Origin: a virus | Taxonomy: Duplodnaviria; Caudoviricetes | Direction: 5' to 3' (one strand) | IMG/VR virus record: IMGVR_UViG_3300047323_000320 | Coordinates: 484-64,483 of that record | DNA length: 64,000 nucleotides | In this document: positions 1-64,000 of the stretch, piece after piece | Numbering within the stretch: the stretch's first letter is position 1 | Layout: every line of letters starts with the position of its first letter | Notes under the pieces: generated by a model | Seen by the model: only the letters and a program-made list of their open reading frames with translations | What the model was told of the DNA's origin: nothing | Database searches by the model: none | Position numbers and translations under genes: made by a program

Positions 1-258
1 CGTCGCCTCTGGATGTTCCTTAAGGTAGGCCAGGGCGTGGCGTAGGCGGTCTTTCAGATAGACCGCAATCAGGCGCCAGCCCTCGCGGTCAACGGTGGGC
101 GCTGCGGCCGTCTGAGCAGGCACAGCACGCCGCTTGCCTGCCTCACTCTCATAGACTGCCAGGCCGGTTATATCGTCGCGCTGTAGCGCCTTCTCGATGC
201 TGGCGTGTGCGTCCGGCGCGAACAGCGCGAACAGCGCTTCACGGTCAATGGTGGTCAT
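1..258 (-). CDS. Hypothetical protein, runs off the window edge
   Basis: Hand-translated MTTIDREALFALF...ALAYLKEHPEAT, open to base 1. ATG overlaps the stop of 255..500. Confidence 0.6.
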   Translation of the reverse strand, partial: MTTIDREALFALFAPDAHASIEKALQRDDITGLAVYESEAGKRRAVPAQTAAAPTVDREGWRLIAVYLKDRLRHALAYLKEHPEAT

Positions 259-500
259 GGCTGGTTTGCGGCCTTCAATTGCTTTACCTCAGATTCGAGC
301 GCTTTTAGTCGTTCCTTGATCGTGTCGATATCTTCCCATTGCGCGGTCGCGCCTTCGCCAAAATTGGCCAGGTCGCGGCGCACGGCATGAACGGCGTGTT
401 CAAGCGTCGTCAGGCGGCTCTTGATCTGCTTGAACCCTTCGGCGTTCTCTTCGCGCATTTCGCGGAGTTGGACCAGAACGATATTGTTTTCGTCGGACAT
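255..500 (-). CDS. Small coiled-coil hypothetical protein
   Basis: 81-aa ORF with heptad-like pattern, in the leftward operon. Confidence 0.7.
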   Translation of the reverse strand: MSDENNIVLVQLREMREENAEGFKQIKSRLTTLEHAVHAVRRDLANFGEGATAQWEDIDTIKERLKALESEVKQLKAANQP

Positions 501-541
501 TTTTAGCCCCTGTGTTAAGTCTCAAAGTATAGCGCCAGGCG

Positions 542-925
542 TTACCCTTGGCGCGTGGCGTGGTTATAGCGGTCCTGCAGGCGACTCAAGCGGCGTTCCA
601 GGCGAAGCGCCTTTGCCTTTTCGTGTCGTTCCGGTTCGCTGGGGTTGCGCATGAACCCTTCCAGCATTTCCTGCAGGCTGCTGGCGACAGCCAGCGTTTC
701 CTTCATCAGCGCTTCCAGGTCGTGCTGGTCGATATAGGCGAGCGTGTCGCACTGCGGGCAGCGCCCAGCCGGTGACGGATCGCCAGGCGTGAGCATGCAA
801 TCGTCTATCACGTTCAGGTCAGCAAACGCGCCGCGCCAGTCGCAGTCGTCGCAATGGCACGGCGTGGGATCGGGTGGCATGTCGAGCGCGGCGCGATAGT
901 ACGACGTGTGTTTGATCTTTCGCAT
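542..925 (-). CDS. Hypothetical protein with Cys motifs (CxCxxC, CxxC)
   Basis: AGGAG Shine-Dalgarno (SD) in the upstream repeat. Confidence 0.7.
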   Translation of the reverse strand: MRKIKHTSYYRAALDMPPDPTPCHCDDCDWRGAFADLNVIDDCMLTPGDPSPAGRCPQCDTLAYIDQHDLEALMKETLAVASSLQEMLEGFMRNPSEPERHEKAKALRLERRLSRLQDRYNHATRQG

Positions 926-930
926 GATCG

Positions 931-1119
931 TTACTCCTGCGGTTGTGTGAGTGGTTCCACGCGGTCCAGGTCAATCGACGTGGCGTATTGAATGTCGGCG
1001 TACTGCTGCGCCAGATCGCGCCAGGCAATCCACGCATGTGAGGCGTCCACATGCATCCGGCATTTGCCACGGCCGAGGTTGGGGCGGGATATGTGCACGG
1101 TGAAATGAAAGCGTTTCAT
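931..1119 (-). CDS. Small hypothetical protein
   Basis: MKRFHFTVH start follows the repeat SD. The C-terminus reads through the next repeat. Confidence 0.6.
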   Translation of the reverse strand: MKRFHFTVHISRPNLGRGKCRMHVDASHAWIAWRDLAQQYADIQYATSIDLDRVEPLTQPQE

Positions 1120-1183
1120 GATCGTTACTCCTGCGGTTGTGTGAGTGGGCAAGCTGGGCGCGCCAGTAGCGCGCCGGGTTTGC

Positions 1184-1462
1184 CTACTTCGAACCCTCGC
1201 CACCATATACGCACGTCTTTTTGTGGTCGTTGAATCCAGGCGGCACGCGGTCGGCGCGGCACTTCATGGAAAGCATTGCTGCATGCGGCCGTGACTCGGC
1301 GGCCGATAGTTCGCGCAGGCGTTGCTGCGCTGCTGCGAACGTGAGTTGTTCGGCGCATTCATGAAAGACCGTCGAGGGTCCACCGTACACAATCGCGGCG
1401 CCTCCGCGTTCATAGAATTCGGCTTGCCTGACTATCAGGCGAAAATCGTATAGCTTGGCCAT
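1184..1462 (-). CDS. Hypothetical protein
   Basis: Repeat-associated SD, 92 aa. Confidence 0.7.
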   Translation of the reverse strand: MAKLYDFRLIVRQAEFYERGGAAIVYGGPSTVFHECAEQLTFAAAQQRLRELSAAESRPHAAMLSMKCRADRVPPGFNDHKKTCVYGGEGSK

Positions 1463-1507
1463 GGTCTTAACTCCTGCGGTTGTGTGAGGGGTTCCACGCG
1501 GTCCAGG

Positions 1508-2083
1508 TCATTCGGCCGTAGCTGCGACTTTGCCGCGTGCTTTCAAAGTCTCATCCGTCAACGTCTGCATCGACAGCAGAAAGCCCGCGCCGTCTTTGCG
1601 TGGCTCACGGCGGCGCAGATCAAAAACGCTGCTGGCTCGGTAGCCGTCGCGCAGTTCAAAGCCGGTGTTATAGCCGGATTCGATGAACGCATGGGCGATG
1701 CCTGCCGCGACGCATACGCGCCGGCAGAATTCCGCGTATGCGCCATCGCCCTTTGCATAGCCTAGTTCGTTGTTGAATGCTTCCAGGCGCTTCTCTATCC
1801 GCTCCATGGTCTTAAGCATGGCGCGCAGGTCGTTCAGTTCGTGGCGGCCGCTTTCATCCGATACCAGGCGGATACCATAGACGCCTGAAAAGTCGCGGCT
1901 CACGTAGGCGGTCGCGTCGAGCGAAAGGCTATGCAAAAAGCTATTGCCGCACACTCTGTAGAGTTTCAGGTGTAACTCCGCACCATCGCCCCAGGTGTTT
2001 GCGCGCGCGAACGCGTACGCATAGGGCGTTTCGTTTTTGTCGGTGGGCGCTTCGACGTGCTTTTTCGCGAGGGTAACAGTCAT
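1508..2083 (-). CDS. Hypothetical protein
   Basis: GGAG SD, 191 aa. Confidence 0.75.
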   Translation of the reverse strand: MTVTLAKKHVEAPTDKNETPYAYAFARANTWGDGAELHLKLYRVCGNSFLHSLSLDATAYVSRDFSGVYGIRLVSDESGRHELNDLRAMLKTMERIEKRLEAFNNELGYAKGDGAYAEFCRRVCVAAGIAHAFIESGYNTGFELRDGYRASSVFDLRRREPRKDGAGFLLSMQTLTDETLKARGKVAATAE

Positions 2084-2087
2084 GGCC

Positions 2088-2429
2088 TTAACTCCGTGCG
2101 TTGGGATAGGTGCGGCTGAGCTTCACAAACTGGCTTGATGACTTCCACTCCAGCACGTCGCGGCCGGCGTCGGTCAGTAACCAGTAGTCGTCATGGTGCG
2201 TCGGCGCGAGCGAGCCGAACGCAAAGCACACATTAGCCGCGAGCCGTGCGGCGTCGCGCATGTCTTTGCATTCGATTGGATCACTTACGCGTCCCTGCGG
2301 ATCGGTTGAGCCGAATTGGACCGTATAGCGCGGGCGGGCTTTCTTCTGCGCGGGCATCGTTTCTAACTCCTGTATCAGGCTGCGTTCATATCCGACCCAG
2401 GCGCGGCGTTCGGCAAATCGCGGGTGCAT
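2088..2429 (-). CDS. Hypothetical protein (second in-frame start at 2357)
   Basis: AGGAG SDs before both ATG 2429 and ATG 2357. Confidence 0.6.
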   Translation of the reverse strand: MHPRFAERRAWVGYERSLIQELETMPAQKKARPRYTVQFGSTDPQGRVSDPIECKDMRDAARLAANVCFAFGSLAPTHHDDYWLLTDAGRDVLEWKSSSQFVKLSRTYPNARS

Positions 2430-2483
2430 GGTTTGGACTCCTAAAGCGTGTGATTGGGCGCCCATTGCTGGGCGCCGTGGTTG

Positions 2484-3128
2484 TTAGAAAGGTCCGTCCT
2501 GCTGGTCGTCGGCCGGCGCGGGCTTCGTCGGTTTGCGCGGTGCGGGCTTCGTCGGCGTCGGCGTCGGCGTCGGCTTCTGTGCGGCTGCTACGGGTTGCGC
2601 TTCGGTGGCGGCTGCTACGTCATCCAGTGATACCGCGCCGTTGGGAAATAGCAGGGTCATCAGGTCGCCTTGCGTGGCCTTGCCGCGCGCGGGCGCGAGT
2701 CGTTGAACCTTCGGCAAGGGTTCCTCGCCGTCGAGACCCCAGGGCGCTTCTGCGTAGCCGTCGAGCGCGCGGATTGCTTCGGTCATGATCGCGCGGACGA
2801 TAGTCGCGCAGTCTGACGCCTCGTAATCGTCTACCTCGCAAGCCTGGTAGTTGAAGCACTGCGCGGACTTCAGCACCACAACCGGCGCGAGGTCGGCCGC
2901 GTCGGCGGGCCGCCAGGTGATAGCGTAGTCGGGCCTGTAATCGTCATCAGCCGGATAGCGGGCGCGCAAGCTGGCGATATTGCCCGCCAGCAGGATATCG
3001 GCGAACGCCTGCGCGCGGTGCGTGGCGTCGATGCAATCGCCATTGTTGAGCGTGAGGCGAATCCGGCGCGCCTGGGCGAACGTCGCGAGCGCGTTAATGT
3101 GGCGGACTGAGCAAAGAAAGGCGGACAT
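2484..3128 (-). CDS. Conserved phage/plasmid hypothetical protein with Pro-rich linker and acidic ...DDQQDGPF tail
   Basis: SD present; YQACE and APWG motifs. Confidence 0.7.
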   Translation of the reverse strand: MSAFLCSVRHINALATFAQARRIRLTLNNGDCIDATHRAQAFADILLAGNIASLRARYPADDDYRPDYAITWRPADAADLAPVVVLKSAQCFNYQACEVDDYEASDCATIVRAIMTEAIRALDGYAEAPWGLDGEEPLPKVQRLAPARGKATQGDLMTLLFPNGAVSLDDVAAATEAQPVAAAQKPTPTPTPTKPAPRKPTKPAPADDQQDGPF

Positions 3129-3130
3129 GG

Positions 3131-3445
3131 TTAAGCCTCCAGGGGTTGCGTTGTGGGTTGCGGCGCGGGCCGCGTGAACTGTGAAACCTTGCTATGCAGG
3201 TGCGGGACGTGAAGCAGGGCATACGCACAGATCAGGTCGATATGCTCGGCTTCGGGATGCACGAGTGCGGCGCGGCCGTACAGCGCTGTAACCTGCTCAA
3301 TCGCCAACTCTTCAGCCTGTGCCACGTCGCCAAGGTGCGCGGCGTTGCCGGACTGGAGCGCGGCGCTTTTCACTGCGGCCCAATCGGTGCGGACCTGGCT
3401 AACAGCCGGCGAGCGGGCGAAGAGTTTGCGAACGGCGTTGAACAT
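3131..3445 (-). CDS. Hypothetical protein
   Basis: Operon position, 104 aa. Confidence 0.65.
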   Translation of the reverse strand: MFNAVRKLFARSPAVSQVRTDWAAVKSAALQSGNAAHLGDVAQAEELAIEQVTALYGRAALVHPEAEHIDLICAYALLHVPHLHSKVSQFTRPAPQPTTQPLEA

Positions 3446-3560
3446 GGTTATTTCTCTCAGGTGTGGTTGTGGTAATTCATCGTAAGTACAACTTACCGGC
3501 GCTTATGTGCGGCCGCATACTCGGCGCCCCGTTTTTACAGGGCGCCTGATATGCGAATGC

Positions 3561-4550
3561 TTAGGCGGTGAGAAGGTCGAGCACCTTCACTTTCAGTTTT
3601 TCGCCAGGACCGAACCATGCCGACTCCAGGCGGTTATCCTGGGACGTGGCGCGTACATGGTGATCGACAAACTCCGTTGCCGCGTTCAGCAGGCCCCATG
3701 CGGTGCCTTTCACGCCGTCAAGATTGGAGCCGCGCCCGCTGCCCTGGAAAAGGTCCATCATCTTTTTGAATGCTGCTTTCTCCTGCGCTTCCTGCACCTG
3801 CGCAGAGGTCAGCGTGTTAAAACGCTTGTCGGTCAATGCTTCGATCAGCACGCGTTCGGCCTTGTCGGCGCTAACACGTTCGCCCGCCAGCAGGCGCATT
3901 GTCCCTGCCCAGGCGTTGAACTCTTCGCGGCTAATGCCCAGTTCATCCTTCATCGCCTCCGCGTCAAACGTCGAGCGGTGGCTAATCTTCGCGTCAGCAC
4001 GGCCGCGCAATGCTGCGGTCATGGTGTTTTGGCAAACGACGCGAACCGTGGTGCGCTTGCCGGTTGTTGCCATGCTGCCGTCCGTCGCGGTTGCCAGCAG
4101 CAGATAGCCGCCTACCTTGTCGGCCGCGTTTTTGATCGTTGCCTCTGCACCGATCTTCGCGAGCGCCCAAAACTTGCGGCCGCCGTGCAACGTGCCGGCC
4201 GTTTCCAGGCTAAAGCCTGCCTGCGCCGTCAGATCGGCCATGAAGTCGAGAATCTCGCGCGGCTGAACAATCTTGAAGCGGGCCGACACGATGCCCAGGG
4301 AGTCTTTCGTATCCGAGCGCATCAGAACGCGCATGTCGTCAACCGTGCGCCATGCGTCGGCGCCCTGGCCGTAGCCGGTGGCATAGCGAACAAAGCCGGA
4401 TTGAATCTTCCAGTCCATCCCGGCGGCCGCCGCCCACTCTTCATGCGTGGCGCCTTCCTCCAGGCGTTCGCCCAGGCCGTGCCAGGGCGTGGCGCCGATA
4501 TAGGCCATTTCGGCTTTGCCGTTCGAGCGGATAGTAAGTGCGTGTGCCAT
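3561..4550 (-). CDS. DUF932 / TIGR03299-family phage-plasmid protein
   Basis: MAY.G.TPWHGLG, TAG.L.GG.KFWALA, RVVC.NT and GTAWGL.NA.TE.VDH motifs. Confidence 0.85.
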   Translation of the reverse strand: MAHALTIRSNGKAEMAYIGATPWHGLGERLEEGATHEEWAAAAGMDWKIQSGFVRYATGYGQGADAWRTVDDMRVLMRSDTKDSLGIVSARFKIVQPREILDFMADLTAQAGFSLETAGTLHGGRKFWALAKIGAEATIKNAADKVGGYLLLATATDGSMATTGKRTTVRVVCQNTMTAALRGRADAKISHRSTFDAEAMKDELGISREEFNAWAGTMRLLAGERVSADKAERVLIEALTDKRFNTLTSAQVQEAQEKAAFKKMMDLFQGSGRGSNLDGVKGTAWGLLNAATEFVDHHVRATSQDNRLESAWFGPGEKLKVKVLDLLTA

Positions 4551-4571
4551 GGTTAGAACCCTTGTTCGTGA

Positions 4572-4588
4572 ATTGAGAAAATGACAAT
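4572..4588. promoter_or_regulatory. Putative repressor operator ATTGAGAAAATGACAAT
   Basis: 17-bp dyad matching the sites at 4696, 57513 and 58361. Confidence 0.7.
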
Positions 4589-4695
4589 TGATCGAGTGGT
4601 GCGAATTTCCTTAAGGCCCGTCTTTCCCGCGCCCCGAAGGGTGATTGAAGAATAGGCTTATACAGCTAGTTGTACAGCTAGGGAAAACCCTACAA

Positions 4696-4712
4696 ATTGT
4701 CCTTTTCTCAAT
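4696..4712. promoter_or_regulatory. Putative repressor operator (minus strand ATTGAGAAAAGGACAAT)
   Basis: Same 17-bp consensus. Confidence 0.7.
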
Positions 4713-4801
4713 TTATTTGTGGGGTAACGCACACAAAACCGGCTCTCGCGGTTAATATCGGCCCTGGGAAATTGCCTCCTGCAATTCCACGAATCAATCA
4801 A

Positions 4802-4828
4802 GCGGTCGCCACTCGGCGGCCGTTTTTC
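4802..4828 (+). terminator. Intrinsic terminator ahead of the late genes (tR'-like candidate)
   Basis: GCGGTCGCC-ACTC-GGCGGCCGT followed by a T-run. Confidence 0.45.
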
Positions 4829-4843
4829 ATTTGAGGCCGCGCA

Positions 4844-5209
4844 ATGGCAACGACCGTAGAAATCACACTAGGCGACGATGGAAAGCTCACCGTTGGCATT
4901 GCTGAGGAACCCAGCGCAGACCTGGACGACTCGCAGCAGGTGGCGAACGTCGAGCAGGCGTTAGCCATGGCCAAGCATCTGTTAGCGAATCCGCCGGCCG
5001 ACACGGACGAAGCGAGCGAGCAGGGCGGCGCCGACGATGACAGCGCGCCCGATGCCGATGCGGCCGGCGCCGCTCAGCCTGCGGCCGGTGGCGATGCTGG
5101 CGCGGCTCAGCCTGCGGCCGGTGGCGATGCTGGCGCCGGTGGCGGTGGCGGTGGCGATGCCCAGGCGATGTGGGATCAATTGGCCCAGCAGCAAGGCCCG
5201 GCGCACTGA
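4844..5209 (+). CDS. Acidic low-complexity protein with a tandem 33-bp repeat
   Basis: GAGG SD; GAAQPAAGGDA occurs twice (5066-5131). Confidence 0.75.
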   Translation: MATTVEITLGDDGKLTVGIAEEPSADLDDSQQVANVEQALAMAKHLLANPPADTDEASEQGGADDDSAPDADAAGAAQPAAGGDAGAAQPAAGGDAGAGGGGGGDAQAMWDQLAQQQGPAH

Positions 5210-5402
5210 GCGCACAACGTCCGTTTTGCTGTCTGGAGCGCATACAGCTATCGCCCGCGCGCCCCCAGGCCAGGGCTTCCCAGGACTCTACGAAGCACGC
5301 CGCGACGGTTGCGGCCGCTCCCAGGATTGCAGGAAAGCACGCCGCGCAACGCCGCACAGTGGGCGCGGCTCGACCGTATACAGAGGCCGAGTGTGCATAA
5401 GC

Positions 5403-5430
5403 ACAGTTGATAATGTCCATTATGTAAAAT
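5403..5430 (+). other. dif-like XerC/XerD site 1
   Basis: ACAGTTGATAA-TGTCCA-TTATGTAAAAT, 11-6-11 layout. XerD arm matches E. coli TTATGTTAAAT at 10/11. Confidence 0.75.
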
Positions 5431-5728
5431 CGTAAGTGACTGATTCTAAAGGGATTGTCACTGTTCGCTAGTGCCAGATCGCCAGAACAGGGCGCATTTG
5501 TGGCATTGCGTGGCGTTGCAGCGTGCGCCGCGTGGCGGATGTGGACGTGTGCCGAGCAGGCCGATCGAGCCGAGCCGCTGCGCTCCTGTGTCTCTGGGAA
5601 CGAATGAAAGGCGCCGGCCCAGGATGAGTTTTCGACCCCCCGGCATACCCCAAATTCGCCCGACTTGGGGCCCCCTTTTCGCTCGTGGGCGCAAACAGGG
5701 ACAAAAATTTTTAAAAAATTTTGACGCG

Positions 5729-5749
5729 CTGTTTAGGACCCCTTAACAG
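5729..5749. promoter_or_regulatory. Dispersed dyad motif CTGTTTAGG-N3-CCTTAACAG
   Basis: Recurs at 12833-12853 and 41889-41908, with half-sites elsewhere. Confidence 0.6.
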
Positions 5750-5763
5750 AATCAGGTGAACAG

Positions 5764-6468
5764 ATGGCCTCCCGGAAACCTCCGACTCTGAACGCACCGC
5801 CCAAATCCAAGGTGCTGACACTCGCCGCGTCGACGGACAAGCCCCTGGTGAAGAAGGGCGCCGGCGGCAAGCCGCGCGACATGACGCCGCGTGAAATTCT
5901 TGAGCAGCAGATCACCGAACAGGCACAGGCGCGCTTCGTGGCATCGGCCGCGATCGACGCGGCGGTAGCGATGCAGCAGACGCGCCTGGGCAACACGCGG
6001 CCGAGCGCCGCGACGCTGCGCAGCAAGGCGCGCATCAAGGTCTCGGACGTGCGCGAAGAACTGCTGCTGCGCATCGCGGAAGGCGAGTCGGTTTTCACGA
6101 TCAGCCACGACGACCACATGCCGGCCCGCGCCACGCTCTACAAGTGGATTCGTGAGGACCCGCAGTTTCGCGCGGAGTACGAGACCGCACTGGAGCAGCG
6201 CGCCGACAAGTACGTGGAACAGATCGCGGACCTGTCGCGCTACATGAGCGAGCGCGCCGCAATGGGCGCGAGTAACGAGGAAGTCACGGCGCTGAAGTCG
6301 CACATCAACTCGCTGCAGTGGATCGCCGCGCGCCTGAATGCGAAGAAGTACGGCGACCGCCAGCAGCTCGACGTCGACCAGAAAATCACGCTGGACGAAA
6401 AGCAGCTGGACCAACGCCTCGCGCTGCTCATGCAGAAGGCGCAACCGAAAAAGCTGCCGGCCGAATGA
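5764..6468 (+). CDS. terS: Terminase small subunit
   Basis: HTH region IAEGES...MPARATLYKWI and W.AARL..KKYGD motif (Sf6-like); upstream of terL. Confidence 0.85.
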   Translation: MASRKPPTLNAPPKSKVLTLAASTDKPLVKKGAGGKPRDMTPREILEQQITEQAQARFVASAAIDAAVAMQQTRLGNTRPSAATLRSKARIKVSDVREELLLRIAEGESVFTISHDDHMPARATLYKWIREDPQFRAEYETALEQRADKYVEQIADLSRYMSERAAMGASNEEVTALKSHINSLQWIAARLNAKKYGDRQQLDVDQKITLDEKQLDQRLALLMQKAQPKKLPAE

Positions 6469-6551
6469 ATAGGCGCGCCTATTCAAAAGAATACCCGCAC
6501 CCTTTCCGCCCAATAGGGGCGGGCCTCCGGGTGAATAGGCGCGCCGATTCA
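6466..6551. repeat. Two copies of the 20-bp palindrome TGAATAGGCGCGCCTATTCA
   Basis: Perfect at 6466-6485; one mismatch at 6532-6551. Confidence 0.9.
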
Positions 6552-6575
6552 ACCGCTACGCCGATTCAAAAACCC

Positions 6576-7211
6576 ATGAACTTCGAACGCCTGCTGACGG
6601 GTCTGCCCGTGGAGCCGCTGGCCGCAAAGCTCGCGGCTAACCCCGACTGGTGGAACGCAATCACGATGCGCCAGGACTTCCTGGGCTCGCCCCACTACGA
6701 CACGCACACGATTTTCCTGCGCGGGCCGGCGGGCTTCAGTTTCGAACAGTACTTCGCGGACCCCGGCGCCCACGACTATCACCTGCTGTCGGCCGTCATG
6801 GATGAGCTGATGCCCGTGCTGCGGCCGCTGCTGCTCGCGATCGACTGGCAGGAGCTGGGCCGGATTCTTCTCGTGCGCATGCCCGCTGGCGCCGCGCTCG
6901 ATGAACACACAGACGAAGGTCACTACGCCGAAACCTACGCCCGCTTCCATGTGCCGCTGGTAACGAATCCAGGTTGCAGCCTGACGGTCGACCGCGAACG
7001 CCAGCACATGGGAGCGGGCGAGGCATGGTGGTTCGATCACCGCAAGCCCCATAGCGCACACAACTCGGGCGAGACCGATCGGATTCATTTGATCGTGGAT
7101 GCGGTGTGCGCCCGGTATAAGACTGGACGACACGATGGACCTCGCGACACTGGACCTATCGAGCCTCACGCTCGTGGAGAAGCAGGAACTGCTGGACCTG
7201 CTGGAGCTTAA
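6576..7211 (+). CDS. 2OG-Fe(II) oxygenase, aspartyl/asparaginyl beta-hydroxylase-like
   Basis: HTDEG (HxD), RFHVPL.TN, GEAWWFD..KPHSA.N and RIHLIVD motifs. Confidence 0.8.
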   Translation: MNFERLLTGLPVEPLAAKLAANPDWWNAITMRQDFLGSPHYDTHTIFLRGPAGFSFEQYFADPGAHDYHLLSAVMDELMPVLRPLLLAIDWQELGRILLVRMPAGAALDEHTDEGHYAETYARFHVPLVTNPGCSLTVDRERQHMGAGEAWWFDHRKPHSAHNSGETDRIHLIVDAVCARYKTGRHDGPRDTGPIEPHARGEAGTAGPAGA

Positions 7212-8580
7212 GCAGCAGCGCGCCGATCAGAACAAACTCTTCGCCTACGCGCCGTACCCGAAGCAGATGGAGTTCCATGCGGCCGGCGCCTACGAGAACG
7301 TAATCGACCGCCTGCTGATGGCAGGCAATCAGCAAGGGAAAACCTGGTCGGCCGGCTTCGAAACGGCCATGCACCTGACGGGCGAGTATCCCGACTGGTG
7401 GACGGGCAAGCGTTTCGATGAGCCCACGGTCGGCTGGGCCGCAGGCGTGACGGGCGAATCGACGCGGGACAACCCGCAGCGGATTCTGCTGGGACGACCT
7501 GGCCAGTGGGGCACGGGCAGCATTCCGGCTGATCGCATCATCGGCATTACGCGCAAGGCGCATGGTGTACCCGATAGCGTGGACAGCGTGAAGGTGCGGC
7601 ACAAGTCCGGCGGCACGTCGATCGTATTCTTTAAGGCGTACGAACAGGGGCGGGAAAAGTGGCAGGGCGAGACTTTACATTGGGTCTGGTTTGACGAGGA
7701 ACCGCCGGAAGAAATCTACTCGGAAGGCAAGACGCGGACGCAGGCAGGTGACGGCGGGCGCGGCGGTATCACGTACATCACGTTCACGCCGCTGCTCGGC
7801 ATGTCCAGTGTCGTGCGGCGCTTCCTGCTCGACAAGATTCCCGGTACGCACGTCACGAACATGACGATTGACGACGCGCTGCACTACACGCCGGCACAGC
7901 GCGCGCAGATCATCGCGGGCTACCTGCCGCATGAGCGTGAAGCGCGGGCGCGTGGCATTCCGACCATGGGCAGCGGCCGCGTGTACCCGGTGCCCGAGGA
8001 CACGATCAAGGTGGCGCCGTTCGCCATTCCGTATCACTGGCCGCGCATCTGCGGCGTCGACTTCGGCTGGGATCACCCGGCGGCCGGCGTATGGCTCGCA
8101 TGGGACCGCGAGACCGACACGCTGTACGTCTACGACTGCTACCGGCAGAAGGAACAGACCTCCATCTATCACGCCGCGATCATCAAGAGCAAAGGCGCAT
8201 GGATTCCGGTGGCATGGCCCGTCGACGGTCTGCAGACGCGCGACGGCAAACAGGCCAAGGTCATGTATCAGCGCCACGGCGCGAACATGCTGGAGAAGCA
8301 CGCGCAGGACAAGGACGGCGGCACGTCGCTTGAGGCGACGACGCAGGAAATGCTGGAGCGCATGCAGACCGGCCGCTTCAAGGTGTTCTCGCACCTGTCG
8401 GACTGGTGGGAAGAGTTCCGGCTGTATCACCGCAAGGACGGCCTCATTGTCGACATCAACGACGACCTGATGAGCGCGACACGCTACGGCGCCATGATGA
8501 TCCGCTACGCGGAGACCATCACGCCCAAACGCGAGTTCATTCCGTCGTTCGGCTCGCTCGACAATGAAGCGGGGTACTAA
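7135..8580 (+). CDS. terL: Terminase large subunit (P22-like)
   Basis: Walker A AGNQQGKT, Walker B WFDEEP, TFTP, nuclease GVDFGWDHP and DDLMSATRY. Confidence 0.95.
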   Translation: MDLATLDLSSLTLVEKQELLDLLELKQQRADQNKLFAYAPYPKQMEFHAAGAYENVIDRLLMAGNQQGKTWSAGFETAMHLTGEYPDWWTGKRFDEPTVGWAAGVTGESTRDNPQRILLGRPGQWGTGSIPADRIIGITRKAHGVPDSVDSVKVRHKSGGTSIVFFKAYEQGREKWQGETLHWVWFDEEPPEEIYSEGKTRTQAGDGGRGGITYITFTPLLGMSSVVRRFLLDKIPGTHVTNMTIDDALHYTPAQRAQIIAGYLPHEREARARGIPTMGSGRVYPVPEDTIKVAPFAIPYHWPRICGVDFGWDHPAAGVWLAWDRETDTLYVYDCYRQKEQTSIYHAAIIKSKGAWIPVAWPVDGLQTRDGKQAKVMYQRHGANMLEKHAQDKDGGTSLEATTQEMLERMQTGRFKVFSHLSDWWEEFRLYHRKDGLIVDINDDLMSATRYGAMMIRYAETITPKREFIPSFGSLDNEAGY

Positions 8581-8636
8581 GTATCTGATTTTGCTCCATA
8601 ACTCGAATGTGAGTTTTGGGGTGCTGGAGACCAGTC

Positions 8637-8783
8637 ATGAAAAACGATAGACCACACATCCGATGGTCGAAATATTGGGAAGCCTGGGAATGCAAGTTCG
8701 CGGGTCTCTCGCGTATCGGCGACACGCCGCTGAACGCGTTCCACGAATGGAAGCGCGCGGCGCTCGCGGGGAACAAGCGATGA
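8637..8783 (+). CDS. 48-aa hypothetical protein (not in the ORF track)
   Basis: GGAG SD; MKNDRPHIRWSKYWEAWEC...; ATGA overlap with the next gene. Confidence 0.55.
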   Translation: MKNDRPHIRWSKYWEAWECKFAGLSRIGDTPLNAFHEWKRAALAGNKR

Positions 8784-9049
8784 AAGTCCAACGCGGTGAC
8801 ATCGTTGAAACGTGGGGCCCGCACAGCAACGGCCACATGGAACAGAGCGGGTACGTCACGCACGTCTATGGCGAGGGCGACGAACCCGGCGTACTGGTGA
8901 ACCTGCACGTCATGGTCGACCTGGGCGCTCCGCTGATCGCAGCGGAAGTGCCCTGCTACCCGACGCGACAGCACGCGGTGGCGGCGCTCGCGGGCGCCTC
9001 GATGAGCAACGGCGGGGCACAGGTGTGCTGGCCACGGGAGACAACATGA
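8780..9049 (+). CDS. Hypothetical protein
   Basis: MKVQRGD start, coupled overlaps at both ends. Confidence 0.65.
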   Translation: MKVQRGDIVETWGPHSNGHMEQSGYVTHVYGEGDEPGVLVNLHVMVDLGAPLIAAEVPCYPTRQHAVAALAGASMSNGGAQVCWPRETT

Positions 9050-9444
9050 AAGCCGTTCACGGACCTCTGGCAGGACCGCTTGACTGCGTGAACCAGCAGC
9101 GCGTGGAAGAAGCGTGGGCCGCGTACGACCAGGCGCGGCAGACCGGACAGCTTTCGCTGGGGCCTGCGCGACCGAGTGCGCCGGGACTGCTGAACAAAGC
9201 GGCCGAACACATGGCCGAGCGCGCGAAGCAGTACGACAAGCCGGACGGCGAGCGTTCGATGGGCAAGGCGGTGCAGGCGTTCAACGCAATCACCGGCCGC
9301 GACCTCACCGAGCCGGAAGGCTGGCTGTTGCTGCAGGTGCTGAAAGACGTACGGCTGTTCCAGCGTGCCGGCTATCACGCCGACAGCGCTGAAGATTGCA
9401 TCGCCTACGCGGCCCTGAAGGCCGAAGCGAAGGCGCGCGAGTAA
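9046..9444 (+). CDS. DUF6378-like phage protein
   Basis: ER..QYD...GERSM...V.AFNAITG...GW..L..LK.VR...D..AYAAL pattern. Confidence 0.7.
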   Translation: MKAVHGPLAGPLDCVNQQRVEEAWAAYDQARQTGQLSLGPARPSAPGLLNKAAEHMAERAKQYDKPDGERSMGKAVQAFNAITGRDLTEPEGWLLLQVLKDVRLFQRAGYHADSAEDCIAYAALKAEAKARE

Positions 9445-9504
9445 CAGGGGATACGCGATGCGACCGGACTGTGACCGGGCATAAGCAAATCGCGACCCTC
9501 ATTC

Positions 9505-9532
9505 AGGCCCGCTTCGGCGGGCCTTTTCTTTT
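9505..9532 (+). terminator. Intrinsic terminator
   Basis: AGGCCCGC-TTCG-GCGGGCCT followed by a T-run. Confidence 0.8.
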
Positions 9533-9547
9533 CCACGGGGCGCTCGA

Positions 9548-9832
9548 ATGGACGGTGATCTTTTGAAAGTCGTGGTCACTGCCCTGGGGTCGGGCGGCCT
9601 GGTAGCGGCGCTGTTGCGAGTGATTGGGCCCGCACTGCGGCTCAACCAGGCCAGCAACGACGCAAGCAGTCGTGCGATTGCGCAATGGACCACGCTCTAC
9701 GACGAGCAGAAGAAGGAAACCGCAGAGGCGGTCGCTGCGCTCCGCGCCGCAGAAGAGCGCCTGCGCGCTGCCGAAGCACAGCTGGCCCAGGCCCTCGCGC
9801 GTATCCGTCAACTCGAAGAGAAACAGGTCTAG
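9548..9832 (+). CDS. Membrane protein with N-terminal TM helix and coiled coil
   Basis: Hydrophobic N-terminus, heptad-rich C-terminus. Confidence 0.7.
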   Translation: MDGDLLKVVVTALGSGGLVAALLRVIGPALRLNQASNDASSRAIAQWTTLYDEQKKETAEAVAALRAAEERLRAAEAQLAQALARIRQLEEKQV

Positions 9833-9834
9833 CC

Positions 9835-10056
9835 ATGACGAATTACACCCAGCGCGTTCGCGCCGCGATCTACACCATCCTCACGCTTCTGGCGATGTCA
9901 CTAACGATGACCGGATGGTACGCGCATGGCCTGGTGAAACAGACCCCTAGCCCCACGCCAATTGCGAGCGGGGCCTATCAGGGCTGCTCCGAACGACTAC
10001 GCGATACGCGCCCGCTTTGCGCGAGTTTCAGCGCGCCCTCGCGCAATGGGAGCTGA
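9835..10056 (+). CDS. Small single-TM protein
   Basis: ATG 9835 directly after the previous stop; hydrophobic segment. Confidence 0.55.
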   Translation: MTNYTQRVRAAIYTILTLLAMSLTMTGWYAHGLVKQTPSPTPIASGAYQGCSERLRDTRPLCASFSAPSRNGS

Positions 10057-10058
10057 GT

Positions 10059-12428
10059 ATGTTTGACGTTGAAAACCCGCCAGAACAGGCGCTGGACCCG
10101 CTGGACGATCAGACCGACCCGATGACGCCAGAAGAGGCCAAGGCCAAGGCGGAACAGGACCGCCTGGACCGTCTGCAGCTGTTTGAGGCGATGCTGTGCC
10201 AGCGGCGCATTGAGGCCGTGCAGGCGCGCGCCGCGTCCGGCATTGAACGCCAGTGGCTCGATGACATCGACAGCTACCAGGGCCGCGACGCGTCGACGCG
10301 TCGTGCGGACATTACCGCCGCAGCGGCCGCCGGCGGCGCCGTGTCGCCGCGCCGTGGATCGCCCAACGAATCGACGCAGGGCAACCGCTCCACCGTGTTC
10401 GTGCAGCTCACGCGGCAAAAGACCAACGCGGCCGCCGCGCGATGCGCCGACATGCTGTATCCGACCGACGACAAGAACTGGGGCATCAAACCGACGCCGG
10501 TTCCCCAGCTCTCGGATATGGTGAAGGGCCGCGCCGGCCAGCAGCAGGTTATGGAGAACGGCCAGGGGCTGATGCACCCGGACAACCCCCAGCAGCCGCT
10601 CACGTATTCGGACCTCGCCGCTGAGAAGATGCAGATTGCCGCGCAGAAAGCGAAGGCAATGCAGGACGAGATTGACGACCAGCTCACCGAGTGCCAGTAC
10701 AGCTATGAAGGCCGCAAGGTCATTCAGGACGCGGCCATGCTGGGCACGGGCATTCTGAAGGGGCCGAGTGTCGTCAATCGCACCGCGAAGAAGTGGGCGC
10801 CGCAAACCGACGTGGACCCACGCACGGGCCAGAAAACGACGGTGCAGGTGCTGCAGATGGTGCAACAGATTCGCCCGCGCAGCTACCGCGTGGACCCGTG
10901 GAACTTCTTCCCCGACCCCGCGTGCGGCGAGAACATCCAGGACGGCGCGTATGTGTACGAGCGCGAATACATGCCGGGGCGTGAACTCGCGAGACTGGCC
11001 AAGGTTCCCGGCTTCAACTCGGCCGCGATCATGGCGTGCCTGCGCGAAGGCCCGCAGACCGTTCGCGCTGAAGAAGGCGGCTACGACCAGCGCCGTGCGG
11101 CCGACACGGCCTACGATCGCGCAGGCGCCTACGACGATAAGCGCTTCGAGCTGTGGACGTACACGGGCGACGTGGCGCGCGACGACCTGATTGCTGCAGG
11201 CGTGGACGTGCCGGACGACGCAGAAGGCTGGCTGACGACGCTCTCAGGCGTGTTCGTCATGTGCAACAACCGCGTTATCAAGGCGATGCTTAACCCGCTC
11301 GATGCGGGCGATTTTCCCTACGACGTGTTCGTATGGGAGCGCGTCGCGCTCTCGCCGTTTGGCGTGGGTATCCCGTACCTGATGCGCTACGCACAGCGCA
11401 CGCTCAACGCAGCGTGGCGCGCGATGCTGGACAACATGGCACTGTCGTCCGGCCCGCAGATCGTCATGAACAAGCGCGCCGTCACGCCGGCCGATGGCGA
11501 CTGGAACCTCACCGCGCGCAAGTTGTGGTGGATGGAGGACGGCGAGGACGTGCAGAAGGCGTTCTGGGTATTCGAGATTCCCTCTCACCAGAGCGAAATC
11601 AGCGCGATCATCGACCTCGCCCAGCGCTTCGCCGACGAAGAAACCAGCCTGCCGCAGATCGCGCAGGGTGAGCAGGGCACCGCGCCGGAAACAGTCGGCG
11701 GCATGTCGATCCTGATGAACAGCGCGAACACGGTGTTGCGTCGCCTGGTCAAGCAGTTCGATGACATGGTGACGCGCCCGCACATCCGCCGGTATTACGA
11801 CTGGAACATGGCCTACAACCCCAAGGAAGAGATCAAGGGCGACTTTGAGATCGACGCGCGGGGCTCGACGGTGCTGATCGTGCGCGACCAGCAACAGCAG
11901 GCCGTCATGCAGCTGTTCCAGATGGCGGACAGTCCGACGTTCGGTATCTACGTGGACCCGGAAAAGCTGTTCCGCAAGGGTCTCGAAATGAATCACCTGA
12001 CGCCCGACGACGTTATGCGGACGGAAGCGGAGATTCAGCAGAAGCAGAAGGAGCTGGCGAACCAGAAAGCGCCGGTCGATCCGCGTGTGCAGGCCGCGCA
12101 GGTGCAGGCCCAGGCCCGTGTGCAGGAAGCCAAGATCAGCGTGCAGGGCGAGCAGGCATATATCGCTACCCAGCAACAGATCGCGCGCGACGATCACGCC
12201 GCGCAGATGGGCGAGCTGCAGATGAAGCGCGAGCTGGCGATCCTGGACTACGCGAACAAGAACCAGATGCAGCTCAATCAGGTGAAGGCCGACCTGGCGA
12301 TGCTGGCGCTGAAGCTGAACAGCGATCACGCCATGAAAAACGCCGAGCTGCAGACCCGTTCCTCGCAACAGACCGGCCCCGCCGATGCAGCGACCCCCGT
12401 TCAATCACCCGATAAGGCGCTCCAATGA
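10059..12428 (+). CDS. Portal protein (P22/Bcep22-like, long C-terminal coiled coil)
   Basis: Position after terL; GTGILKGP, VDPWNFFPDP and Gln-rich barrel; GGGAG SD before ATG 10059. Confidence 0.85.
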   Translation: MFDVENPPEQALDPLDDQTDPMTPEEAKAKAEQDRLDRLQLFEAMLCQRRIEAVQARAASGIERQWLDDIDSYQGRDASTRRADITAAAAAGGAVSPRRGSPNESTQGNRSTVFVQLTRQKTNAAAARCADMLYPTDDKNWGIKPTPVPQLSDMVKGRAGQQQVMENGQGLMHPDNPQQPLTYSDLAAEKMQIAAQKAKAMQDEIDDQLTECQYSYEGRKVIQDAAMLGTGILKGPSVVNRTAKKWAPQTDVDPRTGQKTTVQVLQMVQQIRPRSYRVDPWNFFPDPACGENIQDGAYVYEREYMPGRELARLAKVPGFNSAAIMACLREGPQTVRAEEGGYDQRRAADTAYDRAGAYDDKRFELWTYTGDVARDDLIAAGVDVPDDAEGWLTTLSGVFVMCNNRVIKAMLNPLDAGDFPYDVFVWERVALSPFGVGIPYLMRYAQRTLNAAWRAMLDNMALSSGPQIVMNKRAVTPADGDWNLTARKLWWMEDGEDVQKAFWVFEIPSHQSEISAIIDLAQRFADEETSLPQIAQGEQGTAPETVGGMSILMNSANTVLRRLVKQFDDMVTRPHIRRYYDWNMAYNPKEEIKGDFEIDARGSTVLIVRDQQQQAVMQLFQMADSPTFGIYVDPEKLFRKGLEMNHLTPDDVMRTEAEIQQKQKELANQKAPVDPRVQAAQVQAQARVQEAKISVQGEQAYIATQQQIARDDHAAQMGELQMKRELAILDYANKNQMQLNQVKADLAMLALKLNSDHAMKNAELQTRSSQQTGPADAATPVQSPDKALQ

Positions 12429-12796
12429 GCACAAAAAACACCATCGTCGTTCCCCAGGGGATGCCGAACATTCGCATCGTGCAATGGGCGGCGCTCGCTA
12501 ACGGTGAAGCCGGCGACGCGATCGGCGCGGACTTCGCGCCCTGGTCCGATCGTTCCGTGCAGGTGGCGGGCACGTTCGGCGCAAGTGGTTCGGTCCTGTG
12601 GGAAGGATCGAATGACGGCGTGAATTGGGCCACGCTGAACGCGCCGCAAGGCACGGCACTGACCTGGGCCACGACGGCAATCAAGCAGGTGCTGGAAGGC
12701 GCGCTGCTGATGCGCCCGCGCGTCACGGCGGGCGACGGCACCACGTCGCTGATTGTCACGGTGCAGTTGCGACTGCCCACACTTCGCGCAGGCTGA
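12425..12796 (+). CDS. Putative virion beta-sandwich protein
   Basis: VQV.GTF...SV..EGS.DG.NW motif; coupled to the portal gene. Confidence 0.6.
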   Translation: MSTKNTIVVPQGMPNIRIVQWAALANGEAGDAIGADFAPWSDRSVQVAGTFGASGSVLWEGSNDGVNWATLNAPQGTALTWATTAIKQVLEGALLMRPRVTAGDGTTSLIVTVQLRLPTLRAG

Positions 12797-12872
12797 AAGC
12801 GGTATCGCGTCCACGCGCTTATAAACGGCTCGCTGTTTAGGAGCCCTTAACAAAACTCAGGAAGGGAAGATC

Positions 12873-13640
12873 ATGAGCGATATTCAAGCGACGCCTGCCG
12901 AACAGCCGCAGGACGAGAACACCGTAGCAGTGAGCGCCGCGCCCGCTGACTCGGGAAACACATCTGCGTCCGCTGCCTCGGAAGGGGCAACGTCTACAAC
13001 GGCCTCTGCCTCGCCTGCCAGCGGTTCGACAAGCGAAGCCGCGACGACTAGCGCCGCGCCCACGGAGACCGCGCCCGCAACGGACGCGATCACCCCGGCA
13101 GTTTCTGACGCCGACATGGCTAACGCAGCTGCGCAGCTGGAGCTGCTGGTCAATCTGTTCACTGGCGTCACGGCCGCACGCGCGGCGCTCTCGCAAGTGG
13201 CCTCGCTCGCTAACGCGATCGGCGAGCGCACCACGAAGCTCGCGGGCATCAACACCGACATCGCTTCGGCCCAGGCCCAGCTCGACTCCCTGCAATCGCA
13301 GGTTGCCGCGAATCAGGACAACGCCGCGACGATCGTGGCCGCTGCTGTCTCGATGGCGGGCAGCAAACAGGCCGAAGCCGAGAAGTACGCGGCGGACCTG
13401 AAGGCGTCGGCCGTGCAGGCGAACGCCGCGCTGCGTGAAGCGGCGGTTGCCGAGTGCGACGCCATGCGCGCGTCGGCCGACACGTACGTTGCGGCCGCCC
13501 GCGCCCAGGTGCAGCAGGCAACGACGGAACTGACCGACTTGCACTCGCGCAAGACGATTGCGACGGGCGAACTCAGTGACCTGGAAACCAAGGTTGCCGT
13601 GGCGCGCGCGAACCTGCGCACGATCCTGGGAGATAGCTAA
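12873..13640 (+). CDS. Ala-rich coiled-coil protein
   Basis: Disordered N-terminus followed by a long heptad region. Confidence 0.7.
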   Translation: MSDIQATPAEQPQDENTVAVSAAPADSGNTSASAASEGATSTTASASPASGSTSEAATTSAAPTETAPATDAITPAVSDADMANAAAQLELLVNLFTGVTAARAALSQVASLANAIGERTTKLAGINTDIASAQAQLDSLQSQVAANQDNAATIVAAAVSMAGSKQAEAEKYAADLKASAVQANAALREAAVAECDAMRASADTYVAAARAQVQQATTELTDLHSRKTIATGELSDLETKVAVARANLRTILGDS

Positions 13641-14032
13641 TGACCATCGGCCTCGCAACGGCCGTGCGCAATGCGATGCTGGATGCGATCACCACGCAGG
13701 CCGGCGCAAGCGCACTGCTGCGAATCTACGACGGCACGCGCCCGGCAACCGGCGGCACGGCGACCAACAAGCTCGCTGAGCTGACGTGCAGCGCGACGCT
13801 GGGCGCCGCGTCCAGCGGGGGCGTGCTGACGCTGAACAGCATCACGTCGGCAAGCGCGCTGCTCTCGGGCACCGCGACCTGGTTCCGGCTGGTCAAGTCG
13901 GACGGTACGACCGTCATCATGGATGGCTCGGTGGGCACATCGGGGTCCGACATCAACCTCAATAGCACGTCTATCAGCTCGGGCGCGACGGTCTCCGTCA
14001 CGTCCGGTTCGATCACGGCGGGCAATCCCTGA
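13640..14032 (+). CDS. Putative virion structural protein
   Basis: RNAMLDAI...LRIYDG.RP...GTATWFR...DG.VG pattern typical of phage fibre-associated proteins. Confidence 0.65.
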   Translation: MTIGLATAVRNAMLDAITTQAGASALLRIYDGTRPATGGTATNKLAELTCSATLGAASSGGVLTLNSITSASALLSGTATWFRLVKSDGTTVIMDGSVGTSGSDINLNSTSISSGATVSVTSGSITAGNP

Positions 14033-14054
14033 CGCTGGCTAACCGGAGACAGGC

Positions 14055-15722
14055 ATGGCGACAGTAACCGTCTACCTGACTGGCTCCGGTAACTGGCCGA
14101 AGCCGGCGGACTGGGACGACACCATTTCCGGCCCCACGGCAACCGCTGAAGCGTGGGGCGCGGGTGGCGGTACGACGGCTGATGGATCGTTCGGCGCATC
14201 GGGCGCCGGCTCTGGCGCCTACTCGAAGTCCACGGGCTTCACGTTCGGCGCGGCATCGTCGCTGCCGTACGTGTGCGGCGCGGGCGGTGCATTGGCCGTC
14301 ACGAACAACACCCCTGGTAATGGCGGCTCAACCCGCTTCGGCGGCACGACGCTATCGAACGCGATCGCGTCCGCCAACGGCGGTAACGGCGGCCTGCCGG
14401 GTAACACCAACCAGGTCGCGGGCGGCACCGGCGGCACCACGACCGGCACCGTCGGCACGACGCTCAAGCGCGCGGGCACAGCCGGCGCCAAGGGTGGCGA
14501 CAACAGCGCGACGGGCGGCGGTGGCGGTACGGGTGGCGGCGGTGCAGGCGCGCCGGGACCGGACGCCATTGCGCCGACGCCTTCCAATCCAGGCACGTCG
14601 CTGAACAACGGCACGGCCGGCTCCCATGGCGACGGCACGACCGGCACCGGCACGGGCGGCACGGCCGGCACGCTGGCGAGCCCGAACGGCGGCAACGGCG
14701 GCAACGATAAGGACAAGGGCGGCGGTGGCGGTGGCGGCGGTGGCGGTGACACGCTCAACGTCATCGGCAACGGCGGCAACGGCGGCTTCCCCGGCGGCGG
14801 TGCAGGCGGCGGTTCGAACTTCGGTGGCGGTTCTGGCGGCAAGGGCGGCGACGGCGGTATCAAGATCACGTACACGTCCGCGACGAGCAGCACGACCGGC
14901 ACACTCGCGACGACCCTGGCTGGCGTTACTGCGTCGATCACGGAGACCGAGACTTTCAGCGGCGCCCTCGCGACGACGCTGGGCAATGCCGTAGCGTCAA
15001 TGAGCGGCGCTGAGACCTTCAGCGGCCCGCTGGCGCCCTCGCTGGGCGCGGCGACGTTCACAGGTAGCGGCACGGTCAGCGGGCCATCTGGAAGCCTTGT
15101 AACGACGCTTGCGAATGCAACGATGTCGGCGAGCGGCGCGGAGAAATTCAGCGGCCCGCTCGCGACCGCAGGCGCCAACGCGACGATGGCGGGCGCCGGG
15201 GCCGAGACCTTCAGCGGCGCGCTGGCGGCAACGCTGGCCAACGCGTCGATGGCGGCGGCCGGCACGGTCCAGATTCTGAGCGGCACGCTGGCCGCGACCC
15301 TGGCGAATGCCGTGGCCGCGATCACGGCGAACCTGGGCGAAAGCGGGGCACTCGCGGCCACGCTGGCCAACGCCACGTTCAGCGGCGCGGCCCAGGAGAT
15401 TTTCAGCGGCGCGCTCACGCCGTCGCTGGCCGATGCGTCGATGTCGGGGCTGGGTAACGAACGCTTCGCGGGCACGCTGGCGCCGTCGCTGGGCGACGCC
15501 ACGCTGTCGGCGGCCGCGCTGGAAACGTTCAGCGGGCCGCTCACGGTGGCGCTGGCCAATGCCACGTTCGCCGGCGCGGGCACGCAGTTTACCGCCAGCT
15601 CGACGCTGAACGTCACGCTGGCCAACGCCACGATGGACGCATACGGCAACGTGCCGCAGGACGCTATCCCGGAAGAAAGCGGCTACTGGATCACGCACCT
15701 GCGGCGTGACCATCAACTTTAA
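14055..15722 (+). CDS. Gly-rich fibre-like virion protein with ~21-23-aa repeats
   Basis: GAGGG-rich N-terminal domain, then repeated ETFSGxLAxxLxNA. Confidence 0.75.
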   Translation: MATVTVYLTGSGNWPKPADWDDTISGPTATAEAWGAGGGTTADGSFGASGAGSGAYSKSTGFTFGAASSLPYVCGAGGALAVTNNTPGNGGSTRFGGTTLSNAIASANGGNGGLPGNTNQVAGGTGGTTTGTVGTTLKRAGTAGAKGGDNSATGGGGGTGGGGAGAPGPDAIAPTPSNPGTSLNNGTAGSHGDGTTGTGTGGTAGTLASPNGGNGGNDKDKGGGGGGGGGGDTLNVIGNGGNGGFPGGGAGGGSNFGGGSGGKGGDGGIKITYTSATSSTTGTLATTLAGVTASITETETFSGALATTLGNAVASMSGAETFSGPLAPSLGAATFTGSGTVSGPSGSLVTTLANATMSASGAEKFSGPLATAGANATMAGAGAETFSGALAATLANASMAAAGTVQILSGTLAATLANAVAAITANLGESGALAATLANATFSGAAQEIFSGALTPSLADASMSGLGNERFAGTLAPSLGDATLSAAALETFSGPLTVALANATFAGAGTQFTASSTLNVTLANATMDAYGNVPQDAIPEESGYWITHLRRDHQL

Positions 15723-15731
15723 GAGGCCCCC

Positions 15732-17081
15732 ATGAAACCAATGCTCCCGCGCCGTGTAGACGGCCAGGGCGAGAAGGGCGAGATTACCGTCAGCCGTGAC
15801 TGCCAGCGCGCGTATGTCCATGATGGTCACTCGCGCACCGGCCTGTCGCTGCGCGACTTCACGGGCGTCGGCATGAACCGTGTGCATGACGACATTCTCG
15901 TGCATCGCAGCGCGCCGCAGCGGATCATCGTCTACGGCGACTCGATCACGCAGACGAACTCGTACAGCGGCATTCCTGACGGCTCGCCCCCGCGCACGGA
16001 AATGTGGACGCAGGGGTATGGCTACGCCGAGCAGAGCATCGCTCGCAGCCTCAAGCCGTACCGCTATATCCGCAACGCGGGCATCGCGGGGCAGACCACG
16101 GCACAGATTCTTGCGCGGCTCCATGACGACGTGCTGGCCTACAAGCCGGATGTCGTCCTGCTGATGGCGGGCACGAACGACATTCTGCAAGGCCAGGTCG
16201 ACCAGTCATACACAGCCATGATGAGCAATATTGAGCTGATGGTGATTGGCATGTTGGAGAACGGCTGCGACGTGATTCTCGCGACGCCGCCAGCGAAAGA
16301 CAGCGCGCCGGATGAAACGCGCATGGCGATCCAGTTTTTCTACATGCTGGCCGACTTTTACAACCTGCCACTGCTCGATACCTACAAGATCACCGTCAAC
16401 CCGCAGACCGGCATGTACAAGGCCGGCTATTCGGCGGACGGCGTGCACCCGAACCCGGTGGCGATCGACGCGATTGCAGTGGAAGGCGCGAAGGTGCTGG
16501 CCGAGCCGTGGAAGTACACGAACCCCACGTACCTCGCAGCAGTCTCCGAAGCGACCGTGGGCAACCGGCCGAACCTCATCGGCAATGGCTCGTTCGCGCT
16601 GCCGCCGTCGCCGATCGACGGCACGACGCTGCAGGCATGGGATGTTGGCGTCGATCACGCGACGTTCACCTGGAATACACCGGCCGCGCTGCCCTACACC
16701 GGGAACAACTTCGTTTTCACGCAGAACGCAGGCGCCGGCGGTGGCCAGTACGGCCTCTATGGCTCCGGTGTCAGTACCGGCTACAAGGAAGGCGATGTGC
16801 TGGTGGGCTCGCTGCACATGAAAACCACGGGCCTGACCGTCGCGAGCGCGCAGGGCTTCACGTTTGGCTTCGGCTTCGACAACGGTGATAACGCGCGGCT
16901 GACGAATCAGTGGCCATACAACGCCGAGTGGGTTCTGTCGCAGGAAATCATCGTGCCGAAGAACCCCGGCAACATCATCCCGACGCTGTATCTGCAGGAT
17001 GTCGGCGTGTACACGGTGAATAACGTGACGCTCTGGAACAAGACGGCGGCCGAGGCAATCTGGAAACCTGGCCAGCTATGA
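15732..17081 (+). CDS. SGNH/GDSL hydrolase with a C-terminal beta-rich domain
   Basis: GDSIT, NAGIAG, GTND and DGVHPN blocks. Confidence 0.9.
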   Translation: MKPMLPRRVDGQGEKGEITVSRDCQRAYVHDGHSRTGLSLRDFTGVGMNRVHDDILVHRSAPQRIIVYGDSITQTNSYSGIPDGSPPRTEMWTQGYGYAEQSIARSLKPYRYIRNAGIAGQTTAQILARLHDDVLAYKPDVVLLMAGTNDILQGQVDQSYTAMMSNIELMVIGMLENGCDVILATPPAKDSAPDETRMAIQFFYMLADFYNLPLLDTYKITVNPQTGMYKAGYSADGVHPNPVAIDAIAVEGAKVLAEPWKYTNPTYLAAVSEATVGNRPNLIGNGSFALPPSPIDGTTLQAWDVGVDHATFTWNTPAALPYTGNNFVFTQNAGAGGGQYGLYGSGVSTGYKEGDVLVGSLHMKTTGLTVASAQGFTFGFGFDNGDNARLTNQWPYNAEWVLSQEIIVPKNPGNIIPTLYLQDVGVYTVNNVTLWNKTAAEAIWKPGQL

Positions 17082-17305
17082 AAATTGATACGCAGTCCCG
17101 CACATGGCAGGAGATTCAGGCTTATCTGACTCAACGCCTCGCCAAGTGCCGCGAGAAGAACGACAGCGGCAAGCTCGATGCGACAGCGACCGCGCTGCTT
17201 CGCGGCGAGATTGCCGCCGTTAAGGATTTGCTCGCCCTACCTCACCAGGTAGCGCGGGTCGAAAGGGATGATCCTGGTTATGGCACCGACGAACTGGACC
17301 GCTAA
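17078..17305 (+). CDS. Small conserved head-region protein
   Basis: LRGEIAAVKDLL motif; lies just before the scaffold gene. Confidence 0.7.
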   Translation: MKIDTQSRTWQEIQAYLTQRLAKCREKNDSGKLDATATALLRGEIAAVKDLLALPHQVARVERDDPGYGTDELDR

Positions 17306-17328
17306 GACCACGACCGTCCTAAATCACC

Positions 17329-17356
17329 AAGCCCGCCGATACGAGCGGGCTTTTTT
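17329..17356 (+). terminator. Intrinsic terminator
   Basis: AAGCCCGC...GCGGGCTTTTTT. Confidence 0.7.
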
Positions 17357-17371
17357 ACGCCTGGAGCGAGC

Positions 17372-18271
17372 ATGACTGTCGATAACGGAACGCCGGAACT
17401 CACTGAACAACAGCTTTGGGACCAGGAGGCGCAACTTGCCAACGATCCCCCAGCCGCCGCAGCGACCCCGGCAGAACCGAAACCCGCTGAAACCGTAACT
17501 GACCCGAAGCCTGCCACGCCGGCCGCAGCTGCGGCGCCGGTCGATCCATACGAGGGCCTGCACCCAGCCGTACGCGCGAAGCTGGAAGCGCAGGACCAGT
17601 TGGCAGACCGGCTTCGCAAGACTGAAGGCCACATCGGCGGCCTGGTATCTGAGAACAAGCGCATCAGGGATGAGCTGGCCGCCGCGAAAGCCGCCGCCGA
17701 AGCCGTCCGGGTGGCGCCGACTCAGGCACAGGTTGCCCAGGCGAAGGCGAGTACGGAGAAGTGGGACCAGTTGAAAACGGATTTTCCCGAATGGGCTGAT
17801 GCCCTTGAGGAACGCCTTGGCGCTACCGCCCAGCCGGACTTCGAGGGCCTGCGGAACCAGATTCGGGATGAGCTGACCCCGCAGCTGACGCAACAAATCT
17901 CGTCGCAGCTGAAGGCCGAGATTGCTGCCGAGACTGAAGGGCGACTGGTGAACATTGCGCATCGTGGCTGGACGGACACGGTTAAGAGTCCAGAGTTTAT
18001 TTCCTGGTACGAAGCGCAGCCGGCAGACGTGAAAGCACTTGGCGCAAGCCCCACCGCAGAAGATGCGATCGCATTGCTTGATTCGTACAAGGCCGCTACG
18101 GCGGGCAAGCCGAGCGCGGCGCAAATCAAGCAGCAGCGGCAGCAACGGATGCAGGAAGCCGCAACCGTGGCGCGTGGAAACCAGGGCGGCGCCCCTGTCA
18201 AGAGTACCGATGACATGAGCCCCGAAGAGTACTGGAACCATCTGGCACGAGTCGACGCGGCGAAGAGATAG
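17372..18271 (+). CDS. Scaffolding protein (putative)
   Basis: Helical and acidic; immediately upstream of the major capsid gene. Confidence 0.7.
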   Translation: MTVDNGTPELTEQQLWDQEAQLANDPPAAAATPAEPKPAETVTDPKPATPAAAAAPVDPYEGLHPAVRAKLEAQDQLADRLRKTEGHIGGLVSENKRIRDELAAAKAAAEAVRVAPTQAQVAQAKASTEKWDQLKTDFPEWADALEERLGATAQPDFEGLRNQIRDELTPQLTQQISSQLKAEIAAETEGRLVNIAHRGWTDTVKSPEFISWYEAQPADVKALGASPTAEDAIALLDSYKAATAGKPSAAQIKQQRQQRMQEAATVARGNQGGAPVKSTDDMSPEEYWNHLARVDAAKR

Positions 18272-18280
18272 GAGCCAGCG

Positions 18281-18424
18281 ATGGCGACACAGGGTTACGG
18301 GACCAGTCCCGGCCGCAACTCCGCAAATGCAGTCGGTACGTCGCTCCCACGGTCGGTCACGACCAAGCCCGTGCCGCTGATCCTTTCCGCAATGAAAAAA
18401 CCTGTTAAGGGGAAGTCAAAATGA
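18281..18424 (+). CDS. 47-aa ORF whose N-terminus resembles the capsid N-terminus
   Basis: GGAG SD; MATQGYGTSPGRN...KGKSK; TGA overlaps the capsid ATG. Confidence 0.6.
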   Translation: MATQGYGTSPGRNSANAVGTSLPRSVTTKPVPLILSAMKKPVKGKSK

Positions 18425-19446
18425 CGATGCAAGGCTATTCCACCGCGCCCTCGCGGAACCTGATTCGTGCAGAACAGACGATGCTCAAGCACGCCGAACC
18501 GATCATCGTTCTCGGTAACTTCGGCACGCAGCAGGAGCAGCCGACGCGCAAGACGGACACGGTTGTGTTCCGCCGCCTGAACCCGTTCAACATGCAGGCG
18601 AACGGCACGCCGGGTATCACCGCGCAGAACTTCATCCTGGCTGAAGGCACCACGCCGAACGCCAACACCATCGCGTACACGGACGTGTCCGTGACGCTGC
18701 AACAGTACGGCGTGCTGTTCAAGTTCAGCTCGAAAGTCGAACTCATGTATGAGGACGACATTCCGAGCGACATGGCACAGCTGACCGGCGAGCTGCTGGC
18801 AGAAGTCGCCGAACTCATCCGCTACGGCGTCGTGAAGGCCGGCACCAACGTGCTGTATGCAAACGGCTCGACCCGCGCCGCTGTGAACAGCGTTATCTCG
18901 CTGAACCGCCTGCGCCAGGCCGTGCGCGCGCTGGAAGTGAACCGCGCAAAGATGGTCACGCAGCGCCTTTCCTCGGGCGTGAACTACGGCACGTCGCCGG
19001 TGGAACCGGGCTATATCGTGTTCCTGCACACCGACTGCGAATCGGACGTGCGCAACCTGCCGGGTTTCACCAAGACGGCAGAGTACGCGCAGTTCAAGCC
19101 GGTGCATGAGCGTGAAATCGGCTCGGTGGAGCGCTTCCGCTTCGTCACGTCGCCGCTGCTCTCGCCGTTCCTCGGCGCGGGCTCGGGCACGCTGAACGGT
19201 TGCGTGTCGGTAGGCGCTACGAACGTGGACGTTTACCCGATGATCGTAATGGCCCAGGAAGCGTGGGGACAGGTCGCGTTGAAGGGCATGGGCGCGGTGA
19301 AGCCCACGATCCTTAAGGCGTCCGAACGGAACCACGCGAACCCGCTGGGCCAGTTCGGCTACGTGGGCGCGAATTTCTGGACTGCAGCAGTTCGTCTGAA
19401 CGAGAACTGGATGGTCAGGCTGGAGGTAGGCGTTTCGGCGCTGTAA
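18421..19446 (+). CDS. Major capsid protein (N4-gp56-like family)
   Basis: L.EG.TP, L.QYG, EIG.VE.FRF and NPLGQFGYVG motifs. Confidence 0.9.
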   Translation: MTMQGYSTAPSRNLIRAEQTMLKHAEPIIVLGNFGTQQEQPTRKTDTVVFRRLNPFNMQANGTPGITAQNFILAEGTTPNANTIAYTDVSVTLQQYGVLFKFSSKVELMYEDDIPSDMAQLTGELLAEVAELIRYGVVKAGTNVLYANGSTRAAVNSVISLNRLRQAVRALEVNRAKMVTQRLSSGVNYGTSPVEPGYIVFLHTDCESDVRNLPGFTKTAEYAQFKPVHEREIGSVERFRFVTSPLLSPFLGAGSGTLNGCVSVGATNVDVYPMIVMAQEAWGQVALKGMGAVKPTILKASERNHANPLGQFGYVGANFWTAAVRLNENWMVRLEVGVSAL

Positions 19447-19490
19447 TCACTCTTGACGGGCCAGCGTGAGCTGGCCCCGGAGAAACGGAC

Positions 19491-19679
19491 ATGACTGAAA
19501 GCGTCAACCAACGCGGCAAGTCCATCACTGGCTCGGCGAATCAGCGCGCGATTGAAGCGCTGCTGACTTCGATCCAGGTGGACCTTGTTGCAATTCGCCA
19601 GTTCATGGCGACACACCAGCATAGCGCGCTGAACGCTGCGCCCTCGACGGCGCCGGCGGCGCTCAACACTCTCCCGTAA
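19491..19679 (+). CDS. Small virion protein (putative)
   Basis: SD present; directly after the capsid gene. Confidence 0.6.
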   Translation: MTESVNQRGKSITGSANQRAIEALLTSIQVDLVAIRQFMATHQHSALNAAPSTAPAALNTLP

Positions 19680-19689
19680 AGGAAAAACG

Positions 19690-20181
19690 ATGAGCTACAA
19701 CCTGACTGGCGCCTTTTACGGCGGCAATATCACCCTGGGCAAGGCGGGCCTCGCAGCCGGCACGACCACGACCTATTCGATCGCCACGGCATTCACGTAT
19801 GCGATCAAAGGCCAGCTGTACAGCAAGGGCACGGTCACGAACGCGGCTTCGCCCGTGACCGATCTGAACACGGGCGTCGCGTTCAAGCCGCTGTCGGCGA
19901 ACCAGGCCTGCGTGTTCGCGTTCACCGTGGACGCCTCGGGCGTCGTCGGCGTCGCGCAGGGCCCGATCGTGTCGAACCTGGACCTCACCGGCGGCGCCGG
20001 CGCGGCTCAGTTCCCGGCGACGGCGGATGGCGTCACGCCGTTCGCTTACCTGCTCGCACAGGCAGGCCCGACCGCCGTGGGTACGTGGACGTTCGGCGTC
20101 AACAACCTGTCGGGCGTCACGGGTCTGTCGTACGCGTTCCGCGACATCCTGGCCGTACCGGCACAGCCGATCACCGGCTAA
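19690..20181 (+). CDS. Putative capsid decoration protein
   Basis: Thr/Gly/Ala beta-rich; lies before the terminator that follows the capsid gene. Confidence 0.65.
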   Translation: MSYNLTGAFYGGNITLGKAGLAAGTTTTYSIATAFTYAIKGQLYSKGTVTNAASPVTDLNTGVAFKPLSANQACVFAFTVDASGVVGVAQGPIVSNLDLTGGAGAAQFPATADGVTPFAYLLAQAGPTAVGTWTFGVNNLSGVTGLSYAFRDILAVPAQPITG

Positions 20182-20220
20182 TACCGTGTCTCCAGCCCCG
20201 CCGCAACGCGGGGTTTTATA

Positions 20221-20252
20221 GCGGCCGTCCCTCGGGGCGGCCGTTCTTTTTT
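20221..20252 (+). terminator. Intrinsic terminator
   Basis: CGGCCGTCC-CTCG-GGGCGGCCG followed by a T-run. Confidence 0.8.
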
Positions 20253-20280
20253 GTGCCCATAAAAAACACCTGGAGCAGGC

Positions 20281-20796
20281 ATGAGCAATACCAACAAACC
20301 GAATCCGCCGCGCGTGCCGAACGTCGCGCCGACGCAGCGATTCGAAACCAACGACGTTCAGATTGAAGGCGACAAGCCCATCGCGATTGACGAGATTCGC
20401 TCGTACAACGCTTCGGGCGGTCTCGACCTGGAACAGATCACGGGCGGCAGCGCCACGACTGAACAGCTCGAACTCGAAGCGTTCATGAACGAGACCCTGG
20501 TCATTGTCGTGCAGGAAAGCGCGGACGAAGAGGCGCTGCCGATCGTGACGCTCACCGTCAACGGCGTGACGCAACCGATCATGCGCGGCGTCGCGACGCC
20601 AGTGAAGCGCAAGTATGTCGAAGCCCTCGCGCGCGCCAAGGAAACGAAATACAAGCAGTCGCTCTCGGACCCGTCTGACCCGTCCTCGATTGCGATGATC
20701 GGGCGCACGGCGCTCGCCTATCCGTTCGTCGTTGAAAAAGACCCGAACCCGAATGGCTTCGCATGGCTACGTGAAGTGCTGAAGCAACCTGCATAA
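20281..20796 (+). CDS. Conserved hypothetical protein
   Basis: AFMNE, VNG...I.RG...VKRKYVE.LARAK and YPF.V..DPNP.G.AWL motifs. Confidence 0.75.
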   Translation: MSNTNKPNPPRVPNVAPTQRFETNDVQIEGDKPIAIDEIRSYNASGGLDLEQITGGSATTEQLELEAFMNETLVIVVQESADEEALPIVTLTVNGVTQPIMRGVATPVKRKYVEALARAKETKYKQSLSDPSDPSSIAMIGRTALAYPFVVEKDPNPNGFAWLREVLKQPA

Positions 20797-20807
20797 GAGA
20801 GGGGCGC

Positions 20808-21488
20808 ATGAACTTCGTTGACCTGGTTGAGGACTTGCGCGTGGAGTGCGGCGTGTCCGGCACTCGGCTTATCACGGTGCAGAGTCTGAACGGCGAGCTG
20901 GACCGTCTGCGCAAGTGGACCGTGGACGCGTGGAACATGATCCAGATGAAGCACCAGGACTGGAAGTTTCTGCGCGCCTACTTCACGTTCACCACGACCC
21001 CAGGCAAGCAGTCGTACACGCCGGCAGAAGCGGGCGTGCCGACGCTGGACCTGTGGCAGCAGGACTCGGTGTGGATGTATCAGACCTCGCGCGGCGTCGT
21101 GGACCAGATGCCGCTCGGCGCGATGGCCTGGGAGCATTTCCGCCGCATGTATCTCATGGGCGGCCAGCCCCAGGCGCGGCCGATGGCGTTCTCTATCAGC
21201 CCTGAAAAGACCTTCTGGCTCGGGATGATTCCCGACAGCACTTACACCCTCACGGGCGAATACTGGCGCGATCCGCAGACCCTGGTTGAGGACACGGATG
21301 TGCCGCTGATGCCGGCGAAGTATCACAAGCTCATCGTGCTTGAAGCGATGAAGAAATACGCCGGCTTCGAAGCGGCCGCCGAAGTCATGCAGCGCGCCAA
21401 TTCGGAAAGCGGCCCGCTCTGGAATGCCCTCGTCATCGACCAGCTGCCGCAAGTCACGATCGCGGGGGGCTTCAATGGCGACTGCTAA
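20808..21488 (+). CDS. Head-tail adaptor / tail tubular protein A-like
   Basis: Size, position and PD..YTL..EY...P..L..DTD.P..P..YH motif. Confidence 0.7.
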   Translation: MNFVDLVEDLRVECGVSGTRLITVQSLNGELDRLRKWTVDAWNMIQMKHQDWKFLRAYFTFTTTPGKQSYTPAEAGVPTLDLWQQDSVWMYQTSRGVVDQMPLGAMAWEHFRRMYLMGGQPQARPMAFSISPEKTFWLGMIPDSTYTLTGEYWRDPQTLVEDTDVPLMPAKYHKLIVLEAMKKYAGFEAAAEVMQRANSESGPLWNALVIDQLPQVTIAGGFNGDC

Positions 21489-23319
21489 TCCGGTCCTGAC
21501 CGAATACTTCCCGCTCTCGGGCGGGCTCGACCAGGTAAGCCCGACGCTCTCGCTCAAGCCGGGGATGGTGCGCGATGGCGTGAACTATGAATGCGCCACG
21601 ACCGGCGGCTATACGCGCATCAAGGGCTACGAACGCTACGACGGCCGCCCGTCGCCGTCCGAACAGCCGTATTGGGTCCTCACGGGTTCAATCGCGGGCG
21701 TGTCGATCGGACAGACCATCACGGGCGCCACGTCCGGCGCTACGGGCGTGCTGTGCTACGTCGACACGTCGACCACACCGGGCGTTACCTACATTGCGTT
21801 CACGAAGCTCGTGGGCTCGTTTGCGCCGGCCGGCGAACAGCTGAAGGTGGGCGCTGTAGTCGTGGGCTCGTGCGTAGGCTCTGAAGCGCGGTCGGCCGCG
21901 CCGTCGCCGGCAACGGACGTGGTGTATCAGAAAGCGGCCGCCGACGTTTACCGCGCCGACATTGGCCCGGTTCCGGGAAGCGGGCAGGTGCTGGGCGTGT
22001 GGATGTACAACGATGTCGTCTACGCTTTTCGCAACACGGCGGACGGCACGGCCGCGAAAATGTACAAGGCGACCGGCACCGGCTGGCAGCTCGTGACGAC
22101 GCCCACGCTGGCACCGGGCGGCCACTACGAATTCGTGAATGCGAACTTCGGCGGCACGACCGCGATGCAGAAAATGTTCGGCTGTGATTCTGTGAACAAG
22201 GCGTTCATGTTCGACGGCACGACGTTCACGCAGATCACGACGGGCATGACGCTGGACACACCGAACCATATTGAAGTCCACAAGAATTTTTTGTGGCTTG
22301 CGTTCGACGCCAGCCTGCAGCACTCGGCGATCGGCGATCCGACAACGTGGAGTGTCGTGGTCGGCGCCGGCGAAATTGCGCTGGGCGAGAAAATCACGAG
22401 TCTCAAATCGTATATCGGTAACAGCTCGTATATCGGTTCCAGCGCATCGAACGCGATGCTGATTCACACATCCAGCAAGACGCAGATTCTGTATGGCTCC
22501 AGCAACGCTGACTTTAGCCTCTCCAAGCACTCGGACGTATCCGGCGGGCTCGCCGGCAGCGTGCAGATCGCGGACCAGCCTTACTACATGTCGGAGCTGG
22601 GCCTGACCAATCTCCAGGTCACGCAGGCATACGGCAACTTCATCCAGTCCTCGCTCTCGCAGACCATTAACCCGTTCATCCTGCAGGAGAAGTCGCGTAT
22701 CACGACGAGTTGCATCGTGCGTGAGAAGAGCCAGTACCGCCTGTTTTTCAACGACGGCTATGCGCTCTATGTGACGTTCCTGAACGGCAAGGTGCTGGGC
22801 ATGATGGTGCAGAACCTGGGCATTCCGATCCGTACGGTCTGCTCGCTGAAGAAGGCAGATAACAGCGAGTGGATTTTCGCGGGTTCCGACTCGGGCTATG
22901 TGTACCAGATGGAGAAGGGCCCGAACTTCGACGGCCTGCCGATCCTCTCGTATCTCAGTCTCGTGTTCGCGGCGTTCAAGTCGCCGCGCATCCGCAAGCG
23001 CTGGCGCAAGGCGGTGCTGGAAGTGAAGGGCTCGGGCTACCTGGAATACGCGGTATCCAAGGACCTTTCCTGGATCAGCCCCGACATCGCGCCGTCGCGG
23101 CCCCTCGTTCAGACCGCGCAGCTCCAGGGCATCCCGTGGGACACGTTCGCCTGGGATGAATTCTTTTGGGATGGCGTGAACAACGCGCCGGCTGAAGTGC
23201 AGCTGGACGGCACGGGCGAAAACATGGGGCTTCGCGTGTCCACGCAGAGCGACTGCTTCGACTCGTACACCGTGGAAAGCGTGATTGTTCACTACTCCAT
23301 GCGTCGACAACTGAGATAA
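21475..23319 (+). CDS. Tail nozzle / tubular protein B-like
   Basis: Beta-rich, ~614 aa, follows the adaptor gene. Confidence 0.7.
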   Translation: MATANPVLTEYFPLSGGLDQVSPTLSLKPGMVRDGVNYECATTGGYTRIKGYERYDGRPSPSEQPYWVLTGSIAGVSIGQTITGATSGATGVLCYVDTSTTPGVTYIAFTKLVGSFAPAGEQLKVGAVVVGSCVGSEARSAAPSPATDVVYQKAAADVYRADIGPVPGSGQVLGVWMYNDVVYAFRNTADGTAAKMYKATGTGWQLVTTPTLAPGGHYEFVNANFGGTTAMQKMFGCDSVNKAFMFDGTTFTQITTGMTLDTPNHIEVHKNFLWLAFDASLQHSAIGDPTTWSVVVGAGEIALGEKITSLKSYIGNSSYIGSSASNAMLIHTSSKTQILYGSSNADFSLSKHSDVSGGLAGSVQIADQPYYMSELGLTNLQVTQAYGNFIQSSLSQTINPFILQEKSRITTSCIVREKSQYRLFFNDGYALYVTFLNGKVLGMMVQNLGIPIRTVCSLKKADNSEWIFAGSDSGYVYQMEKGPNFDGLPILSYLSLVFAAFKSPRIRKRWRKAVLEVKGSGYLEYAVSKDLSWISPDIAPSRPLVQTAQLQGIPWDTFAWDEFFWDGVNNAPAEVQLDGTGENMGLRVSTQSDCFDSYTVESVIVHYSMRRQLR

Positions 23320-23323
23320 GAAC

Positions 23324-24664
23324 ATGGCAAACGGTTACTACACGCACTCGACGTATCCGGCCACGAACTCCGCAGGCTCGTCGGCCGCCATGCGTGCTGA
23401 GCTGGACGCGGTAATGGCGGGCTTCGGCCTGCTGCCGGACCCGCTCGGCCTGGGACAGAAGGGCTTCACCGGCGGTTCGTGGAACAACCCCGTTGTGACC
23501 AACGGCACGTTCACGCTCGGCACGCTCGACGCGATGGTGCTGGGCGGCGTCACACCGGCGGCGGCACACGTCACGACGCTCGGCGCGAGCGGTGCGGTCA
23601 CGCTGGCGAGCGGCGGCAGTCTGACGGGCACGTTCACCGGCATCGCCGGCGCGATCCTCTCGGCGTTCGCCATTACCGGCGGCTCGATCAACAACGCGCC
23701 GATTGGTGCCACGACACCGAACACGGGCAGTTTCACGCAGCTCACCGTTAGCGGCTCGGCGACGTTCAACGGGCCGATTGTCACGACGGGCGGTTTCGCG
23801 TCCGGCTCGGGCTCGCTGGAGCTGGGCAGCACGTCCGCATCGCAGCTCGCCTATATCGACTTTCACAGCTCGGGCCAGAATCTCGACTATGACGCGCGAA
23901 TTGGAGTCGTAGGCGGCGGTGGCACGCTGGGTCAGGGCGCGATGAGCTACACGGCGGCGTCGCACGCGTTCAACACGCGGCCGACGTTCGCCGGCGCCGT
24001 GCCGTGGGACGCGGGCAACCTGCCCAATCCGTTCCAGACGACCGGCGGGCATATCACGGGCGCGACGACGTTTGATCTGCGGCCGACGTTCAATGGCTCG
24101 ATCCCCTGGGACCATCTGAATCTGCCCTCGCCGTTCCAGACGACCGGCGGCATTATCACCGGCGCGACGCAGTTCTCCAGCCGGCCGACATTCAACGGCG
24201 CAACGCCCTGGGATACGAGCAACTTCAACCCCGGCAGCTACGTCGCGTTCGGGCAGACCGCGACGTATGCGGACTCGGCCCTCGCGCTGCGCTCGGGTGC
24301 GAACCCAGCCGGCAGCCGCATGGTGTTCAACTGGTCGGGCCAGGGCGGCCAGCCTCAGTGGGTGTGGGGCGGCGCCGATGGCGTCAACATGTACGTCTAC
24401 AACCCGTCGAACTTCAGCGTCAGCTGGGCGGCTAACGCCGGGGCCGCCAGCAGCGTCGGCGGTGTGTCCAACCCGGCGACGAATGGCTCTACCTGCCAGT
24501 GGACCACGGGCATTGTGGAGTTCGGACCCCTGACACCGGGCGGAACCATGAACGCTTCGGCGCCTTACGTCATGGTCGGCTGGCGTACCACGGACAGCGG
24601 TTTTCTATCCGTGAATGACGGCGGTCATAACTGGATTCGCTGTGTTGCTTTAAGGAACCAGTAA
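23324..24664 (+). CDS. Tail fibre protein
   Basis: Three ~33-aa repeats RPTFxGxxPWD; YIDFH...DYDARI motif. Confidence 0.8.
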   Translation: MANGYYTHSTYPATNSAGSSAAMRAELDAVMAGFGLLPDPLGLGQKGFTGGSWNNPVVTNGTFTLGTLDAMVLGGVTPAAAHVTTLGASGAVTLASGGSLTGTFTGIAGAILSAFAITGGSINNAPIGATTPNTGSFTQLTVSGSATFNGPIVTTGGFASGSGSLELGSTSASQLAYIDFHSSGQNLDYDARIGVVGGGGTLGQGAMSYTAASHAFNTRPTFAGAVPWDAGNLPNPFQTTGGHITGATTFDLRPTFNGSIPWDHLNLPSPFQTTGGIITGATQFSSRPTFNGATPWDTSNFNPGSYVAFGQTATYADSALALRSGANPAGSRMVFNWSGQGGQPQWVWGGADGVNMYVYNPSNFSVSWAANAGAASSVGGVSNPATNGSTCQWTTGIVEFGPLTPGGTMNASAPYVMVGWRTTDSGFLSVNDGGHNWIRCVALRNQ

Positions 24665-24674
24665 AGGAAAAGCT

Positions 24675-25082
24675 ATGAGAACAAGTGCCCAGCTGTCGTG
24701 GTGCCTTAGAAAGCTGTTCCCCGGCACGCAGAACGGCGTCGATTACCTGATTGGTCAGGAAACTGACCTGGCAGGCAACCAGATCGCCGACGCAAAAATC
24801 TATCAGTGGAGCCGGGAAGATTTAAAGCAACCGGATGAAGCCGCGTTAGCGAGCGCTCTTGCCAGATACGCGCAGGAGTATGCGCAGCTCGTGGCCGCAG
24901 CGAAGGCGCGGGACCAGCGTACGCCCCTGCTGGCTCACGCCGACGCGCTGATCCACACGGCCGAAGATGCCGGACAGACCGACAGACTCCCCGCGCTGCG
25001 AGCGTACCGCCAGGCGCTGCGCGACGTGCCGCAGCAACCTGGTTTTCCGACACAAATCAGCTGGCCCACGATGCCGGCGTAA
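24675..25082 (+). CDS. Tail fibre assembly chaperone (XkdW-like)
   Basis: YRQALRDVPQQPGFP..I.WP C-terminus. Confidence 0.8.
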   Translation: MRTSAQLSWCLRKLFPGTQNGVDYLIGQETDLAGNQIADAKIYQWSREDLKQPDEAALASALARYAQEYAQLVAAAKARDQRTPLLAHADALIHTAEDAGQTDRLPALRAYRQALRDVPQQPGFPTQISWPTMPA

Positions 25083-25090
25083 CTGGAGCA

Positions 25091-25294
25091 ATGACGATGA
25101 TTGAAACCTACACCCTGACGCTGCCGAAAGCCGGCATGGACCTGGTTATCGCGGGCCTCGCTGAGCTGCCGTACCGGTCGGCCAAGCCGTTTATCGAAGA
25201 GGCAATGCGCCAGTTCATCGCACAGGAAGCAGCCGCAGGCGTGCCGCAACCTGGCGGCGAAACCGAACCGGAGCCGCCGGCGGCCGCCGACTAA
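25091..25294 (+). CDS. Small conserved tail-region protein
   Basis: L.ELPY....P.I motif; GGAG SD. Confidence 0.65.
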   Translation: MTMIETYTLTLPKAGMDLVIAGLAELPYRSAKPFIEEAMRQFIAQEAAAGVPQPGGETEPEPPAAAD

Positions 25295-25314
25295 CGCGCA
25301 CACGCGCAGCACGC

Positions 25315-25338
25315 AAAGGGACGCTTCGGCGTCCCTTT
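25315..25338. terminator. Hairpin / terminator
   Basis: AAAGGGACGC-TTCG-GCGTCCCTTT. Confidence 0.65.
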
Positions 25339-25357
25339 CGCATTTCTGGAGCCCGAC

Positions 25358-25588
25358 ATGACCTTGATTGACGACGTGAAGAAAGTGCTGCTGCGTTCGT
25401 GGTCCGTACGCCTCACCGTGTTGTCCGCCGTCGCGGGCGCACTCGCACAGTTTCAGGACCAGCTCCCCGCGATCCAGCCGTATGTGCCGGCGCACCTGCT
25501 GGGTCCGCTCTCGATTGCCTGCGCGCTCGGCGCGACGGTCGCGCGCGTGATCCGCCAGGAAAGTATCTCCGGGGCGCCGCATGAATGA
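25358..25588 (+). CDS. Holin (putative)
   Basis: Two hydrophobic segments, WSVR and ARVIRQ motifs; upstream of the lysozyme. Confidence 0.7.
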   Translation: MTLIDDVKKVLLRSWSVRLTVLSAVAGALAQFQDQLPAIQPYVPAHLLGPLSIACALGATVARVIRQESISGAPHE

Positions 25589-26081
25589 CTACGAGCTGAC
25601 GCTGGATGACCTGACGCTCACGAAGGCTTCAGAGAACTGCAAGCTCATCGCTTACCCCGATCCAGCATCGCCCCTCGCGCGCGGCACAGGCGCTTCAGGC
25701 GCCCCGTGGACGATCGGCTGGGGGCATACCGGCCCCGAAGTCCACCAGGGCCTTGTATGGACCCAGGCACAGGCCGATGCGCAGCTGCTCGCCGACATGG
25801 CGCGCGCCGAAGCGAACGTGCGCGCATTCGTGAAGGTCCCGCTCTCGCGCGAGGAATTCATCGCGCTCTGTGACTTCGCTTTCAACATCGGCAACCAGGC
25901 GTTCGACACGTCGACGCTGCTGGCCAAGCTGAACCGCTACGACCTGGAAGGCGCGATCGCAGAGTTCGCGAAGTGGAACAAGGCGGGCGGCCGGGTGCTG
26001 AACGGTCTCATCAGGCGCCGCGACGGCGAGAAAGCGCTGTTCCTTCTCGGCTGTGACTTCTCGGAGAGCGCCCATGTTTAA
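25581..26081 (+). CDS. Endolysin, GH24 lysozyme
   Basis: E..AYPD...WTIGWGHTG, FAFNIG and W.KAGG.VL.GL.RRR..E motifs. Confidence 0.92.
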   Translation: MNDYELTLDDLTLTKASENCKLIAYPDPASPLARGTGASGAPWTIGWGHTGPEVHQGLVWTQAQADAQLLADMARAEANVRAFVKVPLSREEFIALCDFAFNIGNQAFDTSTLLAKLNRYDLEGAIAEFAKWNKAGGRVLNGLIRRRDGEKALFLLGCDFSESAHV

Positions 26082-26583
26082 CCCCTACGTCCTCATCGGC
26101 GTTCTCGTCACCTGGCTCGCCACGCTCGGCGCGGTCTACGTGAAAGCAACCAGCGACGAACACGCGCGCGACATCGCAGCCAGCGCCAAGGTGCTTGAAC
26201 AGAAGCTCGCGGCCGCCGAATCAGATTGGGCTACGAACTATCAGGCGGCTCTGGAACTGGAGCAGGAGAAACAGGCCAATGAACGCAAGCGTTTATCTCA
26301 TTCACATGCTGTTGCGGTGGCTGTGGCAGCGGACCCGAAAGCTCGCGATTGTGGTCTGTCTGCTGACTCTCTCGGGGTGCTTATCGGCTCCATCCGTGCC
26401 GCCAACGGCGCCCAGGATGCCGCCCCCGGCGGCGGCAATGGTGGACTGCAACCCGGCGACGGAACCGCCGGACGGAACCCTGGCGGGAGTGTCGTTCGCG
26501 CTGGACAGCACGGCGTGGACGCTCTCAGCGTGCCGCCTGGCGTTCAGGGAACTGCGGGGCTGGGTCAATCAAACGTGGAGTAA
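26074..26583 (+). CDS. i-spanin (Rz-like)
   Basis: N-terminal TM helix plus coiled coil, after the endolysin. Confidence 0.75.
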   Translation: MFNPYVLIGVLVTWLATLGAVYVKATSDEHARDIAASAKVLEQKLAAAESDWATNYQAALELEQEKQANERKRLSHSHAVAVAVAADPKARDCGLSADSLGVLIGSIRAANGAQDAAPGGGNGGLQPGDGTAGRNPGGSVVRAGQHGVDALSVPPGVQGTAGLGQSNVE

Positions 26584-26587
26584 ATAA
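26279..26587 (+). CDS. o-spanin (Rz1-like lipoprotein), overlapping the i-spanin
   Basis: Lipobox LSGC followed by a Pro-rich segment; alternative reading frame. Confidence 0.75.
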   Translation: MNASVYLIHMLLRWLWQRTRKLAIVVCLLTLSGCLSAPSVPPTAPRMPPPAAAMVDCNPATEPPDGTLAGVSFALDSTAWTLSACRLAFRELRGWVNQTWSK

Positions 26588-26588
26588 C

Positions 26589-27809
26589 ATGGCGGGACTC
26601 ATCAACGACGCAACGGGCGCCGCGCAGATGGCGCCGGCCGCGCAGGCGACGACCACGAACGCGACCGCTGGCCAGGCCACGTCGACCAACGCGACGGCGA
26701 CCGGGTACGACCCGGCGAAGTCGAATTCGGCGAGCTACAACGCGACGACCGGCAACGCAGCAAGCGCGGCACTCGCGACCAATACCGTCGATGGAAAACA
26801 GACCGTCGCGGGCCAGCTCAAAGACATCATGAGCGACAATTCGCCGCTGCTGCAGCAGGCACGCGCGAACTCGCTTCAGCAGGCGAACTCGCGGGGCCTC
26901 GTGAATAGCTCGATGGCTCAGAGCGGCGCTGATGCGGCCGTGCTGTCGACGGCGCTGCCGATCGCGCAGCAGGACGCAACCACGTACTTCCAGAACGGTA
27001 CGAACACAGCGGCGGCCACGAACCAGAACAGCCAGTACAACGCGACGAACCAGCAGGACATGACCAAGACGAATCTTGGTTTCACGAACTCGGCGAGCGC
27101 GGCGAACGCAGCGAATCAGCAGCAGACGAACCTGGCCAACCAGAACGCGACGAACACGGCTTCGCAGTTCGGCGCGGCCGCACAGAACGCGGCCAGCTCG
27201 CAGAACGCCCAGCAGGCTACGGCGGTATCGCAGTCGAATGCGCAGAATCAGACCAGCGTATCGCAATCGAACGCGCAGGCCGCCAACAGCACGAGCCAGT
27301 TCAACGCAACCGCGTCGAACAATCAGGCGCTTGCGCAGATGGACAACGACCTCAAGGCGTTTCTCGATACGCAGGACAACGCCAACAAGATCACGCTGCA
27401 GGCGATGGACGGTGCGACGAAAACGACGCTGGCCAACATCCAGGCGCAATACCAGGAAGCGCTGCAGTCCTCGCAGTCGGCCAGCGACATCTACAAGACA
27501 ATCGTCGGCAACATCAGTTCGATCATGACCAACAAGGACATGGACGCGTCGGCCAAGCAAACCGCCGTCAACCAGCAGACCGCGCTGCTGCAGTCGGGGC
27601 TGAAGGTGGCGGGCGCCGTGTCGAACGTGGACCTGAGCCAGCTACTCAACTTCGACCTGAGCAGTTCAGTTCCGCAGCCGGACTACTCGGGCTCCAGTGG
27701 CCTGCACAGCACGTATGTGCCGCCGTGGGCGGACATCAACACGGGCGGCCGCAGCGGCAACGGCGGCGGACCCGGCGGTGGCAACGGTGGCAACGGCGGT
27801 GGAGAGTAA
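26589..27809 (+). CDS. Ejection / internal virion protein (putative)
   Basis: A/Q/N/T-rich; located before the large internal proteins. Confidence 0.7.
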   Translation: MAGLINDATGAAQMAPAAQATTTNATAGQATSTNATATGYDPAKSNSASYNATTGNAASAALATNTVDGKQTVAGQLKDIMSDNSPLLQQARANSLQQANSRGLVNSSMAQSGADAAVLSTALPIAQQDATTYFQNGTNTAAATNQNSQYNATNQQDMTKTNLGFTNSASAANAANQQQTNLANQNATNTASQFGAAAQNAASSQNAQQATAVSQSNAQNQTSVSQSNAQAANSTSQFNATASNNQALAQMDNDLKAFLDTQDNANKITLQAMDGATKTTLANIQAQYQEALQSSQSASDIYKTIVGNISSIMTNKDMDASAKQTAVNQQTALLQSGLKVAGAVSNVDLSQLLNFDLSSSVPQPDYSGSSGLHSTYVPPWADINTGGRSGNGGGPGGGNGGNGGGE

Positions 27810-27818
27810 GAGGCGACC

Positions 27819-28274
27819 ATGACAATTACATACGGGACCGAAAGCGTCGCGGAAGTGCGGCGCGACATTGAGCCCCTTCTGGAGCTGCATTACGAAGAAG
27901 TTGCCATGCACAAGGACGCTATCTCACTGGCGCCCGATTGGGCGCGGTATGAAGCGCTCGAAGCTGGCAACCGCCTCATGGCATTCACCGCGCGCGACGA
28001 CGGCCGGCTGATTGGCTATAGCGCCTGGTTCATGGATATGCACATCCATTACGCCGGCGCGCTCATCGCAACCAACGATGTCATTTTCGTCCACAAGGAT
28101 TACCGCAAGGGCTGTAGTGCGGGCACTGACCTGATTCTGTACAGCGAAAAAATGCTCAAACAGATCGGCGTCACGAAGGCCGTGTGGCACATCAAATTCG
28201 AACACGACTGGAGCGCGATTCTGCGTCGACGTGGTTACGTCAACGAAGATTTCACGGTCGGCAAAATTCTGTAA
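27819..28274 (+). CDS. GNAT-family acetyltransferase
   Basis: TARDDG.LIGY, D.IFVH.DYRKG..G..L and L.RRGY motifs. Confidence 0.8.
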   Translation: MTITYGTESVAEVRRDIEPLLELHYEEVAMHKDAISLAPDWARYEALEAGNRLMAFTARDDGRLIGYSAWFMDMHIHYAGALIATNDVIFVHKDYRKGCSAGTDLILYSEKMLKQIGVTKAVWHIKFEHDWSAILRRRGYVNEDFTVGKIL

Positions 28275-28284
28275 AGGGGCGGCA

Positions 28285-29505
28285 ATGGCTATTACCGGAG
28301 CAGCAGCAATCGGCGCTGTGGCAGCGGGCGTCGCGGGCGTATCGACTACCACGCTTCTTGTCGCCGGCCTCGCGATCACGGCTGTCGGCTATATCACCAA
28401 CAGCACGCTTCTGAAGAAGATCGGCGGCGGCATGAGCATCGGCGCGGGCGGTCTGAATGCAGCGCAGGGCGTCGCGGGTGCAGCCGGGGGCGCGGCGGAT
28501 GCAGCCAGCACCGGCATGGCCGCACCGAGTGTCGCGGACGTGGCGGGCGCGGGCTCGCAGGCAGCGGGCGACGTGGCAGCGTCGACCGTGGGCGCGGCGA
28601 CCGATACCAGCGCTGCAGCGGCGAGCGCGGCCGAGACAGCGGGCGTCGGCGGCAACACGTTCGGCTTTTCGACGGGCCTGAGCCCGATGACCGATGGCGC
28701 GGCTTCGACGTTCTCGACCGGCGCGCTCGACAGTGCCACGGGCGCGACCACTTCGCTCGCTGATACGGGCGTGAACACGGCCAGTTCCGGCCTGGTCGAC
28801 CAGTCGATCAACGCTAACCTGGCGTCGAATTCTCCCAATGCGCAATCGCTGGGGCAGAGCAGCGCGGCCGCCAACAGCAACCCGGCAAACGCGTTCACGC
28901 CGAACGCGAATGATCCGAACTCGATCGCGGCCAACACGAACACCGCTTCGAGCGTCACACCGGGTAGCCAGGCGAGCGGCGGCTATGGCGGTGTGAGCGA
29001 TGGCACGAGCGCAAGCGGTGGACCGGCGGCCACGGGCGGGGCCGCGAACCCTGGAGCGAACGGCTACGGCTTCACGACGGATGGCACGCCCCCAGGCACC
29101 GCGACCGGGCAGGCTACGTCGGCGATGCAATCAACGGTATCGCCCGTGCCGGGTCCGAGTGGCACGTATGGCATGCAGAACCCGATGGACATGTGGGACC
29201 AGTTCATGAACAAGGTGCAGACCACGTTCGGCGACATGGACAAGTACACGAAGAACGGTCTTTTCCAGACGACGGCGGGCCTCGCGCAGGGCCTCGGCCA
29301 GGGCGCGCTCTCGATGATGTCCGAGTCGCAGAAACAGAAGCTCCTGAAGCAGCAGCAGGATTGGGAACACGCGAACATGTCCGGCGCGGCCATGCCGACA
29401 GTGGGTTTCAGACCTAGCACGGCAAACCCGTACCAGACGAATCAGGCGGGCACGTATCAGGGCGCGCGGCCGGCAGTCGGCCTCATCAACGCGGCGAAGG
29501 GGTAA
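28285..29505 (+). CDS. Ejection protein with hydrophobic N-terminus (putative)
   Basis: Gly/Ala TM-like N-terminus and low-complexity middle. Confidence 0.7.
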   Translation: MAITGAAAIGAVAAGVAGVSTTTLLVAGLAITAVGYITNSTLLKKIGGGMSIGAGGLNAAQGVAGAAGGAADAASTGMAAPSVADVAGAGSQAAGDVAASTVGAATDTSAAAASAAETAGVGGNTFGFSTGLSPMTDGAASTFSTGALDSATGATTSLADTGVNTASSGLVDQSINANLASNSPNAQSLGQSSAAANSNPANAFTPNANDPNSIAANTNTASSVTPGSQASGGYGGVSDGTSASGGPAATGGAANPGANGYGFTTDGTPPGTATGQATSAMQSTVSPVPGPSGTYGMQNPMDMWDQFMNKVQTTFGDMDKYTKNGLFQTTAGLAQGLGQGALSMMSESQKQKLLKQQQDWEHANMSGAAMPTVGFRPSTANPYQTNQAGTYQGARPAVGLINAAKG

Positions 29506-29508
29506 CGC

Positions 29509-30150
29509 ATGGCAAAGAACGACAAGCAACCGCCGGCCGCCCCGGCGCCGGCCGCACAACCTGACGCACAGGCGGCCGCACAACCGGCCGCACAACCGGG
29601 CGGCACGCAGCTGAGCCAGGACAAGCTCATCGCGACCGTCCAGCAGAAGGTACGCGACAGCGTGCCGCCGCAGTTCCGCGTCGCGGTGCAGAAAATCTAT
29701 CTCGCCGGCATGAAGCTCATGTATTCGCCGGAAACGCACCAGATCATGCTGCAGCAGCTGCAGGGCAGCAACTTCCCCGCGCAGTCTGTCGCGCGTGGTA
29801 TCGCCGCGCTCATGACGATCATGTATCGCCAGTCCAAAGGGCAGATGCCCATTCCGGCGGCCGCGCCCGCTGCGATCCTGCTCGCCTGTGAAGCGCTCGA
29901 TTTTCTGGAGCAGACCCAGCACCTGCAGGTGACGGCGGACCTCGTGAGCGACACGGTGCAGCAGCTCGTCGCGATCCTGCTGCAGAAGATGGGTATGACG
30001 CCGGACAGCATGGCGGCTGACGTGCGCCATAACGCACAGGCCGCTGGCATGAAGGTCCCAGGGCAGGCGCCGCTGCCGACTGCAGCATCCACGCCCCCAG
30101 GCTCGACACCGGGCCAGGGCGGCCTCGTACAAGCACAGATGGGAGGCTGA
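29509..30150 (+). CDS. Putative internal virion protein
   Basis: Operon position, helical. Confidence 0.7.
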   Translation: MAKNDKQPPAAPAPAAQPDAQAAAQPAAQPGGTQLSQDKLIATVQQKVRDSVPPQFRVAVQKIYLAGMKLMYSPETHQIMLQQLQGSNFPAQSVARGIAALMTIMYRQSKGQMPIPAAAPAAILLACEALDFLEQTQHLQVTADLVSDTVQQLVAILLQKMGMTPDSMAADVRHNAQAAGMKVPGQAPLPTAASTPPGSTPGQGGLVQAQMGG

Positions 30151-30151
30151 T

Positions 30152-31342
30152 ATGGCAGACCTTGGGCTCATCCTTGGCGCGGCCCTCGCGGGCGGTGTGG
30201 CGGGCGCTGGCGGCGCCGCAAAAGACGCATTGAAGTCGCAGCAGGAATACATGCAGAAGGATGATCTGATCCACCTGCAAAACCAGCTGGACGAACAGAA
30301 GCAGCTGCGGATTCAGGAGGCGCATCAAACCTTCCTCTCGGGCCAGCAGGACAAGCTGTTTGGCCATGAAGAAACGATGCAGGGCAGCCTGTTCGCGCAC
30401 GATTCCGGCGAGAAAAAGCTGGACCGTGCAAACGTGCTCGATAACACGAAGCAGCAGGGCGACAACGCGATGGCCGTGGAACAGGTCCGCGCGTCGACGG
30501 AAATGGCGATCGCGTCGATGAACCGGCAAACGTCGCTGGCCGTCGCGCGCATGGCGCACGCTGCGCAGTCGGTCCAGTCGGACGCCACCGGCCTGATGTG
30601 GAGCGTGGGCGTCGGTCCTGATGGCAACGTGACGACGCAGCCTCTCACCGGGCCCGATGGCAAGCAGCTGCAGGGGCCGAAGAATATCGACGCCGCGACC
30701 GGCATGTTTGTGAAGGCGCTCACCGAAACTGCTGACCTCGCCGCGAAAAACGGCGACACGGAAGGTCACGACGTTGCCGTGCAGCGCATGAGCATGCTGC
30801 TCTCGGGCACGCCGCTCAAGGATGTCATGGGCATGTCATCGACGGACGTGCCGCCGGCGCGCGCACTCGCCGCGCTGCAGACGCCGGAAGGCCAGGCGCA
30901 CTACGCCGACTTCAAGGCGAAGTGGCCAAAGTTCGCCGCGCAGATGGAAACCGGCGGCACCGTTCCCAAAGGCGCGGGCGATGGCTCGGGCAAGACCAGC
31001 ACCGCGCCCAATCCGTTCGCCAGCGCGACCAGCACGGGCACACCGGGAACGCCGCCACTACCGGGCAATGGTCCGGCCGTGCCGACAGAACAGGTGAACC
31101 GGCCGGCGCTTGTGGGCGGGCAGCTGCCGCCGGCCGCCGCTGGCTGGCAGGGGCGCCCCGAAGTGACGCCGCCAGCAGGCGTGGCCCCGGTTACGCCGGC
31201 CGCACCTGCGGCGCCCGCACCGGCCGCGCCCGCGCCGACGTTCGCGCAGTCCGTCCGGCCGCCAGCATTCGCCGCACCTGCGCCCAATGTTCTCGACCCG
31301 GTAGGCCAGGGTCTTATCACACAGCAGATTACCCAACGCTAA
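30152..31342 (+). CDS. Putative ejection protein
   Basis: GxxxG N-terminus, coiled coil and Pro-rich tail. Confidence 0.7.
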   Translation: MADLGLILGAALAGGVAGAGGAAKDALKSQQEYMQKDDLIHLQNQLDEQKQLRIQEAHQTFLSGQQDKLFGHEETMQGSLFAHDSGEKKLDRANVLDNTKQQGDNAMAVEQVRASTEMAIASMNRQTSLAVARMAHAAQSVQSDATGLMWSVGVGPDGNVTTQPLTGPDGKQLQGPKNIDAATGMFVKALTETADLAAKNGDTEGHDVAVQRMSMLLSGTPLKDVMGMSSTDVPPARALAALQTPEGQAHYADFKAKWPKFAAQMETGGTVPKGAGDGSGKTSTAPNPFASATSTGTPGTPPLPGNGPAVPTEQVNRPALVGGQLPPAAAGWQGRPEVTPPAGVAPVTPAAPAAPAPAAPAPTFAQSVRPPAFAAPAPNVLDPVGQGLITQQITQR

Positions 31343-31351
31343 GGGGCCGCC

Positions 31352-34300
31352 ATGGCGGACAACTACTGGAACCAGTTCGACAAGCCCGCTTCGCCTGGCG
31401 CGGCGGGCGGTGGATCGGGCGCCGACTTTTGGGACCAGTTTGACGGTCCCGACCGGGGCCTCACGGGCGACGTGAAGGCCGGCCTTGCGCATACCGGCGT
31501 GAGCCTGCGCAACATGGCAGGCGGCGCCGAGAAATTCGTCGGTCGTGCGGCCGACGCCGCCGGCGATGCGTTCAACTCGGACACGTTGCACGGCATCGGC
31601 TCGCACCTGATGCAGTCAGGCAGCGACATGCAGAACGCGGCGGCCGCCAACGAAAACGGCAGCAACACGCTGGGCTTTGAAGGCCAGAACAGCACGCTTC
31701 GCCGCAACGCCTATGGCGTGGCGGACATGGGCGGCCAGATGGCCGTGGTAGGCGGTACGGGCGCGCTCGCGGGCGCGGCCGCTGGCGCCATGTTCGGCGG
31801 TGTGGGCGCAATCCCTGGCGCGATCCTCGGCTGGGGTATCGCCAACATTGCCGCGCTGCCGGCGATGCTGGGTCTCTCGCAGGCGTCGAACACGGCCGAC
31901 AAGGTGGAAGCGAAGGAGCTGGCTGACGGCAAGAGCGCGAGCGAAGCGAAGCACGATGCGCTGGCCGCCGGCGCAATGACGGGCGGTGAGACCGCGCTGG
32001 GCGCGGCCGCAATCGGCGCGCTGGGTCCGGTTGCGAAGCTCGTGGGCCGTGCCGCCACGGGCGCCGTGGTGGAAACTGCACTGCGCGCGACGGCGAAAGA
32101 CGTGGCGCTCGATACGGCCAAGGCGACCGCGCTGGGTTCGGCGGCCAACGTCGGACAGACGGCCGCGATCGAAGGCACTGAACAGGCGTACGGCGTGGGC
32201 GAAGGCCCGACCGCGCAAGGTCTCATCGACGCGGGTATCCAGGGCGCGGCAATCACGGGTCTCAGCCACGCACCGGGCGCCGCGCTGCGCGCGTCCAGCG
32301 CCGGGAAATATACCGGCCCCTTGCTGGACCCGCAGGCAGACCCCGAAGCGCGACAGAAAGCGGCGCTGGGCGCAATGGCCGTGATTGCCTCGCGCGATCC
32401 GGCACTCGCCAAAGACTTCGGCCTGTACGCGCAGGACCGCATCGCCAAGGGTTTGCCCATTGATCTTGGCGGGTCAGAAACCGTTGAGAATGCAGACGGC
32501 AAAACCACGGTCAAACGCGGCGACGACATTTACCGGGCCTTTGCACGCCAGCAGGAACAGGCGCAGGCCGACGCCGACACCGGCGCGACCCGTACGACGC
32601 AGGACGTGTCGCCGACGTTCGTGCCGACTGGCGACGAGCTGGCGGCCGCCAAGGGTCCGATCCAGGACAACGGCATTCCCGCTGCCCAGGGCCGCGACCA
32701 TCCCGACATCGTGACGCCGGACGGTCTCCCGACTGCTGCAAGTGGTACGCCGTCGTGGATGACGGCCGCCGCGAATCCGACGCTGCGCACGCCGGAACCG
32801 GAACCCGTGCCGCAATCGGCCCCGCCGTCGATTACCGACACCATCGGCACGATCATGCACGCGGGCTCGATTGATGAGGCCGTGGCGGGCGCCGAACAGG
32901 CGATTGGCGGCAGCGCGGCGGATATGGTCCATCGGGTCAACGCGATCGGCGAAGCGGCCGGCGTCGTCACGCCCGAGGGCGCCGAAGCGACGCCGAGCGC
33001 GGATAACCTGGCGACTGATCGCGCGTTTTTCGCGGACCAGGCGGACGCCGCGCAGCGCGACATGCGCCAGCAGGCATTCGACCAGGCACAGGCACAACCG
33101 ACGCCGGCCGTTCCGGCGGATGCGTTCGCCGCGCGTGAGGCGCAAGCACGGGCCGAAGCGCAGGCACAGCGCGACGCCGCGCACCAGCAGATGCAGCGCG
33201 ACCAGCTCGCGCAGCAGGCCGACACAGCGGGCCAGGTCTCGACCGCGACAGAAGCCGCTGCACCGCCCGCTGAAGCCCCGGCAATGTCGCGGGCCATGCA
33301 GGGCTCGCTGGACCGCGCAGCGGCCCGTATGCAAGGCGGCAAGCAGGTTTCGACGCTCGACCTTGGTATGCTGTCGCAGCATCATCCCGACCCGGCAATC
33401 CAGCAGCAGGCCGCGACTGCGCTGGAGCTGCGCAAGAACCGCGACATCGTGCAGCCTGTCGCAGAAGCGCCGCAAGGCGTTCGCGCAGCTGAGGCGGCCG
33501 AGCCGATCGGCGGCCGTCCTGGCGTCACGACCATCGACGCCGCCGGCGCGATGCGCCAGGGCGAACCGGGCGCGCAGTTCAGCCCCGCGCGTGGTGCCGT
33601 CGATCCGCGCGTGAAGGCCGTGCAGGACGCGGTAGACCAGCAGGCAGGTGAAGGCAAGGCCGCGCCGGCAGTCGTCCACGTCGACCCGGCGACATTGCCG
33701 GAAACACGCACGGCCGCGAACAACGGTGTAGAAGGCGCAACGACACTATCGAAGAGCGAGGCGGGCCTGTTGCAGAAGGCGGCCGGCATCTTCAATAAAA
33801 AGCTCGTGCTGTTCCGGCAGGAAGGGGGCGTGCCGCCGGATGGCATGGTCCTGAAGTCGGACCCGAAAACCATCTACATCAACGCCGACGCCGCGAGCGC
33901 GCATCACCTGGTTGTATTCGGGCATGAGCTGGCGCATCAGATGCGCACCGACGCGCCCAAGCTCTTCGACGCGATGCGCAAGTCTGTGCTGAAGGAGGCC
34001 GGCAAGGGCGCGCAAAGCGAGTTCATGCGGTACTACACGGGCAAGGACATGACGCCCGAGCAGATCAAGGCCGCGCTGGCAGACAAGCCCACGGCTGACC
34101 GCATGACCGAAGAGTTTGTGTCGGACCTCGTGGGCAACCGCTTCAGCGAGTACCGTACGTGGCAGCAGATTTTTGCGAACGCAGGCAAGGAAAATCGCGG
34201 GCTCGTGTATCGCATCGCCGACTACATTACGAAGTTCATTGACCATATCCTGGCCAATACTTCATTCAGGAAGTTCGCCACGGACGACATGGTGAACAAC

Positions 34301-37300
34301 CTGAACGGTGTGCGTCAGTCGGTACGCCGCGCGCTGGCCGATTACTCTGCGCTGCAGGGCGACAAGGCGATGGCGCACGAAGCCGAGCAGCTGCGCGCAC
34401 GACAGGCAAACCGCACGGAAGCGACCGAGCCTAAAAAGCTCGTGGAGCCCGTGGCCAACGATCGTGCGTTCATCGGCAAGGCACCGAGCAAGGCCGCGCC
34501 CGCAGCTGTGCCCGAGCGCGCCGCGCCGGCGGTCCAGGGCTCGCGCGACATCGAGCCGGTCGAACCGCCGAAGAAGTACGGCAAGGCACCCGAAAAAACC
34601 GTTCTCGAGCGCTCCCAGGATTCTGGGAAGCCTGAAGCGCCGGCCGAAGCACCGAAGATGGCCGCGCCGGCCGCAACGCTGGACGAAGCGAAAGCCGCGG
34701 AGTCGGCGCGCCGGCAGGCCGAGATTGTGGCCGAGATTCGCGCCGAGCGGCAGGCGGCCGCCGAGAAGCGCAGCAACGTTGCCAAGGAACGCGAAACGGT
34801 AGACCCTGAACGCGATAGCCTGTGGACCGCGCTGAGCAAGCTGGGCGGACTGAACGCGGATGAAGTGAAAAGCCAGTGGGGCTATGAAGGCTCGCTGGGT
34901 AAGAGCGGCCAGCGCAATCTGCCTGCACTGTTCGATGGTTTCCGCCGGCTCGTGACCCGCAACGGCATGAGCCTGGAGCGCGCGACCGAAGCGCTGCACG
35001 AGCTGGGCTACCTGAAGGGCGAGGACCAGCACGAGCTGGAGCAGCGTTTCCGGGAAGCCGAGGGCGGCGACCATCATTACACCGATGCTGGGTACGCTAA
35101 CCAGCATGCGGCCGAAGAGGCGCAGCGTTATGCTGAGCGCAATCTGACGCAGCAGGACATCGCGGAATCGGGCTATCATGAACAGCCAGAAGAAGCGCAG
35201 GCCGCAATCCAGGAGTATTTCAATGAACCGCAGGTTGACACCGCCGCCGATGAAGCCGAAGCCGGCCGCCAGCGCGACGCCGACGAAGCCAGCGCCGAGC
35301 GCGAGCGAGTCGAACGGGAAACCGACGCCTACCTCCTTGAGCAGTACAGCCGCCGAGCCAGGGAGCAAGGCGAAGGCGTTCATCGCGAAACTGGAAGCGT
35401 CGAATCTGACGCCGGCCGAGAAGGCGAGCGCAACGCGGACACTCTTGAATCTCCTGCGCGCGCAGGAGAAGAATCGGGCGCGGGGCCGCACGAAGTCGAC
35501 TGGCAAAACGCCGACTTCGGACTAACGCCTGAGAGCCAGGCAGAAGGTGAGGCACGCCTGGCGCGCGAAGAAGCTGCGCGCGCCGAGCAGGAAAGCGCCG
35601 GCCGCCAGGCCGATCGCAAGGCAGAAGCCGACGCGCAACGCGACGGTTTCAAACTCACCGGCAGCGACCGCGAGGCCGACGCCAACCCCGACCAGGATGC
35701 GCTCTTTTCCACCGTGCGCGGCAAGCACCTGGGCGACCTCAATGCAGCTGAGGAAGCCGCAGTGCGCAACGTCCTGAACGTCGATAACAAGCCCATCAAG
35801 GAAAAGTGGCAGGACTACAAAAAGGGCTTGGGCAAGCGGCTTGAGCAGGGCATCGCTCACCGTTACGCCGCACTCAAGGACGTGTCGCCACTCGCGCATA
35901 TGCAGGCGCGACTGGCGCGCGGCTCAGACGGCGCGCTGGAAGCACAGCTGATGTACGGCAAGGTCTTTGTCCACGACGACGGCTCCTACGATGTGAAGGT
36001 CAACGCGAAGGGCGGCTTCGCCAATGTCCTGCGCAAGCTGGGCGGCGAACACAATCGCTTCTTCCTGTGGATTGCCGCGCACCGCGCCGACGAACTGACG
36101 CAGCAGGAGAAGGAACGCCTGTTCAAGGGCGCCGACATCGAAGTGCTGAAGAACCTGGACCGGGGCCGTGAGGCGAAATTCGCCGAGGCCCTGAAAGATT
36201 ACCAGGACTACAACAAGGCAATCCTCGACATCGCAAGCAAGTCCGGCCTGATTGATGAGGCCACGCGCGATGAAATGGCTTCGCGCATGTACGTGCCGTT
36301 CTATCGCGCGCTGCAGGACCAGGAAGGCCCCGCCGGCCCGCGCAACGTGTCGGGGCTCGTGAACCAGTATTTCTCCAAGACGCTGAAGGGCGGCACCGAG
36401 AAACTGAACGACGATCTGCTGGCGAACGTCATGCAGAACTGGTCGCACCTGCTGGGGGCTTCTGCCCGCAACCGTGCCGCGCGCACGGCGATGGAAGCGG
36501 GCGAGAACCTGGGCATTGCCGAGCGGGTGAAGAGCCCGGAAGCGGCGACCAAAAACGCTATCAAGGTCATGGTCGACGGCAAGGCCGAGTTCTACGAAGT
36601 CCACGATCCGATGTTGCTGGGCGCCGTGTCGGCGATGTACGCGCAGGTTCCGAAGTGGATGAAGTCGCTATCCACGTTCAAGCACGCGCTTACGTTCGGC
36701 GTCACGTCAATGCCTGGCTTCAAGGTTCGAAACCTGATCCGCGACACAATCACGTCGATCGCCATTTCACCGGACATCAGCGCTAACCCGCTGGAGAACG
36801 TGAGGCGCGGCTGGGCGGGCACGGCGCACGACAGTCAGACGCGTGCCTCCATGCTCGCATCGGGCGGCATTATCCGCTTCGGCAACCTCGCCAAGGACGG
36901 GGACGCTGCACGCACGCACCGTATGGTTATGGCCGGCGTGCCGCGTGACTCCATCCTGGATTCGCCTGGCCGGTTGAAGGCGTTCGCCGATACCGTGCGG
37001 GACAAGTGGGACGCCTATGCGGAGCTGGGCGACCGTTCGGAGAACATCAACCGTGCGGCGCTGTATGAGCGGATGATCGCTGAAGGGCACAGCCACATGG
37101 AAGCGAGCTTTGCGGCCCGCGACCTGTTGGACTTCTCTGACGGCGGCACGAACCCGGTTGTGCAGTTTTTCGTCCAGTCGGTGCCGTTTTTGAACGCCCG
37201 TATCCAGGGCCTCTTCAAACTCGGCGAGGCGGCCACGAAGCCTGAGACCCGCAAGCGCTTCTATGCCATTGCTGGCACGGTCGTGATGGCGAGTCTCGCC

Positions 37301-38254
37301 AACCTGTTGATGTACCAGGACGATAAGGACTTCAAGGCCCGCGAGGATTGGGACCGCGATAACTACTGGTGGTTCAAGGTAGGCGGAGAAGCGTTCCGCA
37401 TTCCGAAGCCGTTTGAGCTGGGCGCGATCGGCACGACGGCAGAGCGTATGTGGGAACTTCATTCGGACCCGTCGATGACGGGCGGGCGCTTCGCCCATGT
37501 GGTCGGCAAGATGATCGGTAGCCAGTTCAACCTGGACCCTACGCCGCAGATCGTCAAACCGCTCGCCGACGTGTATTCGAACCGGGATTCGTTCACTGAG
37601 CGCCCGATCGAAAACCAGTCCATGCAGAAGATGCAGCCGCAGGACCGTTACAACGTGAACACGTCCATGCTTGCGAGGGCGCTGGGAAGCCTTCCGGTTC
37701 CAGAGCCGCAAAAGCTGATCGTCAACTCCACGTTTGAACGGCTCTCGCCGGTGCAGTGGGACGCGCTGCTGAAGGGTTACTTCGGCGGCATGGGTCAGTT
37801 CATCATCGACCTGTCCGACGCCGGCGCGCGGCCGCTGACGGGGCAACCGTCCAGCGGCAAGCCGACGTTCAGCTTCGACAACGCGCTGCAGACCCTCTCC
37901 ATGGGTTTCCTGAAGCCCACGGAAGGCCAGCAGACGCGCTACATGACGGACTTTTATGACCAGCTCACGAGTATCGAGCAGGCCCATAACTCATGGCGCG
38001 ACGCAATCAAGACAGGCCAGCCGGACAAGGCCCGTCAGATCATGTCTGAGAACAGGCAGCTTATCAGTGCCTATTCGATGGCAGAGACCGTGAAGCGCCG
38101 CGAGTCCGCCCTGAACGTCATGGCCCGTCGCATCCAGAACAGCACTTCCATGGATGACGACACGAAGCAGGCGCGACTGCAGGCGCTCCAGGAGCAGCGC
38201 AACCAGCTCGCGCAGCGCATGGCGCAACGCCTGTCAGATCGCATCAACCAGTAG
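31352..38254 (+). CDS. 2300-aa polyvalent internal virion protein (zincin-like HExxH domain and LPD38-like C-terminus)
   Basis: GHELAH...EEFVSD; VPFLNARIQG; W.R..YWWF....RIPKPFELG. Confidence 0.85.
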   Translation: MADNYWNQFDKPASPGAAGGGSGADFWDQFDGPDRGLTGDVKAGLAHTGVSLRNMAGGAEKFVGRAADAAGDAFNSDTLHGIGSHLMQSGSDMQNAAAANENGSNTLGFEGQNSTLRRNAYGVADMGGQMAVVGGTGALAGAAAGAMFGGVGAIPGAILGWGIANIAALPAMLGLSQASNTADKVEAKELADGKSASEAKHDALAAGAMTGGETALGAAAIGALGPVAKLVGRAATGAVVETALRATAKDVALDTAKATALGSAANVGQTAAIEGTEQAYGVGEGPTAQGLIDAGIQGAAITGLSHAPGAALRASSAGKYTGPLLDPQADPEARQKAALGAMAVIASRDPALAKDFGLYAQDRIAKGLPIDLGGSETVENADGKTTVKRGDDIYRAFARQQEQAQADADTGATRTTQDVSPTFVPTGDELAAAKGPIQDNGIPAAQGRDHPDIVTPDGLPTAASGTPSWMTAAANPTLRTPEPEPVPQSAPPSITDTIGTIMHAGSIDEAVAGAEQAIGGSAADMVHRVNAIGEAAGVVTPEGAEATPSADNLATDRAFFADQADAAQRDMRQQAFDQAQAQPTPAVPADAFAAREAQARAEAQAQRDAAHQQMQRDQLAQQADTAGQVSTATEAAAPPAEAPAMSRAMQGSLDRAAARMQGGKQVSTLDLGMLSQHHPDPAIQQQAATALELRKNRDIVQPVAEAPQGVRAAEAAEPIGGRPGVTTIDAAGAMRQGEPGAQFSPARGAVDPRVKAVQDAVDQQAGEGKAAPAVVHVDPATLPETRTAANNGVEGATTLSKSEAGLLQKAAGIFNKKLVLFRQEGGVPPDGMVLKSDPKTIYINADAASAHHLVVFGHELAHQMRTDAPKLFDAMRKSVLKEAGKGAQSEFMRYYTGKDMTPEQIKAALADKPTADRMTEEFVSDLVGNRFSEYRTWQQIFANAGKENRGLVYRIADYITKFIDHILANTSFRKFATDDMVNNLNGVRQSVRRALADYSALQGDKAMAHEAEQLRARQANRTEATEPKKLVEPVANDRAFIGKAPSKAAPAAVPERAAPAVQGSRDIEPVEPPKKYGKAPEKTVLERSQDSGKPEAPAEAPKMAAPAATLDEAKAAESARRQAEIVAEIRAERQAAAEKRSNVAKERETVDPERDSLWTALSKLGGLNADEVKSQWGYEGSLGKSGQRNLPALFDGFRRLVTRNGMSLERATEALHELGYLKGEDQHELEQRFREAEGGDHHYTDAGYANQHAAEEAQRYAERNLTQQDIAESGYHEQPEEAQAAIQEYFNEPQVDTAADEAEAGRQRDADEASAERERVERETDAYLLEQYSRRAREQGEGVHRETGSVESDAGREGERNADTLESPARAGEESGAGPHEVDWQNADFGLTPESQAEGEARLAREEAARAEQESAGRQADRKAEADAQRDGFKLTGSDREADANPDQDALFSTVRGKHLGDLNAAEEAAVRNVLNVDNKPIKEKWQDYKKGLGKRLEQGIAHRYAALKDVSPLAHMQARLARGSDGALEAQLMYGKVFVHDDGSYDVKVNAKGGFANVLRKLGGEHNRFFLWIAAHRADELTQQEKERLFKGADIEVLKNLDRGREAKFAEALKDYQDYNKAILDIASKSGLIDEATRDEMASRMYVPFYRALQDQEGPAGPRNVSGLVNQYFSKTLKGGTEKLNDDLLANVMQNWSHLLGASARNRAARTAMEAGENLGIAERVKSPEAATKNAIKVMVDGKAEFYEVHDPMLLGAVSAMYAQVPKWMKSLSTFKHALTFGVTSMPGFKVRNLIRDTITSIAISPDISANPLENVRRGWAGTAHDSQTRASMLASGGIIRFGNLAKDGDAARTHRMVMAGVPRDSILDSPGRLKAFADTVRDKWDAYAELGDRSENINRAALYERMIAEGHSHMEASFAARDLLDFSDGGTNPVVQFFVQSVPFLNARIQGLFKLGEAATKPETRKRFYAIAGTVVMASLANLLMYQDDKDFKAREDWDRDNYWWFKVGGEAFRIPKPFELGAIGTTAERMWELHSDPSMTGGRFAHVVGKMIGSQFNLDPTPQIVKPLADVYSNRDSFTERPIENQSMQKMQPQDRYNVNTSMLARALGSLPVPEPQKLIVNSTFERLSPVQWDALLKGYFGGMGQFIIDLSDAGARPLTGQPSSGKPTFSFDNALQTLSMGFLKPTEGQQTRYMTDFYDQLTSIEQAHNSWRDAIKTGQPDKARQIMSENRQLISAYSMAETVKRRESALNVMARRIQNSTSMDDDTKQARLQALQEQRNQLAQRMAQRLSDRINQ
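34594..34632 (+). repeat. 39-bp repeat, copy 1
   Basis: 36/39 identical to the reverse complement of 56751-56789. Confidence 0.85.
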
Positions 38255-38257
38255 GCT

Positions 38258-39751
<1,494 letters not shown>

Positions 39752-39767
39752 TCGAATATCTCCTGCG

Positions 39768-41864
39768 TTATTTCTGGTAGAACATTAGATCAGCCCCGTC
39801 CGCTGCAAGCGGCAGGCCAGCGAATCCCGGTTGCGGTTCACACATCAGATTTTCGACGTACACGACGCCTTCTGATTTTTTAGGGTCCTTTGCGGACGGC
39901 GCGGCCATCCAGTCGATGTCGACTTCCAGCACGTTCTCATCGTGAACCGAAAAGACGATCGGCAGCCCCAGGCGATCCAGCTTGAGCGAGGGCCGAATCA
40001 GGATGTCCACGCCGTTCGCCTGCGTGCGGTTCTGGAAAATCTTGCCGCCGAAAGTCTTTTGCGTTTTCCATTGGTGCGTGTACTGGTCGATGCCGTCGAA
40101 CACGATCGCATCGCGGCCGTACTTCTTGTCGAACTCGATGCGCGCGTTCGGATAGGCGAGCTTGCGCCCGCTCGGCAGCAGCTGGAAAAGCGTGTTGCTG
40201 CGGTACTCAAAACCATAGCGCTCACGCTGCACCACGCGCTTGTATTTGATCGACTCCATCGCATCGTCCTGCGTGCGATACCAGTTGTTCACCACGTTCG
40301 GGCTTTCCTTGCGCCACAGCTTCACGGCCGGCACCAGCTCATGCTCCTGCATGGCGTCCTTGCCTTCGAGCGCGCCCATGTTGACAAGTGCATTGGGGCC
40401 GCCCTGGTAGCCGCAGGCCAGCTCTGTGACCTTGCCTTTGGGACGCAGCTCGGCGCGCGGGCCGCCTTTCTTAATCAGCTCGATCGGCACCTTGAACATG
40501 CGCGACGCTGAGGCTTCGTAGATGAGCCCGTGTGTCCTGAACACTTCAAGACGCCATGCTTCCTGTGCGTCCCACGCGGTCAGGCGGGCTTCAATCGCGG
40601 AGAAGTCCACGGCAATGAAACGCTTGCCGGGTGCAGGAATAAAGGCAGTCCGAATCAATTCAGACAACACCTGCAGGATAGCTTCGCCCCACAGCAGTTT
40701 CAAGGTCGCAATGTCGCCGCCCTTAACGAGCGAGCGCGCCAGCTCCAGGTCAACGATGTGATTCTGCGGAAGATTCTGGATTTGTACGATGCGCCCTGCC
40801 CAGCGCCCGGTGCGCGCGGCACCATAGAACTGTAGCAGACCACGAATGCGGCCGTCGCGGCAGACGCTGCGCTGCATCGCGCGATACTTGGTGACTGACG
40901 ACTTGGCCATCAGCTGCCGCAGCTTCAGCACGCGCAGCGCGGCCGGCGACTTCACTGTGCCCAGCAGCTCTATCACGGTCTTTTTGCGCAAGTCCGTGAT
41001 ACGTGCTTCAACATCCAGTTCGGGGTTTATTTCGGCGTCCGCTTCGAGCTGCGCACGCTGGCGGTCCTCTTCTTCCTCGGCGTTGTTCAGCCAGTCAATC
41101 AGCTGCTTCACGCTGTTCGGGTTGCTCAGCCCCGTGACGCGTCGCGCTTCTTCGACCAGCTCGCCCTTGATGATGTCGTTGATGCGGATTGCGTTGTCGA
41201 CCAGCTCCGTGTCAATCATCACGCCGCGATCGTTGATACGTTGGTCCAGTGCCCACGCGGGCCACAGGCACGCCTGGTCATACTTCGCGAGGCGGCAGTA
41301 CAGACCGCGCTCGGCTTCAACGTCGCGTTTGTTGTAGAGCTTGAATCCTTCCCACGCTTCGGGGAAGTGGTGGGGCAGATTGCGCGTGCGGTAGCCGTGT
41401 TTCTTGAGCGGTTTCTTGATCGGTACGCAGAATTTTTTAATGCCGTCCTTGCCCACGTCGCCCATTTTCTGAATGGGCATATTCAGGACTTTGGCCTGCA
41501 TGGCAAGCGAACCGGGCAGACCCAGCGACATGCCCAGCACCATCGTGCAGCGCCATTGCTCGGGGTCGCAGTAGATACCGAAGTGTTTGTAGTACGCCTG
41601 GCGCTCGAACGCCGCGTTGAACGCGCGCTTGATTACCTTGGGGTCGCGCAGCGCGTCCAGGAACTCGGGCGGCACGGCCTCGCCTTGCGCGAGGTCGATG
41701 ACGGTTACAGGGTCATTGTCGAACGCATATGCGAGCAGCATTATCTCTGCGTCGTCCGCGTCCCAATACTTATACAGCCCGCATTTCTTCAAATCATTGG
41801 AACTGAACGTTTCAGTATCACTGAATAGCGTGCGTTCCTTGAACACAAACAAAGGTTGCGTCAT
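39768..41864 (-). CDS. Family A DNA polymerase (phage)
   Basis: Exonuclease DTET; motif A DFSAIEAR; motif B R..GKV.ELA.GY; motif C VHDE. Confidence 0.93.
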   Translation of the reverse strand: MTQPLFVFKERTLFSDTETFSSNDLKKCGLYKYWDADDAEIMLLAYAFDNDPVTVIDLAQGEAVPPEFLDALRDPKVIKRAFNAAFERQAYYKHFGIYCDPEQWRCTMVLGMSLGLPGSLAMQAKVLNMPIQKMGDVGKDGIKKFCVPIKKPLKKHGYRTRNLPHHFPEAWEGFKLYNKRDVEAERGLYCRLAKYDQACLWPAWALDQRINDRGVMIDTELVDNAIRINDIIKGELVEEARRVTGLSNPNSVKQLIDWLNNAEEEEDRQRAQLEADAEINPELDVEARITDLRKKTVIELLGTVKSPAALRVLKLRQLMAKSSVTKYRAMQRSVCRDGRIRGLLQFYGAARTGRWAGRIVQIQNLPQNHIVDLELARSLVKGGDIATLKLLWGEAILQVLSELIRTAFIPAPGKRFIAVDFSAIEARLTAWDAQEAWRLEVFRTHGLIYEASASRMFKVPIELIKKGGPRAELRPKGKVTELACGYQGGPNALVNMGALEGKDAMQEHELVPAVKLWRKESPNVVNNWYRTQDDAMESIKYKRVVQRERYGFEYRSNTLFQLLPSGRKLAYPNARIEFDKKYGRDAIVFDGIDQYTHQWKTQKTFGGKIFQNRTQANGVDILIRPSLKLDRLGLPIVFSVHDENVLEVDIDWMAAPSAKDPKKSEGVVYVENLMCEPQPGFAGLPLAADGADLMFYQK

Positions 41865-41912
41865 ACCCCGATCCCACACTGGTCCCGCCCGTTAGGGCTC
41901 CTAAACAGGCAG

Positions 41913-42242
41913 TTACGCTGCCTGGTTACTTTTTCTCATTGCTTCGTAGTGTTCCGTCACCAGCTCGGCGTGGCCGGCGATCGCATCGTGATACGTGGCA
42001 TAGCGGCGCGTCACTTCATCGGTGTAGTCCGCACCAATACGCGCCATCGTTTCGAAGAGAATCGGGACCCCTGGAACCTCACCCGTATCGCGGCCCAGGA
42101 AGATCGTTGAGACATAGCCCACTCCACCCAGGTCGGTCCAGCAAAGCTGGAGCCGCGCCCGGTCGTGCATGTACGCAGCGAACTCGCGGCGCGTGCGCGC
42201 ACGGCGTGGCGTTTGGCCCTCTAGCACATAAGCTGACTTCAC
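41913..42242 (-). CDS. Hypothetical protein, paralog of 46716..47237
   Basis: VSTIFLG.D...P.LFETM...RY.T...A..GH. Confidence 0.75.
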   Translation of the reverse strand: MKSAYVLEGQTPRRARTRREFAAYMHDRARLQLCWTDLGGVGYVSTIFLGRDTGEVPGVPILFETMARIGADYTDEVTRRYATYHDAIAGHAELVTEHYEAMRKSNQAA

Positions 42243-42371
42243 GTAGCTATCTCTCAGACATTCCGAACTCTCCGGCTCGGATTGGCATAGTAGCTTAAGA
42301 AAAACTCAAGTGGAAAGAATTTGTAAAATTCTCCAGATGTTTTGTCAGATTTACGGGTTAACGATGGGCGT

Positions 42372-42401
42372 AAAAAAGCCCCGCCAAAATAGGGGCGGGG
42401 C
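42372..42401 (-). terminator. Intrinsic terminator
   Basis: Minus strand GCCCCGCC...GGCGGGGC-TTTTTT. Confidence 0.75.
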
Positions 42402-42527
42402 AGAGGGGCCAAATACACGGCGAGAGACCGCATATTCAGGTGCTTCACCGGGGGCGATGAAGCGCCGACAGTGTACCGCACGAGTGGCTGTTTATGGCTA
42501 TTAAGGATATAACTAATTGTCATATCC

Positions 42528-42731
42528 TCAACTGGCCAGGTCTTTTCGCGCCTGTGCGGCGAGGCTTTCCAGGAACCCCGGAAGGAAGTGCATGAAGTCG
42601 TGCGTCCCTTTGGCCGCGACGCCGTGGCCGCGCTCGCCGTCGTACACGATCACGCAGATACCCTTGGCCTGAAGGCGCTCCATCAGCTCCAGTGCTTCGG
42701 GGTCGTACTTGCCAGGTCCGTTCAGTTTCAT
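42528..42731 (-). CDS. Hypothetical protein
   Basis: MKLNGPGKYD start, overlap-coupled. Confidence 0.6.
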   Translation of the reverse strand: MKLNGPGKYDPEALELMERLQAKGICVIVYDGERGHGVAAKGTHDFMHFLPGFLESLAAQARKDLAS

Positions 42732-43291
42732 TCGTCGTCCAGTGTCATTGAAAAGAGACCGCCAAAAGTCGTGTCCTCGGGCTCCAGTTCCCCCATTTCT
42801 GCGTGGCGCCTGGGCTTGTCGAATATCGGGCAGGCGCCGATGGTCGTGTAGCGGCAGGCGTGCAGAAATACCACGATCTTCTCTATCCTGTCGGGGTGCT
42901 GTGAAGGCGGCGTATGATCCAGCTTCCTGAACTCTTCGTCGCTGATTCCCTCGGGCCGCTCCACCTGCGTAAACCACGTTTCGTTGATCTGCACCACAAC
43001 GTCCGGCAGCGGTACGTCGAATTCGACGGCCATCTTGCGAACGAGCGAACCTGGGGTAGTGAGTTGCTGGAGCAGGTGGCGCATCCCGTCCTTGTGGAGC
43101 GTGCCATCGAAGAACAGTTCGGCCACCTTGCTCAGTGAAAAGGTCTTGTCGATTGTTCCCGGCTCTTTGCCCAGCTTCACGCCATAGAGCTGCGGCGGGT
43201 GCTTGCCCGACATGTTGAAGCGCTTCACAGCCTTGTCACCGTACAGCTTGAACAGGGCTTCAAAGTCGGCGCGTATGATGTCGCGGCTCAT
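42728..43291 (-). CDS. Hypothetical protein
   Basis: 187 aa; PPSQHPDR.E motif; coupled to hns. Confidence 0.7.
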   Translation of the reverse strand: MSRDIIRADFEALFKLYGDKAVKRFNMSGKHPPQLYGVKLGKEPGTIDKTFSLSKVAELFFDGTLHKDGMRHLLQQLTTPGSLVRKMAVEFDVPLPDVVVQINETWFTQVERPEGISDEEFRKLDHTPPSQHPDRIEKIVVFLHACRYTTIGACPIFDKPRRHAEMGELEPEDTTFGGLFSMTLDDE

Positions 43292-43623
43292 GCTTCTTCC
43301 TTAATCAGGTACTCGTCCGGCTGTCCGTCGAGCCATGCAGGTGGTCTGCCACGGCCGGACCACGTTGCGCCGGTCTCAGGGTCCCGATACAGCGGCGGGC
43401 GCGCCTGCGGCTTCGCCTTGACCCTGAAGGTGCGCCCGTCACGGCCGCGCTTGATCTGCTGCGTCTTGACCAGGCCCAGCTCGTAGGCCGTAAAGTCGAA
43501 CTCGGCAATCTTCGCCTTCAGTTCCTCCAGCGCTGCCGCGCGTGCTTCTTCGCGCAGCGGCGCGAGCTGCGCGTCCAGCGCCTCAAGCTGCTCGATCAGC
43601 TGCCGCAGGGTGTAGTTACTCAT
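43288..43623 (-). CDS. hns: H-NS-family nucleoid protein (Bv3F-like)
   Basis: YRDPETGATWSGRGRPPAW. Confidence 0.92.
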   Translation of the reverse strand: MSNYTLRQLIEQLEALDAQLAPLREEARAAALEELKAKIAEFDFTAYELGLVKTQQIKRGRDGRTFRVKAKPQARPPLYRDPETGATWSGRGRPPAWLDGQPDEYLIKEEA

Positions 43624-43675
43624 TTCCACTTTCGTCCGTGCTGAGCGTTTGTCATGTTGTTCGGTCTCCTACCTA

Positions 43676-43703
43676 ATTTGACATAAAAAGAATTAGCAAC
43701 TTT
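43676..43703 (-). other. dif-like XerC/XerD site 2
   Basis: Minus strand AAAGTTGCTAA-TTCTTT-TTATGTCAAAT. The left arm matches site 1 at 9/11. Confidence 0.6.
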
Positions 43704-45396
43704 TCATCTGCGCTTCACGCGCTTCCTGTTGCAGCGACTGCAGAACCTTCAACAGCGCCGCGTGCCGGTCGCGCAAGCGCTCGATGTCATCTTCCAGGTC
43801 ATCAAGCTCCTGCTGCAGCTCTTCAATCTCACTCATGGCCAGGCGCTGGCACGATGTGGCAACCGATCTTGAACGTATCGCAGCAGTCGTTCCAGCCGCG
43901 TGCATACTCCGTGCGCTGCCGCATGGTGTCCAGCTGGGTTATCTCAACGATGCGCGGGAAGTTTTGCGCCATGTCATCGGGCGTCGCGATCGCCGCGCAG
44001 ACCGCCCACGAATGCACTTCGTTGATGATGGATTCCAGGTGCTGAATCCGGCCCCGCAGCTCGTCAATTTCGCTCATGTCCACCTAGCCAAAAGTCGCGC
44101 CGCTTCCAAAGCGCATAGATCGCCACGCTCGCGGCGCCGCAGAGCATGGCAAGCGTGAAGGTCCGTGGAACGAATACCCACCAGGGCGCGTTGCGCTTCT
44201 CCCACAACAGCCACACCTGGGCGCCCACGGCGAACAGCTCACCGACGATCACGAACCAGAACGTGTAGCGCAGGCTCATTGCTTGCCGTGCAGCACGAAC
44301 ATACCGGGCACGATCGGCGTGACGTGAACGGCGTGCGGCGTGTCTATGCAAATGTCGCCATACTGCGGGTGCGTGTACATGCCAATGAACCCCTCACGCG
44401 TCTTGCCGTACAGCGTGAATTCCGTGCCGGCCGGTATGTCCAGGTCGACATCATGCACGGCCAGATACACCAGGTAAGGCTCTGTCAGGATCGCGCGCTC
44501 ATTGGTCATAGCCAGGTCCCTACGATTTGCGGCGGGTCGCCGTCGCTGCGCGTCATGAAAATCATGTGCGGGTACGTCATGATGAAAAACGCCTCGATCT
44601 GCTCAAAGGTCTCGGCGTAAATTATGGCGTCGGTCGGCTCTTCGCCCTGCGCCGTCGCCAGCCACTGCCGCGCCGCATACCCCTGGGGATAGTCCAGCGG
44701 GCGCTCATACACGGTCCACATGCGCAGGGGTTCGGCGTTCACTTGGGCCCCGTCGAAAACTTGTAGCTTTTGGCGGGCGCCGTGGCCATGCTCGCCGGGT
44801 ACTCCAGCACGCGATAGCCGCGCTTCGCAAAGCCGTCGCGGCCCTTGTACGGCATGTGACTGGCATCGTCCAGCAGCTTCGCCCACGCTTCGTCAGCCGT
44901 GTCGCCAGGCAGCCACGTCACAACCGTGCCTGCGGGAGTCACGGGAAACCACTTCTTACTCATTCGTCGTTCTCCGTTTGGGCCTTCTTTGCCGTTGATA
45001 ACAACACTCGTAGGGCTATCTCGGCCTCTAGTGGCGTGCAGGCGTAACCGTCGCCGCGCCGGATCGTCACGGTGTACTCAGCAGCCGGCACGCTGTAGAT
45101 ACCCATGGGTGGCGGCTCGGCGTCGGCATCAGCTATAACCAGGTTGATTTGGGTCATTGCTGTTCCTTGTCGAATTGCGCGAGCCCGTCCATACCCAGCT
45201 TGCGACGCAGGCTGTCGCGTCCAGCAGCGGCGCCCAGCAGGAACTGCGCACCGGGCATCGCGTCGATCTGATACTGGATGTACGCAATCTGCTTCGGGCT
45301 TGTCGCTTCCTTGCGCAGCTGCTGCAGCTCTTCGTAATACGCCTGCAGCGCCTTGCCTGCTGCGAAGCACAGTTCGGTCGTGGTCAGGTCTGTCAT
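43693..45396 (-). CDS. Cluster of eight small coupled hypothetical genes (43693-43836, 43829-44083, 44064-44279, 44276-44509, 44506-~44742, 44739-44963, 44960-45157, 45154-45396)
   Basis: Head-to-tail minus-strand ORFs with overlapping start and stop codons. Confidence 0.65.
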
Positions 45397-45758
45397 TCCA
45401 GCTCCTTCAGTGCGTTGAACTGCTCGTAGCCGTTCCTGCAGATGCGGTAGCGGCGCTTTGATAGCGGGTTCACCAGCTCGGGCCGCAGGTTCTCAACGAG
45501 GACGCCCGTACAGCCCAGCTGCTGCGCGCAGAATTCGATGTCGGCCAGCAAGTCCGAGAACACACCCTGCCCGCGCCTGCCCTCTTTCACCGTCACGTCA
45601 GCGAGCGTCAGGACGTGATAGCGCCGCCCCAGGAACTCGCGCGGGCCCATGCGCAGATATACGTCGAAGTCGCGATCGTGAAACCACCGTCGCTCACCGT
45701 CCTCGGCGTCCGTGAACACGTTCATGACCGGCATCAGAAACCGTTGCGCCTCTATCAT
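45393..45758 (-). CDS. GNAT-like protein
   Basis: DVTV....RGQGVF..LL..IE resembles acetyl-CoA-binding motif A. Confidence 0.55.
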   Translation of the reverse strand: MIEAQRFLMPVMNVFTDAEDGERRWFHDRDFDVYLRMGPREFLGRRYHVLTLADVTVKEGRRGQGVFSDLLADIEFCAQQLGCTGVLVENLRPELVNPLSKRRYRICRNGYEQFNALKELE

Positions 45759-45765
45759 TCGCGCC

Positions 45766-46719
45766 TCAGAAGTTGACGTACTCTGTCGCCGGGTCGCCGT
45801 TCTCGCGGCGCCTGCCTGTATCAGGGTGCCGATGCCAGCCCCAGGGCTCGGTGCCCTCTTCGCCGTTCCAGTCCGCGAGCGCTGCGGCCGCGCGTGCATA
45901 CGAGTCGTAACACCAGCGGTCGCCATAGCCCCAGCGCGTCAGGTCCGACAGAATTGCGTAGGTGTATGCGAACCTGTTGATCGCCGCGTCGCGGCCGTTC
46001 TCGAAGCGCTTGTAATCGGTGTAGCCGCACTCTGCGCAGATAGCCTCGCCGGCCTCGGCGTCGAGCCGTTCATGGTCCTCAATCTTTATCATTTCAGTGC
46101 AAGTCTCCCTTAACCTTCGCCAGTACCTCGGTCGCGTCCAGCACTTCCGCGCCCTGTTCGACACTGCTGGCCATGGCGTTAAGCAGGCCCGTCATCATTG
46201 CCAGAAACTTGCCCGCAGCCGCGTCGCTGGGCGCGCCCATGGACTTCAGCACGTTGACGCACGCATCGCGGTTGACCTTGAGCAGCATCACGGTTTGGTC
46301 GATGGATTGCACCGTCAGCTTGCGCGCCCGCTCTTCGTTGAATTCCTTGGTCATTTCGGCAGAAACTCCTGCAGGTTCTCGCGCAAGTCCGCTGCAAATG
46401 CAGGGTCCAGTTCCTCAATCTCGCGGATGTAGGCGGCCAGCTCTTCGGGGCCCTTGATGTGGCGGCCCTGCTCGCGTATGCGCTGCCAGCTCGCCAGCTC
46501 AGCCTCGGCCCGCCGCACGTCCTGATGAACGCCGCCGACAAGGTGGCCCATCTTGTAAAGGTTGTAGACGCACAGGGGCACGCCCAGCGCATTCAGCGCG
46601 TTGATCCACATGCTATGGCCGTAGAAGTCCAGCAGGCCGCGTATGAAAATCCAGATGCACAGCGCCTGCGACAGCATATGCACCACGGGTAGCCAGTAGA
46701 GCCGAACGTAACGTTTCAT
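45766..46719 (-). CDS. Three hypothetical genes (45766-46092, 46094-46354, 46351-46719; the last is a membrane protein)
   Basis: Coupled ORFs. The first has a RWCY...EP.GWHRHP.TGRRR motif. Confidence 0.65.
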
Positions 46720-47237
46720 TCACCCTTCCCCTTCAGCGCGTCGAGCTGCGCCACGGTCGCGCGCACATGCGCCGCGACTTCGGCATGGCCTCGCATCGCT
46801 TCGTCATAGGTGGAGTAGCGGCGCTGCGTCAGCTCTTCGTGAATCTCGCGCTCACGGTCGCCGAACAGCTTGACCCTTTTCGTCGCCGCCGAGAACGCCA
46901 TGGTTTCGAACACGAGCGGCGGCCCGCTGCCAAAACCATGGTCAAGTCCCAGGAAAACCGTCGAGACCAGGCAGCCTTCGATGGTCTCCTGCTTGAGGAC
47001 GCGGTTATCGAACCGCTCGAACTCGCGCGCCCATTCCAGCGTCGCCTCTTCGTCAGCGCCGCCAAGTGGGCTGATAGTGTGGTCCGCGTTCAGGCGCCAG
47101 TACAGCGGGCGTGCCAGCGCGTGCAGGGCCGCCGGCACTTGCCGCACCTGGGCGAGCTGGCGCGGCACGGCGGTGTACGAATACAGCGCGTCCATGCTGC
47201 GCTCGGTCTGCCGCTTGGCGTGTTGCGCGACTTTCAT
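46716..47237 (-). CDS. Hypothetical protein, paralog of 41913..42242
   Basis: VSTVFLGLDH.F..GPPL.FETM...RYSTYDEA..GH. Confidence 0.7.
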   Translation of the reverse strand: MKVAQHAKRQTERSMDALYSYTAVPRQLAQVRQVPAALHALARPLYWRLNADHTISPLGGADEEATLEWAREFERFDNRVLKQETIEGCLVSTVFLGLDHGFGSGPPLVFETMAFSAATKRVKLFGDREREIHEELTQRRYSTYDEAMRGHAEVAAHVRATVAQLDALKGKGE

Positions 47238-47310
47238 GGGGACTGCCCGGTAAGAAAACCGTGGATTTTACAGCTAGTTGAGCTTCTGTTAATGAGATTT
47301 CAAAAGCTGG

Positions 47311-48222
47311 TTAATTCCCTTCCAACAAAAGTGACGCCTGCCCTATCGGGTTCTTCTGCACCTTGATTAGGTCGCCATCAGCGAGCGCCCACGCTTGGAT
47401 GAACCCTTCCTTCTTCAACGAGTCCAGCGCGGTTTTCAGCTGCTGTCTGAATGCAGGAAGGCTCTTTTGCTGACTGCCGCATAACTCTCGGAGCGTAGCC
47501 ACTGAGTAAGGATAGATCGGGTCAGAATGCGTGGCGTAGAAGGCGTGCAGATGTTGGGCCAATGGCTTCAGCTTCATTCGAACCATGTAGTCAATAAGTG
47601 TCATGTCTGCGCCAGTTAGCAACAACGCCATGCGTGGCTCCAGATAGATGTTCCAGGGGAGGTCAGGGCTCCGGTCATCTACGACATCAATCGTTTGGAT
47701 CAGGTGAGAGCCATATATGGGGCGCCATTTCTTCCCTTTGCTCAGCGTCACTTCGCGCTCAACGATCACGGTCCCCTTCAGAAGCCGCCAGTACGATTGG
47801 CGCAGGCGCTCATAGTTCTCGCCGGTGTTCTCCCAATGAAGCCAATCCAAGGCCGCGTTCCCCGTTATCTTCACGATCGTTTGAAGGTCCACCTTCCGCG
47901 CCATGTGCACCAGGTTCATAAACACGTCGTGATCGTCCTGCCTCAGCTCCGGGCCGGAATAGGTGATGCGAATGTTCTTAAGCGTGGCTACCGGCCGGTT
48001 CTCATAGTTTTGACGCGGCAGCAATTTCGCAGACGACTGGAACAAAGCACTGCGCGCTAGGTCTTTCGATATTCCGCGCAAGTGGTCCGCCCAATTGGCG
48101 AGCCGCTTTTCTAGCTCACTGTCTAGCGCTTCTAGCTCTTTCTCATCGCTCAACGTTAAGGCGCGCTCAGCCATTTCTCGCACGAGCGCGTTCACATTTC
48201 TCTCGTTTCCCATTAGTGCCAA
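47311..48222 (-). CDS. trfA: Plasmid replication initiator, TrfA family
   Basis: W....RG....ARSALF, I.YSG.EL.Q.D.DV, LA..LH.FYATH..YP.SV.TL..LCGS; iterons adjacent. Confidence 0.85.
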   Translation of the reverse strand: MALMGNERNVNALVREMAERALTLSDEKELEALDSELEKRLANWADHLRGISKDLARSALFQSSAKLLPRQNYENRPVATLKNIRITYSGPELRQDDHDVFMNLVHMARKVDLQTIVKITGNAALDWLHWENTGENYERLRQSYWRLLKGTVIVEREVTLSKGKKWRPIYGSHLIQTIDVVDDRSPDLPWNIYLEPRMALLLTGADMTLIDYMVRMKLKPLAQHLHAFYATHSDPIYPYSVATLRELCGSQQKSLPAFRQQLKTALDSLKKEGFIQAWALADGDLIKVQKNPIGQASLLLEGN

Positions 48223-48227
48223 ATCCC

Positions 48228-48454
48228 TGTGGATATCTCCAAGATTGGAGGGTTAACGATACGTCGTTTCGAATATGTCTGACGAAGGATCAAATATGGT
48301 TTACGTCGTTTCGAATATGGGTTTACGTCGTTTCGAATATGTCACATGTTTGAATTCATCAGCGTAAACAGTGCTTTGCCTTGGTTATCAACAGCCTATA
48401 AGCATTTCTTTAAGCATACTTATAAGCAGTAAACCGTCACCGCCCTGTGGACAA
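48228..48454. promoter_or_regulatory. Iteron-type plasmid origin
   Basis: TACGTCGTTTCGAATATG at 48260, 48302 and 48324, with a degenerate copy at 48281 (21-22 bp period). AT-rich TAAGCA repeats. DnaA-box-like 9-mers at 48228, 48385 and 48446. Confidence 0.85.
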
Positions 48455-48468
48455 CTCGAAGCGCGAAG

Positions 48469-48804
48469 TCACAGTATCGGGCCGCGCACATTGGTCCAGC
48501 CGATCCATTTGCGCACGGTCTCAAGTGGCGTGCGCGCGCTCGCGTTGTAGCCTGCGCTACCCTGCCCGATCCACAGCGCTCGGCCTCCCAGCACGTCGCC
48601 GGGGTACGTCAGGCACGCGAAGTAACGCTGGTCCGGCTTGAACTTCCCTTCCTCGTCCAGGTAGAGCATGTCGCCCTGGCTGTCTATCGGGTACGCGCCC
48701 TGGATCACACTGCAGTGCAGCTTCGCGAGAATGTCGTCCAGGCTCGCGTCCGTTTCGACTTCAGTGATTTTCTGAATGAACGGGTCGATCAGATACGCGC
48801 GCAT
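48469..48804 (-). CDS. DUF3846-like protein
   Basis: AYLIDP...I.EV...LY.DEEG....G.A..IG pattern. Confidence 0.6.
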   Translation of the reverse strand: MRAYLIDPFIQKITEVETDASLDDILAKLHCSVIQGAYPIDSQGDMLYLDEEGKFKPDQRYFACLTYPGDVLGGRALWIGQGSAGYNASARTPLETVRKWIGWTNVRGPIL

Positions 48805-48807
48805 CCC

Positions 48808-49005
48808 CTACCCCTTCGCTTCGTTCACGAAACGCGCAATCGCGCCGATCAAAGCCTCAGCCCGATCGTCGGCCGGCGGCGTCAGGCCCCACTCGCGCAT
48901 CAGGTCGGCAACGGCCCTGAACGAGCTATCGACCAGTGCTTTCTCTCCGTCGTTCATCATTTCGTACGCGAAGTGATACGACTTGTCTTGGTGTGTCAGC
49001 GGCAT
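48808..49005 (-). CDS. Hypothetical protein
   Basis: GGAG SD before MPLTHQDK. Confidence 0.6.
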   Translation of the reverse strand: MPLTHQDKSYHFAYEMMNDGEKALVDSSFRAVADLMREWGLTPPADDRAEALIGAIARFVNEAKG

Positions 49006-49042
49006 GTGAAGGTCTCCAAAAAGCAGTTTTGCAGGAAGGGGG

Positions 49043-49429
49043 TCAGCCAAGGTGTTCGCCGCGCTCAATGGCCGCTGCCAGAGCCGCCGCTGCAGGGGCC
49101 GTCGACTCAACAATCACATCGGTCATGGTCCGGCCGCCGAACTTCTCGATCAGTTGCAGGTTGTCGTACAGCTCTTCGGGGACACGAATGGTCATCGGAA
49201 TGCGCTTCGGCTTTTTCACCACGTAACGGCGAAAACCGCCCTGAACGGGCTGGACGGGTCCAGGTGGGGTCGACGTAGCCTCAACGACCGCCGTGCCCGT
49301 GGCGGGCTGATTTTGGGCCTCAGAAGCGATTTTTGCAGGCTCGCCCTTCTCTGCTTCCGCAATCCGGCGTGCGGCTTCCTGTTTTTCGGTCGGGCTCGGG
49401 GTCATGGGGGCGGGTTTTCTCGTACTCAT
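49043..49429 (-). CDS. Ribbon-helix-helix centromere-binding protein (ParG-like)
   Basis: Disordered N-terminus plus IPMTIRVPEELY..L.......TMTDVI; coupled to parA. Confidence 0.7.
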   Translation of the reverse strand: MSTRKPAPMTPSPTEKQEAARRIAEAEKGEPAKIASEAQNQPATGTAVVEATSTPPGPVQPVQGGFRRYVVKKPKRIPMTIRVPEELYDNLQLIEKFGGRTMTDVIVESTAPAAAALAAAIERGEHLG

Positions 49430-50064
49430 GCAAATAGCTCCTCAAACAGGGCGTTCAGGTTTTGTGTGGCCTTCCCCTCGGTGTCTGCCTCGGGCACAGC
49501 AAGGCCGCGCGTAATGGCGTCACGAAACACGCCCCGACCGACGAGCGCCGTTTCGCACGGCTGAAAGTATGCCATGTAGTTGTTAAGGGCAGCACGCGTG
49601 CTGCGCACATCTATGCTGTTCTTGTGATACGGCACGTTGTTCAGAACGATGCGCGACCGGAAGGCGATGCCGGCTGACTTGAAACTGTCGAGCATGGCGG
49701 TCATGTCGTCCAGCGCCCACACGTCGAACTGGCTGGGCGCCATGGGAACCACAAGGTCATCGGCAAATGCGAGCGCGTGGGCGGCTTCGGGGCCACGCTT
49801 CCCGCCGACATCCACTATAACCACATCGCTTTCAGTGCGCGCTGCTTCAAGGTCGCCCGTAATGTCGCCTGTGCCGACGCGGTAATGAACGCGTGGCAAT
49901 ACGCCCAGGTTGTCGCGCAGCAGGGACCACTTATGCGCGCTTCTCTGCCTGTCTGCATCGAATAGCGTAACCGTGCGCTTCCGTGCGGAGAACATGACGG
50001 CAAGGTTGGTAGACACGGTGCTTTTCCCCACGCCACCTTTCGGGTTGGCCACAACGATGAACAT
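49426..50064 (-). CDS. parA: ParA-family partition ATPase (type Ib, no N-terminal HTH)
   Basis: KGGVGKST, DAD.Q.S, VIVD.G and VP..PS.FD motifs. Confidence 0.92.
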   Translation of the reverse strand: MFIVVANPKGGVGKSTVSTNLAVMFSARKRTVTLFDADRQRSAHKWSLLRDNLGVLPRVHYRVGTGDITGDLEAARTESDVVIVDVGGKRGPEAAHALAFADDLVVPMAPSQFDVWALDDMTAMLDSFKSAGIAFRSRIVLNNVPYHKNSIDVRSTRAALNNYMAYFQPCETALVGRGVFRDAITRGLAVPEADTEGKATQNLNALFEELFA

Positions 50065-50344
50065 ACTTCCTCCTGTTTAGGCGCCCATAGTAGCGTGCCC
50101 TTAACAGGATGAACAAGTGGATTGTGTGCGGTCGCGCTCGTTGGGCGTATGTATTGCTGTACGTATGTACGTAAGGAAGGGGAAAGGTATGGCGTCACGG
50201 CCCCCTGGCCATGTCAGCAGGGGGCCGTGACTAGGCTGCCACGCTTGCTATTTAACACCGGCGGCGAGCCGCTACCGGCGGGCGCTTGTGAGCGGGCTTT
50301 GTGTCGGGGCCTGCCTCGGGCCCGTGGGTGCGCCCCGTGGGTAA

Positions 50345-51742
50345 TCAGTTCGTGGCGCTGCGGGGTTCGATCAGGCGGCGCTCGCCAATCACGTTCTCGG
50401 CCAGCATGCGCAGGGCCTCCCAATAGGCCCAGCCCGGTTGCGACGGGTCCATGCCCATGTCCCAGGTCAGGACCGCGTGGGCGAGGGAGCCGGCTTCCTG
50501 CGTCTGCACGTCCGGCGGCGCCAGGCGCGGCCAGAACACCGGGTTGTCCTCGCCCAGGCTGTTGTGAATCTGCGAGGTCGACATACTGGCGGGAAACGCC
50601 TTGTGGTGCCAGCCCTGGATCATGTGCGGACTGTCGCCGCGCGCCTCGATGTATACATAGACGTGCGTATGCTCGGCTTCGCGTACGTCGAAACGTACCT
50701 CCACCAGCTCATAGGTGCTATCGGCCATTCTTCGGTCCTTCTTGTGTATGTGGGGTTGCGTCGCTCTCACGGCGACGTGGAACGTTCAGGCTGCTCACCA
50801 CGTAATCACCTGCCGGCACCACATAGAAAAAGCGGCTCTCCAGGCAAACGGGGCGAGCGTCCTCCGCGCATTGTACGAAGTACCTCGTACGCAGTCGCGC
50901 AGAATACATCCACATGACCATGAACAGCACCATCCCCAGCAACGCACCGTAGTAGAAATCGTCAGTCACCGCCCCAGCCCCCGCCGCAGTCGCTCGATGA
51001 AGAGCCGCTGTCGCTGCTCGATGAGCTGCTGTCGCACGACGATGAGCTGACGCCGTAGTCGATGTCGCTGGAGCTGGGCCGCGCGTCGCAGCTGCCGGCG
51101 ATCGGCGATAGGGATTCCGTTGCCGGTGCGGGCACGAAATGAACCGTGCTGCCATTGGCCATGCGCCACGTTTCCGTCACATCAGGCTCGTTGTTCACAT
51201 AACGCGAACTGGAAGAGTTCACGGAATGCGAAGTGTGGTACTTGTGGCAGCGGCCGCAGTATTTGTGCTTGATGTCGTTGCTGTTGTACGACGCGCTGCC
51301 GCACTGGTCGCAGCGGATCGCGCGGCCGTTGTCAATCATGGTGTAGCTCATGTTCTCTCCTTTGCCTGTGCCGCCTGAACGCGGCCTAATAAACGTTCGA
51401 ACCGTTGCTTCTCGGCTTCGCACACTTCCAGTTCCTCGGCGTATTCAAACACGTCGGGGCAGCTGCCGATATGCATTTGCACGTCGCTGATGGCATGCGA
51501 CAGCGCGCATGCAACCAGTTCTAGGTTCTTGCCCGTGAAGCGCATCTAAGCCTCTCCATGTATTCATTCCACTCGCGCTCGCAGCGGTCGCACGAGTCGC
51601 CGTAAAACTCCACTTCCACGGCCGTCAGAATCTCGCCGCACTCGCTGCAGGCCCGGTAGGCGCACACCAGGCAGCGGTAGTGCGGCATGCCCACGTCCTC
51701 GGCGTACTGACAGTTCGGCCCGCCCTGGGCACAGGTCGTCAT
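50345..51742 (-). CDS. Five small hypothetical genes (50345-50728, 50718-~50965, 50962-51351, 51348-51545, 51521-51742)
   Basis: Coupled ORFs. 50962-51351 has CxxC...CxxCH and a Ser/Gly tail; 51521-51742 is Cys-rich. Confidence 0.6.
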
Positions 51743-52431
51743 GCGACCGCCCGCAGCAGCGCGTCGAACGGTCCCGCGTAGACGCCCAGGCGCCGCGCTT
51801 CGATCACCGCGTGGTATTTCTGGAAGTGGCGCGCGTGGCGCTCGCGCGGCGTGAGCAGCACGCGTTTCACGTCGAACCCGTTGCCCAGCGTAAAACGCGG
51901 CGTCTGCTGGCTGCGGTGGCCCACGCGGTCATAGCCACACACGCGCATGCGCTGCAGCGGCACCACGCCTTCGCGCATGAGGCGCACGAAGCGGCCCACG
52001 CCCGATATGGTGAGCCCGCTGAACGCGGCCATTTCGTGAATGTTCATCGGCCCGTTGGTGGCCAGCTCCAGCACGAGTGCATGGCGCGCGGCGTGCCGGT
52101 TCTTGCGCTTGCGGTCGGGCGCATAGCGGCCCACGCGCACAATCTTCGCGTCAGGGGCGTCGCCGATCCCGTACAGGGGAATGTGAGGCCCCGCGCCCAC
52201 GGGCGGCTCCCAAGCCGCTATACGCACGCGTGGCAGGCCCGGTACACCCTTCTTCAGGTGGCGCATGTACTTCGACATGCCCTCATGCCCCAGGAACACG
52301 AGTGGCGAGAGCTGGCGCGCGGTCATCGGGCCGTGCTGCTGGAGCGCGGCGACGATGCGTTTTTCGCCCCGGTACTTCGGGAAGTTGTACGCACCGCCGC
52401 GCTTGCGTTTGGGTTCAGCTGCGTTCGCCAT
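51739..52431 (-). CDS. Tandem winged-HTH-like DNA-binding protein
   Basis: Two internal repeats GPM...L/M...G..Y/F.R....G...R. Confidence 0.6.
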   Translation of the reverse strand: MANAAEPKRKRGGAYNFPKYRGEKRIVAALQQHGPMTARQLSPLVFLGHEGMSKYMRHLKKGVPGLPRVRIAAWEPPVGAGPHIPLYGIGDAPDAKIVRVGRYAPDRKRKNRHAARHALVLELATNGPMNIHEMAAFSGLTISGVGRFVRLMREGVVPLQRMRVCGYDRVGHRSQQTPRFTLGNGFDVKRVLLTPRERHARHFQKYHAVIEARRLGVYAGPFDALLRAVA

Positions 52432-53271
52432 ACCGGATTTCAGGCCAGAAAATGATGAGGGCGCGCGAACTGGTGTCGTACTGCGCGGTCTCCAGGATCG
52501 CGTCCAGGTCATCGGCGTCCATCGCTGAGCGGCCCGTGGTCGCCTCCTGCATCATCATGGCGCCCAGCCGCAGCGGGTTGCCGTCCTTGCGGTCCAGCTC
52601 CACAGCCAGCGCACCATACGGGCGCCGGTCGTAGGGGTAGGGCGTGCCACAGAAGCCCTGGTGGCCCAGGTCCTCCAGCAGCTCCTGGAACGTGTCAAAC
52701 ATGGCTGACTCCCCGGCGCAACGCGCGCAGCTTCGCGATGTTCAGCCGCAGCTCGGCGGCCGCTTCCTTCGGGTCGTTGCCGTTCTCCAGCCACGCGGCC
52801 GTACACTCCAGCGAATTCTGCAGCTTCCATTCGAACTCGCTGAGGCTGTTGGTGCCCTGCGTCGACGCCACCGGGTCCGCATAGAGCGGCACGCCGATGT
52901 TCGACACGTTCTCGCGGAACAGGATCGCCATGTGCCGGCCGAACGTGGCGACGTTCTCCAGCACGTCCGGCGCGCCCACGAAGCACACGGGCATCTGGAT
53001 TTTCGCGAGGGACAGCTGGCGCTCGCGCTGGGCCTTCTCGCCGTCGCGAAAGCCGACGTTGTAGGACTGCGCGAATTCAGTTGCTGCGCTCATGACTCAC
53101 TCCCTCGATTGAGTTGGCGGTGTCGCGCAGGCCGCTCACGATCGCTTCGCGGTACTGCGCGTTATCCAGGTCGCCGGCAGCGGTCATAACCAGCTGGCCG
53201 TCCTCTTCGGTGAACGCGACGAAAAACACCGCCTCTTCTGTCTCTATCTCAAAATCGTTCGGCTCGTTCAT
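52415..53271 (-). CDS. Three hypothetical genes (52415-52702, 52695-53093, 53077-53271)
   Basis: Coupled ORFs with SD sites. Confidence 0.6.
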
Positions 53272-53918
53272 ACAAGCTCCGCAACATGGTTGGCTTTGAA
53301 GCACGCGCGGGCAAACCCCAGCGGCGTCGCGCTCCGAATGTTGTGCCGCTCGGGTCCCGGCGGGCACTTGTGGATACGGTCGTCCGGCTGGCCCACGTCC
53401 AGCAGGCGAGCCGCCATGGGCATTACGAAGCCGCCGCCGGTCCACAGGCAGGTGCGCTTCCTGTAGTTGTCGGCCGGCTCATACTCGGTGTAGTAGTGCG
53501 GCTGAAACGTGTAATCGCACTTGCGCCAGTGGCTCGCGATGTTGCTCACCGGGTTTTCGATCAGGTAGGGCGCGCCGCTCCACTCGCAGAACTCGGCGGC
53601 CGTGGCGAACATTTCCACGCTTAGCGCGAGCTTGCGCAGGCCCTTGCCCTTGAACCATCGCGCGCCCGATACGGCCAGGTGATCGCACGGCGGGAAAGCC
53701 GTGACGAACGCGATGCGCGAGCGGTCGACGGGGCACAGCCAGGGTTTTGTGAGGTCCCAATGAACCTTGTGCAGACGGCCTTCCGTGGTAACGCCGCCGG
53801 TCTCGTAGGCGGGCGGGTGCTGAAGGTCAACGATCCAGCACTCATAGCCGGCCTCAAGCCACGGCTCAACCATCTTGCCGGTCACGTCAAACAGGCTGAT
53901 AACAACGTCGCGCATCAT
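53268..53918 (-). CDS. Short C5-cytosine methyltransferase-like protein
   Basis: ISLFD.TG (motif I-like), FPPC (IV), IENPV (VI), K.T.LW and RSATP.GF. Confidence 0.75.
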   Translation of the reverse strand: MMRDVVISLFDVTGKMVEPWLEAGYECWIVDLQHPPAYETGGVTTEGRLHKVHWDLTKPWLCPVDRSRIAFVTAFPPCDHLAVSGARWFKGKGLRKLALSVEMFATAAEFCEWSGAPYLIENPVSNIASHWRKCDYTFQPHYYTEYEPADNYRKRTCLWTGGGFVMPMAARLLDVGQPDDRIHKCPPGPERHNIRSATPLGFARACFKANHVAELV

Positions 53919-54176
53919 TGTGGCTCCGCACCGTAGAGCAGCGCCCAGGCGCTTCCGATGATCGTGAGGAACACGAACACACCGAACAGCCAGCTCAGCA
54001 GTTCCATGGCCTCTTCTCTTGCGTGGTATCGGGTTGCTGATCCAGCAATTCGATAGCCGCCTCACTCACGGCGGTATCGAATGCCTGCATCGCTTCCACG
54101 CGGCCCCAGCCGGTCTTGGCCTGGAGTCGCGCGGAGAACTTCGCACGGACCAGCTCAATGAGCTGGGCATTCATGC

Positions 54177-54815
54177 TCAGTCCAGGAAGTCGCCGCCGGC
54201 GGTCGCCGGTGCTTCCACGCCTTCCACGTCGCCGAACTCGTTGGCAACCTGGCCTGCGTCCTGCTGGCCCTTGCCGAACGGCACGCCCTTGGCTGAGAAC
54301 TGCACGGCCTTCCAGCGCGTCGACACGCCGTTTTTGTCCGTGTCGTAGCCGAAGAAGTCGAGCTTCACGTAACCGAAGTCGCCCGACTGCCAGCCCTGCG
54401 TGTCCGACAGGTCCAGCGGAATGCTCTTCGGCGACAGCGTTACCGGCGCGTTATCCAGGTCGGCGCGCGTGCTGATGTACATACAGCCGGGGTAGCGCGG
54501 ATTGCCCTCGTTGTCGGTCTCGGTATCGCCGTCCTTCAGGCAGGTATCGAACTTGGCGAGCGGCTTGCCGAACTTCTTGGTGAGCGCGTGCTGGATACGC
54601 TCGCGCACGAACTTCAGCAGCTCCGTGTCGGTCTTTTCGATCACCACGACGACGCTGAACTCGTCGCACTTGCGCATCTTGTTCAGGCGCGGTTTCCAGG
54701 CCGCCATGTGCGACAGGCGCACCGGGCCGAAAATCGCGGTCGAGCCCGACTTGTTATCAGCGTCGGTGACGATCGTCTTGAGCTTGCCTTTGCCTTCGCG
54801 GGAAAAATCAGTCAT
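54177..54815 (-). CDS. ssDNA-binding protein (DUF2815-like)
   Basis: VRLS...W.P, LKDGD, FFGY....GV.....VQF...G.PFG and an acidic tail. Confidence 0.8.
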   Translation of the reverse strand: MTDFSREGKGKLKTIVTDADNKSGSTAIFGPVRLSHMAAWKPRLNKMRKCDEFSVVVVIEKTDTELLKFVRERIQHALTKKFGKPLAKFDTCLKDGDTETDNEGNPRYPGCMYISTRADLDNAPVTLSPKSIPLDLSDTQGWQSGDFGYVKLDFFGYDTDKNGVSTRWKAVQFSAKGVPFGKGQQDAGQVANEFGDVEGVEAPATAGGDFLD

Positions 54816-54835
54816 GTTTTAAGGTCTCTTCAGGT

Positions 54836-56128
54836 TCATTCAACGGGTTCGAAGCCTTCAGCGGCTTTCGCTTTGTCATCCAGCTCGGGCCTGGGGTCGG
54901 TCTCATCCACGAGAACCGGCTTGCCGCGCGGCTTCGTGATGTACTCGCCCAGCAGGGCCTCAAACTTTTTCTTGCCTTTGAGCAGCGCGGTCATGTCCGT
55001 GATACCCAGCAGCTTCTGCTTCAGGTACTGCTCGGGTTTGAAGCCTTCGAGCGCGAGCGCCGTCTTAACTGCACCTTCATCCGTGTACTTGCGATTGGCG
55101 CGGCCTTCAACGAGCTTTTTGCCCTTGAACTTCTTGCCCTTTCCTGCCTCTTCGAGCGCCCATGTTTCCAGGTCGCCCGCCCACTTCTGCAAGTGCTGCG
55201 CTTCCGCGAGGCACTGGATTACTTCATCGTCCGTCAACAGCGCCGGCTCGCGGAACTGGTAAATCGTCATGGCTCTCATCCGTTCGTTGCGCTCGCGGCA
55301 GTGAACCTTCGCCTTGCAGAACTGGCACGCTTCGGCGTCCGAAGCGTTGAATTCCACGTTACTCAGGTCTCCGGTTTCCATCGCGTGCCACACGCGGTCG
55401 GCGGTCGGCTTCACGCGGCTTTCCGCCCACTCCAGCAACTCGGCAACGGAAATTTCCCACTGCGCGATGTTGTTGATGCGCGGCTGGTACAGGTTCAGCA
55501 CCACGCGCTTCAGGTCAAACAGATGCCGGAACATGTTCCAGGCGCCCAGCGCGTACAGCATCAGCTGCACGTTTTCTTCCACGCCTACGAACACGCCCTT
55601 GCCATACTTCAGGTCCGTCACGTCCAGCACTTCGTCACTGATAATCACGCAGTCGCCGGTTCCGAATCCTTCCGGGACCCAGGGCGAGAAGTCCACGCGC
55701 TGCTCAATGAAAACGATCGCGTCGGGGTTGCGCTGCTTTGCTTCCTCGATACGGCCCTGCACGTAGTCGATGTAGTCCTGAACGTACTCCTGCATGTCGG
55801 CGGGGTAGGCCGTTTCAAGCTCTTCGAGTGCTTCATCGCGCAGGTCCCAGGCGCGCTGAATGACCGTGGCTTCTGCCAGGCCTTCCAGCATTACGCACAG
55901 GCCCCACTCGATGTCTACACGTTTGCGCTCCAGCCATTCGTGCGCAGTAAGTCCTGCTTCCAGAGCCTCGCCGGCCCATGTGTGGGCTCGGGTTCCTTCC
56001 TCGGAGAATGAGCTGGCCTTGTCAGCGAATCCCAGCTCAGCCCAGGCAGATGCAGTGCAATGCATCCACCGATGAGCCCCACTAGCAGATAGCTTGGCGT
56101 GCGCACGCGGATTTTCATGAACGCTCAT
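54836..56128 (-). CDS. DUF2800 Cas4-like PD-(D/E)xK exonuclease
   Basis: HA.LSASGA.RW..C, EGT.AH, GFGT.D, DLKYG.G, QLMLYALGA and C.FC. Confidence 0.88.
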   Translation of the reverse strand: MSVHENPRAHAKLSASGAHRWMHCTASAWAELGFADKASSFSEEGTRAHTWAGEALEAGLTAHEWLERKRVDIEWGLCVMLEGLAEATVIQRAWDLRDEALEELETAYPADMQEYVQDYIDYVQGRIEEAKQRNPDAIVFIEQRVDFSPWVPEGFGTGDCVIISDEVLDVTDLKYGKGVFVGVEENVQLMLYALGAWNMFRHLFDLKRVVLNLYQPRINNIAQWEISVAELLEWAESRVKPTADRVWHAMETGDLSNVEFNASDAEACQFCKAKVHCRERNERMRAMTIYQFREPALLTDDEVIQCLAEAQHLQKWAGDLETWALEEAGKGKKFKGKKLVEGRANRKYTDEGAVKTALALEGFKPEQYLKQKLLGITDMTALLKGKKKFEALLGEYITKPRGKPVLVDETDPRPELDDKAKAAEGFEPVE

Positions 56129-56544
56129 TGCCCCTGCGCAGCATCGCCGTGCACCGTTGCGTCGTTCGCCGCGACGCCAGTGACACGCTCGATGCTCGTT
56201 CCGCCGATCTTGTCCATCAGCTCGGGCAGGACCTCGCACACGGCCGCAAGGAAACGATGGCACGGGTTGTACGGGTCGAACTCCTGCGAGCCGATGAGTA
56301 CGCCCTGAATGGCCAGTTCGAACTCGCCGGTCTCTTCGTGCTTCTTCAGCATGCACTGAACGACGGTCGAGCCTTCCGGCAGCGTCGGCAGGTTCTTGAG
56401 TGCTTCGGCCTGTTCGTTCAGCTCTGCGTGCAGCTCGGTCAGCTCTGCGTGCAGCTCGGCGTGGGCCTCACTTGCCGCCGGCGCAACGAATGTGACGCCT
56501 GCAGCATCTTCTTGTGTGTTGGTCTCTTCGCGAATGTCGGTCAT
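56125..56544 (-). CDS. Acidic hypothetical protein
   Basis: Coupled ORF; AELH repeats. Confidence 0.7.
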   Translation of the reverse strand: MTDIREETNTQEDAAGVTFVAPAASEAHAELHAELTELHAELNEQAEALKNLPTLPEGSTVVQCMLKKHEETGEFELAIQGVLIGSQEFDPYNPCHRFLAAVCEVLPELMDKIGGTSIERVTGVAANDATVHGDAAQGQ

Positions 56545-56551
56545 GGTCTGT

Positions 56552-57085
56552 TTAGCTCAGGTTGTGTTGTGCTGCAGCTGCCTTGAAGTCCGCGAGTGCG
56601 CTGACGCGGATGATGTTGTCCCGCTCGGCGAGCGCCGTGACGCTGGCCGCGTCGTGCTTGGCCAGGATCGCCAGCGCAATCTCGCGCAGCTCGTCGGTGT
56701 TGAAGAGGCGTGCGATCGCACGGATGTCCTCAATCTTCACTTCGTCGGCCGGCTTCCCAGAATCCTGGGAACCCTCGAGAACGGCTTTTGCCTGCGCGAT
56801 GACTGCCGACTGGTCTGCCGTCGCGGTTTCGGCCGGTTCGGTCCTGACTTCTTCGGCGGCCGGCGCACGCCTGCGGCGCGGCTTCTCGGCGGGCATCACT
56901 TCGGCAGCAGCGGCCGCCGGCGTTTCAGCAGCGACGACCCGCTCCTGCGGCGCGGCGGTAGGCTCGGGCTGGCCGCGCGTCAGGATGTACTCTTCGGTCG
57001 CTTCATCGACGTAGGCTCGCAACGCAGACAGCACAGCGCGCAGCATGCCCGGTGTCTCGAAGCCGTTAAGCTCGATAGACAGCAT
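56552..57085 (-). CDS. Hypothetical protein, first long gene of the pL operon
   Basis: GAGG SD before MLSIELN; helical C-terminus typical of genes upstream of DUF2800. Confidence 0.7.
   Translation of the reverse strand: MLSIELNGFETPGMLRAVLSALRAYVDEATEEYILTRGQPEPTAAPQERVVAAETPAAAAAEVMPAEKPRRRRAPAAEEVRTEPAETATADQSAVIAQAKAVLEGSQDSGKPADEVKIEDIRAIARLFNTDELREIALAILAKHDAASVTALAERDNIIRVSALADFKAAAAQHNLS
56751..56789 (-). repeat. 39-bp repeat, copy 2
   Basis: Inverted relative to 34594-34632. Confidence 0.85.
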
Positions 57086-57230
57086 GGTTTTCCTCGGGAA
57101 TGGGTCAGACTCGGCGGCCGTGGACGGCGCGCTCGTAGAAATACAGGAAGGATTTGTTGCGGATTTGGACGTGCATTTTATGTAGGCTCTCAGGTTCAAC
57201 GGGTTCAACAGTTTCAACACAACTACAAGC

Positions 57231-57508
57231 AGTCCTAAACAGACGGTGGCGCCGGTTTCCCGCTTTTGACCACGGCCGCCGCTGGGGTGAAGAGCCCCAG
57301 CACGGGCAGCGGCAGGGCGGGAACCGACAGAAGTGGGCGCGCCCCATCGTTGGTGGCGGGTAGAGGCCCGCTCGCGCCCACTTCTTTCGGTTCCTGCAGT
57401 CCTGAGAATCTTCAGGTCACAGCGCAGCGTGGCCTGTGCGTGACGTGAGAGGTATCAGTGTTCACGGTTTAGGACTTACGTTCGCGCGCCGTGACCTGAA
57501 GATTCTCA
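57231..57508 (-). ncRNA. Putative structured leader RNA or small RNA
   Basis: 18-bp stem 57403-57420/57491-57508; 21-of-22-bp stem 57320-57341/57373-57394; 7-bp stem 57281-57287/57295-57301. Confidence 0.5.
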
Positions 57509-57512
57509 AGCG

Positions 57513-57529
57513 ATTGAGCTTTTCTCAAT
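57513..57529. promoter_or_regulatory. Operator overlapping the putative pL (extended -10 TGGTAGAAT on the minus strand)
   Basis: ATTGAGCTTTTCTCAAT dyad. Confidence 0.7.
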
Positions 57530-57539
57530 TCTACCACCT

Positions 57540-57576
57540 AAAAATTGCCCCGAACCGTTCCTGCGAATCGGGGCAA
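57540..57576 (-). terminator. Terminator after the repressor gene
   Basis: TTGCCCCGA...TCGGGGCAA followed by a T-run on the minus strand. Confidence 0.6.
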
Positions 57577-57685
57577 GTGGTGTGATAGGAATGTAGCCGG
57601 TGTTTTTTCCGACCGCAAGGGGATTTCGTAAATATTCTTACGAACTGATACAAACCTGTCCTTGCATGCTGTTAAGGGGCAGTGT

Positions 57686-58303
57686 TTACCCCCGCTTGAA
57701 CCAGTCGATTGTAGTGGCAGATTTGACCGGAATATCCACCAGCTGCCGCTTGGACAAGGGGTGCGTCAGTGTGTACAGGCCGTCCGCTGTGCCCCGTGAC
57801 AGCTCGCCGAACAGGGGTTTATCCTCATCGACGTAGGCCACGACAATCTGACCGACGCAGTGATAAAGCTCCAGCGCGCCGAAGCTCACGAAGCAGACCA
57901 TGTGCGACCAGTACGAATTGGGAAAATCGGTACTTCTTACCCTGAACGCCCAGGAATCGCTGGGCAGGCCAGGCGGTGCGGGAATCATCGCGAATGGCTG
58001 CGGCGCGGGGACCAGCTGGCAGTCGTCCATCGCCAGGCAGGTGAGCGCAATGAGCGGACTTTCCAGCGTCGGCGGGAAGCCCCAGCGCGCCATGATTTCA
58101 GCGGTCGGGACCTTGATGATGTCGCTTAACTTCTTGAGTTCATTCAGGTTTAGCTTGCGCTCGCCCTTCAGCGTGTAGCTCAGCGTCGCCGGGTCAATCT
58201 TCATCAATGCCGATACATCCTTCTGCGAAAGATTGCGCCGCCTGAACTGCTCCAGTATCCAGACCCTATCGGGCGCCCCCGGTTTTTTCGGCTCGTTACT
58301 CAT
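57686..58303 (-). CDS. CI-like HTH repressor
   Basis: LSQKDVS.LM.ID.ATLS..LKGERKL (XRE HTH); divergent from the cro-like gene. Confidence 0.8.
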   Translation of the reverse strand: MSNEPKKPGAPDRVWILEQFRRRNLSQKDVSALMKIDPATLSYTLKGERKLNLNELKKLSDIIKVPTAEIMARWGFPPTLESPLIALTCLAMDDCQLVPAPQPFAMIPAPPGLPSDSWAFRVRSTDFPNSYWSHMVCFVSFGALELYHCVGQIVVAYVDEDKPLFGELSRGTADGLYTLTHPLSKRQLVDIPVKSATTIDWFKRG

Positions 58304-58360
58304 GTTGAAGCCCCTTTTGCATAGTAATGACATTGTGTAATATCGACGCCTTAACGACCG

Positions 58361-58377
58361 ATTGAGAAAATCTCAAT
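58361..58377. promoter_or_regulatory. Operator between cI and cro, ATTGAGAAAATCTCAAT
   Basis: Near-perfect dyad in the divergent intergenic region. Confidence 0.75.
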
Positions 58378-58416
58378 TCTGCTGCCTCATTTTGCCCCCT
58401 TTCCCTGCCCTTAACA

Positions 58417-58719
58417 ATGACAAAGACCAAACCCAAAGCTGGCAAGCGTTCGGTGCCGAACACTGCCGCACAATCGGCGCGTCGGGTGAACGACGCCGAA
58501 CCCGCGCATTCGATCATCAGAAAGCTCGGCGGCGTTCGCGCGCTGGCTGCAGCGGTAGGCGTGTCGCCGGCGGCGGTGACGCGCTGGCAGACCCACAAGA
58601 CGGACGCGGACAGAAATGGCTGCGACGGTGTGATCCCGGAATTCCGGCGCGCGGCGGTGATTGCGGCCGGACGCGCGATGCGTCGGCGCGTGACCAAGGC
58701 TGAATTCATCAAGTCGTAA
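58417..58719 (+). CDS. Cro-like HTH protein
   Basis: II.KLGG..ALA..VGVS..AV.RW....G.IP. Confidence 0.8.
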   Translation: MTKTKPKAGKRSVPNTAAQSARRVNDAEPAHSIIRKLGGVRALAAAVGVSPAAVTRWQTHKTDADRNGCDGVIPEFRRAAVIAAGRAMRRRVTKAEFIKS

Positions 58720-58787
58720 CGTGCGTAACCCAGCAGGGGTGCGCCGCAGGGCGGCACTGTACCTGTTTTCGACTTGTGGAGCCATGC

Positions 58788-61292
58788 ATGCAGCAGAACG
58801 AAACACCCGTGGCGCGGCGGCCGACCGCGCTGAAGTTCCGCGCCGATACGGTCCCCCTGTATCTGCGGGGACTGCGGCGCTGGTGCGTCTGGAAGTACAC
58901 CCAGGTCGCCAGTGGCAAGTGGACCAAGACACCGATCAACGCCCGTACTGGCGGCGGTGCGATGTCCAACAATCCTTCCACCTGGTCGACATTCGAAGAA
59001 GCGCAGGCCGCGCTGCTGGATAACCGCGAGCTGGCGGGGCTTGGGTTCTTTCTCGGTGACGGCATTATCGGCGTGGATGTCGACAAGTGCCTGGATGAGT
59101 GCCTGGACTGGAATGCGCTGGCCGCTCGCGTGCTGGCAGAAGTCCCTGGCTACGCAGAAATTTCGCCTTCGGGGCGGGGCGTCAAGATCATTACTCGGGG
59201 CACGATTCCCCAAAGCAAGGCAGACCATAAACAGGGGCTCGAAGTCTATGACGGCACGCGCTTCTTTGCGGTAACGGGTCATGCCGTGCCGGGTCGGGAC
59301 AATGCCATCCCTGAGTCGCCCATCAACCTTGCACCGTTCTTTGTCGCGCACTTCGGTTCCTATACCCCTGGGAGCGGGGTCGATGACGAAGATATGTCGG
59401 CGCTTGCGAATGCCAAGGGGCCGCTCGCAGGATGGTCGCTTGAACGTGTGCGCGACGAGCTGCTGCCGCATCTGTCGAGCGATAACCACTACTCGGAGTG
59501 GATCGAGATTGGCGCGGCCCTGCACCATCAGGGGGAAGCCGACGACGAGTGGCTGGAGCTGTGGGACGCGTGGAGCGCGGAGGCCGGCGAGCGCTATACG
59601 CCGGGGCTCTGTGCCGATAAGTGGGAAACCTTCGGCGGCGACGCGAGTGGGCGCAAGCTCATTACGCTCGCCACCATCATCATGCGCGTCAAGAAGGCCC
59701 GCAGCGCCGAGCGCTTTGGCCGCGTGGATATGTGGAAGCAGCAGATCAACGCGACGGCGGATCGTGAGGAATTGCTGGACGCTTTGCCCGCGAAGATCGC
59801 GCGCGACGTGCTGGTGGACGACCGGATCAGGGAAGAATTGGCGCAATGTCTCAAGCGGCGCCTCAAAGAGGTATTGCAGACGCCTTATTCGATAGTGAAG
59901 GTGCGGGGCTGGCTCACACCTGTGGTTGAAGTTTCTCAGGATTACCTTACGCCAGAGTGGCTGAAACCTTACGTGTATGTCACGGACGAAGATCGTTTTT
60001 TCGATACCGTGCGAAAGGTACGGTATACGCGGCAAAGTTTCAACGTCATGCATAACCGCGACATGCCCCGCAATGATAATGGCGACCCGGTAAAGCAGGC
60101 TGCGGACGGCGCGGCGGACCTGTATGGAATCCATACGGTGCGCAGTGCCATCTATCAGCCGGCAGCGGGCCTGTTCTTCGACATGGACGGCGTGAGCTGC
60201 GTGAACACCTACGACGACTCGCAGGTTCCTGCGATGCCGCCGGTGCTGCTCGATGACGAAGAGCGCGCCGTCGAAATTGTTAAACAGCACATCGCAAACA
60301 TCCTGCCCGATGCGCGCGAGCGCCAGCTTTTTACCAACTGGCTGGCCTATGTCGTGCAGAACCCTGGCCTGAAAATCCGCTGGGCGCCGTATCTGTGCGG
60401 CGTGCCAGGCGACGGTAAATCGTTCTTCGTGTCGCTGCTGGGCGCTGCCATGGGCACCGCGCATGTGAAGGCTATGAACGGCGACATGCTCGCCTCGGGC
60501 TCCAGTTTCAGCGACTGGTCGGTCAATCGCTGCGTGACCGTGATCGAGGAAGCCAAGCTGCACGGTCAGAACAGGTTCGACGCGGCCAACCGGATCAAGC
60601 CATTTATCACCAACCCGGTGATCGACGTCCATCCGAAAGGGCGCGCGAGCTACAACGCGCCCAACACGGTGCAGTACATGGTGCTGTCGAACTACCTGGA
60701 CGGCATGCCGGTGACGGACGACGACCGGCGTTTCATGTTCCTGCAAACGGGGTTCAGCCTTGAATCGCTGCGCCGCTTCAAGCAGGCCAATCCGAATTTC
60801 TACACACGCCTGTTTGACGCCGTGGCGGACTATCCCGGCGCAATGCGCTACTGGCTCATGCACTTCCAGGACTGGCACCCCGACTTCACGCCGGATGGTA
60901 ACGCACCGCTCACAGAGACGCGGGAACTGGTGATCGACATGGGTGAGAGTGACGCAGATTCGGCGGTGCGTACGGTGTTCGCCGACAAACCCGGCGGGGT
61001 CACGGGTTCGTATGTGGCAGCGGGTTCGTTTGCGTCGGCGGTCTACGAGCAGCTGGGTCCGGCGAGCGGGTACAGACGCGCGCAGATCGGCCGCCTGGTC
61101 ACGGACTTCCTGCGGGCGCAGGGCTATCGCATCGCGGGCAAGGAGCGGCCGCGCCTCGGACCCAGGCGCGAGCAGTCCGCCATCTGGCGGCACGAATCCC
61201 ATACGCCGGACTCACTCGGCTGGCTTGAGGAAGCCAAGCAAGTGATCGAGAAATCCTTTGCAGACGCGGCCGCGCGCGACTTTCTGGACTGA
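58788..61292 (+). CDS. Primase-helicase (AEP-like N-terminus, PriCT-2, SF3/DUF5906 helicase)
   Basis: GVDVDKC, EISPSG.G, W..IGAALH, Walker A GVPGDGKS and IEE. Confidence 0.88.
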   Translation: MQQNETPVARRPTALKFRADTVPLYLRGLRRWCVWKYTQVASGKWTKTPINARTGGGAMSNNPSTWSTFEEAQAALLDNRELAGLGFFLGDGIIGVDVDKCLDECLDWNALAARVLAEVPGYAEISPSGRGVKIITRGTIPQSKADHKQGLEVYDGTRFFAVTGHAVPGRDNAIPESPINLAPFFVAHFGSYTPGSGVDDEDMSALANAKGPLAGWSLERVRDELLPHLSSDNHYSEWIEIGAALHHQGEADDEWLELWDAWSAEAGERYTPGLCADKWETFGGDASGRKLITLATIIMRVKKARSAERFGRVDMWKQQINATADREELLDALPAKIARDVLVDDRIREELAQCLKRRLKEVLQTPYSIVKVRGWLTPVVEVSQDYLTPEWLKPYVYVTDEDRFFDTVRKVRYTRQSFNVMHNRDMPRNDNGDPVKQAADGAADLYGIHTVRSAIYQPAAGLFFDMDGVSCVNTYDDSQVPAMPPVLLDDEERAVEIVKQHIANILPDARERQLFTNWLAYVVQNPGLKIRWAPYLCGVPGDGKSFFVSLLGAAMGTAHVKAMNGDMLASGSSFSDWSVNRCVTVIEEAKLHGQNRFDAANRIKPFITNPVIDVHPKGRASYNAPNTVQYMVLSNYLDGMPVTDDDRRFMFLQTGFSLESLRRFKQANPNFYTRLFDAVADYPGAMRYWLMHFQDWHPDFTPDGNAPLTETRELVIDMGESDADSAVRTVFADKPGGVTGSYVAAGSFASAVYEQLGPASGYRRAQIGRLVTDFLRAQGYRIAGKERPRLGPRREQSAIWRHESHTPDSLGWLEEAKQVIEKSFADAAARDFLD

Positions 61293-61297
61293 CGGGC

Positions 61298-61545
61298 TGA
61301 GCCAGTGGCGGTCGCCCCGCCAGGAAAACCCCCACTGGCTCACAACTCTCTCAAAGCACTATCTCACCCTGCAAACCCTTACTGCTATTGCCTTTTACCC
61401 CTTTCTTTTATTTGAGTGAGTGAGTGAGTAAGTGAATAGAAGAGAGAAGAGAAATAAAAAGTAAATAGTAGAAAACAGGCAATAAAAAACAATTTCCCTA
61501 TAGGGGCAGCGGTTTTCCCCGGAAATCATCACAGTCACTCATCAG
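61298..61545. promoter_or_regulatory. Candidate lytic origin
   Basis: 11-bp inverted repeat, (TGAG)4 run and a purine-skewed AT-rich tract right after the primase gene. Confidence 0.45.
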
Positions 61546-61552
61546 CGAAATC

Positions 61553-61879
61553 ATGAAAGAAAACGCCGTCGAGACCTACCTGGTAGAGCAGCTGGAAAAG
61601 ATCGGCTGCGACTGCCCGAAGTTTGTGAGCCCGTCGCGGTCGGGCGTGGTCGACCGGCTGTGCATTCCACCGCTGGGACTGCGAACGGACTTCATCGAGT
61701 GCAAGGCACCGGGCAAGGAAATGGCGCCGCTGCAGGCGCATGAGCGCGAGCGGTTGCTACGGCGTGGCCAGCGCCACGAAGTGATCGACACGAAAGCGAA
61801 GGTCGATCGGTACGTGGCGGAAAAGCTGCGGGAAATCAGTCTGCGTGCCGACTACCTGGCACAAAAGGGGAGCGCATGA
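61553..61879 (+). CDS. VRR-NUC nuclease
   Basis: E..VE..L...G..DR....FIE.KAPG....LQ. Confidence 0.85.
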   Translation: MKENAVETYLVEQLEKIGCDCPKFVSPSRSGVVDRLCIPPLGLRTDFIECKAPGKEMAPLQAHERERLLRRGQRHEVIDTKAKVDRYVAEKLREISLRADYLAQKGSA

Positions 61880-63420
61880 GCCGCATCTGGACACCGCGCG
61901 CCTACCAGCAGCACATGCTGGAGTTCGGCATCGAGACCCCGTACTGCCAGTGGGCGGTAGACATGGGGCTGGGAAAGACCGCGACGGCCGCCACGCTGAT
62001 CCAGCGCACGCTGTACGACCTGTTCGACACGAACCGCTGGCTGATCGTCGGGCCGAAGCGCGTGGCGTTCAAGTCGTGGCCCGATGAGCTGGCGAACTGG
62101 CTTCATCTTCAGGGCCTGCCTTACAGGGTCCTGGGAGCGGAGGACTTTGGTCTGACGCCCACGTTCGACATGGCCGATGCGTTCGACCCGGCGACAGGTG
62201 AGATTAAACAGGAACTCAGAAAGCGTGGCCTCGCGTTCGGCTGGGATGAGAACGACCCGGCGGCTGCGCAGCGCATCGCCAAGCGTGAGGCGAAGAAACG
62301 GATCATGAGTTATCGCGAACACGTCCACATCGTGAGCTATGACTTCCTGCCGTGGCTGGCCAAGGCGCTAGGCGATACCGCGTACTACGGCGGCCTGTGC
62401 CTGGATGAGTCGAGCATGTTCAAGAATCAGGACACGGTGCGGTTTCGCGCGCTGCGGCACCTGCGCAAGAGCGCCGGCCGCGTGGTGGAGCTGACCGGCA
62501 CGCCGGCGCCGCGTGGACTGCTGGACCTGTGGGCGCAGTTCTTCATCCTGGACCAGGGCGAGCGCCTGGAGACTACCTACACGAACTACCGGCACCTGTA
62601 TTTCAGGCCGGACAAGCGCGGCCGCGACGGCACCATCTACAGCTGGAAGCTGGACCCCGATGGCCGCGAGCGCATCTACAAACGCATTGGCGACATCAGC
62701 ATGTCGCTGAAGAGCGAGGACTATCTGGAGTTGCCACCACTGATCGAGAACCCGATTCGCGTGGCGCTTCCTGCAGATGCACGAACACTGTACGACACGG
62801 TGGAGCGTGATCTGATTGCGGTGATGAACGGCAGCACCATCGTTGCGCCGAGCGCGGCGACGCTGTGCCAGAAGCTGCTGCAGATCAGCAACGGTGCGGT
62901 CTATGACGACGGCAAGAAAGCCGTGCATGTGCATGACGCCAAGCTGGACGCACTGGAAGAGCTGGTGGACGTGACACCGGGCAATCTGCTGGTTGCATAC
63001 GCTTTCCAGCACGACGCCGCGCGCATCCAGAAGCGCTTCGGCCGGCGCGCGAGGAAACTGGAAACGGACCAGGACATTGACGACTGGAACGCGGGCAAGA
63101 TCAGGATTGGATACGGGCATCCGGCGAGCTTTGGCCACGGGCTGAACCTGCAGCACGGCGGCAGCAATGCCGTGTGGTTCGGTCCTACCTACTCGCTGGA
63201 ACTCTGGCAGCAGTTCATCAAGCGGCTGCATCGCAGCGGGCAGACAGCGGAGCGCGTGATTGTGTCTGTGATCCTGGCTGAAAACACGCTGGATGAACAT
63301 GTGCGCTATGACGTGATCCAGGACCGCGACACCGAGCAGAGCGCGCTGCTGGCGGCCGTGCGTGCGCGCATTGTGAGCGTCGGCGCGGCGAACGATTCAG
63401 CGTACATCCTGGTAGCGTGA
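61876..63420 (+). CDS. SNF2-like helicase
   Basis: MGLGKT, LDESS, LTGTP, GHGLNLQ and RLHRSGQ. Confidence 0.9.
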   Translation: MSRIWTPRAYQQHMLEFGIETPYCQWAVDMGLGKTATAATLIQRTLYDLFDTNRWLIVGPKRVAFKSWPDELANWLHLQGLPYRVLGAEDFGLTPTFDMADAFDPATGEIKQELRKRGLAFGWDENDPAAAQRIAKREAKKRIMSYREHVHIVSYDFLPWLAKALGDTAYYGGLCLDESSMFKNQDTVRFRALRHLRKSAGRVVELTGTPAPRGLLDLWAQFFILDQGERLETTYTNYRHLYFRPDKRGRDGTIYSWKLDPDGRERIYKRIGDISMSLKSEDYLELPPLIENPIRVALPADARTLYDTVERDLIAVMNGSTIVAPSAATLCQKLLQISNGAVYDDGKKAVHVHDAKLDALEELVDVTPGNLLVAYAFQHDAARIQKRFGRRARKLETDQDIDDWNAGKIRIGYGHPASFGHGLNLQHGGSNAVWFGPTYSLELWQQFIKRLHRSGQTAERVIVSVILAENTLDEHVRYDVIQDRDTEQSALLAAVRARIVSVGAANDSAYILVA

Positions 63421-63427
63421 GGCACCT

Positions 63428-63997
63428 ATGAGCATTGAACGGTTGACCGATCTGGCCGCACCTATCGCGAGTCTTGAGCCGCGCGTCGATGGCACGCCGT
63501 TGCGCGGGCTGGGCTGGCTTGAGGTCGCGGCGGCCATGGCGAAACTGTCGGGCGAGGGCGCGGACCTGTTGCGCTGCCTGTACCTGGACGACCGGCACGC
63601 GCTGGCGCGCACACTCAAGCGGCTAGTGGTGAGACTTTCCGGGAGCGCGGGCCTGTCTGTCTCGATGCAGCACGCACTGGCAGCGGCTTCACTGCAGGCG
63701 TTCTTCGCCATGCGGCCGTGCCAGAAGTGCGGCGGCCACGGTTTCATTCATACCGCAGAGATACAGGAAATGGATGAGCATGGCGAATGGTCAACGGTGC
63801 CGGCTGTGAATGAGACATGCGCCGCGTGTGACGGGCAGGGCATGGATCATCTGGACGTGGGCGCCGTGTGTGCGCTGCTGGAAGTGGGGGAGCAAACCTG
63901 GGAAATGCTGGTGCGTGAGCCATTCCAGCGCACGTACAGGGAATTGAGGCAGCTACACGACCAGTCGGCCGCCATATTGTCGCGGCGCCTGCGTTAG
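63428..63997 (+). CDS. Antiterminator Q-like protein with a zinc finger
   Basis: C..CGG.G...C..C.G.G; last gene of the pR operon. Confidence 0.6.
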   Translation: MSIERLTDLAAPIASLEPRVDGTPLRGLGWLEVAAAMAKLSGEGADLLRCLYLDDRHALARTLKRLVVRLSGSAGLSVSMQHALAAASLQAFFAMRPCQKCGGHGFIHTAEIQEMDEHGEWSTVPAVNETCAACDGQGMDHLDVGAVCALLEVGEQTWEMLVREPFQRTYRELRQLHDQSAAILSRRLR

Positions 63998-64000
63998 GCG

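Follow-up and report, generated by a model that had tools for sequence, protein, structure and literature searches.

Conserved twin hairpins in the putative early leader of a plasmid-like temperate phage

Two long hairpins, HP1 and HP2, stand in tandem behind a candidate leftward early promoter in the immunity region of a phage genome. In a distantly related phage (locus L004 of genome G001, a virus record of 66,517 bases, 100% complete), both hairpins are found at the same distance from the promoter with compensatory changes in their helices, and a C-rich tract follows in both genomes. The module is best read, if still tentatively, as a cis-acting structured leader RNA in which helices of 22 to 28 bp would act as RNase III-type processing sites upstream of the conserved C-rich, rut-like tract. 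On comparison with Rfam, it appears to be a new leader motif, as yet a candidate, whose general kind is known and which stands outside the P1 C4/P4 CI family. An earlier note on this DNA had proposed an RNA-based immunity layer or switch; the structured leader after the operator and promoter and the conserved helices were borne out, whereas a conserved pairing between the HP1 loop and the leader was not.

Hairpins and the region preceding them

The window, that is, the whole stretch of DNA analyzed, comprises 64,000 bases out of a virus record of 64,483, whose completeness is rated at 100%, and has a G+C content of 62.7%. It encodes DNA polymerase A, a primase-helicase, a PD-(D/E)XK exonuclease, and a gp2.5-like single-strand-binding protein. 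A small ParA-type ATPase is encoded, and no tyrosine or serine recombinase gene was found in the window; therefore, the phage is most likely temperate and kept as a plasmid. Phage and plasmid collections held no close relative, all terminase and polymerase matches being below 60% identity. Eight homologues of the repressor were obtained (50 to 88% identity), and the source of one homologue, at 73% identity, gives its name as Paraburkholderia youngii. None of the sequencing runs listed as holding the stretch is recorded as RNA. The minus-strand order of the leader is P1, T2, P2 with the palindrome, HP1, HP2, HP3, GTTTAGGACT (57240-57231), the 9-nt units, the C-rich tract, and the ribosome site of gene 1. 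The features are as follows.

58776-61292, rightward: primase (primase-helicase) gene
58417-58719, rightward: cro-like gene
58359-58387: second copy of the 29-nt unit, with its TTGAG-N5-CTCAA at 58362-58376
57686-58303, minus strand: cI-like XRE-family repressor gene, 205 aa (open reading frame; Pfam HTH_3, 3.7e-07; PHROG transcriptional repressor)
57590-57618, minus strand: candidate promoter P1, TTGCGG (57618-57613)-17 nt-TACATT (57595-57590)
57540-57576, minus strand: strong intrinsic terminator T2, a 9-bp closing stem TTGCCCCGA/TCGGGGCAA and then TTTTT
57528-57536, minus strand: candidate leftward early promoter P2, extended -10 TGgTAGAAT
57511-57539: 29-nt direct-repeat unit with the operator-like palindrome O1 (TTGAG-N5-CTCAA, 57514-57528)
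57403-57425/57486-57508, minus strand: HP1, arms of 23 nt, 96% complementary, 60 nt between them
57467-57476, minus strand: HP1 loop segment AGUCCUAAAC, the proposed seed
57317-57341/57373-57397, minus strand: HP2, arms of 25 nt, 92% complementary, 31 nt between them
57281-57301, minus strand: HP3, a small hairpin, GCUGGGG-7-nt loop-CCCCAGC, not alignable in the relative
57231-57240, minus strand: GUUUAGGACU, the proposed target, a copy of the genome-wide CTGTTTAGG(A) motif
57191-57219, minus strand: three tandem 9-nt units, TGTTGAAAC, TGTTGAACC, and CGTTGAACC
57086-57215, minus strand: C-rich, G-poor (rut-like) leader tract, C/G 1.8 to 1.9
56552-57085, minus strand: gene 1, first of the leftward operon, 177 aa, function unassigned
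49426-50064: small ParA-type ATPase gene

The putative promoter P1 would read into T2; with 8/12 matches it falls under the threshold of the promoter scan, and its counterpart in the relative, TTGACG-17-TACATT, is at the corresponding place. T2 would end the cI and P1 transcripts just 5' of the leftward promoter, and its homologue in the relative is a hairpin with a T-run at 2366-2389 (terminator scan, aligned with the window). The candidate promoter P2 was missed by the two-hexamer scan. Its counterpart in the relative is TGgTATTAT, and the distance from the -10 element to the first base of HP1 is 19 nt in both genomes, which thus share the order terminator, TGgTAnnAT, 19 nt, and HP1. The -10 element of P2 (57536-57528) abuts the palindrome TTGAG-N5-CTCAA (57514-57528). 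The exact palindrome occurs at two sites in the window, 57514-57528 and 58362-58376, each within a copy of the 29-nt repeat, and two further degenerate copies of the palindrome unit are at 4571-4589 and 4695-4713. The "pL operator" of the earlier note is present as a repeated palindrome, which would suit an operator of the repressor.

The 18-bp perfect stem that had been described behind this operator was recovered by a repeat search as the inner 18 nt of HP1 (57403-57420/57491-57508), and the predicted fold extends to up to 28 pairs. Within the arms, only position 57421/57490 departs from Watson-Crick pairing; a G-U on the minus strand, it would be A-C in plus-strand RNA. HP2 consists of 23 pairs with two 1x1 mismatches, and the previously described stem of 21 of 22 bp (57320-57341/57373-57394) is its core, lying inside the 25-nt arms. 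Folding energies on the minus strand were -57.3 kcal/mol for HP1 (z -8.2) and -54.2 kcal/mol for HP2 (z -6.3), with 0/200 shuffles as stable in either case, and the two are the top local inverted repeats outside coding sequence across the 64 kb. For the leader folded as a whole, the minus strand gave a z of -6.1 and the plus strand one of -7.1. The 60-nt loop of HP1 folded alone gave a z of 0.18 and is therefore considered unstructured. The competing pairing 57253-57263/57317-57326, also described earlier, was reproduced as 10 pairs with a 1-nt bulge; it forms when the 5' arm of HP2 is missing from the fold.

Neither strand has a T-run directly behind HP1, HP2, or HP3, the sole hairpin with a T-run being T2, upstream of HP1. 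An intrinsic terminator or attenuator was rejected for HP1 and HP2 on the lack of a U-run. A mobile element, MITE, or inverton was likewise rejected, with no further copies, no target-site duplication, and no recombinase: the HP1 arm occurs in the window at HP1 only, its flanks, GTCC and AGCG, form no duplication, and the 18-mer arm had one match in the collections, an unrelated coding sequence. No tRNA or tmRNA was found, and a coding gene within the 600 bases between the repressor gene and gene 1 was rejected, there being no codon-position G+C signal or periodicity.

Conservation of the helices

The relative was found solely by an alignment of gene 1 proteins (A2, with 17 of 18 proteins; P0023, at 71% coverage, was left out). 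Nothing useful was returned by blastn and tblastn searches of phage and plasmid collections with the leader and repressor, by searches of viral contigs with the repressor, gene 1, and exonuclease as single proteins, or by DNA-pattern searches for the composite motif and the HP2 arm. Patterns of the operator unit gave one chance match each, and a repressor alignment (A1, 9 proteins) revealed no relative among genome, viral, and metagenome contigs. Compared with the window, the relative has a repressor of 30%, a cro-like protein of 68%, and a gene 1 product of 50% identity. Genes and signals come in the same order there: the primase, cro-like, and repressor genes, then terminators, TGgTATTAT, and the two hairpins, HP1 before HP2. 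A variable stretch, longer than in the window, leads on to heptads, the C-rich tract, and gene 1. The hairpins of the relative are as follows.

2432-2453/2512-2533: HP1 of L004, 22-nt arms, 58-nt loop
2535-2553/2589-2607: HP2 of L004, 19-nt arms, 35-nt loop

These hairpins folded with z values of -3.9 and -5.2, respectively, and 0/200 shuffles were as stable. Covariation was counted in a pairwise alignment of window and relative with the pairs of the window imposed; with two sequences, the result is a count rather than a statistic. Over the 48 pairs, 91.2% of 91 cells paired. Both partners had changed in ten pairs, five in each helix, and in no pair had one partner changed alone; 31 pairs were invariant, and the remaining 7 departed only through unpaired cells. 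When the partner was slid by 1 to 3 columns, 0 to 1 two-sided changes were left, and 2/500 shuffles reached the observed value. An eleventh swap, of the outermost G-C to C-G, is masked by an alignment gap. Ten double changes without a single one-sided change would otherwise be hard to obtain, and the HP1 and HP2 helices therefore appear to be kept by selection for pairing. The same compensatory pattern would arise for hairpins of single-stranded DNA.

Selection appears to act on the helices rather than on the loop sequences. In HP1, sequence conservation extends over the inner stem and the part of the loop next to it (GCGArnGUAAGUCC and GGCCrCGCUGCGCUG), and in HP2 it is found in the cores AGAAGTGGGC/AGAAGUGGGC and an A-G mismatch. 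The covariation among relatives that the earlier note had called for was thus obtained for the helices, in one relative, but not for the complement between loop and leader. With the module unchanged while the repressors are at 30% identity, the comparison points to a layer of early-gene control that is independent of immunity specificity. Short, low-depth soil-metagenome contigs of a closer relative also covered the region: across 57269-57637, they differed at 1/152 positions and by 1 difference and 2 indels in 222 (∼99% identity), compared with 15/151 differences in cI and 29/149 in cro (about 90% and 80% identity).

Farther down, where the window has its 9-nt units, the relative carries TGTTAAG in two direct copies together with CTGTTGAAAAC, followed by a C-rich tract at 2840-2940 with a C/G of 1.7 to 2.6. 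A C/G of at least 1.8 was reached by 0/142 coding-sense 80-nt windows in the window and by 0/166 coding windows in the relative. Gene 1 has 17 homologues, several of which share contigs with repressor homologues; it gave no Pfam family, only a weak PHROG match, and no reliable Atlas match. It begins a leftward operon of ∼19 kb of minus-strand genes, from 57085 to about 38258, in which the genes downstream of the leader are for recombination and replication, with no recognized antirepressor among them.

The base pairs themselves do not settle the strand. The earlier note had argued for the minus strand from a G-U pair; this holds for HP1 of the window, and the G-U is kept in the relative, but over both genomes the argument fails. 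The non-Watson-Crick cells on the sense strand number two G-U (the same position in each genome) and five A-C or C-A, and these five would be G-U on the opposite strand. The plus strand also folds at least as well as the minus strand, at -58.4 versus -57.3 kcal/mol for HP1 and -61.2 versus -54.2 kcal/mol for HP2 in the window, and at -60.0 versus -57.8 and -44.8 versus -43.9 kcal/mol, respectively, in the relative. We infer that the minus strand is transcribed from the context, namely, the terminator and the conserved extended -10 element at a fixed distance on that strand and the lack of any promoter-like site on the other.

Proposed processing of the leader and alternative readings

In the processing reading, a leftward early transcript under repressor control would have this region as its 5' leader, the phage being temperate and plasmid-like. 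Transcription would start ∼12 nt before HP1, near 57521, at the extended -10 promoter overlapping the operator. The nascent RNA would fold at once into HP1, of 23 to 28 bp around an open loop of 60 nt, and HP2, of about 23 bp. Cleavage by RNase III would then remove the 5' end of the 19-kb early-left message and thereby determine how stable it is or how it passes the C-rich, Rho-loading-like tract, and a hairpin-closed RNA of roughly 90 nt is perhaps released from HP1. RNase III, the ordinary cellular reader of long RNA helices, requires a double-stranded stretch of about 20 bp or longer. In HP1, 23 pairs are contiguous; HP2 has 23 pairs with two 1x1 mismatches, and the arms in the relative measure 22 and 19 nt. 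The module is proposed as a processing site because near-perfect double-stranded RNA of two turns is an RNase III substrate. The helices are longer than terminators or most protein sites need, which points to recognition as double-stranded RNA; perfect complementarity over 22 positions would likewise exceed the need of a protein half-site.

RNase III processing hairpins are carried by the lambda N leader and the T7 early region, and the lambda structure masks the N ribosome site. The likeness lies in long, near-perfect stems of two turns behind an early promoter, with structure kept over sequence. Unlike the lambda structure, HP1 and HP2 are 230 to 420 nt from the first start codon, and they therefore do not mask the ribosome site of gene 1. 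A further difference from lambda and T7 is that two different hairpins, with loops of 60 and 31 nt, stand in tandem here, and their cleavage is putative. If confirmed, the module would add a new motif, so far uncatalogued and without an Rfam family, to the known cis-regulatory RNAs; it is situated in the immunity region of a little-known soil phage-plasmid group. It would offer a tractable case of long leaders, RNase III, and Rho-type attenuation in temperate phages beyond the enterobacterial models.

Another possible reader of the twin hairpins is RNA polymerase itself. On this view they would form an antiterminator that works in cis, as put of HK022 does, binding the transcribing polymerase and carrying it through the Rho-type tract and the terminators along the 19-kb operon without a phage protein. 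The arrangement resembles put in having two adjacent stem-loops directly behind an early promoter, structure conserved over sequence, a long minus-strand operon downstream (57085 to about 38258), and a conserved rut-like candidate Rho site just behind; that no NusG-like gene was found also suits this reading. However, put stems are much shorter and less regular than the HP1 and HP2 helices, and no second long hairpin pair was found in the window or in G001, either behind the rightward promoter or elsewhere, so that HP1 and HP2 have one copy per genome. We consider this reading very doubtful. Marginally less doubtful, and still unlikely, is that the helices act as hairpins in single-stranded DNA, where they would signal priming or initiator loading at a lytic origin that the repressor-controlled promoter would activate by transcription, with the 9-nt repeats and an A+T-richer stretch alongside. 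DNA hairpins would be expected to show compensatory change equally, and neither strand is favored here; three tandem 9-nt units and a stretch of 51% G+C follow, the primase-helicase gene is 1.3 kb away, and cumulative GC skew is lowest at about 56 kb. Against this, the skew minimum coincides with the switch in transcription direction, the loops of 31 to 60 nt would disfavor cruciform extrusion, and better candidates for an origin or centromere exist in a 21-bp x 3.9 array near parA (48260-48341) and a repeat-rich gap after the primase gene (61293-61552). The tight, conserved spacing to the promoter and the preceding terminator also suit a transcript better. Least probable of these is that the functional RNA comes from the plus strand, runs antisense to the leader, and heads towards the 3' end of cI. 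Such an RNA would profit from the slightly better plus-strand folds in both genomes and from five non-Watson-Crick cells becoming G-U, versus two on the sense strand, and the GTTTAGGACT in the HP1 loop would become one more motif copy in the same sense as the others. Nevertheless, a scan found no promoter-like site on the plus strand in 56900-57700 or at the corresponding place in the relative, the plus strand has no terminator, the conserved spacing between promoter and HP1 belongs to the minus strand, and the conserved G-U at 57490/57421 would turn into a conserved A-C mismatch.

The remaining alternative concerns the HP1 loop. The earlier note had reported a 10-nt perfect complement between the loop and the downstream leader (57231-57240/57467-57476), and the repeat search found it to be exact; a Watson-Crick match of 10 nt was reached by 2/300 loop shuffles. 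The reported matches in the leaders of terS, gene 12873, and polA are also present as mRNA-sense copies of GTTTAGGA, matching 9, 8, and 8 nt of the loop, respectively. An RNA derived from HP1 could pair through its loop segment AGUCCUAAAC with GUUUAGGACU, 226 nt downstream in the same leader, and with these three leaders (8 to 9 nt), as an antisense second immunity layer like those of P1 C4, P4 CI, and N15 CA. The window's loop is unstructured, with AAAC fully unpaired and CCU weakly paired in the predicted fold, and the duplex energies at three sites were -16 to -17 kcal/mol. In addition, the loop copy is the only motif copy opposing local transcription, the two leader copies share ACT past the 7- to 8-nt core while the other copies do not, and the proposed target is at the 5' edge of the rut-like tract. 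The phage is plasmid-like, as are P1 and N15, and as in P1/P7 C4, P4 CI, and N15 CA, a noncoding element heads an operon that is also under the primary repressor, with, in this lineage, a loop complementary to a site farther down its own leader. For P1, the c4-icd-ant operon is reported to be repressed by C1, with c4 at its head (PMC8198154).

The relative does not bear this pairing out. The conserved part of the HP1 loop is GUAAGUCC (57479-57472); GTAAGTCC is kept in the relative, but the TAAAC (UAAAC in the RNA) is replaced there by CAGGG, and the loop of the relative is strongly folded, unlike that of the window. The longest Watson-Crick match between that loop and its own leader is 6 nt, which 299/300 shuffles reach. 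The AU-richer part of the loop has no run of at least two overlapping 9-mers complementary elsewhere in G001, where single complementary 9-mers are at 33856 and 49448; the G+C-rich parts match many sites, and RNAduplex comparisons of whole loops with leaders were dominated by G+C-rich chance duplexes. Since the loop complement is absent in the relative, the antisense design appears to be at best particular to the lineage of the window, in which the 10-nt complement is real but outside the conserved design. Nor was the idea of several targets supported: what the loop matches in other leaders are copies of a genome-wide regulatory motif, whose five canonical copies keep CTG where the complement of the loop has CGG, and which pairs in the other leaders with CCCTTAACA into a near-palindrome. 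HP1 also lacks a terminator of its own, and because its promoter carries the operator of the repressor, a lysogen would make the RNA only if the promoter leaks.

Membership in the C4/CI/CA kind, which the earlier note had suggested and had proposed to check with Infernal and Rfam, found no backing. A cmscan of 56000-59000 at E values up to 10 gave two chance-level matches to unrelated families and no C4, and the whole window gave 0 matches at gathering score. A C4-type RNA has a short tRNA-like acceptor stem, and the stable processed RNA is about 70 to 80 nt and RNase P dependent. HP1 differs in its closing stem of 23 to 28 bp, in having one complementary box of 10 nt rather than two, with none in the relative, and in the recombination and replication genes downstream. 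Overall, we regard the antisense reading as unlikely, if the strongest of the alternatives. A more elaborate form of it, in which RNase III frees a hairpin-closed HP1 RNA of ∼90 nt whose open loop masks CUGUUUAGGA at four operon heads (early-left, terS, the structural operon at 12873, and polA), is as improbable as the plus-strand RNA. If true, it would constitute a lineage-specific, multi-target antisense immunity on a conserved processing scaffold, and a master switch coupling early transcription to late and replication genes in a plasmid-prophage. The processing reading leaves the 10-nt complement (2/300 shuffles) unexplained.

A repeated heptad at operon starts

The motif shared by the loop and the leaders is prominent across the window. 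GTTTAGGA has 5 copies (5731+, 12835+, 41899-, 57233-, and 57467+) versus a shuffle mean of 0.45, and 0/100 shuffles reached 5. In a k-mer census, the two most overrepresented 9-mers were CCCTTAACA, with 7 copies versus 0.12 expected, and CTGTTTAGG, with 5 versus 0.14. The two stand 9 nt apart before terS (5730) and gene 12873 (12834) and, in degenerate form, before polA (41907), and 23 nt apart before parA (50074/50098). The joint motif, TGTTTAGG-N3-CCTTAACA, is an imperfect palindrome with the half-site TGTTWAGG. Copies standing singly follow cI (57678), abut the start codon of cro (58408), precede the capsid gene region (18411), and occur within parA (49589) and the leader (57241).

All 12 of the canonical copies in the window are oriented with the downstream gene or local transcription. 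The copy in the HP1 loop is the sole reversed one and reads GGTTTAGG there versus CTGTTTAGG elsewhere. The CTG of the canonical copies cannot pair with the loop, and the conservation of the motif is therefore not explained by loop pairing. GTTTAGGA belongs to the two most overrepresented 9-mers, near-palindromic heptads at operon starts that are probably DNA sites bound by a protein. In G001, GTTTAGG is not enriched (1 copy); the intergenic regions there hold TGTTAAG/CCTTAAC heptads in direct, inverted, and everted arrays, and CCCTTAACAATG marks the cro start in that genome too. With the cro-like HTH protein 68% identical between the two phages and the repressors 30%, it is reasonable to suppose that a conserved DNA-binding protein reads a conserved heptad and that the cro-like protein is a candidate.

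Several other proposals for the motif were considered. AGAAGTGGG was rejected as its form, the extra copies lying in coding sequence as Lys-Trp codons. For recognition by a phage RNA polymerase, Pfam RNA_pol had no match in the window, and none in the control genomes either, so that the rejection of this proposal carries little weight. Recognition of the NusG/RfaH type was rejected, no NusG-like gene having been found.

Omega of pSM19035 and KorA/KorB of RK2 are global plasmid regulators with heptad operators. The GTTTAGGA/CCTTAACA motif resembles their sites in comprising short direct, inverted, and single repeats at many operon starts, including the partition operon and the regulator's own gene. 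It differs in that its binder, the cro-like protein, is a candidate only and in that 12/12 canonical copies follow local transcription. The motif suggests that a global regulator of the plasmid kind may act on the late, replication, and partition operons of a phage.

Heptad motif and operator-like sites

The two 9-mers ranked highest for over-representation in the window genome were CTGTTTAGG and CCCTTAACA, which at operon starts form the near-palindrome TGTTTAGG-N3-CCTTAACA and also occur as single copies. The sites in the window were as follows.

Heptad motif sites: 5729-5748, 12833-12852, 41890-41908, 50073-50106, 18403-18411, 49581-49589, 57670-57678, 58408-58416 and 57231-57242

One copy directly adjoins the cro start codon, and the same layout is kept in the divergent relative, G001. 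The motif is probably an operator system (heptad type) serving a global regulator, with the cro-like protein (68% identity between the window phage and the relative) as a candidate binder. Immediately upstream of the heptad pair preceding terS lies an A/T palindrome, CAAAAATTTTTAAAAAATTTTG (5702-5723), and the relative retains a palindrome of the same kind (G001 about 56575-56610). The top motif of G001 itself, TTGCGTACCTTTG, was present as five copies within 2 kb on one strand only (50198-52087, locus L007), and no counterpart stood out in the window.

Two more operator-like sites (AATTGAGAAAAnnnCAATT) were observed at 4571-4589 and 4695-4713, flanking the promoter region of the following gene.

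3561-4550: DUF932 gene

The repressor regulon may therefore extend to a third locus. Repeats of TACAGCTAGTTG were found between the two sites, with one extra copy at 47269.

The leftward early leader

Two features of this region were conserved in L004, the matching locus of the relative.

57540-57618, minus strand: promoter-like site (P1) running directly into the strong terminator T2; L004 2291-2396
57086-57215, minus strand: C-rich, G-poor tract just ahead of gene 1; L004 2840-2960

The P1-type site consists of TTGCGG or TTGACG, 17 nt and TACATT. As predicted from sequence, the P1-T2 transcript would occupy the interval between cI and the leftward promoter and measure ∼44 nt in the window and ∼70 nt in L004; it may represent a small RNA or, alternatively, a terminated leader resembling lambda 6S. 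A 22-nt inverted repeat with 86% complementarity was observed in L004 (1407-1428/2330-2351), one arm falling within the 5' portion of the cro-like coding sequence and the other in the body of the short transcript; the cro-like mRNA and the P1-T2 RNA of L004 would share the same sense. A search of the window returned no counterpart of equal strength. The C-rich tract, a candidate Rho loading site, has a C/G ratio of 1.8 to 2.6; no coding window attained this level among the 308 taken from the window and L004 together.

Partition region

A small ParA ATPase is encoded at 49426-50064, and the window genome contains no integrase or resolvase. The surrounding features were as follows.

48260-48341: tandem array, 21 bp x 3.9, in the 1.2-kb gap past the partition genes
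48397-48428: 12-bp array, in the same gap
50107-50231, opposite strand: region upstream of parA with a hydrophobic mini-ORF and a perfect hairpin

Both arrays are candidates for the iterons or centromere of a plasmid prophage. Upstream of parA, the mini-ORF comprises 21 codons directly after CCCTTAACA, and the hairpin has a 14-bp perfect stem (50194-50207/50218-50231).
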